Notes under the pieces: model-generated | The model's input: the letters and a program-made list of their open reading frames with translations, nothing else | Database searches by the model: none | Told to the model about the DNA's origin: nothing | Shown: one piece after another, positions 1 to 64,000 of the stretch | Layout of the letters: every line of letters begins with the position of its first letter | Numbering within the stretch: position 1 is the stretch's first letter | NCBI GenBank assembly: GCA_017654855.1 | Contig: CM030336.1 | Span: 3,906,001 to 3,970,000 of the forward strand | From: Podospora anserina | Lineage: Eukaryota | DNA: 64,000 nucleotides | Direction: 5' to 3' | Position numbers and translations under genes: made by a program

Positions 1-123
1 TTGACTGCATCCATTTTCCATCAACACCATCGCCCACAACCTACCTCCACACCCGACCGACCCGACGCTCTCTTATCACCACCGTCTCTCTTTTCCCGCA
101 ACCCGCTTATCGGACTGCCCAAC

Positions 124-1450
<1,327 letters not shown>

Positions 1451-2501
1451 TACAAGCCACGGAAGTCGCTTTCCATCGACGACCCGGCCAGGAGAAAGAA
1501 GAATAAGGGCGGGAGACCGTGATGACAGGATGCCAGGATGGTATGGGATGGGATGGGATGGGATGAACAGCGCAGGGATCGGAGTTGGTTTCATTTTTAT
1601 TTTTTTTGCGGTTGTGGCTTTGGTTTGATCAGTTTGTATTTTTGCTGTTTTTGTCGTTTCCGGAGTTGGCACAACACACATCATCATCAATCAGTAATGC
1701 GGCGGATGGAAACTGTACCTTACACGTCCAAAGCAACAAGTTGCGCACAGAGTAGTGTTTTCCTTTTGTAAAGTAATCATGGGATAGCAATCCAGTAGAA
1801 CATATTACTGCATTACTTTTACTTTACTTTACTCGGGAGTGTACTATGCTCCGTACTTCCGTAGTTATGCTGTGCTCCGTGTCATCCATCTGTCTGATGC
1901 TGCGACAGATGCAGCCAAATGCCAAATGCAGAGTGCAGTGCTGGGCAGCAGGGGCTTGGGGGGGGGGGGGGCTGGTCACGTGCCGACCTGAGGGAAAAGT
2001 GCTCCACAGACTGGACGGAAGGGGACTAGTGTGGATAAGCCTCGCGCTGGCTTTTCGTAAACCAGTCCTCGGGGGTTGAGTTTGAACGACGGCCCTCCGC
2101 CATCACTCCTCAGCCCTTCGCAGCCTGCAACAGACAAAAAATAGCCATCGGATGCCGAGTGCCGCCCCAAGTCTGACTTGAAATCCAAAGGGCACCCCTT
2201 TCCCCATCCCGTGCTCCTGTTTTGGATGAATTTGGCCCGTTGAGAGCGCGCCCGTGGTGCAGACGACAAAAACGTTTTGAGAAGAGGCTGCTTGCTGAGG
2301 GTACCGAGTAAGCTGCTTGCTTTGCTGCCGCTTGGTGCTGCTGCTGCTCTCCCTTTCGCGAACAGGAACACGCGAATCGCGCGACAACTTGCAACCCACG
2401 CAGCTAAAAATTCACCCACCTTTTTTTTTGCACACGGCCAACCATCCCACCTCCCGGGGGTCCATCACCACCTCGACGGGTCTACTCATTCCCCGCCAAC
2501 C

Positions 2502-5500
2502 ATGGCTACGCCCGACGTCGCCGCGCCGAGTGTCAACGGCGTCGCAGCTTCGTCGCGTGCAGACTCGCCCGCAGACTCAATTAATTCCTCCACCAAGCGG
2601 AAACGCGATGCGAACGACGACCAGCAGGACCACGACGACAAGAATTCCAAGCCCCAGGTGAACGGCCTCCAAAATTGCCACGATGATCAATCCCTCATTC
2701 GCGACTTTTTTGATGTTTTACAAAGGTATGCGCTCTCTTGCCTTGTATCAATTGCTGTGCCTTCATGACAGCACCGTTGCTTCGCATCTCTGCCCTTGGC
2801 TACCCTGGACCACTGACCTCATTCCCATCAGCCACGACAAGACCACTCCAGCCATCCTCAAGCGCCATCTCCAAGTTCCCGCCCCCGACGGTGAGCCCTC
2901 CCTCAAAAGAGCCAAGTCCGAGGAAGACGAGCCGACCACCATTGCCGACAAGGTGTCACAGGGGGCCTACCGAATTCTCGACGACCTGATGTGCGATCTC
3001 ACCAAGGCGGTCGAAGACCAGGTAAAGGAACTCAAGATTGAAGATGGTGCTGCCAACGAGGACGTCATCAGCCAGACGAAATCCTTCAAAGCCGCGGCTT
3101 TGGAGCTGTACCGACGAGAGCTGTCGTACCCCAAACTGCCCCAATCTTTACCGGCGGTGCGACCTGGCCAAAAGGAAACAGGATCTGAGGGTAGCTTGGT
3201 CTTGTCGACGTTTGGTCAAGCCCCGAATTTAAGGCCACTTTTTACCAGTCTGCAACATCCTGCTTCACCCGATGGAGTCGTCAAGCCCTTGGGAGACGGG
3301 CAGTTGCCTAACGGAGTTACTGCGACCAAGATTCACCCAGACGTGTGTGCGGCCAGCGACAAGAATGCCCGTTCACTGACACTAGGAGAGCTGTTCCCTT
3401 CCCCAAGAAACCTCCCACCTCTGCAACCACCAAAGGCGCCCAAGAACACCACTAAGAGCAATGTTCTTACCTTTTACCACCCCGAGCTTACCGAGAAATC
3501 CAAGTATCGTTCTGGCACTTATTTTTCCCAGCCCCTCTCCACTGGACACTGGCTGGATTACAGCAACGCGACACCGGCCATTCACGCCAAAACCAAGCAG
3601 CGCGAACGAGCCCAGAGCTTGGCAGGGGTCAAGCCTTCCTCAGTTGAGCTGGAACTGTCGGAAATGGAAGCGCTTTTTCGAGGCGCCTTCTCCAGCTTCG
3701 CCCCGAGCAAAGATGACTCGGCTGCGATTGTTCCTTCGAGCCTCATCAGCCGGATTTGGTGGCAGCGGGTTGGTCGACGAAACTTTGAAAAGATGAACGA
3801 GGAGGCGTTCGATGAGAAGGAAGAGGAGAATGCTGTCAATCCCGCTTTGGTAACCGAGATTGACGATGATTTGGTCAAGGAAGCCATTGAGAATTGGGAT
3901 TCTGTGGTTGTTGACCCTACTTTGGATGAGGTACTCGGAAAGAGGTCGGATGGGGAGAAGGAGGTGGAGGACCTTCTCGACGAGGTGACTGACATGATTG
4001 AAACACTATCCTCTTTCCAGCGGAACCGCAACCTGACTGTACCGACCAGTCAAGACCGGTACTCAGCCGACCCCAACAATGGCGATATGCTGCGCAACGG
4101 CAACGCCTCGCAACAGCCAAGTGAGGAGGAAATGATGACGTATGAAACGCTCAAGGCACAGCTTGCCTTGATCATCCAGAGCCTGCCTCCCTACGCCGTC
4201 GCTCGTCTCAACTCGGACAGGTTGGAAGAGCTGGCTGTCAGCACCAAGATTGAGGTTCGGTCGGATGACTACAGGGGTGTCATGGAGGAGGATGAACCAG
4301 CACGCCTTGCGCGACAGGCCGCTCAAGCTGCAACAAACGCCGTCCAGCGCCAGGCGCACAGGACCCCGAGCGTTTCTTCCGCCACATATGGCAACCACCA
4401 ATATCCCGGTCAGTTCCAACCGTCGGCCCGTCCCATCGCCAACGCGCAGCACTTTCCACAAACACCGGTTCGGCCTCAGCAGAACATGTTCCCGCGGGCC
4501 CCGTCTACCGTCCCGATCCCGCAGCCGCATCACCAAGTCCAACCCCGCCAACCGCCCCCTACCCAGTACAGGCCAGCACCGGGGCCGCAAATGTATGCAC
4601 CGCAGCTTGCCAAGGCCCAAGGGCCCTATGGCCATTCTGGTGTTCCTCAGCCCTACGTCAACAGTCCCACGCAGCAACGGATGCCACAACCGCCGCCGCC
4701 ACCTCATTCTAACTATATGGGGCAACAAGGCACCCCTCGCTATCCCCAACAGGGTTACCAGCAAAGCTTTCCCCAGCATCAGCAGATTCACCCCCAGCAT
4801 CAACAGCACCCGCAACATCAGCAGGTGCCACACCACCAGCCGCTGGCTCAACATGCACCGCAGCACCCACATAACCCGCAGCACCCGCCACAACATGGGC
4901 AGCAGGCGCCTTTCCCAGCCTACGCTAATGGCGGACCTATGCAGCGGACTATTTCTCCGCAGATTCCACAACAGAACCCATATGGACAATCGCCAACCCC
5001 ACCGCAACAGCATCAGCAACTACCCCATGGGCGCCCACCTTATGGACCTGGGACTCCTGGGATGCCGCCCAACAACGTGCAGCAGCGCGGGCCTTATCCT
5101 GCCTCGCCAAACATGATGCAAGGGGGCAACAGACCGTCTTCGAGCCTCACTGGCTTTGCAACCGTTATGCCCGAGGTACAACAGCGCCAGGTCATGGAGC
5201 AAGCTCGCGCCAGAGCGGATGCGGAACAGCGTGTGAGTGGACACATGGGCAAGGTTGCTCAAGGCGAAGTTGTGGGCTTGGCAGGGATTGGTCTCGGTGG
5301 GCAGATGGACGTCCATAAGATGGCAGCCGCCAACAAGATGCAAATAGGCAACAACGGGGCGTCACCAGGGCCCAAGATGGCCATGCACCAACCAAGTCCG
5401 ACGCCTCCCATGAATGGCACACAGACACCGGTGCCCGTACCGCATGTTCCCAGCCCGATGCAGGGCGTTGTTCCAACCCCGAGCCCCGGACCTCAGGGGC

Positions 5501-5526
5501 CCTTTGTCAAGCCGGCCATGCCTTGA
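2502..5526 (+). CDS. Conserved fungal nuclear protein with Rsc58/BRD7-BRD9-like motifs and a Q/P/H-rich low-complexity C-terminus; intron 2726-2831
   Basis: Starts MATPDVAAPS with a KRKR basic patch. A GTATGC...CTGAC...CAG intron joins it to the 947-aa ORF. Motifs WLDYS, FSSFAPSKDD...IWWQRVG and PSEEEMMTYETLKAQL resemble Rsc58/BRD7 (from memory). The gene is confident; the function is inferred. Confidence 0.8.
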
Positions 5527-6832
5527 AAGTGTTCACCAAGGGTATAAACAATCGAAAGAAGTATATGCCTCTATCCACATGGAAACAAAGCATTTGATGG
5601 ATGGGTTCCCAGAAGTGGTGTATAAAAGGGGAAAGCGAGAGAGAGAGAGAACGTTCTCAATGATGTAATGGATGGATGGATGGATGGATGGGAAATAGAT
5701 AACCACGAGGAAAGATGGGGCTCGGAGAACGGGAAGTGTAATATCATATTCTTATTTTCTGTTTCTTTTCGTAGGGAGGGGCAGGAAAGCGACAGGCAGG
5801 AAAGGTTTTTTTCAAGTCGGAACAATATCGGGCTTTTCTTGTGTGCTTTTCTTCTCACCTTGATTTTGTTTCTGTTAGCGGACAGGGCAAGAGGCAGCGG
5901 CGTTTTGGAAAAAAGACTTTTGAGCTGTTCATGAGCGGAAACTGGCACTGCCTTGGTTCAAAAGGGAGGGTGGTTTGTTTTATCTAAAGACAGTGCATTA
6001 TTATCTATGATACTTTTTAAAGGGCGTAGTTGCTGGATGTATGGGTGGTAAGATCTTTTGTTGCTTGAGTTGAATTGCCCAATCAAAAGCTGTCTAATAA
6101 ACCAACTTACAACTTGGGCAGTTGAACAGATGCCAAAGAATTGAGTCTATCTGGCACATGTCCTGAAAGACTCCAACATGATGAGTCAAAATATCTATCC
6201 CACCAATGGCGTGCTCCTTGCCAATGTTCGCGTTGAACGCCTCTCAAAATCTGGAATGCCAGTCCTTGATATCGTGAAATCGGATACATGCATACATCTG
6301 CGTTGTCCCCTGCTCGAGACTGCCTTTTATATTTCCACCACCTCAATGAACCCTTCAACATGTCGAAACCCCACTCCCCAAAACATTCCAGCTTCGAATC
6401 TTTATTTTATCCTTCATTGATCAATCTGTTACCTCCAGGACAACACCAACAGCCATATCTTCGTCAACCAGTGTTATGCATCTACCCCGATATTGAAACC
6501 CCAAAGCACGCCATCAGCCCCCTGTCCTCGCCTGCCAGTTCAGGTTCCCCACACTCTCTCTCACTCAGGTCCTCCACAGTTCGTTTACCCCAAGGTACAG
6601 AATAGATACAACGACCCCACACCCCACCACCACGTCTTATAAACGGCCACGAACCCGAGACCGGCCCTTTTTTATTTTCTGGGAAAGATAACACACACCC
6701 ATTGTGATTTTTGCAGGGCCGGACGGTTGTCGTTGTTGTCGTTGTTGTTGTCGTTGTTGTTGTCGTTGTTGAGAGCCTCTTCTTCTTTTTTTCTTTTCTT
6801 CTCCTTTTCCAACAAATTCAGACTTCATAAAG

Positions 6833-7841
6833 ATGGCCGCCCCAACAACCCCCCAAGACCTCGCCCTCCCCGAACCTGCCCCCTCAAGCGGCGGCGCATC
6901 CCAGACATTCAAAGATTTGTTTTCCGGCGCAGCAGGCGGAATCGCTCAGGTCCTGATCGGTAATGAACCCCCCTTCATAATTCAACAACTCTTTTTCTAT
7001 CCATCCCCGTACTAACCTGTTGTTGTTTACTCAAGGCCAACCCTTCGACATAGTCAAAGTCCGCCTCCAAACCTCCACCCTCTACCCCTCCGCCCTCGCC
7101 GCCGCAACCTCAATCTACACGACCGAAGGCCCCCTAGCCTTCTACAAAGGAACCCTCACCCCCCTCCTCGGCATCGGCGCCTGCGTCTCAATCCAGTTCG
7201 GCGCCTTCCACTACGCCCGCCGCCACCTCGAATCCTCCCTCCCCCCCTCCCAATCCCAACTCTCATACTCCCAATACTATTCCGCCGGCGCCTTCGCCGG
7301 AGTAGCAAACTCCGTCCTCTCCGGCCCCATCGAACACGTCCGCATCCGCCTGCAAACCCAACCCCACGGCCCGGCACGTCTCTACTCCGGCCCGCTCGAC
7401 TGCGTCAGACAGCTCGTCCGCCAGGGGGGGGTTACCCACGGCCTCTACCGCGGACAGGCGGTCACTTTGATCAGAGAAGCGCAGGCGTACGGGCTGTGGT
7501 TCTTGTCGTTTGAGTGGCTCATGAATTCGGACGCGAAGCGCAACAGGGTCGACCGTAAGGAAATCCCGAGCTGGAAGGTGGCGCTGTATGGTGGGCTTGC
7601 CGGGGAGGCGTTGTGGTTGGGGAGTTACCCGTTTGATGTCGTCAAGTCAAAGATGCAGACCGACGGGTTTGGACAGGGGCAGCAGAGATATAGGAATATG
7701 AGGCATTGTTTCGCGCAGGTTTGGAGGCAGGAGGGGATGAGGGGGTTTTGGAAGGGCTTGGGGCCGACGCTGCTGAGGGCCATGCCTGTCAGTGCGGGGA
7801 CGTTTGCCGTGGTGGAGATGACGATGAGGGCTATTAACTAG
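6833..7841 (+). CDS. Mitochondrial carrier family protein (YMC1/YMC2 or carnitine-acylcarnitine-like); intron 6960-7035
   Basis: Three carrier signature motifs: PFDIVKVRLQ, PIEHVRIRLQ, PFDVVKSKMQ. Also FYKGTLTPLLGIGACVSIQF and GFWKGLGPTLLRAMP. Confidence 0.95.
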
Positions 7842-8059
7842 ATGAAAGACAAGAGGAGAGGGGAGTGATGGGAATGCTCCTCAACGGGCTCGGATCCACC
7901 ACGTCAAGGAGTTGGGGAGTCTTCAACGAAAGCGAATGTATTGCATGTTGGTCGGGATATTGTACACCAAAGGGTCGGATGATATCCATTTGATTTTTAT
8001 TTTTCCCCCCCCTTCTCTAGATTTCTAGCCAAATGAAGCGATTTGTTCTTCTTCTATTC

Positions 8060-10470
8060 CTACTCGGCATTCTCAACCCTCCTCCCCAAAATCTGCCTCG
8101 CATTCGCAGCCGTCAAGCCCCCATCCGCAACCCCGACCTCCTCCAGCATCTTCTTCGCCTCGGTATTGTCTGTGTAAACCATGTCTGTGGCCTTCTTCAA
8201 CGTCATTCCTTCTCCCTCGAGCGGCAAATTCAACAACCTGACCGCATCACTCAGGCTCCCCAAGGCACTCGACCCATCGGGGATATACCTCTCCACCACC
8301 CCCTCAATCGCGGCCAGATCCCTCGCAAACTGTGCTGCGCCTGAAGCGGTGAACTTGTGCGACATTAGCACCTCCGTCCAGAGAATATCATTCAGCTTCT
8401 CCAGCGCCTGCCGCCAAACCCTGCGGAAGGGAGCGGTCCCCAGTGCCCGGGAGAGGAAGTCGAGGTCTCGTTTGAGGATACGGAGTGGTTCATCTAGTTC
8501 GGCCGTGATGGCTAGATTATCAACCTCGTCCGAGATGGTGGTCCACTGTGCGCGGTGGAGGTAGGCTCTGAAGATTTTGTGGTGGGAGCTGGCTAGTGCT
8601 TCCGACAAGAGCTTTTGGGCGGTTTGCCTTCTCGCGCTGTAGGCGGCGATGGTCTCGTCAAAGAGGACGCCATTGTCATTGTCTTCTGTGCCGACAACAG
8701 CCGAGGTGCGGTTCCGGACGTGGTCGTAGCTCATGCCGCCGGCGAGGTTGCTTTGGTCTTCGGTAACCTTGGCGCGGCTTTGGAGTTGTTCCCACATGGT
8801 GATGAAGAACTTTTTGCCTGTTAGCTTTTTTCGGGGGTGAAAAAAAGAAAAAGAAAAAAAAAAGGAGGGGGAAAGAATACCTCTTCGTTGCTCCAATCTT
8901 TCAGCGCATTCACCACATGATCCGCACTCCCATAGACCTTACACAACGTCTCCAAAGCCCCCGTCCCCTCCAATGCAGCAATCTGCTCCTTCGTCACCCC
9001 AAACGCCCTCCCTACCGTAGACGTAATGCTCAAATACGCCTCCAGCGTCCCCCTCAAGTAGTCATGATACTCATCCAGAATAGTAAGCTGGATATCAATC
9101 AGAAACCTCAACTTGTGCGAAAACCTCCTCACCCTCTCATACTGCGTCGTGACGCTCTTCAGCAAATCCGTCACCCTCACCGCCGCAAACGTCGGCTTCG
9201 TCTTCCCCACCCCAGCAAAATCATAGTCGATCATCCTCGCATCCTGAGTCTTCATGATACCCTGGTATCTCTCGAGCGCAAACTGTTTTTCGGCTTCCAA
9301 CCAAGTTCTAAAGTGATCTTGCAGGACTTCCGAAGTCAAACCCCCCCATCCCTCCTCCACATCATCATCCCCCCCATCATACGCGAACCCTCCCCTCAAC
9401 GTCTCATCAAAACTCATGAGCTGCCCCATCAAGCTGCTCAAAAACGCCGCATCCCCCCTCGTAGCCTCAAGCGTATCCCTCACCTTCTCCCTCACCACCG
9501 GCAACATGGCCGTAATAAACCCACACACCGGATCCATATACACCATCCTTTCCCCCACCCCCGTCTCGGCAAACCTCGCCGCCAACACCCCGCCAAAATT
9601 ATCCCTCAGGAAATCCTCCCATTTCTCCAGCAAGGCAGTAAACCAAGGGAAACAATGCGCCCCAATCGCCTGCGGCGCACTGGTGGGTTTATCACTCATA
9701 AAATGAAACCTAAACTCCTTGACAAATATCTGGGCCATTACCTCAAACGGTAAAAGGGTAACCACCGTCGGTGAGTAGAGAACTTCAGGTACCTGAAGAT
9801 CAATCAGCTTCTCAAAACAGCCAAGCCATTCCTCATCCACTTCTGCATTGTCGGGATCAACGTTGGGCCATTTCCTAGCTTTGAGAACCGCTTCCAGCTC
9901 GGCGGACATGGTGGCTTTCATCTCGTCCCATAACGTCTCTGTGACCCCCTCGACAAAGTTAACCAGATGCACCGCTGCCCCGTCTGCATTGTTTTGCAGC
10001 TCCTTGAGTCTAAGACAGAGCTGCTTGAGCTTGGTGTACGGCTCCAACGCCTGCTTGGGAGACTCGGGGAGGTGCGATCGGGCTTCCTGGCGGAGTTTGG
10101 CCACGTCTTGGAGGAGGAGGAGGTATTTGTAGGCTAGGTCCACCTTGCGGAGCTGTCCCATCGGTGCCTCGAGGCGTTTGATTGCTTCGTCGGGGGCGTC
10201 GGAGGAGGCGATGATCTGGAGGCGGACGTCGATGGAGGATTGGAGGCTTTGGAACTCGTCTATTTGGGCCATGAGGGCGTTTTGGCGGTCGGATTCCGAC
10301 TGCCTAGCCTGGGCGAGGGCGGCGGTGGCGTCGTCGAGTTGGGATTGGAGCTGGGAGCGTTGGTGTTCAACCGAGGAGAGGAGGGTGTCGAGGTGATCGA
10401 AGTCGGTGGTGGATTGGAGCTTGTCGTCGAGGTAGTCCTCGAGGCGGATGTCGTGTTCCATGGTCGTCAT
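8060..10470 (-). CDS. tip20: RINT-1/TIP20 family Dsl1 tethering complex subunit; intron 8810-8880
   Basis: N-terminal coiled coil (DYLDDKLQ...), FRFHFMSDKPTS, LKDWSNEE|FFITMW and HKFTASGAAQFARDL are typical of RINT-1/TIP20. The two ORFs join in frame via a GTATTC...CTAAC...AAG intron. Confidence 0.9.
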
Positions 10471-10893
10471 GGTTGCTGGAAGAGATGTCAGAGCTGTCGT
10501 CGTTATAGAGGGATGTTAGGTTGGGTAGGAAAGTGAGAAGCTCAAGGCTGTTCAGGGTGACATGTCCTGAGCTTGGATGGCAGGTGGGGAGGTGGAGCTT
10601 GGTGATGTGGTCGCAGCTCCCAACGGTGGGCGTATTTTACACCGTTTACGAAATCTGGCGTAATTACATCCGATAATGCCCCGCCGTGACGACATTAATT
10701 ACCATTTGCCGGCCGGGATTTTCGAGGCCGAGAACTTAGAACTTCCCCCGAAGCTGCCGTCCGAAAATAAAATCTTGGGATTTCTCCCTGGACCCTGTTT
10801 TCCGTTTTTCTCTAGGTCCGAGGGCTACTCGGCAGCACATATCCCACCACCATTCCAATTGGCTCCTCAGTCAATCCCCTCAATGGCCCCAAC

Positions 10894-12231
10894 ATGAGGC
10901 CCATTCTCCCCCATCTCGGCTTCGCTACCCGCAGCATCAGCACATCCCTCGCCCAGGTCCCACGACGACCCCTCCTTGCGCAGGGTCGCAACCCCCGGCC
11001 TCATCGTGGGATTCAAACCACTCCCTCCCTGCTCCGCGCAGACGGCGGCGAACCCAAGACGCCCACCAAACCAACTCCCAAGGAAGACAAAGCCCAAGAT
11101 GAAAGATCAGACAAGCCCAACAACCACCAGCAGCAAAAGCGCCGCAAGCCCCCCCTCCGCAACTCCCTCCACCGCGTGGCCATCGTAGCCCAAAAAGGCA
11201 AACCCATCCCCCAACCAACCCCCTCCGAAAAAGCCCCCGACGCAGCAGAAGGCTCCTCCACCATCTCGGCCGTCTGCGTAGCCGACTCGTTCGACATGGA
11301 AAAAGTAGTCGATATCCTGTCTAGTCACAACTTCACCCTCGACCCTGACAACTCGGGCTTTGAACTCTCCGAAGTCGTCCACGCCCGCGGTCTCAACAAC
11401 GGGGATATCTTTGTCTTCCCCTCAGGAACGGTGGTCACCTGGGCGCTCCCCCCTGACGTGGTCAACACTCTCGCGACGAAACATTTGCTACCAGCAGCGG
11501 AACAGCCTTTTGTCGAAAACAAAGAGGTGGAAGACCTCGAGTTCGTCGCCGACCCAGAGGCAGAGGAGTCAAGGGTGAATGGAGACGTAGTAGTCCTCGG
11601 CACAAGAAGGGAACTCGAATCCGGCGAGGGGCTCGACACAACCCTGGCCAAAATCGCCTTTTCATCCGGCCTGGCAAGGAGCACCAAGCTGGCGGTGCTG
11701 GAGTCCTCCCTGACCCGCTACCTCGAAAGCACTCGCCACATCCCCGACCGGCTCTCCCAGGGGCTCCGCGCCCCGCTGTCGAGAGATTTAATCCTCAAAA
11801 AGGCGGGCGAGCTGTTGAACTTGAGGAGTCAGCTGAATCACTACAACGACCTGACGGACTCCCTGCCGGATATCTTTTGGGATACCGAGGAGAAGCTGGA
11901 GACGTATTACGCCAAGATTGGGAAGGCGCTGGATGTGGGGGTGAGGATCAAGACGTTGAATGACAAGATGACGTATGCGCAGGAGGTGATCAATATGACG
12001 CAGGGGGTGTTGGATATCAGCGAGAAGATGTCTAGCGAGGCGCACAGTACGAGGTTGGAGTGGATTATTATAATACTGATTGCGATTGAGGTTGGGTTTG
12101 AGCTGAGGAGGTTGTATATGGAGAGGGGGGAGGACAAGTTTGAGGAGAGGGTTTTGGAGGAGGTGAGGGGGTTGAGGGAGGAGGTCAGGGGTTTGAAGGG
12201 GGGTGGGAAGGGGGCGGCGGCGGCGGCGTGA
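10894..12231 (+). CDS. RMD1/Sif2/RMND1 family (DUF155) protein, probably mitochondrial (MRX10-like)
   Basis: Arg-rich presequence-like N-terminus. DIFVFPSGTVVTW, AKIAFSSGLARSTKLAVLE, ALDVGVRIKTLNDK and C-terminal TM segment STRLEWIIIILIAIEV. Confidence 0.92.
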   Translation: MRPILPHLGFATRSISTSLAQVPRRPLLAQGRNPRPHRGIQTTPSLLRADGGEPKTPTKPTPKEDKAQDERSDKPNNHQQQKRRKPPLRNSLHRVAIVAQKGKPIPQPTPSEKAPDAAEGSSTISAVCVADSFDMEKVVDILSSHNFTLDPDNSGFELSEVVHARGLNNGDIFVFPSGTVVTWALPPDVVNTLATKHLLPAAEQPFVENKEVEDLEFVADPEAEESRVNGDVVVLGTRRELESGEGLDTTLAKIAFSSGLARSTKLAVLESSLTRYLESTRHIPDRLSQGLRAPLSRDLILKKAGELLNLRSQLNHYNDLTDSLPDIFWDTEEKLETYYAKIGKALDVGVRIKTLNDKMTYAQEVINMTQGVLDISEKMSSEAHSTRLEWIIIILIAIEVGFELRRLYMERGEDKFEERVLEEVRGLREEVRGLKGGGKGAAAAA

Positions 12232-12729
12232 GATTGGAAGGTTTTATATACAAGTTTTTACACAACTACTGTTTAGACATGATACCCAGCTCTTTTTACA
12301 AATTCTATTTTCTGGCTCAAAATGATTTGACGGAGAAGTATGATGCCCAGTGGTTGATGATAAGCAAGGTGTGGTTTGTCGGGTCTCCATAGACATGTCA
12401 TACATAATCACATGAACCATAGAACAGAATCTGTTGAACAGAAAAAAAAACGAAAAAAAACTTGTAGTCGCTCGCTATATTGGTATTTGTATCTGTTATC
12501 CTCCCACCTCACCTGAAAAGAAACCCCTTTCTGTCCCTAATCAACATAGCTCTGTCCCGTAGTAGAGCTCCTGACCCATTTCCTGGTTGAAAACGCACTA
12601 CTCCCAAATCATCAACTAGGAAACCCGCTATCCCTTCCCTGAGTGGAACAAACATCAAGAAACCTAAACCTGGCCATCATTACACCCCTCCCCTCCCCTC
12701 CATTTCACTCTCCCCCTTCTCAGACATCA

Positions 12730-14138
12730 TCATCGCCGACTCTCCCCTCCGCTCCAAAGCCCCTTGCTCAACTCAACAACCCTGTTCGCCTCACTCCCCG
12801 GCCTCAAACTAGCCGGCACCCCCACCAAAGGAGCATCCTCCATGCTAACATCCCCATCCTCCTGCTGCTGCTGCGACCCCCCACTCACAAACCCACTATC
12901 CCTCCCACCACTCCCGGTCGTCGAACCCCCCATCCCCGAAATCCCACTATCATCCCTCCCTCCCCCAACTCCAACCCCCCCCGCCGGCGGTATCCCCCTC
13001 TGCGCCTGCAGCCCCCCCCGTCCCGGCTCACCACTCCTCCCCCCGTTCATCCCCCCCCCATTCTGCCCCTCCCTCAACTTGTTAATCGCCCTCACCGTAT
13101 CGATAGCAGCATGCAACGTCCTCCTCGCATTGAAATTCTTCTTCACCGTCGGCAGCAGATTAGCCCCCTTATCCCCCTCCCCATCCTGCCCCTCCCCACC
13201 ACCACCATTCTTGTTCAGCCACCCGGCCACAAAAGGATGCTGCAACGCCTCATGCGCCGTCATCCTCTTCCCCGGATCAATAGTCAAACACCTCCTGATA
13301 AAGTCCTTTGCACTCTCGCTCACCCCCCTCCAGTACTCCAACGGCGTAAAGCTGTAATCCGCATTCAGAATCGCCTGCATCTCCTCAAAGTCGCTGTCCC
13401 GATCAAACGGCGTGTACCCGCACAGCAAAAAGTACGTAATCACCCCCAGCGCCCAGAGATCAACCGGCTTGCCGTGGCCCGTCTTTTTGAAAATCTCGGG
13501 CGCCATGTACCCCGGCGTGCCGCAGGTGGTCGTCAAGACGTGGAACTGCTCCTCGTCCATGATGCGAGAGAGGCCGAAATCCGCAATGAGCAGGTCGGCG
13601 TTGTCCTCGGGGGTGCGGAAGAGGAGGTTCTCCGGCTTGAGGTCGCGGTGGACGATGCCGTGGTCGTGGAGGTAGGCTATCGCCGAGAGCGTCGCGCGGA
13701 TGAGGTCGGCGGCGTCGGATTCGTAGTAGGAGCCTTTGCGGCAGATGCGCTCAAAGAGCTCGCCGCCGAGGGCGAGGTCGGTTACGAGGTAGAGGTTGTT
13801 CATTGTTTCAAAGTAGTCGACGAGGGTGAGGATGTTTTGGTGGCCCATGGAGACTTTGCGGAGGACGGCGATTTCGTTGCGGACCTGTTCATTTCCCCCA
13901 AGGTTAGAGCAGACACTTGGGGTGGTTGTCAAAGAGGAGGAGGGGGGGGGCAACATACCATGTGCTCACGTCCAGCCATCAGCCTCTTGTTAATCACCTT
14001 GGCGGCGTAGTACCTACCGGTATCAATGTGCACGCACTCCTTCACGACCGAGTAAGACCCCGCGCCGAGGGTCTTGCCGACTTTGTATTGGCATGGTTGG
14101 ATGTTGGGTTGGGCAGGTCGGCCGCCGGGGGTGGCCAT
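12730..14138 (-). CDS. cmkB: Calcium/calmodulin-dependent protein kinase (CmkB / CAMK-2 type); intron 13885-13958
   Basis: Kinase motifs LGAGSYSVVK, YYAAK, HRDLKPEN, DFG and TTCGTPGYMAPE. CaM-binding segment FNARRTLHAAIDTVRAINKL. Closely resembles Aspergillus CmkB as I recall it. Confidence 0.95.
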
Positions 14139-15125
14139 GGTTGGGGATGTTTTTCTTTTCCGCCTGTCAACTGTAGCTGGGTAGGTATGTCGTCGACGGT
14201 ATGGTGGTGTCGCTTACGAAGCTCGCGCGCGCACGCAGACTGTCGGTATCGTCGTCGGTGGTGTATGTCCGGTCCACAAAATCAACCGCACTCTCCACCT
14301 GTTCTTTACACTTGTCGTTGTTGTCGTGGTCGTCGTCGGTAATAGTTTGCCTGGGCGCCTTGCGCAGCCTTATCCTAGTTGGTGTAGCAGTAGCCAAACG
14401 GGGGAAAACTCCTCTGACCGCAATCGGGCAGCTAACCAGCCAGCCAGCCTTGCTGTAACGCAGTGAGAAGTAAGTGCCAAAAGAGGGGGTCCAATCGGAC
14501 CAAAAGGGATTGGATGATTTGTCTCTGTAGAAATAGAGGGATTGGTTTGGGAGGGAGGGAGGGAATAAGTCCGGGCTTTTGCTATTATATGTATGGGGAG
14601 AGTGACACAACAGCTCAAGGGGACGGCCGGGGGAGGGAGTGGGAGCGGGAGAGCGAGGAGAGGGGGGTTCGTGTGATTGTTTCTGCTGTTGTTTCCACTT
14701 GAGGCTCCAACTCAACAACTTAAGGTAGTATCAAAGCTGACTCTGCCCAACGAGCAAACACTGAAGACTCTTTTATAGTCAACAAGACACCAACAAAAAG
14801 AAAAGAAGCTCGTTCCGGCATTTGTCTCCGTCAGCCGCACCCCATCTCCAGCTTCCATCGTGACCCAGACCAGTTCCTGCCCCTCGTTCTCCCAACCAAT
14901 CGCGTCGAGTGGGGAGCCCCACTTCGCCCCCGTTCAAGGAGTTCGCCCAACGGTTCGCTCCCCCCTGGTCAAACATAAACATCTGGCTGGGACGTCTGTG
15001 TAACATCACGAGTCCCGTCTATAGAGAATAGGGTTAGGGAAAGTCTTGATTCAATTCCTGCCAAATCAAGACTGGGTATCTTCTTTTGCCAGTACAAACA
15101 GCTCCCTACATACTCTTCTCTTGAA

Positions 15126-18100
15126 TTACCTCTTGCTGCTCTTCTCCTTCTTGGGCTTCTTGGCCTTGGAGTGTCCCTTCTCCTCACCACCATCCTCAAC
15201 AGCCTTGCGCTTTGTCTTGGTCTTGACGCTCACCGTCGTCCCTGACTTGCCGCTCTTGGCCGCCTTGAGCACCTGTTTCTCGGCATCCTTCCAGACTGTC
15301 TCGTCGTCTTCAATCTCATACCTTATGACAAGCATATTAGCAAACTGCAACCACCGACCGTTCGTTGGAAAATAAAACTCACTGATCCAAAGGCAAAGAA
15401 TCAATCATCTCCCTCTGCCTCTTCCTCAGCTCCGCAGCAGCCTCGTCCCCCGCCTCCTCCAACTCATCCTCCAAGCTCGTCTCCAACGGCACAAACTTGT
15501 TGTCCACCACCTCATCATCATGCACACCCGAAGCATTCTCCCTGCTCACCCCGAGCCTGCCCTGATCCGGCATCTCAGCCTCAATCGCGCCCGACACCAC
15601 CGAGCTCAAATGCGACACAATCTTCCTCATAATCTTGATGAAGATCGCCAGCAGCTGACTCGCCGGCAGGTTCAACTCATCCGCCACCACATCCACCTCC
15701 TTCCTCTGCAAACCAACCGCCAGCAAAATCGCCTGCTGCAGCCCACTGAGCTTGACATCCTTCAACTTACCGTTGAAGAACAAGTGGGCGATAGTAGGGA
15801 CAAGATCCAGCACAACGTGGTAATCAAGCAACCCATTCGAATACGACTCCAACCTCTTGTGGTCAAAAGGAGTGAGCACGTTATCCAGCTCGGCCTTGCT
15901 CAACTCCCCAGCCTTGGCTGACGGGTCCAACTCGGCACCCGCATGCGCGCTCTCCTCAATCGTCAACGCCAAGATGGAGGGGAACTCCCTAAACCTGTAA
16001 CTCAACAGCGACAAAAACCTCTTGTGGAAGTCATTCGCAAAAGCCCCCAGCCAAGTCGAGTCATTGCTGTCCTGCAACGGCCTGAGCATGACACAGGTGT
16101 GCTCACCCGTCAAGTCATTCGCCGTTTGCCTCAGGTAAACCGGAGCAAACTGTGACCTCTTCCAGAACTTGTGCAGCGGCTGCGTCAAACCGTAGCTCAC
16201 ACCGACATAGTCCAGTTTTTCCGGTCTCCTCTCTGCCAGTTTGGCAAACAGGGGAGGGAGCTCAGACATGTCTCTGACTTTGATGTCATCGAACAGACTG
16301 CCTCTCTCCAGCTCGGCACGCGTGACTCTTGGGGCGGCTTGGGCCATGGTCACATCGTCATCCTCGGACAGGTTGGCGAACTTGCCCTCGTAGTAGCTGA
16401 CCAACAACTCCAAAGCCTTGGAGCCATAGCCCATGGAGACGTAGTCGGGGTTGGTGGCGATACGGACAACGCGGGCGCCGGAGAGAGAGGCGAACTCGTC
16501 ATCTTGGAATTGTTGGGAGACCAGCCAGGGGATCAAATCACCGGCTGGCTGTGACCCTCTGGCCAAGCTGTTGAGGATGCTCTGTCTGCTGATTTTACCT
16601 TCCAGAGACACCTGGATGACGCACAGTGGTTCTGGCAGTCTCCCTTCCGAGATGGGTCCGGTAAGCACGAAAAGCTCGTGGGCGGGCGCATCAGACATGA
16701 GCTGAAGATCATTGGGTGAGTTCTTGTAGTGGGAAGCGACATAGAGCGCGACCATTTGCTGAAGGAAACGCTCTGAGACTGGGTGAAAAGAGAAGAGTGT
16801 GTCGCGGTTGACGTGGAGGAGCTCGCACTGAGAAGGGTCGGGGCAGCCCTGGGTGCTGAGTTTTGACCGGGGGAGTGTCGCATCGAGGCAGAGAAGGGTG
16901 TTGAGCCACTTTTCCACGCTGTCGCCCTGGGCGTAACGGATGGGTTCGGAGAGGGTGATCTCCTTGAGGGAGCGACCGCCAATACCGGCAGTTTCCTTGG
17001 CAGTCTTTCCGCTTGCTCTGTCTACCTCGGCAGTGCCAGATCCATTCGGGTTGCCACCAGTCATGGACTGTTCTCTGAGCTGCTTGATCAGCTTGAGCGA
17101 AAGCGACCGACCGGTACCTTCGTAACCGCTGACTGTCGAGGCCATGAAAACCAGGTAGGGGCCCATGAGCTTCTTGACAAGGGGAAGAGGAATAGCAGCC
17201 GCCTCATCGATAACCACCAGCTCGGCCTGTCCGAGAACGTGCGCATCCTGAGGGCGGAAGTATTGAATGGTTTGACGGTGATTTCTGTGAATGTTGACCC
17301 TGACGATCGCCTTGTTGAAATCTGGGTTCGTCGACTGGATGATCGAGTAATCGGCGTGGTCCTTGTAATCAAGCGCGTCGAATCCCTTGAACACAAACTC
17401 AAACAGTGTCTTCAAGTTTTCTGGTGATGGCGAAGTGATAAAGATATTGCTGTATCCATAGGCCACGGCCGCCGCAATGGCAACGCCCATCGCCGCAGAC
17501 TTTCCGCGACCACGCGCAGCCGTCAGCGTGACCGTGTTCCTGAGCGTCTTTTCCGCAATCGCATCGACGAACGTCAACAGGGCCTTCGCTTGGTCTGTTG
17601 TCTTCGCAAGCTTCACAAGCGACCCGATCGGCTGTGTATCCTGCAACGAATCCTTGATCTTCTCCAGCTCCAACTTCGTCTTGCTCAATGGCTCGTCCTC
17701 CTCCGGCGGTGGCAGCGCCTTCACCCCCTTTCCTCCGGAAATTGGCAACACGTTCAACTCGTCATCGATGACCAGGCACGAATCGCAGCTCCCGAGCGAA
17801 AGGATAAACCTCTCGTTAAACCTCGCCACAACATCATCGTGCGCCTCGGTCCTGTATCTCGAGTGGACATCCATAGACATGGTGTAGAGCTGCTTCAGGG
17901 AGTTCATCCCCTTGAGCAGCAAAACAACCAGACCACCACCCTCGACCGTCTCGATCGTCCTGGCGAGAATATTCGGCGTCATGGCCTCGAAGTCTTGGAG
18001 GATCAACATGCCGTAGGTGTTGCCGAGGATCTTCTCGGTCTCCTTGTAGTAGACATATCGGATATCGTTGAGAGAGATGAACAGCTCGAATGGGTCCTCG

Positions 18101-18445
18101 GAGTTGGCCTCTCTTATCCCGCGCTTGATTTCCTTCTTGATCTTGTTCTCTCGCTTCTTTCGGTGGGAGGTGAAGCCGAGGAGCTTGTTCTTGTAGGCCC
18201 AGAGCACCTGCTTGTTGTGCCTCACCTCCATGCTGGACATGATGTAGTAGAGGTGGACGATGGCATCTTTGGCGTGGTCGCCGACGACGACGAAGAAGGA
18301 GCGCTTCTTCTCTTGGAGGCCATTGCGGATCAGTGTTGGGATTCGGGAGTCTCTGTGAGGCAGAAATGTCAATTGATACTGGTCGAGATGAGCGATGTAG
18401 GCCAAGAGAAGGTAAGAGAACATACACTACTTTTTGGGTCGTCAT
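15126..18445 (-). CDS. kre33: RNA cytidine acetyltransferase Kre33/NAT10; introns 18353-18425 and 15322-15382
   Basis: MTTQKVV|DSRIPTLIRNG...RSFFVVVGD, Walker A TAARGRGKSAA, VIDEAAAIP, GYEGTGRSLSLKL, ASHYKNSPNDLQ and GNAT motif RVVRIATNPDYVSMGYGSKA. Lys-rich last exon. Confidence 0.97.
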
Positions 18446-19312
18446 TGTCGCGGCTTTCTTCTTTGCGAATTGGGCCTTGGACAAATTTGGAGAGGGACCC
18501 AAGTTTGCGACAAGCTGCAGGTGCTGGGAGCTCTCAATTATTTTTCGTTCTGCCCGGCGGTGAGTCGCCAAGAAGTCTTATCGGCTTATCAACCATGGGG
18601 GCTCCACAGTGAGCTGCACTAGCGCGGTTCATCAATTGACTTCGCGATTTCCTAATTGGGACGGCGAGGTCAGTGATGACTGACTCTTGAGTTGTGCTTG
18701 GGAGGTGTGATTGCCAGGACCTGGGAGAAAGTTGCTTGAGCGAGAGAATTATATTGGATTAAGGCGGATAAGTGTAGTGACAGGTAAATATTCAAGATAT
18801 TCCATTTTCTCCCTTTTCTGTACCACGCTGCTACCGCGCTGCTGTTGCCCTATTGCCGGACAAACATCGCACCCGGTGCAACGAGCCGTGGCCTGGGGGC
18901 AAGCTTCGGTGGACGCGCCACAGGGTGTTTTAGCACCGTCTCCTGCTTCCACTCTGCAGCAAGTAGCCATCGGTGCTCCAAGTGGTGTCAAGTTAGCATA
19001 GCAGTCTGAAGCGTTCGTTCCTGGAACCGAGCACACCCACCCCCTTGGTCGCAGCACACAAGTCTCGATCTGATTGCTGGTCTTGTTCACAAAACAATAG
19101 GGTAGCTTAAGTGCCTGCTTCCCAACGGCATACTCCGGCAAAACCCGCAATCAGATTCAGAATCAGGCATATAACGTTCAAGGTGGCTGGTGTGCCTATA
19201 GGGGCCCCCGTGCGGCGGTCAGGCTGAAGGTCTCGGTTCAAGTCCGAGATTGGGCACCACCTTTTTGTTTTCATTTTCTGGTTTTCCAACATCAACTCCG
19301 TAACCAGCCTTG

Positions 19313-20000
19313 TCATTCTGAAACCCCCTTCCGGTAGGCCTTTTTGGAAGAATGGTGCTTTTTGGTTTTTATCCTGGTCTCTGTGGCGCTCTTCTTCCTG
19401 TCACGGGATCAGTATCTAGGTAGCAAAGACTGGGAGATGGATGCTACACACAGTGCTTCATATTTGGCAGCTTTTTCTGGCCGTGTTGCGTTTGGCACGG
19501 TGGCTTCATACAGCTGCTGGAGCTCGTCAAACAGCTTCTGTCGGTTTTCTTCCGAGTTGGCAGTGCGGCTTCTCTGGGTCTGGGCCTGGAAAACCAGAGA
19601 GTCACTCCGCTTGGAAAAGTATTTGGATTCCCTAACACCAGCATGTAGCAGTTTGGGGAGTCTGGATAGTAGCTGTGGAACAGGCCATGTGGTTGTTGCT
19701 TTTGTTTCCGTCCTGCCCAGACAGTCAACAAGCTGAGGCTCGACACACCGGTGGCAGATGCACAAACTTATTCACGTGTTGGCCGCCAGGACCGGATGAG
19801 CGGGCAAACGATGTGTTGCCTTCTGGAAGACTGTCAATCTTGAATGACTGGTGCCATCTCCGGGCTTCACTAAGCTGCTCTTCGTCAAAAGATGCGTCGA
19901 AAGCCTGATGTCTAATGAATCGCGGGAATGGTGGTACTGACACCCAGCGACTTCCTGAAAACAGGAGGTTTAATGGCTGAGGTCTACGAAGCAGCGACAT
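19313..20000 (-). CDS. Mitochondrial peptidyl-tRNA hydrolase, ICT1/PTH4-like (RF-1 GGQ domain); introns about 19713-19767 and 19398-19451
   Basis: FARSSGPGGQHVNK|TETKA, QAQTQRSRTANSEEN and a basic C-terminal tail RIKTKKHHSSKKAYRKG. Presequence-like N-terminus MSLLRRPQPLNLLF. Confidence 0.9.
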
Positions 20001-20574
20001 TCTTTGATGGATGCTGTTGTTATTGATTGAGGAATGCAAACAATGAAAGACAATCCATTCATTGGTCGTTGTTGTGCTGAAGAACCCCACTCCCACTTCA
20101 ACCCTGAACGGCAGGTCACGCCAAGCAACCCTAAGCTCGGGTGGGGCTTTTGATCGAGAATTTTCTTCCTCCTGCAAATAATAATATGTTTTATCTCCTC
20201 TCAGCCTTGCGCTTGCAACTGCCCCAGGCTCCTCCATCATCGAAAGTGACTGCGAGCTTGTGACGGGTCCCCAGTCGGCGTTCTTTTTGCAAACCTTCAT
20301 CCGCCACCACAAAAAATATCACAAAACCAGAACCAGTCGCTTTCTCCCCTCTCTCACTCTGTGCATCCAGTCAGTCATCATCCATCCATCGCCAGACAAG
20401 ATCCATCGCCAAAATCCCCCGTCTACAGTCCACACAACAAAACTTTAAAGTCCACCCACGTCTCTTCTTCCAACCCAAGCCTTCCCCGTTCCTTCTTACC
20501 TCCACCTCTCACGTCTCTGCGCCAAACTTATTCGGCTTTTTCTCTTTCTTTTTCTGATCTCTCTGGTCCCACGT

Positions 20575-20617
20575 CCGCATCCCGCATCCCGCGTCCCGCA
20601 TCCCGCATCCCGCATCC
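20575..20617 (+). repeat. 7-bp tandem repeat (CCGCATC)x6 immediately upstream of the nab3 ATG
   Basis: ccgcatc ccgcatc ccgcgtc ccgcatc ccgcatc ccgcatc seen directly. Confidence 0.9.
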
Positions 20618-20623
20618 CCCTTG

Positions 20624-23184
20624 ATGTCGGAACAGTCGCCCGAAATTGTGGCCGCCGCCAGTCTGAGTCCCCTCTCGCCCAAGCCCATCTCTGTCCAGAT
20701 CCAGAGCAATTCTGTGGTGCCCATGCTCCAGGACCAAGCAGCTACCACTGACACAGCCATGTCCGGCATCATCGTGGATCCCGGTCTAGAGACTTCGGAT
20801 GTCCCTGCGCCAGTCTCCGATACTATCGTAGTGGCCGGTGACTCGTCAGACTTCCCCGATGATAGCGACGGCAGCATTGACTACGGTGAAGAGGACGAGG
20901 CCGCCGAGAAGCCCTCTGCCACCTCTGACGGTGCTGCCGATGCTCCTCCCGACAATGATGAGTATGCAAGAAGCTTTGATTCGCCTGTCGACCCCCAGAG
21001 CTCGAGTAGCGAGGCTGGCGCTGGCGAGCCTCAGCCTGATGTATCAGAGGCTGCCGCTTCCAATTCCATGAATGACCAAGTCACATCTGCACCTGCTCAA
21101 GCTCCAGCTCCAGCTGTCATTGCCCACCATGAAGATCGCCTTCCTCCACCCGCATCGTCGACAGCAACCCAGCCTAATGTCAACAGCTGGCCAACGCTCA
21201 CATCCATTGAGAATGAGCCACCTTCCCAGTCCAGCGGCCCCGAAACTTCCAGTCCATCAGACGCACCGACGTCCACCCCCAACAACAAGTCCGCTGCTGC
21301 ATCTGCTGAGGCCGCTGACATCCAAAAGCTGGTAGACGACATCACTGCTCGAGCCACTGCTACTGCCACGTCTGCAGATACCCCAGCATCCGTATCCGCC
21401 CCTTTGATTTCAGGCCCCCTTCCCCCATCACTGCCCCCCAAGCCATTATTATCGGCTCAACCACATGCCTATCAGCCACGTGGTCCCAATCCCACGCACA
21501 ACCACAACCACCCGTTAGGACCTTATAGACATTCGCTTGACTCCATGGAGCCACCAGCCTCGGCTCCTGGAGCGACTGGCGCGGGTTACGCAGCCTCCTT
21601 CTCCAACCATGCCTGGGATACCTTCGTTAACGACGAGAGGACGTATACCTCGGAACAAAACTGGGATAGGTTCCCCGAAGGCGCCCGTATCTTTGTCGGT
21701 ATGTTAGCCCCGATGTTGCTGGTGTCCATAGGCCGACTGACAAATGTGTATAGGCAATCTCTCCAGCGATCGGGTATCAAAGAAGGAGGTGTTCGCCGTG
21801 TTCAGCAAGTACGGCAGACTAGCGCAGATTTCCATGAAGAGCGCCTATGGTTTTGTGCAGTACCACAACGTTTCTGAAGCCCAGGCCGCACTGGAGGCAT
21901 GTCAGGACATGGAGCTTGGTGGCCGCCGTATTCGTGAGTGTGCCCTTGTCTCCACGAAAAACCATCTCTTAACTAACCTGTTACACAGACCTCGAAATAT
22001 CCCGTCGTCAAAAGAAAAAGGGTGGAGATGACAGAGGGCACTCGCCAGATCGACGTGGTGGTCCTCGTGGCATGACAAATGACAGGCTCGACTTGAACAA
22101 CCAGCCGAGAGACCCTGGTTGGAAGAGAACCAATGACCACCGCCGCTCCGCCTCGCCCCGCCGAGACGACCCTCGCGGCTTCTATGCTCGAGATCGCGAC
22201 AACGGTCCAATGTCACACGACCGTCGCCGGTCCCGGTCGCCCCGGCGCAGCCGTTTTGGCAGTGAATCCTACAGACGAAGAAGTCCCAGTCCACATCGCC
22301 GCACCCCCTCGGATGTAGACCGCCTCGACATCCCTCGCCGCTACGGCAATGATGTTCCAGACGTCCAGATCCTGCTCCTCCAAGATCTGGACCGGCCCTT
22401 TGTTGACTGGGTACAGAACGCTCTCCATGCCCATGGCCTCAAGACAGCCGTGATGCATCTCAACCCTCGCTTTCCCCGCAATACAATCGTGCAGCGCCAG
22501 GTGCTCGAAGGTGTTCATGCCATTATTGACCTAGACCAGACATCCCGTGACTCGGGATTGATATCACTGCAACTGTTCATCCGCAACACAGGCAAGGGGA
22601 GCAATATCCGGTTTGAGAATTACAACTCGCTGAACCCGGAACTGGCGGGTGGGCTGGTCATGAGGGAGAAGACGAGAGTCGTGCATGCTCCTCCACCACC
22701 TCCACCGCCCCATGTCGCGGCATATCCTCCAACTTACCAGCCTCCTCCTGTTGCTGCTCCCACTGCTCCTTATCAGAGTCCCATTGTTCCACCGCCTGCC
22801 ACCGGATATCAGAGCTATCCTCCAGCGTCATCCATTCCACAAGCTGCTCCTGCTCCTCCTGCTACGCCTATTGATAATGATTATTTGAGGTCTCTGTTGA
22901 CCGGTCTCCAAACCCAGCAGCAGTCGCAACAGCAGACTGCTGCTGCCAGGGCACCTGCTCCACAGATTGATATCAATGCGTTGCTTGGGTCTTTGCAGGG
23001 TGGTGTACCGCAGCAAGCACCACCGCAACAGTATGGGGTGCCACAACCACCACAGTTCCAGGGAGCGGCAGGGTACTACGGCGGTGGGCAGAATGCGGTT
23101 GCACCGACGCCGGTGGCATTGGGGAACAATGCGCATATTCAGAACATTATGGAGAATCTCAAGAGGGCTTCGGGGAGTAAGTAG
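20624..23184 (+). CDS. nab3: Nab3-like RRM RNA-binding protein with an RS/RD-rich linker and an NCOA5-like C-terminal domain; introns 21699-21753 and 21934-21988
   Basis: Acidic N-terminus. WDRFPEGARIFVGNLSSDRVSK...YGRLAQISMKSAYGFVQY (RRM), RRSRSPRR repeats, PDVQILLLQDLDRPFVDWV domain and P/Q-rich tail ending IQNIMENL. Confidence 0.85.
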
Positions 23185-23341
23185 GGTGGCGTTGCTGCGA
23201 GGGGGGGGGTGAGTGGGCTCGAACTCTGTTGATGATGGGTATACTGTAGCGATCAGCGTAATGAATACAATTTTAAGACAACATGAGTACCAATGCTGCA
23301 TTCTCCCTGCTACAAACGTCCAGAACCGCACTGCTTGTCCC

Positions 23342-23625
23342 GCCTCAAAAGATAATCAATAGGCATTTAAAGATAGTCGATCTGCTTTGAAACATTGACT
23401 ATCTCCAAAGGCATGTTAACTATGTTTTGGAGCCTATAAACTATTTCTCAAGGCCTATTATCTATCTTTTAAGGGCCTATTATCTATCTTTTAAAGGGCC
23501 TATTATCTATCTTTTAAAGGGCCTATTAACTATCTGTTAAGGGCCTATCATCTATCTTTTAAGGGCCTATTCACTATCTCTAAAGGCCTTTAAAGATAGG
23601 TAACAAGCCTCAAAAGATACCTAGT
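23342..23625. repeat. AT-rich 21-23 bp minisatellite (consensus CCTATTATCTATCTTTTAA[A]GGG), about 9 direct units flanked by inverted units
   Basis: Three near-identical units at about 23454-23521, degenerate units on both sides, and reverse-complement units at about 23342-23380 and 23587-23625. Confidence 0.9.
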
Positions 23626-23844
23626 TAATGCGCACTCTCGCTATCCCTTGAACCTATTCACCATCTTGGAACACCTATTCCTTTGGAACAAAAGGTATGA
23701 ATTAAAGAATCACCACACGTTATACTGATTTCTGTAGTGCTAGGTAATTATAAAGATCTAGAGCGTGCTAAGGTATCAAAATGGTTATTTTTATTTTATT
23801 TTTAATTTCCAAAAGACCAGACATCCAGACATTCCGGTAATCGC

Positions 23845-25797
23845 CTAAGCACCAACAGTAACCGTCACCGTCTCCCGCACCTGCTCCGTCACTGTCTCCC
23901 TCTCCGTCACTGTGACCGTTGCCTCTTTCTCCTGCCCTCCGTTTGCCACGTCTGGGATTGTTGTTGTTGTTGTTGTTATTGTTGTTGGCTCGGGAATAGG
24001 AGTGGGAGTGGCGGTGGCGGTGGCGGTGGTGATGATGGTGGTGGTGTCCTCGATAGGAATAACCGACAATCTTGTCCTCGTCGTTGTTGTGGTTGGAATC
24101 GGCTCAGGAGTGGGAAAGATGATCGGGGGAGGGGTGGCTGATGTTTGGAGGGGTTCGCTCTCGACAGGCGCGGGGAGGAAGGGCTCGACGCTTGGGGGGT
24201 TGGTTGTTGTGGGGAGGGGGATAATGGTCTCGTCGAGTTGGGGGAAGCGGGGGGTTGGGCTGAGGGTGAGGGTCATGGTTATTGTTTCTGAGGTCAGGTC
24301 GATGGTGGCAGTTTTGGTGATGGCGGTTGTGAGGGGGGTTGTTTCGGTTTGGATGGGAGCTTCCCCTGTTTGGGTGACTGTCTCGATGCCGGCCGAGATC
24401 GTGATGGTTGCTGTGCTGGTGATGGGTTGTGCTGGTGACTCTGTGGGGGTAGTATCGACGTCTGTTTCGGTGACTGTTCCGACGCCGGAAGAGACTGTGA
24501 TGGTTGCTGTTGCGGTGAATGTATCCGCTGGTGTGCTCGAGGCAGGTGCAGTGGTTGCGGGAGGAGTGGAAGGGGCATCGCTTGGGAGATTGGGGATCAT
24601 ATCCGCTGGCACAATTCCCAAGGTCTCCTGCGCCAGATCAGGATCGACGCACCCGATGATGACGCCGTTGACGGTATTGTTCAGGGGCATGGCGAAGCAG
24701 GCTGTGCCGGAGGGGCACTCGCGCTGAAGCTCAAAGTTGTTTCCATTCTCGGAGCACTTCACGACGTTGTGGTTGACGCAGGCGGCCTGTCCTACGCTGC
24801 AGGCGGTGGACATGGTGGTTTCTGAGAAGATGGTGTTGTACTCCTGGGCTAGGGCAATGTTGTTTCTGAACTCATTGGTGGGGATGCTTGCGGTCGCGGT
24901 TGGGAGGTTGGTGATGGCGGTGGGAATGGCGGTGTTGGGCTCGCCGGTGACGGTGACGTTGGCGGTTGAGGTGGCCGGTGTTGATGCGGTTTCGGCAGGG
25001 AGAGTGCTAGTAGCACCAGTCTCTGTCGGGCTGCTTGTGAGGTCGGCGGGTTCGGTAGTAGCGGTGCTGGTGAGATCAGTACTAGCAGTCCCAGTCGCGG
25101 TGGCCGATGGAGTAAGAAAGGAGGAAACAATCAGCGGCGTGCTTGAAGTTGGCAACGGCTTTGATGTCTCAACGGAGGTCTCCGTCTCACTGGCGAGGCT
25201 CGTGGCGGGCGTGGATGTTTCGACTAGAGAGGTCTCGAGGGAAGCAGTCGCGGTCTCCGATGTCTCCGCTGTTGAAGTCTCGACAGTCGAAGTTTCAGCA
25301 TTAGAGGTCTCAGTCGCAAGAGTCTCGGTGGCAGTAACCTCCCCCACCGATGTCTCACCCACAGAACTCTCCACCCCCGAACTCGCAATCGAGCTGACTG
25401 TAGCCCCAGGTAAGCCCGTCACCGTCGCCTCAGCAGTAGAAGTCTCCAACCCCGCCCCGGCGCTCGTCTCCGGCGCCCCAACCAACGGCAGCGTAACCTG
25501 GCTCACCAAACTCCTCGTCGTTGTAGTAGGTACAGCCTCCTCAACCTCCGTCACCGTCGTCTCCGGCACAATCGTCGTCACAACCGTCGTCTCGATGTTC
25601 GTACGCGTCGTGATCACCGGCCCCCCAACGGTAGTATTAAACTGCCTCGCCCACTTCATCCTCCCCACCCCCTCCTCCTCCCCCACCGTCCTCCTCCCCT
25701 GATACCCATTCCCATTCGATCCCCTCCTCCACTTAAGAGGACCGGCCTCTGCAACCGACCCCAAAAGCAGCGATATTAATGTTGTTGTAAGGCGCAT
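23845..25797 (-). CDS. Secreted Thr/Ser/Pro-rich (mucin-like) protein with a central Cys-rich CBM19-like chitin-binding module
   Basis: Signal peptide MRLTTTLISLLLGSVAEA. The module CSVGQAACVNHNVVKC...CPSGTACFAMPL...GVIIGC is flanked by long T/S-rich tracts. The ORF extension upstream of 25797 is microsatellite read-through. Confidence 0.85.
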   Translation of the reverse strand: MRLTTTLISLLLGSVAEAGPLKWRRGSNGNGYQGRRTVGEEEGVGRMKWARQFNTTVGGPVITTRTNIETTVVTTIVPETTVTEVEEAVPTTTTRSLVSQVTLPLVGAPETSAGAGLETSTAEATVTGLPGATVSSIASSGVESSVGETSVGEVTATETLATETSNAETSTVETSTAETSETATASLETSLVETSTPATSLASETETSVETSKPLPTSSTPLIVSSFLTPSATATGTASTDLTSTATTEPADLTSSPTETGATSTLPAETASTPATSTANVTVTGEPNTAIPTAITNLPTATASIPTNEFRNNIALAQEYNTIFSETTMSTACSVGQAACVNHNVVKCSENGNNFELQRECPSGTACFAMPLNNTVNGVIIGCVDPDLAQETLGIVPADMIPNLPSDAPSTPPATTAPASSTPADTFTATATITVSSGVGTVTETDVDTTPTESPAQPITSTATITISAGIETVTQTGEAPIQTETTPLTTAITKTATIDLTSETITMTLTLSPTPRFPQLDETIIPLPTTTNPPSVEPFLPAPVESEPLQTSATPPPIIFPTPEPIPTTTTTRTRLSVIPIEDTTTIITTATATATPTPIPEPTTITTTTTTIPDVANGGQEKEATVTVTERETVTEQVRETVTVTVGA

Positions 25798-26069
25798 GTT
25801 TGCTTTGCTTTCGAACCAAAGGAAAAGTGTATAAAAAAAGAAGAAGAAAAAAGAGAGATGTAGGACCAGCCTAGAAAAATCCGTTATGCTATGTAGCAAA
25901 GAGAGGTCTCGTTCTTGATGGGAAGATGTGCTGAAACAGAAAAAATGATAAAGATATATGCCACGCAAGTGATGATGATAGACAAAAGATGAAAAAGATG
26001 ACAACAAAAGAGATGTTTGCCAACTGGCAAGGATATTGGGAGTTGATCGACAAGAGAGAAAAGGAAAAG

Positions 26070-26072
<3 letters not shown>

Positions 26073-26112
<40 letters not shown>

Positions 26113-26174
26113 ACAAGGGATAAAGAAGAGAAAGAGAGGGTATGACGTGCGGGAGAGAAATGTATAAGAGATGG

Positions 26175-26207
<33 letters not shown>
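26073..26207. repeat. (TG)n microsatellite (about 26073-26110) and complementary (CA)n microsatellite (about 26180-26207)
   Basis: Seen directly. The two tracts are inverted complements about 70 nt apart. Confidence 0.95.
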
Positions 26208-26211
<4 letters not shown>

Positions 26212-27532
26212 CCCCGAAAGTCCGTAACCGCGTCTCTTTCTCACGATATTACCTGCGCTTCCCCCTCCACTCCAGCCTTGGTATCATCACATATCATCAC
26301 CGCCCCAGCATCTTCCACCAGGCCGGAACACCTGGCCACCACCCAACCCGCATCAGCGCGTGGACATCTCCAACTTCGGCCAAACCCTTTGGTTGGCGGT
26401 CGTTGCACAACTCCCACCCCCAGTCCAGTTGGCAAACCCCAGCAGCAACCGCCCGCCTTACAATTTCTTTCACTGCCGGGGATGTCCCACAATGCGTCTA
26501 ATCTCCAAGCGCTCACGAACCTACCATTTACTTCCCTCTCACCAGCCTGACGTTTCCTCGTCGTCGTTGAAACAAGCGCCGAAGCGTTCTCATTGGTCCG
26601 CAACCTACCCCTGCCAAGACCGACTTCGTAGCCGCTGGCACCAATCGCTTGGGAATTCCACCCCCCGCCCCCCTGTTGAGCCTCACTTTTCTCTGAACAC
26701 TTCATCTCTGCCGACTGGAGTGTTCTCAAATCATTCCGAGTGGGTTATAAAGAGGAAACAAAAACCCCTCATTTTTCACACAGCATCTGTGCACAATCCT
26801 TTGCTGGATGAGCTAGCTACTATACATAACCCTCCTTTGTGTATGACCAAGATAACATTCCTAACCCTCACCACCTACACATGCACCACCTACACATGCA
26901 CCAGAATTCCAGTAATCCTAACCCCTCTCATGAAGTAGTAGCTGCCTCGATTTTAATACACCCTGCTTCACAACGTCACCTCATGAACACACAAGTCACA
27001 ACTTCAATCCTTTGCCATGTTCAAAGACTTCTTTTGCACTGTCCATAACACATGCATCCAAACTTATATACCCATCCCCCACCCCAACTTCCTGCCGACA
27101 CCCCTCCTACCCGAATCGTATACACCAATAACGATACTGAATCCAGATCATGACCGCATTTCCCCCTCTCTTCCCTCCATCTCTCTCTCGATATATACAT
27201 ACATCTCTTCCAATGCAAAAAAGCTCTACTCCCACCAAACCACCCCGGGTATCTTATGCTGAATCGACTGAAACTGGAAATATGCTCCCCCCTCCTCCCC
27301 AAAGCCCCAATACACTCATAATGTGTATACTAAACAATGCTCATTCCAACACAACCAAGTGTTTCAATGTCCATCATCCCCCGAAATCCGCACAATCGTC
27401 GGACCCGGCGACTTCTCCGGTGATGTACACGGCGAAGGAAGCGACTGCACCGCATTGTCCGACTCGCTCTGAGCAACCTCAGAACTGCCCGCAGTAGAAG
27501 GTTTCTCCGCCATTCGAGCCACCATCACCCTC

Positions 27533-30500
27533 TCAACCTGCTGAATCTTGCTGACGTGCCCCCCCGCCCCCCCCCTTAACCGTCTCCTCAGACAAAACCC
27601 GGTTACCATACCCGTTAATCTCCACACCCTCCACCTCATCAACATTCGTAGCCACCAACCCCGCCATCTCCTCCCACTCCTCCCTCCTGAGCTGCTCTTC
27701 CACTGCATCCTCAACACCTGTCTCCATCGTACCCTCCCTCCTCCCCCGACCATCATCCCCCAAACACCCCGTCCAGGCTTCCCGAAACTTCAGCCCCAAC
27801 GCCACCGCCATGTGCCTCGACACACTATTCCCCACCAACTTCCACTTATCCGACTGCCTCCCCAGCAGCACCTCCTCCTCCGAAAACCCCTGCGCCCTTC
27901 GAGCCTCTGCCAAGGTAAAGGGCCTGCTCTCCCTCCAATGCAAGCCGTTCGCGGTCCTCGCGTCCCGAGGGTCCAACGCCGTCGTGATGGTAGGGAACGC
28001 AAGGTTCGGCGTAAGTCTTGACCACCCCTGTGCGGTGCTGGCAACCCGACCGCGCATCGTGCCCTCACCACTGGGGAACAGCTCCCTGTCCGCCGCCGTC
28101 ATCACCCCCTTTCCGCCATTCCACGTCTTGACGAAATTCATGCCGTGGGGGAAAATGGGAATTACAGCCACCTGCTGTCGAATAGCTCCGGTGAAGCCTA
28201 TAGTTAGACGGTGCTCCGGGTGAGATACGCAAGCATCCACCATGCCATCGATAATGTCGGGCAGATCTGCCGTTGCCTCGGACGAGCTGGTGTACTTGAA
28301 CGGCGTGGGAATATCAAGAAATCGCCGGACATAAGCCTCGCCATTGCACAGTTTCCCAATACCCCGCTGTTTTGTCCCCGGATAGTGGGAATGTGAGGGT
28401 GCGGGTGCTTCAGGCAAGCGCACGTCGGGGGTTGCAATGAGGAGAAACACCCGGTTACGCGACTGGGGCGCACCGTGGGTCCAGGCATCCCCATTCACCA
28501 GCTGAGCTTGGTAACCCAGGCCGATGACAGCACAGAACAGCTGGGACAGCGTGTCTTGGCTTCGGTTTTGGTGTGCTTGGACGATCGAGGCGACGTTTTC
28601 GAGAACAGCGTACTTTGGGCGATAAAAGTCGATAAAGGCCGCAAAGGACGCCACCATGGACTGGTTCTTTGTTTGCTTGAGGTCCTTCTTGTCTATGGTC
28701 AACAGTGAGAACCCAGGGCAGGGGCTGCCCGCTGAGATGACTTCCACATCGCCTGGTCGAGGAACATTATCCGAGAACTTTCCCTCCAGAGCTAGCCGTA
28801 GAAGGTCATCCACCGAGCCATAGAAAGGATGCACGATGTCTTGGTCAGGGGCGTTGGCCATATAGGTATGGATAGCCTTGTCCCAAGTATCGGCAGCCCA
28901 ACGCATTTCAATGGCGCCACCATCCTCAAGACCTCGTCCCAGGTTACCACTCCCACAGAACAAGTCCATTCCCCGCAGCTTGCGGGCATTGCCTGCCCTT
29001 GGATCAAATCCCTGACGCAGGGTCAAAGGCATGTTGCCAAGAGGAACAACCTTTTGTCGAGTGCCGTCAAGTTGGTGGGTGATATAGAAGAGATTCCCAG
29101 TTCCGCCGCGATTGTATGGGCTTGGAATAGGTGAATCAGCCTCGAAGACGCGCACTTGACATCTCCCTGTGATTCTGTCAGGCTTCATCACCACAAACTT
29201 GTCCGTATAGACGAGCTCGTTGGCGGCGGCGTTCTTGACCACAGAATCGACCTCCCCGCGCCTGAGGAGCCTCCGGAGCCGCACGAATATGGTGTTGCCT
29301 TGCTTGAACACCTTGACAATCTCACAAGGCTCCGTATATTTGTCCGACAAGTTCAACAGTACCAGGACTGTGTCGCCCGATTTGTAACCGAGCTTCTCCG
29401 ACACATGAGAGCATCTGATGTGCGACTCTTGCAGTGATACCCAACGTCGGTGTTCCACAATGTAAGTGTGCCGGACAAAAAAGTCGTCGCCGCTGGTCTC
29501 TGGGCTGCCGAACCAGTTGGCTTTGTGGACAGCCATGACCTCGTGCTCTTTAACCCTGGCATGCTTGCCCTCCTCACATGTACAATGATCGCTCAGGAAT
29601 AGCTCGTTCGGCCAAGGGTATCGCATCAAACAACACGGCGTCTCTGCAGGTCGGTATAGCCACGTGACATCGAAGCTTCGGGCGCCATCTTTGGCTTTGT
29701 GAACCTTTTGGACCAGACCGAACCAGCGCGAGTCGGTCACCCCCTCTTCCTTCTTCCACTTGGTGTTTGTGCTTTCATCGTCGTGTGGAGTAGAGATGGT
29801 GTCGCCAACTTGGATTGCATCAGTAACGTCGAGAGGTAAAAATTGTGTGGTCCCTCGGCGCCTCCCAGGAACATTGCACTCCATCTTGATCTGAACATCT
29901 GGTGTCGCTTCCCGGGCCGGCACTGGTGTTCGAAGCCCTCCATCTGGACTTGACACCACATGGAATACCTTCCCAAGAACCATATGTCCAAACAACTCAT
30001 TGATATACGGCGTTACGATGGTCGGAGCCACCTCAACATCCTGCTTCATCGGCCTGCCCTCCAGAAGCTTCGGGAGCTCCGGCACAGCTTTGGTAGACTC
30101 GTAGATATCGAGATTCATCGCCTCCCGAAATAGCCTCATCGAGCCGGCCTTCTTTTCCCCATGGACCCCAAAGACTTCTTTCCAAATAAAGTCGATGTTG
30201 TTGGCGACTGCAACCCTGAAGTCAATCCTAGGATACTGTCGCCGCCACTTTCGGAAAGCGGCAGATCCGCCATGGGTGCTCTCAAGCCACTCAGAGAAAG
30301 AATTCTTGAAGACTTCGAGACAAAGACTGCGGTTTTCCTGGAGCAAGTAACCAGCATAGTCGACGACGTGCTTGGCGAGATCCATGGCCCATACAAACGG
30401 TTCGTAAAACCTTTTGTATTCAACCGTTGGCCTCCGCAGTCGATAGTAGACCTCATTTCTCGAATTAAAGACCGAACGAACCCAGACTTCGCCATCCACG

Positions 30501-31396
30501 CTCGGGTGCTCAACCCCATAGTTGCCGATGGGAAGTTCAGCCACCTCGACTTTCTGAACAAAGTACTTGTGACCCTTCCAGCTGAGCACACCGTCAAAGT
30601 AGTACCGGTCGGTGGGCTTCCTCATGCCTATGTGCTGCAATGACCTCATTTCCAAAGGATAGTGTTTCGTATCCAGATAGAACGAGAACCGGTCCAAGTC
30701 AAATTCCATGAAATCGCCATCCATGGCGCCATGGGCCTCCTTCAGGGCCTGCACCGCAATGCGCTCCTTAACCACGGGGAAGGGAGGTACAAATCCATCG
30801 TGCTGGGATCTTGGCGTAACAAGTGTCGAAACAGGTATCTCGACAGAAAGTTGCTGGTTTGGAGGGACTGGGCTAGGCAAACAAGGTGCTGGCGTCTCAT
30901 TGAGGGTTTCTGGTGCCTCCTCGAGAATTTCTGATGTCTGGGCGATGACTGCCTGGGCGACAACCGCCATTTCCAAACTGACGAGTTCGGGCTCTGGAGA
31001 CTGTGATGAGCATGATCCCTGAAGTTCTGGCAATGATACTGGCGGCAGGCAAGGTGCATCTGGGAGGATTGCGCGGCAGTTGTCTGGCAATATTGGGGGC
31101 ATTGACCAGGACGAGTCTTCTGGCCCTGGCAGGAACACTGGCGGCAGGGAAGGTGCGTCTGGGAAAATCGCATGACATTGTGCTGGCAGGACTGGCGGTG
31201 ATGATGGTGGTAATGAGTCGACTACTGGTGACGGCTCATCCTGGTTCTGAAGGAGAGGCAGATGATCCAGAGATGCTGGGAGCAACGGCCGTAGTTGGTC
31301 CAAGATGGCAGCTTCCGTTTTATCATGCGTTGGGATGAGCTCATTGAACTCGAGGTCATGTCCCGTGGAGGGCCACGAATCCAGCACCCTCATCAT
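27533..31396 (-). CDS. dim-2: DNA (cytosine-5) methyltransferase DIM-2, with BAH domains and a C5-MTase domain; the C-terminus may extend to 27364
   Basis: Motif I DLFCGSGNLG, IV AGSPCPGFS, VI LENV, VIII PQSRNRVF and X KLVGNSV. DIM-2-specific segments ELPIGNYG, YEPFVWAMDLAKHVVDY and YPWPNELFLSDHCTC. Start taken at the first in-frame ATG (31396). Confidence 0.95.
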   Translation of the reverse strand: MMRVLDSWPSTGHDLEFNELIPTHDKTEAAILDQLRPLLPASLDHLPLLQNQDEPSPVVDSLPPSSPPVLPAQCHAIFPDAPSLPPVFLPGPEDSSWSMPPILPDNCRAILPDAPCLPPVSLPELQGSCSSQSPEPELVSLEMAVVAQAVIAQTSEILEEAPETLNETPAPCLPSPVPPNQQLSVEIPVSTLVTPRSQHDGFVPPFPVVKERIAVQALKEAHGAMDGDFMEFDLDRFSFYLDTKHYPLEMRSLQHIGMRKPTDRYYFDGVLSWKGHKYFVQKVEVAELPIGNYGVEHPSVDGEVWVRSVFNSRNEVYYRLRRPTVEYKRFYEPFVWAMDLAKHVVDYAGYLLQENRSLCLEVFKNSFSEWLESTHGGSAAFRKWRRQYPRIDFRVAVANNIDFIWKEVFGVHGEKKAGSMRLFREAMNLDIYESTKAVPELPKLLEGRPMKQDVEVAPTIVTPYINELFGHMVLGKVFHVVSSPDGGLRTPVPAREATPDVQIKMECNVPGRRRGTTQFLPLDVTDAIQVGDTISTPHDDESTNTKWKKEEGVTDSRWFGLVQKVHKAKDGARSFDVTWLYRPAETPCCLMRYPWPNELFLSDHCTCEEGKHARVKEHEVMAVHKANWFGSPETSGDDFFVRHTYIVEHRRWVSLQESHIRCSHVSEKLGYKSGDTVLVLLNLSDKYTEPCEIVKVFKQGNTIFVRLRRLLRRGEVDSVVKNAAANELVYTDKFVVMKPDRITGRCQVRVFEADSPIPSPYNRGGTGNLFYITHQLDGTRQKVVPLGNMPLTLRQGFDPRAGNARKLRGMDLFCGSGNLGRGLEDGGAIEMRWAADTWDKAIHTYMANAPDQDIVHPFYGSVDDLLRLALEGKFSDNVPRPGDVEVISAGSPCPGFSLLTIDKKDLKQTKNQSMVASFAAFIDFYRPKYAVLENVASIVQAHQNRSQDTLSQLFCAVIGLGYQAQLVNGDAWTHGAPQSRNRVFLLIATPDVRLPEAPAPSHSHYPGTKQRGIGKLCNGEAYVRRFLDIPTPFKYTSSSEATADLPDIIDGMVDACVSHPEHRLTIGFTGAIRQQVAVIPIFPHGMNFVKTWNGGKGVMTAADRELFPSGEGTMRGRVASTAQGWSRLTPNLAFPTITTALDPRDARTANGLHWRESRPFTLAEARRAQGFSEEEVLLGRQSDKWKLVGNSVSRHMAVALGLKFREAWTGCLGDDGRGRREGTMETGVEDAVEEQLRREEWEEMAGLVATNVDEVEGVEINGYGNRVLSEETVKGGGGGARQQDSAG

Positions 31397-31937
31397 CCCG
31401 AGATGGTAAGTGTGCCAGAAAGAAGCCGAGAGAAGCGATGGATCCTTGAGACAGGCGACATGAGAACCGTCCGGGTCGGAGATGGTCTTCGAAAGCGAAA
31501 AAGTCGTCCAAAATCCTCGGCCGGGGATCCTCTCTCCCGAAGAAGAGCAGACAGTGACAAAGTCGGGAGTGGGTGTACGGGTATGCGTACCAAACAATTA
31601 GCAATAATCCGCCCAGGCAGAGAAAATAAAGATAGAAAAGTTGAAGCAGAAACCCTTCCAGACCAAAAGAAAAGATGGCTTCACAAAAAGCAGAGAGCAA
31701 CAAGATAGGGAGATGTCTCAATCTGGAAGTCGCGTGGTACCTCGTGGTTGTGCTCCGGGGTTAGTCGCGCTGAGAAAAACAAGCCATCGGCCAATCAGAT
31801 GAGCCCATGCAGACTCATGCAGACCCACACTTCTTCGAGAGCAACAAGAAGTCAACAACGAGAGACAGTTGTAGTGAGACTTGAGAGGCATTCACATTTC
31901 TGTATTTCTTTATTTTTACGCATAGTACCTATCTCAA

Positions 31938-34900
31938 CTAATCATCATCAAAAGCCTGCTCAGAAGAAGCACGAGCAATCCGATCGGCCCAGCGTGCAGC
32001 CAGAGTCGAGTCAATAACATCATCCTTCCCATATCCCCTATATGCGCTGGGCCAGGCCCATGTACAACCATGGTGCTCAACTAGATGCTCCAGTCGCTTC
32101 CGAACGCGCTCCATCTCTGCCTCTTCCACCAGGTCCTTCCCTATCCGAGCAAAGTACGCAATGGTGTGCATCATTTGCTGGTGGGCATGTTGCTTTGGCT
32201 CTTTGATCTCCTCGGAGAAGTAGTCCGACATCCACCCGTCCAGGACCCAGTCCATGATATGCACCATCTCCTTTCCATCCCCGCAGCAAGCCATCGCTTT
32301 CATGTAGCGATACACTGTCAACGCGCTCATGTGGTATCGTGTCATGTCTTGGGGGAACAGCCGAGTGCCCGCTTCAACCGGACTAGAGAGGTTGACAAAA
32401 GATTGCACCGCCCGCAAACGTGCTCGAGCAAGCAGGTTAGCCAGCCGTTTCTTCCGTGGTATGGGTCGCCGCTCTGTGAGGGAATGTTGAAATGTTGCCA
32501 TTTTCAACGTCTTTCGAATCATGTAACACAGCGCCAAGAACGCAACGGTGTCATCACCCTGGATATGCAGCGTTCGCTCATAGATCCTTAGAAACGCATC
32601 CATCGTCAGCACAAGGTGGTCCATCCCGTGACCTCTCGGGTTGTGCAAAAGAGCCTTTTTCGAAAGCGCCGTCAGAATTGTGTGCCATGGCTTCCTGTCG
32701 TTCCGCGAAAGTACCGGTCGAGCCGCCTGGCAGAGATGGGCGAGCAAGATGGCCTCAGCCACCGGCCCACATCCGAAGTCGCGTGTGAAGAGCGTCGTAT
32801 GTCTTGTATAAGAAGCACTATCGACATGGACCCGACACAGCATAGCAACCCAGGCATTGACGAGCTGAAAGTCTAGAGCTCCGAGAGCAGCTTTGCCTTC
32901 CTGGGTGTCCCACCGCCTGAAATCAGACAGGATATCTCCAGCAAAGTGGAACGGGCTATCTCGAACATAGTTCAGGGCTTCCTGTTTCGAAGGTGCGTTT
33001 GTCAAGAGAATGTCAAGATAGTGCCCAACCGGTTTGAGCCCTTGTGAGAGCAACGTGTGATATAGCTCATCTGGAGCCGGAGGGGTGATTCTGGTAATCT
33101 CGAGAGCAGTCAGATTCCCGTTATGGATCGGAAACGTTTCTTTGACGTCCCCTGGCCGGAGTCTTTTGACAGATGGCGCTTTATGGGCATAGAGCTTGGC
33201 CATCATCTGACCAGCAACTTGGGCGTCTGGTTGCATTGCGGGAAGAGGAGGTCTCTGGAACAATCGCCAAGCTTCCCGGGCGTTCCTAGTTGCTTTGATT
33301 TGCAAGGCCCAGTTCCGGTGCAGGTTGAGGGCGGCATGCTCACCTGACACTGTTGGAAGTGGCACGCTTCTTGTTTGAATGGACGGTGGCTGGCCAAAAG
33401 TCGACCCTGCCAACACTGAGATGCCCTGGTCGATCACATTGGTAGGGTAGCCAGCCTCGCGAGCAAGGAGGCCCGCCATGGAGCTCCGGCTCAAATCCTC
33501 TTCGGGGTCACGGCGCTCGTCAACCCCGTCGACGGCTTGCCGATAAGGAGGCCATGTTGCTGCGATTCGCTCTGCGTTCTTGATCTCGCCCTTGCTTTTC
33601 GGAAGAGCAGCCAAGACCGCTTGTATAGCACTGTAGCTCTCCTTGTCGGGAACTAGGGGAGGGTCGAACGATGATGCAATGCTAAGGACAAGTCGTTGGG
33701 CGGCCCAGTTGTAGGGCATATTGGCAAGTGGACGCATCCTCGACGGCCAGCTAAAGTATTGGAGAGCTTTGTTGAAGACAAAGGATCGGACTGCATGGCT
33801 GCTATGTCCCTTGGAAGGGTCATCAGATATAGTGTTGATGTAGTCGACGACCAACTGCGCGATTGCCGTGACTGCTGATGGCCATGAATCCCGTGTATGC
33901 CAAACAAGGCGATGTAGCACTCCGTTGAAGTGCCACCACGTCATATCCCGACCCCTCGACTGCGGCAGCAAATGCCTATCTTCACTTTCAGGCCGATGTC
34001 GGTGAACGTAATTGTCCGAGAGATACTGGACCAGGTCCATGAAGCTTTTGGGATTGGCAAAGAGCCGGTCCGTGGCGAACATGGCCTGTAGCAGGAAGAA
34101 TGGCTTGCGGCAGCTGCTCCTAAGAAATCTTTCAACTCGCAAGTCGGCATTATGGCAGGAAAGAATCCATAACCAGGTGGCAATGTCCTGCTCCGTGATC
34201 CCTTTGGAAGACTCTAGCTGTTTTATTCGCGCGTTCCAGGCCACTGTGTCCTCGAGATAGCGAGCTAATGGGATGTGTTTGCGTGCCCGGGCACGCATGT
34301 ATGCGTCTCGCCGGAGCAGTAGTTGGGCTGTCAGGACAGGGAGGCGGGATGATGTGTTGCAGGCTACACCGCGAGCAAGAGGCCATTCACTGATGGTCCA
34401 CTGATCGCTCGGGAAGCGCATGAGGGCAGCCAGCGTCATGGCGGGCGCAGCCCAGTCGAAGTCCTTGTGGTATGACGGGGTATACTGAAATGCCTCCCCC
34501 TTCCACGCATCGCCCCCCACAGGTCTTGCCCAGCCCCAGGTGAGGGCCAAGGAAGGTCCTGCACGATCCATCCACAGCTCATCGTCCTGCTCTTGTGCTG
34601 ACAGATGATCCCAGAAGTTGGAGTACTTTTTGGGGAGGCAATCGACCCGTCGTGGGAGTTCTGAAACCTGCTTTTCTTCTTCTTCTACTACTACTTCTTC
34701 TTCTTCTGCGAACTCTGTCTCCAATGTCCTCATCGGTTCCGAGAACCTTTGCGGGAGTGGGGCATCTTGGCCGCTGCCAAACGTGCTGAAGTGTGTGCCA
34801 TTGTTCAGTAAACAAATGGATGCTCTGGTAAACGATGCTTGGTTTAAATACTGTCGGGGGTGCCCGTGAAGGCGCTGAGCAGAGGGAGTTAGCAATAGCA

Positions 34901-34998
34901 GTTCATGTTATGTAGAAATATCATTTCGACAGTACCAGCAAGAGATGTCCTCTGTTCTTTGCACCACCCCTCAAGGCGATGATTCTCGCGCCAAGCAT
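31938..34998 (-). CDS. Large conserved hypothetical protein, probably mitochondrial, possibly a degenerate PPR-like helical-repeat protein; intron 34875-34935
   Basis: 985-codon open frame. Upstream exon MLGARIIALRGGAKNRGHLLL joins in phase 0 through GTACTG...GCTAAC...CAG and gives an Arg-rich, acid-free presequence. Helical segments such as WALQIKATRNAREAWRLF. Function is inferred only. Confidence 0.75.
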
Positions 34999-35339
34999 TG
35001 GTACAGGCAATGGCCGGTCATCGTGGCAGCTACGGCTCACTATTGTTCGTCGGGCACTGTCATGTGGTCGAGAAAGAGAAACGTCGAGAGGAGTTATTGT
35101 TGCTATCGATCTCCCACGTTGAGGTTCAAAAATTGAAGATTCAGAAGCTTGGACATCCATCCATCCAGTCGCCAAGCTCCACCTGCACCCCACCACCAGG
35201 ACCAGGGGCATCTCTTGGCATCTCCCATCGCTCGCAGTCCCCACAGCTAATCCCTGCTCAAGCTTCGGTTTCGAAGCTCCAGCCTCGTCGCGACTTGCGC
35301 CTGCTTCCCAACTGCTCAGGGGCATCACGAGCAGGCAAG

Positions 35340-37257
35340 ATGCCCGGACTTGTTAGGAAGAAACGGATCAGCGACGAACCAGATACACAAGATGCTCCCG
35401 CTACGACATCCACTTTACCAGGTGCTCCTTCACGAAGAGCAACTCGTCAATCCTCGACCGCCCCGCTACCGACACCAGAAGATCCCGAGCCACGACGCCG
35501 TCGCCGCCGCGTCGAAAGCGAAGCGGAGGAAGAGCTACCCGTGACATTGCCACTTCGCAAATCCCGAGCACTTCAAGGCAAGGAGAATGTGCCTCTGACC
35601 ACGGGGGAAAACTTACCAAAAGCCACGCGCTCCACACGGCATAGCGGCGGACTTGAGACTGGGGTTGCTGAAAACCTTACACCATCGGTGCCCTCTCAGC
35701 CTGCTCCAGCGTCACTACCTGTCCCCACGGTCCCTCATCGCTCGCCTGTCGCCCCTCGTCCGGTTGGCAGACCACCAGGTCGACCCTCAGGCCACGCACA
35801 GACAGTGCCTCCAAATCAATCCGTTACCGTGGGACGAAACAAGCCCATCACCATGGCTACGTCAGGCTCGCAACCAGGCCATCCGGCGTCGAAAACCGAC
35901 TCCGTAACGGCGACGAAGACGTCCGATCGAAAGAGTGCCATCAAGAATACACAGACCGACCGAAACATAGACAAGGTCGTCCTTGGAGACCTCTGTTTCA
36001 AGACTTGGTACCCTTCCTACTTTGGCAAAGAAGTCCTGGACAATGGCCCCGGCACGCTCGACCGTCTCTATGTCTGCGATTGTTGCTTCAAGTACTCCAA
36101 AGAGCTAGTCGCTTGGTGGCAGCACGTTCAACTCTGTCGGGCAAAGAACTTTATTCCAGGTTCAAAGATATACACCCACCCCAAAGGCCAGCGAACCGTT
36201 CTCAAGGCATGTGGTCCACCGCCCAAATCCGGCAGAGGTAGGAAGAGCAATGCCAGTCAAAAGATGGTAGAGGAGTTGGTTCAAGACCAAGGGGAGTGGA
36301 GCATCTGGGAGGTTGACGGCGAGGTCGATGTGGTAAGTTGTCTTGGGCTGGTGTTCGTCATGACATAAAACTAATTATTCTGGACAGCTGTTCTGCCAGA
36401 ATCTCTCTCTGTTTGCCAAACTCTTCTTGGACAATAAGTCTGTCTTTTTTGACGTCACCGGCTTCAAGTATTTTCTGCTCGTCTACACAACCCCGGCTGT
36501 TCCAGCACCGTCTTTGCCAACACCGCCAGAACACCCATCATCCTCATCCGGCTCCGGCAACGCTCCTCGCCAACCACGTAGCCAGGTAGTCGGGTTCTTC
36601 TCGAAAGAGAAGATGTCCTGGGACAACAACAACCTGGCATGCATCCTCGTCTTTCCACCATGGCAGCGCAAAGGCCTGGGGTCATTGCTGATGGGCGTAA
36701 GCTACGAGATCTCCAAACGGGAAGGAGTGCTAGGTGGACCTGAGAAGCCCATTAGCGAATTGGGCAAAAAGGGGTACAAGAGGTTTTGGGGCAATGAGAT
36801 CGCGATGTGGCTTCTGAGTATCCCACCGACGAGCTCGGGTGCCATAGAGGATGGACAAGAAGTGGCGACAGTTGATGTTTACGACTGCAGCAAGGCCACT
36901 TGGATAGTTCCTGAGGATTGCTTGATGGTGTTGAGAGACATGGGAGTTGTGGAGGATGCAGGGGTTGGGCCGGTGGTGAAGCATTCTGCGCTTGGTACAC
37001 CCGCGGAACTGGAAGGTTTGACCGGTGCGCCAGTGCCAGCTCCTGATGGTGTTGCCAACAATGAGAAAGAGGGCACGCCACAGCAGGAAGAGCCAGTGGC
37101 TCATCAGCGGCGGGTCATGATCCGGCACGAGGCAGTGATGGAGTGGGTGAAGAAGAACAGGATCAGCTTGAAAAAGCCATGTGATCCAAACGGTTTTGTG
37201 GAGGGCTATGCCATGAAGAAGGAGAATGATTCTGCGGCGGCAGAGGAGTCGGGGTAG
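35340..37257 (+). CDS. sas2: MYST-family histone acetyltransferase, Sas2-like; intron 36333-36387
   Basis: RNIDKVVLGDLCFKTWYPS, C2HC finger LYVCDCCFKY...HVQLC, LFCQNLSLFAKLFLDNKSVFFD, VGFFSKEK, NNLACILVFPPWQRKGLG and GGPEKPISELGKKGY. No chromodomain or PHD, which fits Sas2. Confidence 0.88.
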
Positions 37258-40200
37258 CATTGATATCCATCATCATTCAGGGAGCATTCGAATTTGGGTT
37301 GGGTCAGGAGTTATGGGAATATGATACCAACGGACGGATGAGTGGGATGGGCTTCATGGATTAGGTTAACAGTACTGGGCTATTAACGAGCGATTCAGGG
37401 TTTACAGGACGTGGATGGCAAAAAAAAACAATGGATCTTTTGTGTACATACATTGGAGGCTTCAAGTCGCTGGCCAAAATTGATCAAGGTTCCTAAAATC
37501 AACTCGAGATATGACTGACACTATCACAACAATAGGAAGCTCCGATAAGAAGAAGAAAAAAAATTAAATCAAAAGCAACGCTGTGGCAGATGTTGTGGAC
37601 AAAGGGGGGATAGTGAATGGGGAAGATGTGGGTTGTTGCGCTGTCTGAATATTGTCGATACTTTGCTGTTGGCCACTTAACCAATGACGAAATCTATCCT
37701 CCCTTGGATTCTTAGGGTTTTGGTAGGTGTCTGATGACTAGACTTCTTTTGCTGATGTATATATCACGATATGGTTATCCTGTCTATTCCGTGTTATGCC
37801 GATTTAGTACCCCCCTTGGCCGATAGAATTTGACCATACAGAGAATGCTTACCTTATTTCTTGTTTATCTATGGATCTAAATCAGGTCTGTCGAGTTCAA
37901 ATCCAACACCCAGATAGAGTAGACTTCTCGTAAAGACGCACATCTAGTCTTGATCATCGATGGCTAGTATACATGTAAGACTGGTACGGTCCTCTCACAT
38001 AACCAGCCCCAACTTTCAACAGACAATCTCCCACTTCACCTCGCCCAAAACCGGAACAATCTCCTCATATAGTAACCCACTCTTCCCCCCCCCCCAAAAA
38101 AACCCCCCAAAACCCCCATCCTAAACCCTCTTCTTCAGCAACAACAACCACCTACATCCTCCACCATCATCACAACAGGGGTCATTCTAAAACTAGCAAA
38201 TTCTGTCCGGGAGCTACCTAGTCCAGGCATTCCCACACCGTTCCCCCATCACCACACCCTCCTCCCTCTGGGATATCTCCCCATCATATGTTCTTCTCTC
38301 TGGTCTCTTATCGGACCTCCGATGATGCTTGTGAGCAAGGCGCGCGCAAGCGAGCGAGAGAATCAAAGTACTCTGAAATAGTCTGCGCTCGCTGTCATGG
38401 CTGCCAAGGGAGGTGTGAGGTCCTGAGATGGCGTGGTCAGCACAGTATCGGTGTGGTCATGGTTCCGAGAGAGAGAAGAATGCAGCACGGTTGGAAGGTA
38501 CTTAGGAAGGGAAAGGAAGGATACAGTACAAGAGATGTGGGCCAGAAGAGAAGAGCACAGTATGATGGAGGAGGAGGGAACCGAGGAAGGATAGAATCGT
38601 GCAGTTGTGCATTTGTCTAGAGGGCGGTAAAGCTAGCGTTGCGATGTAATCCGCTAGCGAGCGGAGGGAGCCAGTCAGGGACCTCTGGGAGCCGGGGGGT
38701 CGGAATGTGTACCTTCCTTGTGGAGGAGTGGTTGTTGTTGTTGTTGGCGCGTTGGTTGGTGGGAGTGGCGGCGTAGGAGTTGCTGGTGAGGGTGGGAGAG
38801 CGAGTATCTTGCTGTTCCAAGATGTTTGGGAGGTAACTTGGACTGCAAAGCGGCATGATGGGTACCTAGGTAGGGTGTAAATGAGCTTTGTCTATGGTGA
38901 TGTTGAAGCCCAGATTTCAATATAACTTATCAGACAGCCCGAACTTACATTTTGTCGAGGATAAATACAGCAGTCACTTAGTCCAGATTTACGTTATACA
39001 GGACAGATACATCATCTAAACCATCACAGTGGAGTCCTGTCGTCCATTATCCAGTCCACATCCATCCACGGTCTACAACCCAAAAACCCCATCAATCTGA
39101 CATCCGTACATCCAAAAGTCCAAGCCAGCCTCAACCTATGTCACTATCAATCCCTTAAACTATCTTCTCCCATCAACAACAACGACAGCCTCTAAATTCT
39201 TTCAAAATACAAACCAACTACAACAATAACCCACCTTTTCCCTCCTCGCCCTCTATCCCCTTTCAGCAAGAGACTTTTTTCCCCATTCCTTATTCTCCTA
39301 CACAGATACCTAGCTGATCTATATCCAACCTAAAAGTCTCAAGCTCGAACCCATTGCTCATAATGTTACATAAGAGAATGGCAAACACCAGCCAGGAAGC
39401 TTTCAAGAGAGTGTCTCAAGCTGAGCTCCTTCAAGCTATGATTACCTGTCGTTACTTCGAAATTACCTAGTGAAAATTATGTTGCCTGGAGGAACAGTTC
39501 TCGATCATGTGTTTGGACATCAACTCCATCATCTTTCCTCATTCTCTTCAAAAGGGCAACTGCCCCCTGTCCAACATGACGTTGCCCCTGCTCAGGAGCT
39601 ATGACCACATCAAAGAGGTTCATCACGATTCACAGGCTTCAAACTCGCAGGTTCAAACTCATCATTTCGTCTAATAAATAGACCATAAAGCTCAAGATCT
39701 CCATCCACGGCTTCAGTCCTCGATAAGTCTTTAATTACAAGACATCTCGGTCCTCGGTGAAGTACCAACCGCGACCTCTTCAGCCACCTCAGACATCCCG
39801 GTATCTCCCGGCCTACACCACCACCAAATCTCACAATGTGGCGCCGACAACAATGCGTCACTCTCAAATTACACCGGTCAGATATAAATACCCTCGTCAC
39901 TCCCAGTCTCAACAATCACAGACTGCCTCTCATTATCACCACCAGCTTCGGCTCATGTGCAACACAATCATCATAAACATATTTAACCCGGCAGCGTTCC
40001 GGCCACCCGGGTAGCCCGATTCGGTATTTACCCAACCAATTTGGCAAAGCCTATTATGTTTCACCGCCGACTCACCTTTTTACCTCCATTCCGTCATGCT
40101 GCCTTACCGAGCAGATCGTTGGAAGCTTTCAAGGTTCGATCTGGGTCAAAAGTTTTGTGGTTCGACCAACCAGCGAAGCTTCCGACCCTCCCCCTTTTGC

Positions 40201-41241
40201 CAACACTGCCGCGCTCATCCGTTACACAACATTTGCGGCAACAGCGGTGTTTGTCGGAGTTGATCCCGTTGGGAAGATTCGAGAATTGACATTTTGGTGA
40301 GTTCCATTTAGAAATTGACAATCAGAGTCAAAACCAGTTCCTACCAGTTGAGCCCGATGGTTGAAAGCTTCCCAAGCTTCCTGGAGCTTCAAATGCCCCT
40401 CAGTTCGAAAAAAGAGGCATTTTTCACATCCTGTCGTCATGCCCGGCCCTGGTTCTGGTGGTGGAGTTAAAGTGGACGGCTATCGGCCCTCAACAAGTGA
40501 GGTTGCGGGAAATCGCCGCTAAGTGGGGGCCTCGTGGGGGCTTGCGATAGACCCTGGTCAGAAAACAGGAGCCGCGCCAACCTCAGACATCAAACCCCAA
40601 GCTGAAAATTTTCAGTGACACAAAAACCGAGAGCTTCGTTGGGTTCGAACAAAACCAAGCTTGTGCTGCCTTGTCCAGGTCCAAGGACCCAGCTTCCCAA
40701 GAGGTTCGTCGATGGCTCCCGTGCTCCGTAGAAAGCTGCCGGATCCATGAATCATGCCCCCTCCATCACCGAGCTTGTTGCTTTGCTCGAGCTGTGCTGC
40801 TGGCTCCTGGTTGCTGCTGCTGCTGCTGCTGTTCGTCCCTCCGTAAACCTCTTGTAGAATCCGGCTTTGCCCGGCGGAATTCCCTTTCGTCCCCTGGAAA
40901 AGCGGTGCAGCTGCTGGGCAAAGTGCCGCACAGCAAAATTTTCCCTCTGGCTCTCCTCGCAGACCTGGGAATTCCAACTTCTGACCCACTTTCAGAGCTC
41001 TCGGTGGAGCGATTTCCCTCGAATTGACCACTCACGTCGCCCATCATCGATGCTCGAGCCCGTTGCCCGGACCAGCCCGAGGTTCCGCTTTCCCCAGCTG
41101 ACCACTTGTTCTTCCTCGCACTTTTCCCTTCCCTCCTCTTTTTCCCTCTCCCACTCAGCAGTCGAGCCTCACCTCCAAAGAGCATCTTCTCGATCCCCGT
41201 CTTTTGCATCACCTCTGCATACCCCCTTCTCATCAGACACA

Positions 41242-42096
<855 letters not shown>

Positions 42097-43955
42097 TAGA
42101 ATCGCACCATAGACGGGGCCCATATTAGACCTAGATCGGGGAAGACTTTCGAGGACGATCTGACCGTCGATGTCGGCTTTTGCCGGCACCTGTAAAATAC
42201 TCAACCGCGATTCTCCCAGTTCTCTGGGGACACCACAAGAATATTTCATTTTGTCTCTGCCGTTTCAGCATCACCACTTCTTTTCCAGCGAGAGAATACA
42301 CTTGTCAGACTTGTTGAGAGTGACTTGTGGCTCTGTTTGTGCTGTGTTTGCGAATGCCATCAGTTTTGATATCTCTCAGCACTTGATGAGATGATATGAT
42401 ATTGATAATCCCTCGTGTCTTGGCCAGCGGGTAAACAGGGGCTGAAGGCGGGGTATGTCCAATTGCCCAACACGAACAACATGCATTGTGCACTCACAAT
42501 TCCAGCACACCAAAGGGAACGTGAAACGGGGGGCCACGTAGAAAACAAATCAATTGACCTGGCCATTGGGCAGTGCTCTCCCTTGCCAGCCCTCACTCGA
42601 GGTGAATGAGAAGAGTGTGACCGATGGGGAGTCCCGGTACCCTGATGCATACACTGGGGGTAGGTGAGCACCGGGAGCACCATCATCACGAACCGTCTCG
42701 GCGACGACGGGCACGGGATAAGGATCACGGGCAACGAACGGGCTACGGGGTACGGAGCTTGCGGCCGGACATACGGAGGGAGGCACCTAGTTTCTAGCGT
42801 TAGATCTTTGTTTTTGGAAAGCAAGGCACGGGGAGGACGGGGGGGAAGAGTAGATGGACTCCACTGTCAACAACAAGCCGGAATGTCTCCACCAGATAAT
42901 GGGGCCGCTCCTTGTGTGTTGTGTGCTTAGCGTGCTCGGTGCTGTTGCAGTGCTAGCTGATAGCGGGACCCATCTTTTACATATATGCCGTGTAAGTGGT
43001 GATGGTTGATGTTGATGATATCGTGACGCTTTCCTTTTGGCAGAAATGAGAGAAAGAGGAAGAGAAAAGGGGACAGACGAGTGAGGAGAAGAGAAGGGAA
43101 ATGGGAAAAAGGGAAGGGGTCAGTCGCCTCGACGTTCATTGGTGGCATGGGATGGGACACTCATGAGGGGAAAGGGGACACGGCCGTGCTTGCTTGCTTG
43201 CTGCCACCACAGAAAGAAGGAGGAAGCGGACGGGAAGTCCATCGTTGTTGTATGGCCACGTCTATGTAACATGCACCTGCCTTTTTTCCCTTTCGGCCAG
43301 AACACTGCATCATCATCTTGCATCTCATTCGTCTCCCTTGCTTCATCTCTCTCACCGAGAAAAGTATTCTTCCAGCAAAAGATATACAGATCAATACATC
43401 TGGTCGAGAGAGCGCTGAAAAGGAAAGGAAAGGAAAGGAAAGGACGGCATCCAGCGTATGCATCTCGTGTTACACAAGCTGGGTTCCCCGCTTTTGAACC
43501 AGATGTTCCCCAGGTTTTTTTTTTTTTGCCCAGATGTGTGATGGCGGTGGCGGCTGGGGAAGGTGAGACGGGATCGTCGAGAATATGTTTCTGGGGAAGC
43601 AAGGGAGAAAATACAATAGATTGTATCTGTGATGTGCTCGAATGATGAGGACAACGACCCTCCCAGATGGTTTTGACGTGAAGCATCAATGTTGAACTGT
43701 TGGATACCCTTGTGTCGAGTCTGTGGAAGACAGGGGCGTGGCAACTAATCTCCTGCTGCAGCCCGAACAGATGAATCGGGCGAGAATGGTAGGCTGCATA
43801 ACAATGAACGACGCGTCCGAGAACATGGCACACAATGCATTCGAAAAGCCCAAGTGCTCATAACGGTCGTTCCTGTAATTCTATCGTGTCTATCGCTATT
43901 GCTTGCTCCCCTTTTCCATGCTTACCGAAACCCAAACACCTATGCCTACGCCCAC

Positions 43956-45744
43956 TCAATTCCTGACCAACAAGCTGCGGCCAGTCATCTCCTCGGGAAT
44001 TGGCAGGCCCATGGCGGCAAGCACAGTAGGGGCAACATCACCGAGGACACCCTCCTCCTTCTTCAGACTCCAGCCCTCGGGGGCGTTGGCCATGATGAAG
44101 GGCACCTTGTTGGTGGTGTGAGACGTCTTGGGCTTGCCGTCGGGGAACTTCATCTCCTCGGCGTTGCCGTGGTCGGACGTGATGAAGAGAATGTAGCCGT
44201 TCTTCTTGCATCCCTCATAGATCTTGCCAATGGCCTTGTCCGTGGCCGCGCAGCCAACGATGGCAGCCTCGTACACACCAGTGTGACCAACCATGTCGGG
44301 AGGAGCAAAGTTGTTCATGACGAAGGGGAACTCGCCCTCACCAAGACGCTTGACAACCTGCTCGGCGACACCGTCGGCGCTCATCTCGGGAGCCTGGTCG
44401 TAAGTGGCGACGCTCTTGTTGGAGGGCACAAGATCCTGGCTCTCGTCACGGACCTCGAGAGGGAACACCTTCTCAACACCACCGTTGAAAAAGAAGGTGA
44501 CGTGGGCATACTTCTCCGTCTCGGCAACGTGAACCTGCTTGACGCCCTGCTTGCCCAACCACTCAGCAAGCACATTGCCCATGTGCTGGGGCTTGAAAGC
44601 AACCTCGAAGGGGTAGTCGACCTTGTACTGGGTCATGGTGACCAAGTTGATCTTGGGGTAGGGGAAATCCGGGAGGACTGACCGGTCGACGTCGCCCAAA
44701 ACCTGCGTGATTTGGCGGACACGATCGGAGCGGTAGTTGAAGAAGAAGACGTTATCACCATCTAAGAGATGTCAGCACTGCTTTTAAGGCAATGACCGGA
44801 ATGTCACACACCCTTGATGCGAGACTCCTGGCCACCAACAATGATGGGCTTGAGAAACTCGTCGTTCTCGCCCTTGTCATAACGCTCCTTGATGGTCTTG
44901 ACCGGGTCGGTGCTCTCCTCGCCTTCGCCGAGGACAAGGCCCTTGAGAGCGATCTCGACACGTTCCCATCTCTTGTCACGGTCCATGGCATAGTATCTGC
45001 CGACAATGGTGGCAATCTCACCAATACCAAGCTCCTTGATCTTGGCGAGCAGTTCTTCCAGGTAACCGGCACCGGACTTGGGGTCGGTGTCACGGCCATC
45101 ACCAAAGAAGTGGATGTAGACCTTGGGGATGCCATACTGCTTGGCAGCCTCGAGGAGAGCATAAAGATGGGTTTGCTTGGCGTGCTGTTATCGTGAACAA
45201 AACGTCAGCGGATATCCCCCAACATACACCGGCAGCTCCGGCAACCCGGTCAGCACCTACCACACCACCATGCGAGACCAAACCGCACAAGTGAAGACGG
45301 CCATTGCTGTTCTTGGCCGCCTCCATAACCTTCTTGATCACATCGTTCTCGGCGAGCTTGCCCTGCTTGATCGTTTGGTCGATGCGGACGACATCCTGCC
45401 AGACGACACGGCCGGCGCCAATGTTGAGATGGCCAACTTCGGAGTTGCCCATCAGCCCCTCAGGGAGGCCGACAGCGAGGGAGGAGGCATCGAGCTCGGT
45501 GAATCCGGTGGCGCTCCTGGAGAACTCGTCCATGACGGGGGTTTCGGCGGCAGCAATAGCATCGCCATTCTTGGGAGACTCCTCCGAGGGGATACCCCAG
45601 CCGTCAATCACGACTGTAATACGAACGAACCAACATCATAATCAGCCATCCCAGCTCCAGATAGATCAGGATATAGCCCAGCACGAGCGGGAGATCGGGG
45701 CGGCGAGGAGACGTACTCAGGCAAGCCTTGTGATCGGGAGCCAT
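43956..45744 (-). CDS. gpmI: 2,3-bisphosphoglycerate-independent phosphoglycerate mutase; introns 45614-45716, 45185-45260, 44762-44811
   Basis: IVIDGWG, GLMGNSEVGHLNIGAGR, SHGGVH, FGDGRDT, GRYYAMDRDKRWER, FNYRSDR, AETEKYAHVTFFFNGG, PDMVGHTG and TSDHGNAE. Confidence 0.97.
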
Positions 45745-46390
45745 GTTTTACTTTTTGGAAGCTTTGTAGCTAGGTGGGTTCTTCGTAGGTGTAGGGTTCG
45801 GGTTTAACTGGAGGGCGGCTCAATGACACCACGACTTCTTGAGGAATTGTAGGATTTAAATTGACAACCTGGAAGATGCGGGATAAAACCTCAGATGATC
45901 AGGATCTTTTCAGCCAAAAGAAAAAAAAAGATTCCAAGCTTGGTTCAGCGCAAAAGGAACTTGTTGGGAAGGCCGATGGCGGGGTAGTTAGTCCCTCAGC
46001 GTCTCTCTCTCGTCCCACCCCCACCTGACGTCGATGTCCGTTTGAACCCACCGAAGCGTCATAGCGTCCCTTTTTGACAGCCGTCCGACCACTCACAACT
46101 GTCAATTTGAACACCTTCCCCCACGGCGCCGCACGGGTTCCGGCGCCAGGAACGCGTACCCCACACCCGTGGACTTTGACATCGCGATTGCAATCGTTAT
46201 CGCGAAGCACCTTGCGAGAGCATCACTTTTTGCGCCCACTTTCAGAGACCACTTCACCGACAACCACCGCACGCGGGGAACCATCCTGCTGATCATTCAA
46301 CCAACCCTCAACCATCACGACCCCGACAACTCCCTACCTCTGAACAACATCTCAACCTCCCCACCTCTCCAACCACTCCCAACGACGACA

Positions 46391-46849
46391 ATGCCCCCAA
46401 CCGCCCCCAATCAAAGGCCCCTCCCCTCCCCTCCCTCTCCCCCTCCGACCTAGACACCCTCCCCCCTCCTCCCCCCTCCTAACCCTCCGTTCCTCCCTCT
46501 CCTCCTCGTCCCAAACCAAACCCCCTCCCCTGTAACCGGCACAACCCCCCTCCCAACCTCCAACCCGCAAACCACCCTCCCCTTCACAACAAAAGAACTC
46601 GCCTCCTCCACCGACCCAATCAAGCACAAGCTCCAGCGCGCCCGCCACTCGATAAAGCAAATGGAGGACATCGCCCGCCTCATCCCCCAGCAAGAAACCG
46701 AAATCATCGAGCTCGAAAAGCGCCGCAAGAAACAGGCCGAAATGCTCGCCAGGATCAAGGAGGAGGGCTTGGTTTTTAGCAGGGAGGGGGATAGGGAGGG
46801 GGAGGAGGATAGGGAGGGGGAGGACGGGAGGGGGGTGATGGTGGAGTGA
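46391..46849 (+). CDS. med9: Mediator subunit Med9 (Cse2)-like; the 5' half is frame-disrupted within poly-C tracts
   Basis: C-terminal KELASSTDPIKHKLQRARHSIKQMEDIARLIPQQETEIIELEKRRKKQAEML matches the Med9 pattern. ATG 46391 is in the same frame but is followed by TAG at 46451. LSPSDLDTL and LLTLRSSL segments appear in the other two frames. Confidence 0.75.
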
Positions 46850-47394
46850 GTCGGGCGAAACAACATGAGAGGAGGGGAATGGGCTGCGGAAGGACAAGCA
46901 TACACCAAAGGGGGGAGGAAGAACGGTGGGAGCAGAGATTAGGCTGTTGTCGGTTCAAGCTTGAGTTCTTTGGAGAGCACGAGGGGACGACGAGGAAGGA
47001 TGGATTGGCTGTGGTGATGGACAGACGAGCCACTGGTGGACAGGCCCCCAGTCCAGAACGAAGAATATACGATGGAGCTGGTAGACACTGGCTTGAACAG
47101 ACAACAGAGCAATCAAGACTCCGTTGGTTGCTGCGATACGGCTCGGGCATCAATGGAAAGGAGACACTGGTGATTTCAAGCCATGGGCGCAGCGATACGT
47201 CCAGATTTACGGCCAACAGCATAGCACAAGATACGAATAACGAACGATACCCAAACACAATAACAATAATTACTCAAATTACTTGACTCTATTAACATCC
47301 TTCCCCATACTAAATATGTATTACTGGGGAACCTACCCCTCTGTTGCATAACCTACAGGCGCAGTTTGCCCTTTAAAAGAAAGAAACCACCCAT

Positions 47395-48423
47395 CTAAGC
47401 AATCCCAAACCTCCCCAGCACCCCCTTCACATCCCCTCCCTCATCCCCCATCGCCCCCCTCCAAACCTCCCCCTTCACCCTCTCCCCCTCCCCCAGCACC
47501 CCCCAGTTGGGACTCTGCCCCTCCTTCAACCACAAGAAATCCTTCACCTCCTTCCACTTGTTCTCCCCCTCTGCCCCTGTCTCCATCCCCTCCGGCAACG
47601 GCGCAAACCTCACCCCCTTGCACCCCTCAATAATCGGCTCGCTCCTCACCCACAAATAAAAGTCCACCTCCTCACAGTCATGAATCCTCACCTGCCTCGC
47701 CGTCACAACAACCACACACCTCTTGAGCCCCGTCACATGAACCGGGCCATCCACATGCCCCGCCACAACAACACTCTTCTCAACCCCCTTGAGCATCAAA
47801 CTCGCAAACGGCGCCGCCCGACTAGCTTCAACAGTAGGAGAGCAAAGGTTGACCACACAGCTAGACAGATCAATAAGCTGCCCCGCCGACGAAGTCCGCG
47901 AGTGATCTGCCGGCAGCGTGATGACAGCATCCCTCTCCCCCTCCACCTTGATCGCCCTCGGACTCCTCGACCTTCCCCTGCTCCCACCACCACCGGGCGA
48001 CAAAGGCGGTGAGATCGGTGGCTGGCCATTCGTCTTCTCCCCCTTGGTCCCATCCCTGTTGTTCACCAACCGGCGGGAATCACTCTTCGGGGCATCATCA
48101 CCATCAACCGCCGCCGGCGGTCTCGGCCGGAACTGAAACCGACTCTTGGGCGCGAGCTTCGCCGTCGTCTCATCCAGCTCTTTCCGGAGGGTGTTCACCG
48201 CGTCGGTGTACACCCTATGATCGTACGCCGGCAGAAAATGCGTAGCGTCCCTCACATCGTTGGTCAGGCGGGAAATGTTGGTCAGGATCACCTCTGTGGC
48301 ATCCTGGCGCTCGCCGGCGACGGGGGCGATGGAGGGGAGGTGAGTGATTTGTTCTTGGATGTTGGCTTGCTGCATGCGAAAGTTGCGGTAGAAGCGCTCT
48401 TTGGCGTCTTCTTGGTGGGCCAT
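47395..48423 (-). CDS. Tubulin-specific chaperone C (cofactor C)
   Basis: N-terminal helical bundle (FLPAYDHRVY...LAPKSRFQFR) and C-CAP beta-helix (VDGPVHVTG...ARQVRIHDC...SEPIIEGC...FAP...NKWKEVKDFLWLKEGQSPNW). Confidence 0.93.
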   Translation of the reverse strand: MAHQEDAKERFYRNFRMQQANIQEQITHLPSIAPVAGERQDATEVILTNISRLTNDVRDATHFLPAYDHRVYTDAVNTLRKELDETTAKLAPKSRFQFRPRPPAAVDGDDAPKSDSRRLVNNRDGTKGEKTNGQPPISPPLSPGGGGSRGRSRSPRAIKVEGERDAVITLPADHSRTSSAGQLIDLSSCVVNLCSPTVEASRAAPFASLMLKGVEKSVVVAGHVDGPVHVTGLKRCVVVVTARQVRIHDCEEVDFYLWVRSEPIIEGCKGVRFAPLPEGMETGAEGENKWKEVKDFLWLKEGQSPNWGVLGEGERVKGEVWRGAMGDEGGDVKGVLGRFGIA

Positions 48424-48638
48424 GTTGATCATCCTGATGGTGCTTGGGTGGACTGGGTTGATGAATAACCCTGTTGTTGTATCTGGGAAGAAAAAAAAGT
48501 TGGCTTCTGCTGAGGGGTGGGTGGTGCATGGCCGTGTTAGTTGAGTGGTGTGATATCAACAGATGATGTGAAAGTGTTGGTTGTGTTTCGGCAAAGACCA
48601 CAACATCAGACGATCACATCATGAGAGAAACGAACCTT

Positions 48639-48681
<43 letters not shown>
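48639..48681. repeat. Compound (TA)n(TG)n microsatellite
   Basis: Seen directly. Confidence 0.95.
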
Positions 48682-49786
48682 ATTCTCCCAAAATGATCAA
48701 TGACGATCCCCTCAATAAAACGCTGGTTGATATACGTCTGTGGCTTTCTCCGGCGGCGGTTGAGACAGACCAGATGACAGGTAACGGTGTCGTCGGTTCA
48801 AGAATAGAGTTGTGACACAGGTCCCAAAGCCAAACCGCCTGGTAGTCTCCAAATGATGCGAGTGGGTGGTTCTTCGTTCGGGCGTGACAAGTCAAAATAC
48901 AAAATGTTAAGGAGACGAAAATAAAAGTCACGAGTCAAGAAAGTCGTGAGGCAACAAAAGTTGAAACAACACAGTTCAAGAATCAACCCGGCAGCACATG
49001 CCAGGCACCAAAATATACCTACCCTCTCCCTCCCCCAAACCAGGGAAGGGGGTGATGACTGGGACCCAGGAAATGGGGAAGGCATCAACAAGGTGGGGAG
49101 TACTAAATCTGGAGATACCCCGGGGAAGCTATTGATTGCATTGGTGGGGTAGTCTTGGCAGCACACTTTCGAAAAGTCGGTCTCGAACGACCCCTTTCTC
49201 TTCAGCTCAAAGATGTCGGTGAGGTGAAGCCCCCCTGACCCCTAACCTCGAAGAGATCTTGATTACATCGTTACAATGCGAGATCTCGCCATGTGCTCGG
49301 ATTATTTTCCTTTCATTTACACTACTGGTTGGTGGTCCCCCATCATCAAACGGTCCGTCATTTGTGGCAGATGGCTTGGCTATGTTTTCTGGTTCTTTTT
49401 AAACCACCCCCTAACGCCTGACATCTCCCTTCATGACCCAACCTGGCCTCATGATACATATACCCCAACCTTATCTACCTAATCCATAAAACTTACCTCA
49501 TACCTGCATACTCCATGTCTCCATTACCTACGTGGCCGTCGATCTAGACTTTTCATCAGATACCGAAAATTCCCCCGACACAAACAGTCGGTCAAGCAAG
49601 CAAAGCAGCCGGAATACGGCAACATCGGTGAAAAAGTTCCGAATTATATGTGTACGTGTGTGTGCGATTCATACATTACGCTTTCTATTGCCGCGTATTA
49701 TATATATTCATATATATATATATATTTCTAGAGAAAACCTATATAACCCACCCCAGCCTTTTTTCTACCTATACCGCATGCTTGCC

Positions 49787-52152
49787 CTACCCATAACTTC
49801 GTGACCTCCCACCGCCAGAGTTACTCGGATATCTCCTCCCGTTGGCCAGTGCGGGTATATACAGCGGTGCCGTTCTCCGCTTTGGAGACGGCAGCGAGTT
49901 GACCGCGTCCCACATCTCCATGATGCCGGCTCTGCGTGCTGGAAGCATGCTGTACTGCAGACTGTACAAGTTTCTGCGATCAAGCGGTGGCACAAATTTG
50001 CCTGTGAGTAGGCAGAGCAATACGCGCGGGGACAAGTAGTGTTTTCGGATGCGGTGTCCCATCTGAAAGTATTGATGGAACATGGCTTTGAAGCTCAGGG
50101 GTATGGACTGATCATCGTGTCAGTTTCAAAGCCAGGCAGAATAACCGAGAGATAAAAGCCTACCTTCAAGTGAATTACAGAAGTCGAAGGTATTGGTTTC
50201 GTCGTGTCATTAACGCCGTGTCTAATTTCTTGGGTATCTCGAAGTTCAAAACGAATTCCGCCTACAAACTCCAGTCAGCACACTGCAAAACCATGATGTA
50301 GAGCATAAGAACATACCTGGTAACCTCCCAGGGTCTTTGATCCTCAACATAAGCGCAAAAAGTGGAAAGTGATTCAAAAATGAAAGCATGGTATCGAAAA
50401 CCGCCTTGAGCGATATGATGACCATGCGGGCGATGGCAAAATTAAGGTAGAATACCACCACGGTTGGAAGCAAAAAGAAGAGCAAGGTGAAAAGAATGGT
50501 GCCAACGAGCAGCTGATCCAGGTCGTAGTCGCACGAGTCGATGCGGTTCCTCAGTACATTGTGCTTCTTGCCGCGAAATAGGTGGAAGAGCGAGATCAGG
50601 ATGTTGAGCTGCCAATGGTAGATCCTCGCAGATGCCAAGTAGAACGAATAAATGTGTATCGTCAAGATCGATGTCAGATCCGAGAACAAGGCGATTGGCA
50701 TGCTGGCTCCGGCAAAGCTGGAGAAACCAATAAACCAAATCATGTGAGGTAGAACCGGACGGAGAGTCTCAATACAACCTGTGAAGGTTAGTGACGGGAT
50801 GAGATGGGATGGTTGAGCACAGAATACTCACTGGACCAGTACTCAATAACCCACAGAAACAAATCCCCTAGAAACAACGCCAGTTCGCTGTTGAGCTTCA
50901 GCCCCGCTGGCCATCCCATGAGCCACGAAATACTGCTCTGCAGAGCCTCGACCGTGTACTGCGTCAAGAGGTGGCTGATCTCATCCGCAAGCCAGCTGGA
51001 ATTGTCGATGACGTATGACCCCAACGCAATACCAATAATAACATCATTGGCTACCAACCACAAGCTGTTGTAGAAGCGAATGTAGTCGGGATGGCTGGTG
51101 GTAACACTCTCCCAGTCGTTTTTCCTAAGCCGCAGTGTTACATACTGCATCGGCCAGTAGCAAAACTGCTGAAGCCGAATCTCGACTTGCTGGGCTGTGG
51201 CAGATATGTCCTTCAGCGCAGCATATTTTGGTCGAGCCCGCCACTCGAGCACCGTCAAGAGCACCTCGGCAGCTATCCGATGCGCCATCAACCCCATCAC
51301 GAACAGCTTCTTGATAACGGGCAGGACATAGACCGTCACCAAGTTCCATAGCCATACCAGAATTATGTCTCGCATGGTGGTCGCCGATTCAACAACCCTC
51401 TCAGACACACTCAAACTTCTCTTGGGCCTTGTTCCTATCCTCGAGACATTCTTCTGCATCAGCTTCTCGAGCTCCCGCGCCCAGTTGATTTGATTCACAA
51501 TTTTGGGCAGCGCTCTCTCTTTGGCCGACGGGGTCCGCTTGAATATAGAGTGTTGCTTCAATTTCTCGACCAGTTTTTTCTTCTTCTCCTTTTTGAGCCG
51601 CTCCTCTCGTTCGTCGGCCTCCTCGGCGCCGTCTGAAAGACCGATCCTGAATGTCTCATGCTTGTCGCCCAGGGCCAGAGCTATGGGACTCAAGGAGATG
51701 TACTGCATCCTTCCGGGAAAAGGTCGTTCGAAGAGTATGATCTGAATATTCGAGGCCCTGGCGCATGTGATTATCGGTACACGTATGCTCGGCCCGGTCG
51801 TCGCTCGGATCCATGATGGGTCGATCTGTACGTCGTCTGAAGTATTCGACAGTCCCAAAATATGCAGAGACGACTGCCCGCACAGCTCATAGATGCGGCT
51901 TACTGGATGGGGCGCGTTTCGCGTGAGGGTGCCAAGCTTCAAGGCGCTGTCGACGTTTCGGGGCTGGCCAAGATGTCAGCTTTCTCCATCCTTTTTTGTC
52001 GAGCGTTATAAACCCACCTCCACCTCTTCCAGAATGGCCAGCACAAACACGTCCAGGGCCGAGTTCCTCCACCCCACCACCACACCCCTCAGGTCGGATC
52101 GTGGCAGGTCGGCCGGCCAGAATATGCGCATCAAGCCATCATTCTCTGGCAT
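49787..52152 (-). CDS. gpi1: GPI-GlcNAc transferase component Gpi1 (PIG-Q); introns 51964-52017, 50779-50831, 50262-50316, 50108-50163
   Basis: MRIFWPADL...VVVGWRN, YIRFYNSLWLVANDVIIG, WLMGWPAGLKLNSEL, LFRGKKHNVLRNRIDSCDYDLDQLLVGTILFT and RLPGGIRFEL. All introns have canonical ends and restore the frame. Confidence 0.95.
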
Positions 52153-52177
52153 GACAGACAACAAGGCGCGAGGCCAC

Positions 52178-52598
52178 CTAGAAAGATCCCCGTCTTCTCA
52201 ACTGCTCTCTGGCCGATACGCCGGATCCGGGTGCTCGCGGGTGCTGGACAGTGTTGATCAGCAAAGTCTTTTCCAGTGTTGAGGAGGGGCAGGCGTCGTA
52301 CGAGAGTCGACTCCCGGGCTGCGAGACGTTCCACGGGTATAAAGATGAGCAGGAACACAAGTGAAAGCGCGGCAAAGCCTTTGGCGGCTCGAGACTGTGC
52401 AGACGTGCGCAGGTTAGATAACGAGGCGGGGGGGCTTAAGCGTAGACGAAGGGGGAAGAGGGGGTGGGCGAGCATTACAACCACTCCGTAATCCCAAGCA
52501 AAGATGGCAAGCTCATAGAGGCGAGTGACCAGGTCCCATCGGGCGGTGATGTAGCCAGCTACGAAGATGCCGAGTGTCAAGACGGAAAAGGGGTGCAT
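52178..52598 (-). CDS. Small 92-aa membrane protein of unknown function; exons 52598-52479, 52394-52302, 52243-52178; ends 25 nt before the gpi1 ATG
   Basis: MHPFSVLTLGIFVAGYITARWDLVTRLYELAIFAWDYGVV|SRAAKGFAALSLVFLLIFIPVERLAARESTL|HPRAPGSGVSAREQLRRRGSF*. Two phase-0 GT...CAG introns with CTAAC/CTGAT branch sites; hydrophobic segments at the N-terminus and in exon 2. Confidence 0.8.
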
Positions 52599-53330
52599 AG
52601 AATCGCGTGGTGGTGGTGGTGTGCTACCGGCGGAGCATGCCTTGGGGAGTTTGTCGTGGGCTGTGCGTGTGCAGTGTTGTTTGTTGATCTACGGATAGAC
52701 TTGTCGCGCTGCTGCTGCCAGGATACTGTGTATGTATGTGCCGGACGTCTTGTCTGTCGTCAGTTGACGGGACCAAATGCTGTGGCTGGGGGTACCGGTA
52801 TCTGGGGAAAACGAGGGCTCGGCGGGCGGGCGTGTGAAGCTTAAAGAGGCAAGCAAGTGGAGCTGGCAAGGTCGGATGAAGGCCGCCAAATTGCTTGGGG
52901 CTTGCGACGAAGCTTGTTCCAGACTCTCTGCGTCTCTTCGATCGATGGTGCATCTGATCATTTCAACAAAAAGCCCCATCACCGTGTCTCCAATCGCCAA
53001 TCAGAGCCCGCACATTCCCATGAACCGTGCCCCACTTATCTCCTTTTCCTGGCGGCGCGGGACAGACAGCCACCTGCTTTGAATCCGAGTCTCCGATGTG
53101 GTGGTCAACGACGGTGGCACAGTTTTCTATGAAGATGTAGACTTCCGTGTATACGATATGGACACAGGGGACTGTATTTACATCTGACACCAAACAGGTG
53201 TGTGGCAGATCACTGAGTGGGTGGGTAACATCAATAGACTCCAGGTTGAGGACCTATATGGCACCGTATACATTTTATTCTACACATGTACAAGTGATTA
53301 AGATCAGGATCATATGGTTTGAACCACTCT

Positions 53331-53809
53331 CTCTAAAAAAGCCTGTGTCAGAAAAGTCAGGAGTGATACAGAGGTGAAGGCACTTACACTTCTTCTTCCC
53401 CAGCAGCGTTGCATCATTCTCTTTAAAGTCTTCGCGGGCCTCGTCCAGCAACTTGTCTATCCCCCGTTCCTTGAGTGCGCGCTGTGTAATGTTAGCCCGT
53501 CATAAATCCACCAAAGTTTTCAGACGGTCCATCATACCTTCAAGCATACGTTGTACTCCTTAAACATGGTGGCGCATTCGTTATTGTCCGAGGTACTGAT
53601 CCCCCTCAGGTACTCTAAATATTCATCAGTCGTTCGTCTTTCCATGGTTGGGCAGGGCGTGCCTACTTTCGCTGTACCATTTCAAGAAGCAGGTGTCGTA
53701 GCGTCTGAGCAAATCAACCGTTAGCGGTGACCATGAATGATACACACGGCCCTATGAGACGGACTTACTCTTTCAGCTCGTTGCATTCTGGGGCAAGTGA
53801 TTGAGACAT
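53331..53809 (-). CDS. mdm35: Mdm35/TRIAP1 twin CX9C intermembrane-space protein, encoded by small exons and absent from the ORF track; introns 53705-53768, 53615-53666, 53482-53537 and probably 53333-53387
   Basis: Spliced translation MSQSLAPECNELKERYDTCFLKWYSEKYLRGISTSDNNECATMFKEYNVCLKRALKERGIDKLLDEARED... contains twin CX9C and the WYSEKYL signature. Confidence 0.93.
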
Positions 53810-54442
53810 TTTGAATAGGCCCCAGACCTCGGTAGAAAGAACAATGAAGCAATGCTAAGGGATTTTTGAAATGACAGAGCCGTGTTGCGCCTGGATGTAT
53901 TGCACTGCGATGGTAAATCCAGGAAACGATGCCGCGTGTTTCGGCGGCCTGCCGGCAGTCTCGATATAGGTGAACTCGTGACTCCAGAAGAACTCCCAAC
54001 AGAGGAAAAGCTTGGGCCAAGTTGCTATCGAATGGAAGGAAGCTTAGGTAGCGACTCTGATTTTCTCCCAAATAAAACTTCGGCTTTGCAAGTTGGAACT
54101 TCAAATCTTCCTTGACATCTCATCACTCTTAAACGCCACCAAAACTCCAACACATGTGAGGTGACCTCCAATTGCCAAGCGAGAGAGGAGAGCCAGGATC
54201 TTATCTTATCGGCCACACACCTCTTTTGAGGGTACTTTCGGAGACAGCAATAAATCCCAGCAATTACAAGTACCACGCTACTCTCAAAGCCGCTTAGCGT
54301 CGCATCCACCCTGCCAAAGCGGATCCACCGAAAAGTTCAGGACTGCCCGTTTTGAAAACAACCAGAAAGCCACCACCTGCTGCGCAAGACAACCACCCCA
54401 TCACTGGCAAAAGGCAGGACCGTTTGCGACATCGACAACAGG

Positions 54443-57400
54443 ATGGAGTCATCACAAGATTACAACTCTCTCCGAGAGACCATCCAACCCGCCCTCGTCA
54501 CCGTCACTCGATCAGCCGGCGTCGTCGCAAACGAGGATCTCCAATTCCAGCGCACCGTCCGCCCATCCGTCGGCGACAAGCTCGACAAGACCGCCGATCG
54601 CATGCTGGGCTTGGTCAACGGGTTGCTCAAGTCTTCCTCCAAGGTGACGGGACAGTCGACGACCAAGCTGGAGGATATCGACGATATCGAGATCAAGTGG
54701 AGAGGCATCGTCGACGTGATCGATTCGTTCCTTGAGAAGGCCGACACCTGCCTTGACGAGTACACCGGTTTGATCAAGAGAAAGAATGCGCCCACTGTCG
54801 AAGAAGTATGTTTTTTTTTTGTTCTGTACATGTTTTACCGTGTCACTCTAACCTCCTCCTTCACAGGGCCGCGACCCCAAGCGATCGAAATCGACGGCGC
54901 CGCTCGACTGGTCTCTCAAGCGCGCCAACATTGTCAAGCCCCAGAATGGGTTCGAGAAGAAGCCCAATAACTTTGACAAGGGGCCGTGGAAGCCCATCTT
55001 GACGAAGAAGCCACATGCGATTGTTCCGTTGGAGCAGTCTTTCAACACCTTTCTCAATGAAGAGCACACTACCCAGTATGAACCCCCGTCCCTTTTCAAG
55101 AATTCCCTAGTTTCTCCGGTACCCCCGGTGGATAGTTCTGTCCAAGAAAAGGAGGCCGATCAAGAAGAACCGCGTCTGGCCACCCAGCCCAGAAGCCGAA
55201 AGGCTGTGGGAAACTGGCGCTGGAGACAGAAGATGCGGGACAAAACATATCAGCAAGCTGTGACGGCGTCTGCGGAGGTTTCCAGAGAAAACTTCCGAAG
55301 GGGTTCCTGAGGACCCTTCGGAGGAGATATTTGAAGGATTCCCTAATGTGGATTCCCATGGGAACCTTCTGGAGCTTCTTACGGAATCGCCAAAGGAGGT
55401 CCCCAGGGATGTCTCTGAGGAAGCTCCCGGCAACACTCTTCAACAGGCTATTAAAAAGGCTCCAAGGGATTTTTCCGCTCAAAGTTTTGGACTTGGTCCC
55501 CTCGAGCATTTTGTCCAATTATGTCTCTGTAATTTTTCCCAAAAAAGAAAACTAACAGACCCCTCAGATACCAGAATCCTTACCAGCCCGAAATCGAAGC
55601 GATGAAATACCCCAGCCATGTGTTCGAGTCAAGAGAGCCGATCAAGTACCTCGACGTCGAGAGCACCAAGCCGATTTGGGTGGACACGTGGGAGGGAGTG
55701 CTGGAGATGGTCGAGGAGTTGAAGAAGGCGAGGGAGATTGCGATTGATTTGGAGCATCACGACTTTCGGACTTATACGGGTCTATTGTCGCTCATGCAGA
55801 TCAGCACGAGGGAGAAGGATTGGATTGTGGACACTTTGGTGCCGTGGAGGCACAGGTTGGAGGTGCTGAATGAGGTTTTTGCTGACCCGGGGATTGTGAA
55901 GGTTTTCCATGGGGCGTTTATGGATGTGGTGTGGCTGCAGAGGGACTTGGGGGTGTACGTGGTGGGGTTGTTTGACACGCATCATGCGTCGACTGTGTTG
56001 GGGTATGGGGGGGGGAGTTTGGCGTTTTTGCTGAAGAAGTTTGTGGGGTTTGAGGCGGATAAGAGGTGGCAGCTGGCTGATTGGAGGATTAGGTGAGTAC
56101 ATGGTGGTGATGATGATGGGTTTGAAGAAAGGGGAAAAGCTAATGATGACGTTGCAAAGGCCGTTGCCGGCGGAGATGCTGTATTATGCCCGGGCTGATA
56201 CGCATTACTTGCTTTATGTCTACGACATGATCCGGAATGATCTTGCTGCCGCGGCGCACACTGTCCATCCGGATGGGAAGCCGATTGAGCGGGTGATTGC
56301 CAAGTCCAAGAAGACTGCTTTGTCTAGGTACGAGAACCCTGCTTTTGACGAGGAGACTGGGCTGGGGGATCGGGGGTGGTATAACTACCTTGCGAGGTCG
56401 AGTTATGTCTACAACAAGGAGGAGTTTGCGGTTTTTAGGGCGTTGTGGAACTGGAGGGATAAGACGGCAAGGGAAGAGGACGAGAGCACGGGGTTTGTGA
56501 TGAAGGAGCATGTCATGGCGGAGATTGTGAGGGTTATGCCTAGTGACAAGAAGGCCCTTTGGAGCTTGCTGGATGGGCACGCGAGGAATTTGAAGGGAAG
56601 GCTGGACGAGTTGTTTGGGGTTGTGCAGGAGGGGAGGGAGAAGGGGCTTGCCGGGGGGGTGAGTTTGTTGCAGTTTCTTAGTGGGGGGAGTGGTTTGGCG
56701 CAGGCGCAGGTTGTGCCCAAGGTGCAGAAGGAGGAGGCGGTGGATATTAAGGAGTTGAGGAGTGAGAAGTCGCAGTTGTGGGGGAGTGTGCCGTTGAGTT
56801 CGGCTTGGGAGGATAAGGGGGCGAAGAAGGAGGGTGAGGATGATGAGGTGCTGGAGCTTCCTCTTTACTATAGCGCTGCGCAAGAGGAGGAGGAGGTTGG
56901 GGGTGGTGATGTGGAGGAGAGGGTTCCAGTGCTCAAGTCTGCTGCTGAGGTTTATGGTCAGGAGGAGCAGGAGCAGGAGAATCAGGAGTTTACACTCAAG
57001 ACGGGGAGAAAGCGCAAGGCGAGCGAGGCGGATGTGTACTCTGGTCCGGAGGAGCAAGTGGAGGATGAGGAAGATGTTGAGGAGGATGTGGAAATGGAGG
57101 ATGCCACCACCCCTGCAGATGGTGAACAAGAAGATGACTCGGAAGAGGGTGATGTCGAGGCGGCGAAGAAGACTGCTAAGCAGGAGAAGAAACTCAGAAG
57201 GAAGGCTGCTAAGAAGGCTAAGCGGGAGGCGGCTGCACAGGAGCAGGCTGAAGAGGGGGAGGAAAAGGAAGCGGAAGTGGATGAGGAGGCGAGGAGGGAG
57301 GCGAAGAGGGCCGAGCGGAAGGCTAGGAAGGCTGCTAAGAGGGCTGCCAAGGCACAGGAGCAACAGCAGGAGGAAGAGGAGGAGGAGGAGGAGGAGGAGG

Positions 57401-57603
57401 AGGCGTTTGATTACAGCAAGGCTGCTTCTGTGCTCAAGGCTGACGGGGGGGCGAGGTCGGAGTTTGATGACAAGAGGAAGGGGAAGAAGGGGAAGAAGGA
57501 GAAGGTCTTTGATCCGTATGCTGCGAAGACGGGGTCGGATTTGAAGGGGGTGAGGAATAGGAATTATGAGAGGGCGGGGAGGTCGGCTACTTTTAGGAAG
57601 TGA
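54443..57603 (+). CDS. rrp6: Nuclear exosome exonuclease Rrp6 (PMC2NT, DEDD exonuclease, HRDC, Lys/Glu-rich tail); introns 54806-54866, 55076-55567, 56093-56159
   Basis: PMC2NT (IVDVIDSFLEKADTCLDEYTG), IAIDLEHHDFRTYTG, VKVFHGAFMD, LFDT, WQLADWRIRPL...YARADTHYLL and HRDC WRDKTAREEDESTGFV. Confidence 0.96.
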
Positions 57604-60140
57604 GAGAGTGTGAGGGTGGGTGAATGGGTTTGCATTGATGAGGGGGTAGTGTTTGGGAGCATTACTGTGTGGGAGTAGACTATAGCATTGCATCAGATAC
57701 TTCATTAGAAACCGGTGTCGAGAATTGAAGTTGAGTTTTGTCATTTTTGTGAGGTTTACATGGAATATGAAGCATTGGATTTGGTTTGTGTATTCTGTGA
57801 CAGTGGAACTTTGTGGTGGGTTGGCATTGTGAGGGGACACCGTAGAGTACATCCGCCAAATGAGAATGTAGACACCACTTGTCATGATACACTTCAACGC
57901 CAGTATGTGTCAAGAATGGATCAAATCATGTCATGTAATCTCTCCCATCTCGCATCACTCACTGTCGTTTTAACGCCCGTGGCCCAGTGAGGATAGCTAC
58001 GATAAGGTGCCCCCTTTTTACCAATGCACCATCTTTCCTCCCCCATCGCGTCTAACCAGCGGCATCGAGCGGGAAACCGATCTTGTCCTCTTTCCACCGA
58101 TCTGACTGACACACCTTTATCCCTTGGGATACAAACCGAAAAAGACAGCTGGCCCGAGTAAATATAGCGTGGCTGTTCCCGTCATGGTTTTGTTTTGTGA
58201 CCGGAGTCAGTCAACCTAATACAGGAAGGGTAGGTAGGTAGGTTGTATACACCTCTAACACTGTGAGGAATTTCAAACTGATGAGTGAGACAAACTTATC
58301 TTGGAAACTCTAGGAGGCTTTTCGGTGGGCATGGCGAGATTGTCCCTTGGCTGCCAGCGGAGGTTTTGCGGGAAGTCTTGGGAGCGGGCTTGGTAAGCTC
58401 ACCTTTGGAACGGAATTTATGCACGGCTGTTTTGTGGTTTTCGTATGTAGGTAGGTAGACAAGTAATATCACATGCGGAAATTTGGGAGCCAAAAAAACC
58501 CCCCCCAAAAAAAACCACCAAAAAAAAACAAGACAAGTTGGTACATGATTCTTTCAGGACAAGAAGGATCGTGATGAGCGAGAACGCAGCCTGGCTCGTC
58601 AAATACCCGCCTCAATCCCAATCTTGTGGCGTCTTCTGTCAAGTTTTGATATTTCAATCTGACCAGGTAGAGAGGAGCTTTTCGGGAACAGAGTTCTATC
58701 AAGCTCCCCCCAGATAGGCCCATCATCCATAGAACTTCGGACAGATGACTCTCATTCGTCCGGAAATCTGCCCACGCTCACCTTACCCAGTGGCCTTTTT
58801 TTTGTTAAACCTCCTTGGTTTCACTTGAAGGTAGGGCATTGAGCCCGCATGACTGGAAGTGAGCTGATGTGCCGACGTAGCTTCCTTGCTTGAGTATCAA
58901 CGGAAGCGGAGGTAGAGGGGGGGCGCGGAAAAAGCACGGGATAAGGGTCCCCAAAACCACTTCCCACACTCCCCTTTCTATCACGATCCCTCATACAATA
59001 CTCCGATGGGCGCCCAAAGGGTGAACCACGTGGCGGGCTCCGTTTCTTGCCGCAAGACCCTAATGACCCATACGATATCACGATGCAGGGACCTGTGGGC
59101 TCTCGCTTGTGAAGGTTTTGGTCATCGCGGTAGCGGGTTAGGCATCGTTCGCCGTGAGCTAGCTCGGTTTTGTCCCGTATCTTCACGCTAGGTAGCGAGG
59201 AGAGAGGAACTTGGAAACCTAACGGGAATGGGAACCGGGTTGGGTTTTGTACGAGGCTTCTTGTGCGATTGGAGGCCGAGAGGGAGGAGGTGATTTCGTT
59301 CAAGGTTGATATTGGAGATGGCGACGGGGTACAGTTGCCTGGCTAGAAAGCCCGCATGCTGGGCTACTGGAGAATGGCGAAGGAGAGGAGCCGGAAAGAT
59401 GGCCGGGTTGAATCTGTCAGTTGTCATAGTTCCGTCTCACAGCAGCCACACGGCAGGTGCAAACGCCCCATCTTCTTCGAGCATGGTATGATGGTTGACA
59501 AGTCCGACATAATCCGATTCGGTCGATGCAGGTTGGTAGTGACTGCAGGTAGACATCGACGATGTCTTCCTGGCCAGCTGTTTTAGTGTAACAGTCCCCT
59601 TTGGCGGCACAGGAAGCTTATGGGTTGAGGGTCACGAAGGCCTAGAATTGAGATTTCACTCGAAAACCGTTTCCGGGAGCAAATGTTCCGTGGTTTGTGG
59701 TGGTTGTGGGCTGGCGGCCGCGGGACATCAGTTGTATCGCCACCGGTGGCACGATCGGAGGAGAATAATACGTAGGGCTGATCACGAAGCTCTTGAAGTG
59801 CTTCAAAAGGGCTTGTCGACGTTTTACCATGATGGATTAGATAGTGGCGCTCGTGTTTCCGCTGATCTTCAGGGAACAATGGCGCTGTGGATGGCAAAAG
59901 GAAGACGCTAGCTCGGCCCGGACCGGTCGACTTCCGGTAGGGTATACGCAGCAATCCACTGGTGTGTTTGGAGAGAATGAGAAACTGTCAAATCGCGAGA
60001 TGAAGCGCCCTATCACTCATCAATTCACATAGTGACATATTCCTGGATCGGAAAAGCGTACCAGATCTCGTTCGTCAATGAAAGATTCCGAGCTGCCCTG
60101 ATCTCCATTCAGGGTCCAAGTGATCGACAGAAGGTGCGAC

Positions 60141-60175
60141 AATTGAGACCCCAATTGAGACCCCAATTGAGACCC
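60141..60175 (+). repeat. 12-bp tandem repeat (AATTGAGACCCC)x3 in the frq upstream region
   Basis: aattgagacccc aattgagacccc aattgagaccc seen directly. Confidence 0.9.
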
Positions 60176-60958
60176 GGGGAGGCGGACGGCTGCTGCGAGC
60201 TCGAGTTGTCATTGGAGGCCACTATTAGGCCCACAATTCCCCAACGCCTCGAGCGATATTTTCGAAAGCCCATCTCGGTTGTCTTTTTGGAGACAGGGAA
60301 ACCACTGTTATTACCAAAGATTAACCACAGAAAAAAGCGCACAGAAGAGTTGTCGGTTCACTGCATAGATCACGATCTTGACTCTTTTTGTCTCCACAGA
60401 GTTTGACAACAGAGCAGAACAGAGCAGCGGCAGTTGCATTACGGCCACTAGCGCAGAAACACTAACCGTCACAATTGACGTCATAATTAGTAGTCAGTCC
60501 ATTATAATATCCCTGCCGCGAACAGAGACCAGCATGGGCCCTGCAGCGTGTTCGCGGGGTAACATGTCAGCATGTGCGAGGTGGTGAGGTGACTGGTGGC
60601 CGGAGCAGCACTGGTCGGACCTCTGGACCATTCTCCGGGCCTGTCAGGGCGCGTTGTTCACAGCCCGCCTCAGTCTCCTGTCCAGAGAACATACGGGCAG
60701 AATTGCCGTTTATTGACGTCTGGGGTGACAACCTCAGGACCTGGTGTAGCCGTTGTCTTGCTTGTGCCCGGCGATGGAGCGGAAAAGCTCGTGATAGACT
60801 TATGACTGGCGCCGCAATCGAAGGTTCCTGAAAGGGTTCCTCAAACATGGGCCTCACATACGACCCTGACCCCCGCGAGAGTCGTCCAAACATGGATGCG
60901 TGCTGTTCATGCATCACCTGGCGTGTGCTGTGAGGGCACGGAGGGTTCACTCTACGGG

Positions 60959-60984
60959 CCGATGACAGGGCAAAAACAAGATCT
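60959..60984 (+). promoter_or_regulatory. Putative Clock-box (distal LRE) homolog, a White Collar complex site upstream of frq
   Basis: CCGATGACAGGGCAAAAACAAGATCT aligns without gaps at 20/26 positions to the 3' part of the Neurospora frq C-box as I recall it (CCGATGACGCTGCAAAATTGAGATCT). It lies about 1.85 kb upstream of the frq ATG. Confidence 0.6.
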
Positions 60985-61662
60985 CGAGAAACCGCCTGCC
61001 GGTGCAGCAGTCCCCACCGAATAGCCACACAGCGCAGTTGCAGTCCGCGTCCCCGTGAAGTTCGGCGAAGTTATGACGACTGGATTGGGTAGTGTATGTA
61101 GGGTAGGACACAGCAGTGTATCGTTGATGTTTTTTTTTATTTAATGCAGTCGAGAGATGAACCGATCCGAACAGCGGACCGAGAGTCGTTGATTGATACC
61201 TGTCGGATAGTACACAGACGCTAGAAGACCGAAAGATGATGCTTCGTCGAGAAACGTCGTGGGCTGACCTCATAACCGATGAAACTTTTGGGCCAGTAGG
61301 AAAGCGGAGTTTCGTTCTCATCGAAGACAATCGAAGAATATTTGTTGAATGACCCCGCGGTGTGTCTCGAGCGGGCCAAGTCACGCGGTAGTGTGGTAGC
61401 AGAAAGACATGGTGGCCAACGGTGTGCTGTGTCGGGAATCAGCTTAGAAGAGGAAGTAGAAGTCCAAACAAAATCAAAAATGTAGTGAAGAAGCACAGAA
61501 AAAGGAAGGCATCCGGAGGTAGCTCTCCTTTGCTTTGTAGGTGGGAATTGAGCTCTTTTGAGCTTTTGGGGTGAGGGCCAGCGCGATGGGACAAGTCGTT
61601 TTGTTTCGGGCAACTTATTTCCTTGGTGGAGGGCCAATGACCAATCAGAGGCGGCTCCAGCC

Positions 61663-61703
61663 AGGACCCTGAGGAGGCCTAGACCGATCACCCTCGATCC
61701 CCT
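61663..61703 (+). promoter_or_regulatory. Putative proximal light-response element (pLRE) of frq, preceded by two CCAAT boxes (61634, 61641)
   Basis: AGGACCCTGA...CCGATCACCCTCGATCCCCT has two CGATC 10 nt apart. It resembles the Neurospora pLRE as I recall it (GGACCCTGAACTTTTCGATCCGCTCGATCCCCT). Confidence 0.65.
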
Positions 61704-62026
61704 TACCTGTGCTCTTTGAAGCGCGGATCGGGGCAATTCGTGTTGCATCTGTGAAGCGGTGCCAGCAACAAAAAGCGAGAGGAAAATAACCAGAGAAACA
61801 ATGGCCGCAGCCCACCATGGACCCTGGACCCCCATCGAGATGCGCGCAGCCTCCTTTCCTTGGCCATCTTCAGAGAGTCGTCGCCTGAGGAGCCTGCCAT
61901 TGGGGTGTTAACTCACTGGTCCCTCTCCCTACTTCCCCATCCAAAGCCCTCTGGCTTCATTTGAATCCTGCCTTGGTTGTCCCCCCTGCACACCTCACCT
62001 CACACGCCCTCAACGCAACCACAGGG

Positions 62027-62027
<1 letters not shown>

Positions 62028-62059
<32 letters not shown>
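62028..62059 (+). repeat. (CA)n microsatellite in the presumed frq 5' leader
   Basis: Seen directly. Confidence 0.95.
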
Positions 62060-62060
<1 letters not shown>

Positions 62061-62826
62061 CAATACACCACATCAAACAATAGAGACAGACATCGCCAGC
62101 TTCAACAACACACAAGAACACCACCCGACCCTAAGGGTATCAAGGTATGTGGAGACGTTTTCCCTATATTGTATCTCCCTCTGCCGCAACCGCCAAAGTC
62201 TAGAAGTGTGATTTTCACAGCCTTGCCATGGTGGGCCAACGTTGTTGCTTTCGCACCGGGCATTCCACCACCCTGCTTTTTTGTCAGTCCAGTCGTTCCG
62301 AGCGCTCAAAAAGAAGAAGACACTACTCTGTCCAAAGCGCGCGCGCCCGCTGCACCACACATCTTGGCTTTCCACCGGTCTTCTTCCCTTTCCTCGCCAA
62401 TTTTACCATTTACAGCAATTCACTCCTGGGGCAGCGGTTTTTGGAAAAGCAGTGTCGAATCCAGAGCGTTCGATCGACACCATGACAGCCGGAGCTCCCT
62501 CGCCGCCTGTTCAGCGAGTTTCGCCACAGCCCCCCCTGTCTGCATAGTGTTCGAAGTTCCAGCATCAACAGCTAGCTCTGCGCAACGTTTCTGATGAGAC
62601 TTATTAAATAGGCCCTTTTTTCGCAATTGCCTCTTGTCTGCCACGGCTCTACAGCCACGCACACACTGGTCTCTTGAGAGCTGGGTGTGCACCACAACCG
62701 CAACCGACCGCACCGTTGCACGCGACCGAACCCTCGGGACGGCGCGGACTGTTGCGGGGCGCGCCGGTAGACCAAGTCGCCGTCAAGCTTCAAAAAAAAA
62801 ATAGGTCGAGCATGTAACGGCCCCCC

Positions 62827-64000
62827 ATGGCGGACGACACAAGTCACCAAGTCACAACTGATTTAGGTCACCCTTTGCCGCGGCGATCCACGCCCGAGAA
62901 GTCGGTGACCCTCTACCACCACCGACTGGCCCACGAGGCCAGCAAGAGATTCGAAAATGAAAAGCAACAGTCCACCCTCACCTCACACCCACAGCCGCAA
63001 ATTCATGCGCAACCACAGGCCACAGCGTCGCCCAGGAGGGATTCTTCCGGAGAGAGCAATGAAACTGATCCCAAGACCTGGTTCGATCGCTCCAACAACA
63101 ACCCAGTCGGCCATTATGATGCCTCGATGGACGTCGACCCACCGTTTTTCCAAAAGGAAACCGACTCTTCCAACGAGGGGCGAGACGGAGGTGGTGTCAT
63201 TCCAGATGCCCCCTACCTGTTCGAGGGCGGCCTTCGCCAAACTGTCACCCACAGCAGCAGTGCCGATGACTACCGCAGTGTCATTGACGACTTGACCATC
63301 GAGAACAAGCGGTTAAAGGAGGAACTGAAGCGGTATAAGCAGTATGGGCCGCCCATGATGCAGAAGGAGAAGCTGTTTGAGATCAAGATTCACGGACTAC
63401 CGAGGCGGAAGAAGCGCGAGTTGGAGGCCACGCTGCGAGACTTTGCCGCCAGTCTCGAGGGGTCGAGTGATTCACCATCGTGGAGGAAATCGAGCCGACA
63501 AGAAAAGAAGAACATGTATTCTTCTGGGGACTCGAAGCATGCGTCATCGTCTTCCTCGCACTCGCGGCCCGTGGATTCGGCCTATGCATCCATGTCTACC
63601 GGACCTAGTTCCCACGGTCCCAACTCGATAGGGAGGTCGCTCGGGCGCCCTTCTGTTGGTTCTCGCGCAAAGTCGTCGCAGCAAAAGGTGGAGAACTACC
63701 TTCGAGACACCCCCGACGGTCTGCTCCCGCGTCAGATGGTAATGACGGACAAGGAGAAGAAGAAACTGGTGGTCAAACGTCTCGAGCAGTTATTCACGGG
63801 CAAAATCAGCGGGAGGAACATGCATCGGAACCAGTCCATGTCGTCGCTCGAGGCGCCCGCACCACCACCGGATGCCGTCATGGGACCACCCAAAATGTCG
63901 GAAGCCTCGCGAGAGGCGTTCATCCAGCCGCTGGATCCTAGCCAAAAGAAGACTCGTTCGAGAGATAATGCGTCGACATCCAATGGCGATCAGACGGAGA
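62827..64000 (+). CDS. frq: Circadian clock protein FREQUENCY; 5' part, runs off the window end and is absent from the ORF track
   Basis: [20 protein letters not shown]...RRDSSGES...WFDRSNNNP...[17 protein letters not shown]...[25 protein letters not shown] (coiled coil)...[28 protein letters not shown]...[13 protein letters not shown]...[15 protein letters not shown]. These are FRQ hallmarks. Confidence 0.98.

Follow-up and report, generated by a model that had tools for sequence, protein, structure and literature searches.

Whether GPI1 of Podospora anserina and the small open reading frame (ORF) that ends just upstream of it are translated from one mRNA is the question raised by this locus. 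It lies in a stretch of 64,000 nucleotides (assembly GCA_017654855.1, contig CM030336.1, positions 3,906,001 to 3,970,000), hereafter the window, to which all coordinates refer. A preliminary description, made from the letters alone, had reported a three-exon ORF of 92 aa with two phase-0 introns, whose stop lies 25 nt before the GPI1 ATG in another frame, and had suggested a dicistronic or coupled locus. The gene structure was confirmed by the sequence and by splicing. The suggested coupling is supported by adjacency, selection and spanning contigs, although transcription of GPI1 from within the small gene is not excluded. Our search of the literature found no paper on a small ORF upstream of GPI1.

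Structure of the small ORF and GPI1

Both genes are located on the minus strand. The GPI1 coding sequence (CDS, 49787..52152) consists of five exons encoding 715 aa, with an ATG at 52152 that carries G at −3, and all four introns (52017-51964, 50831-50779, 50316-50262, and 50163-50108) were spliced in 4/4 RNA runs. The Pfam model PF05024 (Gpi1/PIG-Q) matched the two large exon ORFs with E values of 6.3e-39 and 5.2e-65 and scores of 134.4 and 219.9 bits, against a cut-off of 22.2, and both matches together spanned profile positions 1-265. Membership of the downstream gene in the Gpi1/PIG-Q family was thereby met above the Pfam gathering score. At 699 of 715 positions, the window GPI1 was identical to the GPI1 part of a database protein, P0127.

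The 92-codon small ORF was observed in three exons between 52598 and 52178, and both the sequence and the exon translations gave a product of 92 aa. Exon 1 (52479..52598) starts with the ATG at 52598 and holds codons 1-40, exon 2 (52302..52394) holds codons 41-71 (31 aa), and exon 3 (52178..52243) holds codons 72-92 (21 aa) followed by TAG at 52180-52178. The near-invariant C-terminal motif SAREQLRRRGSF is encoded by exon 3. Both introns are in phase 0 with GT..AG ends, and their positions, at CDS nt 120 for intron 1 (52395..52478, 84 nt) and CDS nt 213 for intron 2 (52244..52301, 58 nt), are conserved among related loci. The spliced product was 100% identical to a 92-aa database protein, P0022. 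Intron 1 is in frame, stop-free and partly retained, with unspliced contigs across it in runs X4, X5, and X7. In 25/27 lineages its length is divisible by 3, which was not counted as evidence because the best 80 of 231 tblastn loci, from which the sample was drawn, favour frame-preserving introns. Stop-free copies of intron 1 showed no excess (8 observed vs 8.6 expected).

The inter-ORF spacer (52153..52177) is 25 nt long and contains no ATG. As 25 mod 3 is 1, the GPI1 ATG and the small ORF are in different frames. The RNA fold around the spacer was not more stable than that of shuffled sequence (z = +1.59), and no Rfam family was found in 49500-53700. On the other side of the small ORF, the 5' leader of the small-ORF/GPI1 transcript (52599..52929) is about 331 nt long, with a probable 5' end near 52929; the X1 contig stops at 52929 and is followed by sequencing-adapter letters, and the upstream gene has contigs ending at 52932-52938. 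The sole ATG of this leader, with G at −3, opens a mini-uORF of 4 codons (52624..52638; MLRR, stop), which ends 25 nt before the small-ORF ATG.

RNA contigs across both ORFs

The RNA evidence consisted of contigs assembled from four public runs of four studies (X1, X4, X5, and X7), and 16 candidate runs with a word share of 0.71-0.81 were only guessed to be RNA. The joint 52243/52302, from which intron 2 of the small ORF is removed, was observed in 4/4 runs, and the joint 52394/52479, from which intron 1 is removed, in 3/4 runs; removal of these introns was far above chance. All contig joints had GT..AG ends, indicating that the contigs derive from RNA.

Continuous transcription over both ORFs was observed in each of the four runs, where one contig extended from the 3' end of GPI1 via the spacer to exons 3 and 2 of the small ORF. 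In X1, a single contig of 3308 nt spanned 49750-52929. Spanning RNA, which the preliminary description had named as a check, is therefore present in the form of spliced contigs, not of single molecules. Assembled contigs cannot show both ORFs on one molecule, and transcript ends, strand and level cannot be read from them; assembly may join overlapping transcripts, a pitfall noted in a Zymoseptoria study (10.1101/2023.04.26.537486). The depth of the leader/exon 1 contig relative to that of the GPI1 contig was 0.89 in X4, 0.83 in X5, and 0.30 in X7. Contig depth is a poor measure of transcript level, and the value of X7 would fit extra GPI1-only transcripts or 3' bias. In metagenomes, spliced cDNA-like contigs also spanned both ORFs in lineages whose genomic contigs keep the introns (L041 vs L056-58, L014 vs L049/50, and L059 vs L029-32).

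Conservation of the small protein

The small-protein family yielded 660 database matches at E<=0.01 and was present in seven classes of Pezizomycotina. Against 1.84 billion representatives, the family profile returned 268 matches at E<=0.001, of which the best 150 were all strong and of the same family; the weak tail beyond these was not inspected for relatives outside Pezizomycotina. The divergence of the small ORF at codon positions 1, 2, and 3 was 0.245, 0.099, and 0.581, respectively. The median dN/dS was 0.086, in line with the value below 1 that the preliminary description had set as its test of peptide conservation. Among 31 members, 45 of 92 alignment columns were observed to be invariant, and in the same genomes the small protein was 70-83% identical, compared with 56-66% for Gpi1. 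Judged from sequence comparison, the small ORF is under strong purifying selection and selected as a protein, and its product is better conserved than Gpi1.

The last 12 residues are the best-conserved part and were retained even in two divergent homologues, one of them from Peziza. In codons 81-92, the third-position divergence was 0.63 vs 0.05 at the second position. Residues 1-40 were equally conserved by the same measure (second-position divergence 0.05).

Adjacency to GPI1 across fungi

We examined the best 80 of 231 tblastn-confirmed metagenome stretches, which had been found through exon 1 of the small ORF. GPI1 was observed directly downstream on the same strand in 73 of these 80 loci, and the other seven contigs end 0-80 nt past the stop, so that among loci with enough downstream sequence GPI1 adjoins in 73/73. 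The loci formed 48 lineages, separated by CDS differences above 3%; these lineages are related, and counts over them are not independent events. The gap from the small-ORF stop to the GPI1 ATG was 6-63 nt, with a median of 20. The conserved adjacency that the preliminary description had named as a check held in every informative locus. In contrast, the next upstream gene (UPF0203) lies 600-970 nt away and is present in 12 of 29 loci but lost in 17. A search for longer proteins with the Peziza homologue gave eight matches, none of them from Pezizomycetes.

Predicted structure and family identity

The AlphaFold2 model of the small protein had a mean pLDDT of 84, with helices at residues 6-36 and 39-71, and hydrophobic windows were located at residues 3-19 and 43-66. 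The 92-aa product is a real protein, and the model predicts a membrane hairpin of two helices followed by a basic C-terminal tail; the tail is probably cytosolic.

No Pfam family was found in 31/31 small-protein members (hmmscan, Pfam-A, E<=10) or in four full-length members, and it should be considered that HMMER filters drop most matches above E ~0.1. In the hmmscan of the 31 members, the PIG-Y/Eri1 model (PF15159) had no sequence match, and the similarity criterion for PIG-Y/Eri1 was not fulfilled; that the peptide does not resemble PIG-Y/Eri1, as was first noted by eye, is borne out. The DPM2 model (PF07297) likewise had no sequence match among the small-protein members searched against Pfam-A, so that similarity to DPM2 was not found either. 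The PIG-Y-like trait of being small with two membrane helices was met by the predicted structure, but it is weak and common to many small proteins.

Structural and other searches were also without a named relative. Foldseek found no PDB match for the AlphaFold2 model, and a PDB sequence search with the family profile gave only one insignificant match (E 8.7). A search of the ESM Atlas returned solely Ascomycota clusters of the small protein itself and no named cluster, and an NCBIfam search returned nothing meaningful for it. A Gpi1/PIG-Q chain was absent from the PDB copy searched, which offered no solved complex for comparison. When a complex of the small protein with Gpi1 (P0127, residues 80-791) was predicted, the score was 0.00; having been run without alignments or controls, this prediction is uninformative either way.

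Start codon contexts and upstream ATGs

In the window, the small-ORF ATG stands in a weak context, with T at −3 and C at +4. The same was observed in the 48 lineages, where the −3 base was T in 44 and C in 4 (a pyrimidine in 48/48) and +4 was C in 48/48, and the GPI1 ATG had a purine at −3 in 43/48. The combination expected for leaky scanning, a weak start of the first ORF with a good start of the second, is met, and so is the very short inter-ORF distance of termination-reinitiation as in the IGG genes considered below. No internal in-frame Met codon occurred in the 48 small proteins. Out-of-frame ATGs numbered 46 over the 48 CDS; each has a pyrimidine at −3, and all but one of them (45/46) open ORFs that terminate upstream of the GPI1 start codon. 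Their number was only marginally below that in synonymous shuffles (55 +/- 5.4), 5.4% of which were as low. In the window, no ATG lies between CDS nt 85 of the small ORF and the GPI1 ATG.

In 36/48 leaders, an ATG with a purine at −3 lies shortly upstream of the small ORF, whereas 10 leaders lack any upstream ATG within 57 nt and 2 have a weak one only. Based on the letters alone, the leader looks built for translational control. Spacer ATGs occurred in 27/48 lineages; in 25 of these the distance to the GPI1 ATG is exactly 8 nt, and 26 of 27 have a purine at −3. The window spacer is without that ATG. Such an ATG should compete with GPI1 initiation, and it fits neither simple model.

A probable shared mRNA for the two proteins and the rival explanations

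Considering that the tight pairing is kept across filamentous ascomycetes, both proteins most likely come from one mRNA. On balance, we regard a conserved bicistronic small-ORF/GPI1 mRNA of Pezizomycotina as the probable nature of the locus, with single-molecule proof still lacking; that one RNA molecule carries both ORFs is an inference. One promoter, with a start near 52929, would give one mRNA carrying in order the 4-codon mini-uORF with a strong start, the 92-codon ORF with a deliberately weak start, the 25-nt gap, and GPI1 with a good start. The translation routes to Gpi1 are inferred as well. Some ribosomes could scan past the weak ATG of the small ORF (leaky scanning); others, fresh from the mini-uORF and still unable to restart, could pass the small ORF (delayed reinitiation); and those that terminate at the small-ORF stop could restart 25 nt further on (termination-reinitiation).

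The contigs cannot separate such an mRNA from two overlapping transcripts (as in the Zymoseptoria example, 10.1101/2023.04.26.537486), one of them a GPI1 transcript that begins within the small gene, in an intron or in exon 2/3, and the other a small-ORF mRNA polyadenylated inside GPI1; the spanning contigs would then be assembly merges or rare read-through. The depth of X7, where the leader/exon 1 contig reaches only 0.30 of the GPI1 contig, is consistent with this arrangement, and the stretch without ATG from CDS nt 85 to GPI1 in the window would also be needed by a private GPI1 leader. However, the depth was 0.83-0.89 in X4 and X5, and the cDNA-like contigs of other lineages all start upstream of the small ORF, although this sample is biased because the loci were found via exon 1. 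Overlapping transcripts also leave unexplained the narrow range of the gap (6-63 nt over 48 lineages) and the 73/73 adjacency, despite the loss of the upstream gene in 17/29 loci, and the weak small-ORF start in 48/48. We consider this explanation unlikely but still a real contender. A different role for the small ORF, not exclusive of a bicistron, is that of a cis-acting conserved-peptide uORF, whose nascent chain would control termination and thus the flow to GPI1, the released peptide having little function. When the ribosome reaches the stop codon, its exit tunnel would hold the invariant last 12 residues. They are the best-conserved residues, directly before the stop and kept even in divergent homologues, selection there acts on amino acids and not on RNA (0.63 vs 0.05), and only 6-63 nt separate the stop from the GPI1 ATG. 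The features of the class, a conserved peptide under amino-acid selection in the leader of a main ORF, are met, and there are no stalling data. Against it, residues 1-40 are equally conserved and belong to a confidently predicted helical hairpin with hydrophobic segments, which would be needless for action in the tunnel. Besides, 92 codons with two introns are long for this class, of which the arginine attenuator peptide is an example. Taken as the main function, it seems to us quite improbable.

Fused gene models raise the further alternative that the small ORF is the true N-terminus of GPI1, reached by alternative splicing or read-through. Among the 120 longer database matches listed, 108 are models, from six classes, that join the small ORF to PF05024. 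In the 21 models inspected, the parts were joined at differing, idiosyncratic points, and many models skip or truncate exon 3, which is under strong purifying selection. No alternative joint was found in the contigs of the four runs, and the two frames differ in the window. The small-ORF stop was kept in 48/48 lineages, and the spacer length mod 3 was 0, 1, and 2 in 18, 16, and 14 of them, respectively. In-frame fusion, which would have refuted the dicistronic suggestion, is excluded as a rule, and we give the small ORF as the N-terminus of GPI1 almost no credence. The database models that join the two ORFs are wrong fusions. Many stand-alone 92-aa records are also named PIG-Q or Gpi1 despite having no Gpi1 domain.

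Comparison with known systems

A human PREY-PIGY bicistronic mRNA was reportedly described by Murakami et al. in 2005. It resembles the arrangement inferred here in that a two-cistron mRNA encodes a GPI-GlcNAc transferase component and a small protein, with non-canonical initiation at the downstream ORF. It differs in that the small two-helix PIG-Y is downstream and its partner PreY is unrelated to GPI synthesis, whereas at the fungal locus the small protein comes first and the large subunit Gpi1 second, and there is no similarity to the PIG-Y sequence.

Green-algal bicistronic loci (PMC11892635) rely on leaky scanning, with a weak start of the first ORF, few AUGs and a short inter-ORF gap. 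Their first ORF is likewise short, often encoding a small membrane protein (TOM22, OST4), with few or no internal AUGs, all weak; the gap is likewise short (14 nt in one example), the second ORF has a consensus start, and the arrangement has been conserved for hundreds of millions of years. Only the fungal locus has a strong mini-uORF in most lineages and, in many, a strong ATG 8 nt before the second ORF. Yeasts and filamentous fungi allow reinitiation behind a full-length ORF when the intergenic sequence is short (PMC10352335). In Glarea lozoyensis IGG1/IGG6, two ascomycete ORFs share one mRNA, as inferred for small-ORF/GPI1, with a very short intergenic sequence, and the second is translated by ribosomes not released after the first (PMC10352335, PMC4471562). 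Those cases are single-species secondary-metabolism genes or synthetic yeast constructs, whereas small-ORF/GPI1 is a housekeeping pair across a subphylum. GCN4, cpc-1 (PMC5487733) and ATF4 resemble the inferred delayed reinitiation at the locus in that a very short uORF is followed by an ORF start that unreloaded ribosomes bypass on the way to a distal start; there the bypassed ORF yields a throw-away peptide, here a conserved 92-aa membrane protein. PMC5487733 does not mention GPI, bicistronic or dicistronic genes.

According to one study (PMC11294708), Eri1/PIG-Y and the DPM2 homologue Yil102c-A are similar to the small protein in size, predicted two-helix architecture and linkage to the first GPI step, and the yeast GPI-GlcNAc transferase complex cross-talks with Ras/cAMP-PKA. 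The small protein has no detectable sequence similarity to them, and its physical association with the complex is not shown. Colletotrichum homologues of yeast GPI genes, including ERI1, are given in Table S2 of PMC8949851. A survey of Fusarium graminearum reported 321 polycistronic loci; with its minimum ORF length of 100 aa, an ORF of 92 aa would go unnoticed. Long-read surveys have mostly described polycistronic transcripts in fungi as read-through of low abundance and at species level (one: 10.1101/2023.04.26.537486).

Possible function and meaning

Under the bicistronic reading, the small protein may work with Gpi1 in the ER, for example by synthesis and insertion beside it. Any role in the GPI-GlcNAc transferase is inferred only, its sole basis being the conserved linkage. 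The terminal RRxS of the small protein is presumably a basophilic-kinase-like motif. A wider reading, possible but in our view rather doubtful as a whole, is that of a Pezizomycotina-specific subunit or regulator of the transferase, co-made and co-inserted with Gpi1, with an RRRGSF switch and a ratio set by the uORF. In that reading, the invariant C-terminal RRRGSF would be an arginine-based ER-retention signal and a PKA/14-3-3-type phosphorylation site. The switch would tie GPI-anchor synthesis to cAMP-PKA, making the small protein a functional counterpart of Eri1/PIG-Y via a different protein. The layout of mini-uORF, weak start and short gap would set the protein ratio, which could shift under eIF2 stress.

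We know of no earlier native bicistron conserved across six Pezizomycotina classes, and if true, this would be the first known to be kept across them (adjacency in Pezizomycetes is unshown). The fused models and the 92-aa records misnamed PIG-Q/Gpi1 could be corrected, and the locus would suit as a test case for two-protein translation from one fungal mRNA. The fungal cell wall depends on GPI anchoring, and the Gpi1 step is studied as an antifungal target; an unnamed partner of Gpi1 throughout the subphylum would give a new handle on this step.

Spliced RNA contigs span the small ORF and GPI1

The sequence and the exon translations placed the small ORF of 92 residues on the minus strand, from the ATG at 52598 to the stop TAG at 52180-52178, in three exons (52598-52479, 52394-52302, and 52243-52178) separated by phase-0 GT..AG introns of 84 and 58 nt. 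The GPI1 ATG follows on the same strand at 52152, after a 25-nt spacer and in a different frame. Spliced GPI1 encodes 715 residues, and Pfam family PF05024 matched its two large exon ORFs (E 6.3e-39 and 5.2e-65). The preliminary description had the coordinates, intron phases, ORF length, and frame relation all right.

The public sequencing runs carried no RNA label; 16 of them contained 0.71-0.81 of the sampled words versus 1.00 in six others, and contigs from four of these 16 (X1, X4, X5, and X7, from four studies) were aligned to the locus. The contigs of the four runs lacked precisely the introns of GPI1 (four), the small ORF (two), and the upstream gene (one), with GT..AG throughout, indicating that the contigs come from spliced RNA. 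Small-ORF intron 2 was removed in all four runs and intron 1 in three, and unspliced intron 1 was also seen in contigs of X4, X5, and X7. Each of the four runs had a single contig leading from the GPI1 3′ end through the spacer and on into exons 3 and 2 of the small ORF, and one X1 contig of 3308 nt spanned 49750-52929 and terminated in adapter letters. From the contig ends and the adapter letters, we took the transcript 5′ end as about 52929. The depth of the contig with the leader and exon 1, relative to the GPI1 contig, was 0.89 in X4, 0.83 in X5, and 0.30 in X7, each contig having one averaged figure.

Both proteins had been proposed to come from one mRNA. RNA spanning the two ORFs was indeed recovered as spliced contigs in four runs; considering that the data are assemblies, one molecule bearing both ORFs can not be proven. 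An alternative joint between the small ORF and GPI1, including the in-frame fusion that would have refuted the proposal, was not seen in the contigs of the four runs.

Intron 1 (52395-52478) is in frame and stop-free in the window species, and a retained isoform would add 28 residues at the hairpin turn. Its length was divisible by three in 25 of 27 lineages (the window and 26 from metagenomes), a bias that may stem from the ranking of loci by best tblastn matches. Stop-free introns were not in excess in the 27 lineages (8 observed, 8.6 expected). Past the GPI1 stop by about 50-130 nt, short TA-rich and CA-rich simple repeats (49650-49740, minus strand) probably lie in the 3′ UTR; the X1 contig extends about 460 nt past 49750.

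The upstream neighbor is a UPF0203 gene (Mdm35/TRIAP1-like, PF05254; 52932-53650, minus strand) with a spliced 55-nt intron at 53333-53387. The end of its contigs, at 52932-52938, lies within a few bases of where the small-ORF transcript starts. Two Podospora models, P0004 and P0025, both named pig-Q, join this gene to the small ORF via an intron of roughly 720 nt, for which the contigs of none of the four runs gave support.

The small ORF is linked to GPI1 across lineages

A search for longer proteins gave 257 matches, and 108 of the 120 listed carried a Gpi1 domain, indicating models in which the small ORF and GPI1 are fused. In 21 fused models inspected, the junctions lay at differing places, and the stop and first GPI1 codons were trimmed differently, which argues that the fusions are predictor artefacts. 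They still prove that the two are adjacent in those genomes. The names ‘phosphatidylinositol glycan class Q’ and ‘gpi1’ are also attached to many 92-aa records that stand alone and lack a Gpi1 domain; together with the fused models, this is a systematic annotation error.

In metagenome contigs, 307 stretches matched the scan; confirmation left 231, and we retained the best 80 of these. Of these best 80 loci, 73 carried GPI1 immediately downstream in the same orientation, and the remaining seven contigs stop 0-80 nt beyond the small-ORF stop. Spliced models were built for 72 of the 73 (L059, without a residue-1 match, was excluded), and collapsing CDS at least 97% identical left 48 lineages. 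In all 48, the ORF had 91-93 codons, any introns solely at CDS nt 120 and 213, and its own stop codon (TAG 35, TGA 9, TAA 4). The gap from stop to GPI1 ATG was 6-63 nt (median 20), with remainders modulo 3 of 0, 1, and 2 in 18, 16, and 14 lineages. The UPF0203 gene preceded the pair, on the same strand and 600-970 nt away, in just 12 of the 29 loci whose sequence reached far enough. Three lineages had both intron-bearing and fully spliced contigs over the two ORFs (L041 versus L056-58, L014 versus L049/50, L059 versus L029-32), and L003, L009, L015, and L053 were likewise intron-free over both.

The small protein is a conserved membrane hairpin by prediction

With the unspliced 155-aa ORF as query, 660 database proteins matched at E<=0.01, including one from Triangularia setosa (P0022) identical to the spliced product of the window. 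We aligned 31 members of exactly 92 aa, picked from the 120 listed among the 660, after P0061 (start Met missing) and P0122 (retained intron) were removed following a first alignment. Invariant columns numbered 45 of 92; the C-terminal motif SAREQLRRRGSF and the greater part of residues 1-40 are among them. Named sources covered Sordariomycetes, Dothideomycetes, Eurotiomycetes, Leotiomycetes, Lecanoromycetes, and Xylonomycetes, and Peziza (Pezizomycetes) has a divergent 94-aa homologue with the same C-terminus.

Codons were compared in the 43 metagenome lineages whose CDS has 279 nt: positions 1, 2, and 3 diverged by 0.245, 0.099, and 0.581, and median dN/dS was 0.086 (99 usable of 200 sampled pairs; dS saturated near 2.2). 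In the last 12 codons, third positions diverged by 0.63 versus 0.05 at second positions, indicating selection on the amino acids and not on an RNA element. Identity to the window proteins in six genomes was 70-83% for the small protein and 56-66% for Gpi1.

None of the 31 members matched a Pfam family, PIG-Y, DPM2, and PIG-P included; NCBIfam, PDB by sequence, and Foldseek gave no match, and the ESM Atlas nothing curated. Judged by these searches, the small protein is outside every curated family. In the AlphaFold2 model (mean pLDDT 84), helices 6-36 and 39-71 form a hairpin, and the basic tail after them is predicted with lower confidence; hydrophobic windows covered residues 3-19 and 43-66. 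The conservation for which the preliminary description had proposed a test, of the peptide (dN/dS<1) as of its place next to GPI1, was observed, and its remark that the peptide does not resemble PIG-Y/Eri1 agrees with the absence of a PIG-Y match in Pfam.

Start contexts and leader ORFs

The small-ORF ATG had T (44/48 lineages) or C (4/48) at -3 and C at +4 in all 48, whereas the GPI1 ATG had a purine at -3 in 43 of 48. No internal Met occurred in the 48 small proteins. The 48 CDS held 46 out-of-frame ATGs, at four positions only and every one with a pyrimidine at -3; 45 open ORFs finishing before the GPI1 ATG. Synonymous shuffles had only marginally more (55 ± 5.4), and 5.4% of them were as low.

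Leaders were compared in the window and in 47 loci that extend 60 nt or more upstream (L005 excluded). Unexpectedly, an upstream ATG stood 12-40 nt ahead of the small-ORF ATG in 36 of the 48, and its -3 base was a purine in each (G in nearly all). It opened a 3-6-codon uORF ending 0-25 nt before that ATG in 23 and an out-of-frame ORF overlapping it in 13; ten leaders had no upstream ATG within 57 nt and two only a weak one. In the window, the mini-uORF (MLRR; 52638-52624, minus strand) begins at the sole ATG of the 331-nt leader and lies within contigs of all four runs. A TAG or TAA stop abuts the small-ORF ATG in eight loci (L008, L027, L029, L036, L041, L053, L056, and L070); in L036, L041, L053, and L056 it closes a 3-codon uORF, whose termination touches the small-ORF start.

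The RNA fold around the stop and spacer was no more stable than shuffled sequence (z = +1.59) and Rfam had no family match there, so there was no sign of a structured ribosome-holding or entry element. The spacer itself contained an ATG in 27 of 48 lineages, 26 with a purine at -3, though not in the window. In 25 of the 48 (e.g. L001, L003, L005, L006, and L008), the arrangement was ATG N5 ATG, with the first ATG exactly 8 nt upstream of the GPI1 start codon. This ATG opens an out-of-frame mini-ORF over the GPI1 start, of 3-9 codons in most and of more in four, and is absent from the window and its near relatives. A spacer ATG should compete with GPI1 initiation and counts against the proposal, and we have no explanation for it; the ATG at 8 nt may tune down GPI1 initiation.

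Proposed translation and alternatives

The analysis showed the gene structure and its splicing, unbroken transcription, selection on the peptide, universally tight adjacency, and the start contexts; the most likely reading that we infer is one mRNA with the mini-uORF, the small ORF, and GPI1. The majority of ribosomes would translate the mini-uORF, scan on, mostly bypass the weak small-ORF ATG owing to its closeness, cross some 300 nt in which ATGs are few, and initiate at GPI1, by delayed reinitiation as in GCN4/cpc-1. A minority would initiate at the small ORF, and after its stop 25 nt before GPI1 some may reinitiate. Green-algal bicistrons have the same signature, with leaky scanning (PMC11892635), and in yeasts and filamentous fungi ribosomes can reinitiate after a full-length ORF when the intergenic sequence is very short (PMC10352335). 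Considering that the upstream product is a predicted membrane hairpin, its translation would carry the mRNA to the ER, where multi-pass Gpi1 would then be made; this co-delivery, purely inferred, is a plausible route to side-by-side assembly of the two proteins.

Separate overlapping transcripts, with the spanning contigs as assembly merges, can not be excluded with contigs, and we hold them to be unlikely without dismissing them. Such merging is described in a Zymoseptoria study (10.1101/2023.04.26.537486), and the depth ratio of X7 would suit an additional GPI1-only RNA. However, separate transcripts leave unexplained both the conserved short gap and the invariably weak small-ORF start. That the small ORF is a purely cis-acting conserved-peptide uORF, compatible with the single-mRNA reading, seems quite improbable: the invariant C-terminus would possibly suit it, but the equally conserved hairpin is unaccounted for. 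The small ORF as an ordinary N-terminal exon of GPI1 was rejected, with hardly any likelihood remaining.

Possible function and significance

There is no direct evidence for a role of the small protein with GPI-GlcNAc transferase; the case is its subphylum-wide, operon-like linkage to Gpi1. Its tail ends in RRRGSF, which we take to fit the basophilic-kinase (PKA) consensus and, presumably, to resemble arginine-based ER-retention or C-terminal 14-3-3 switches. These matches offer a lead and do not amount to a test. Cross-talk of the GPI-GlcNAc transferase complex with Ras/cAMP-PKA is known in yeast (PMC11294708).

Our literature search found no description of a small ORF upstream of GPI1 or of a GPI1 bicistron. 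Eukaryotic bicistrons are already a known kind, human PREY-PIGY reportedly being one. A Fusarium long-read survey required ORFs of at least 100 aa and would therefore miss a 92-aa ORF (its supplementary locus list was not seen). What is new here is the protein family, its subphylum-wide conservation, and the three-tier leader.
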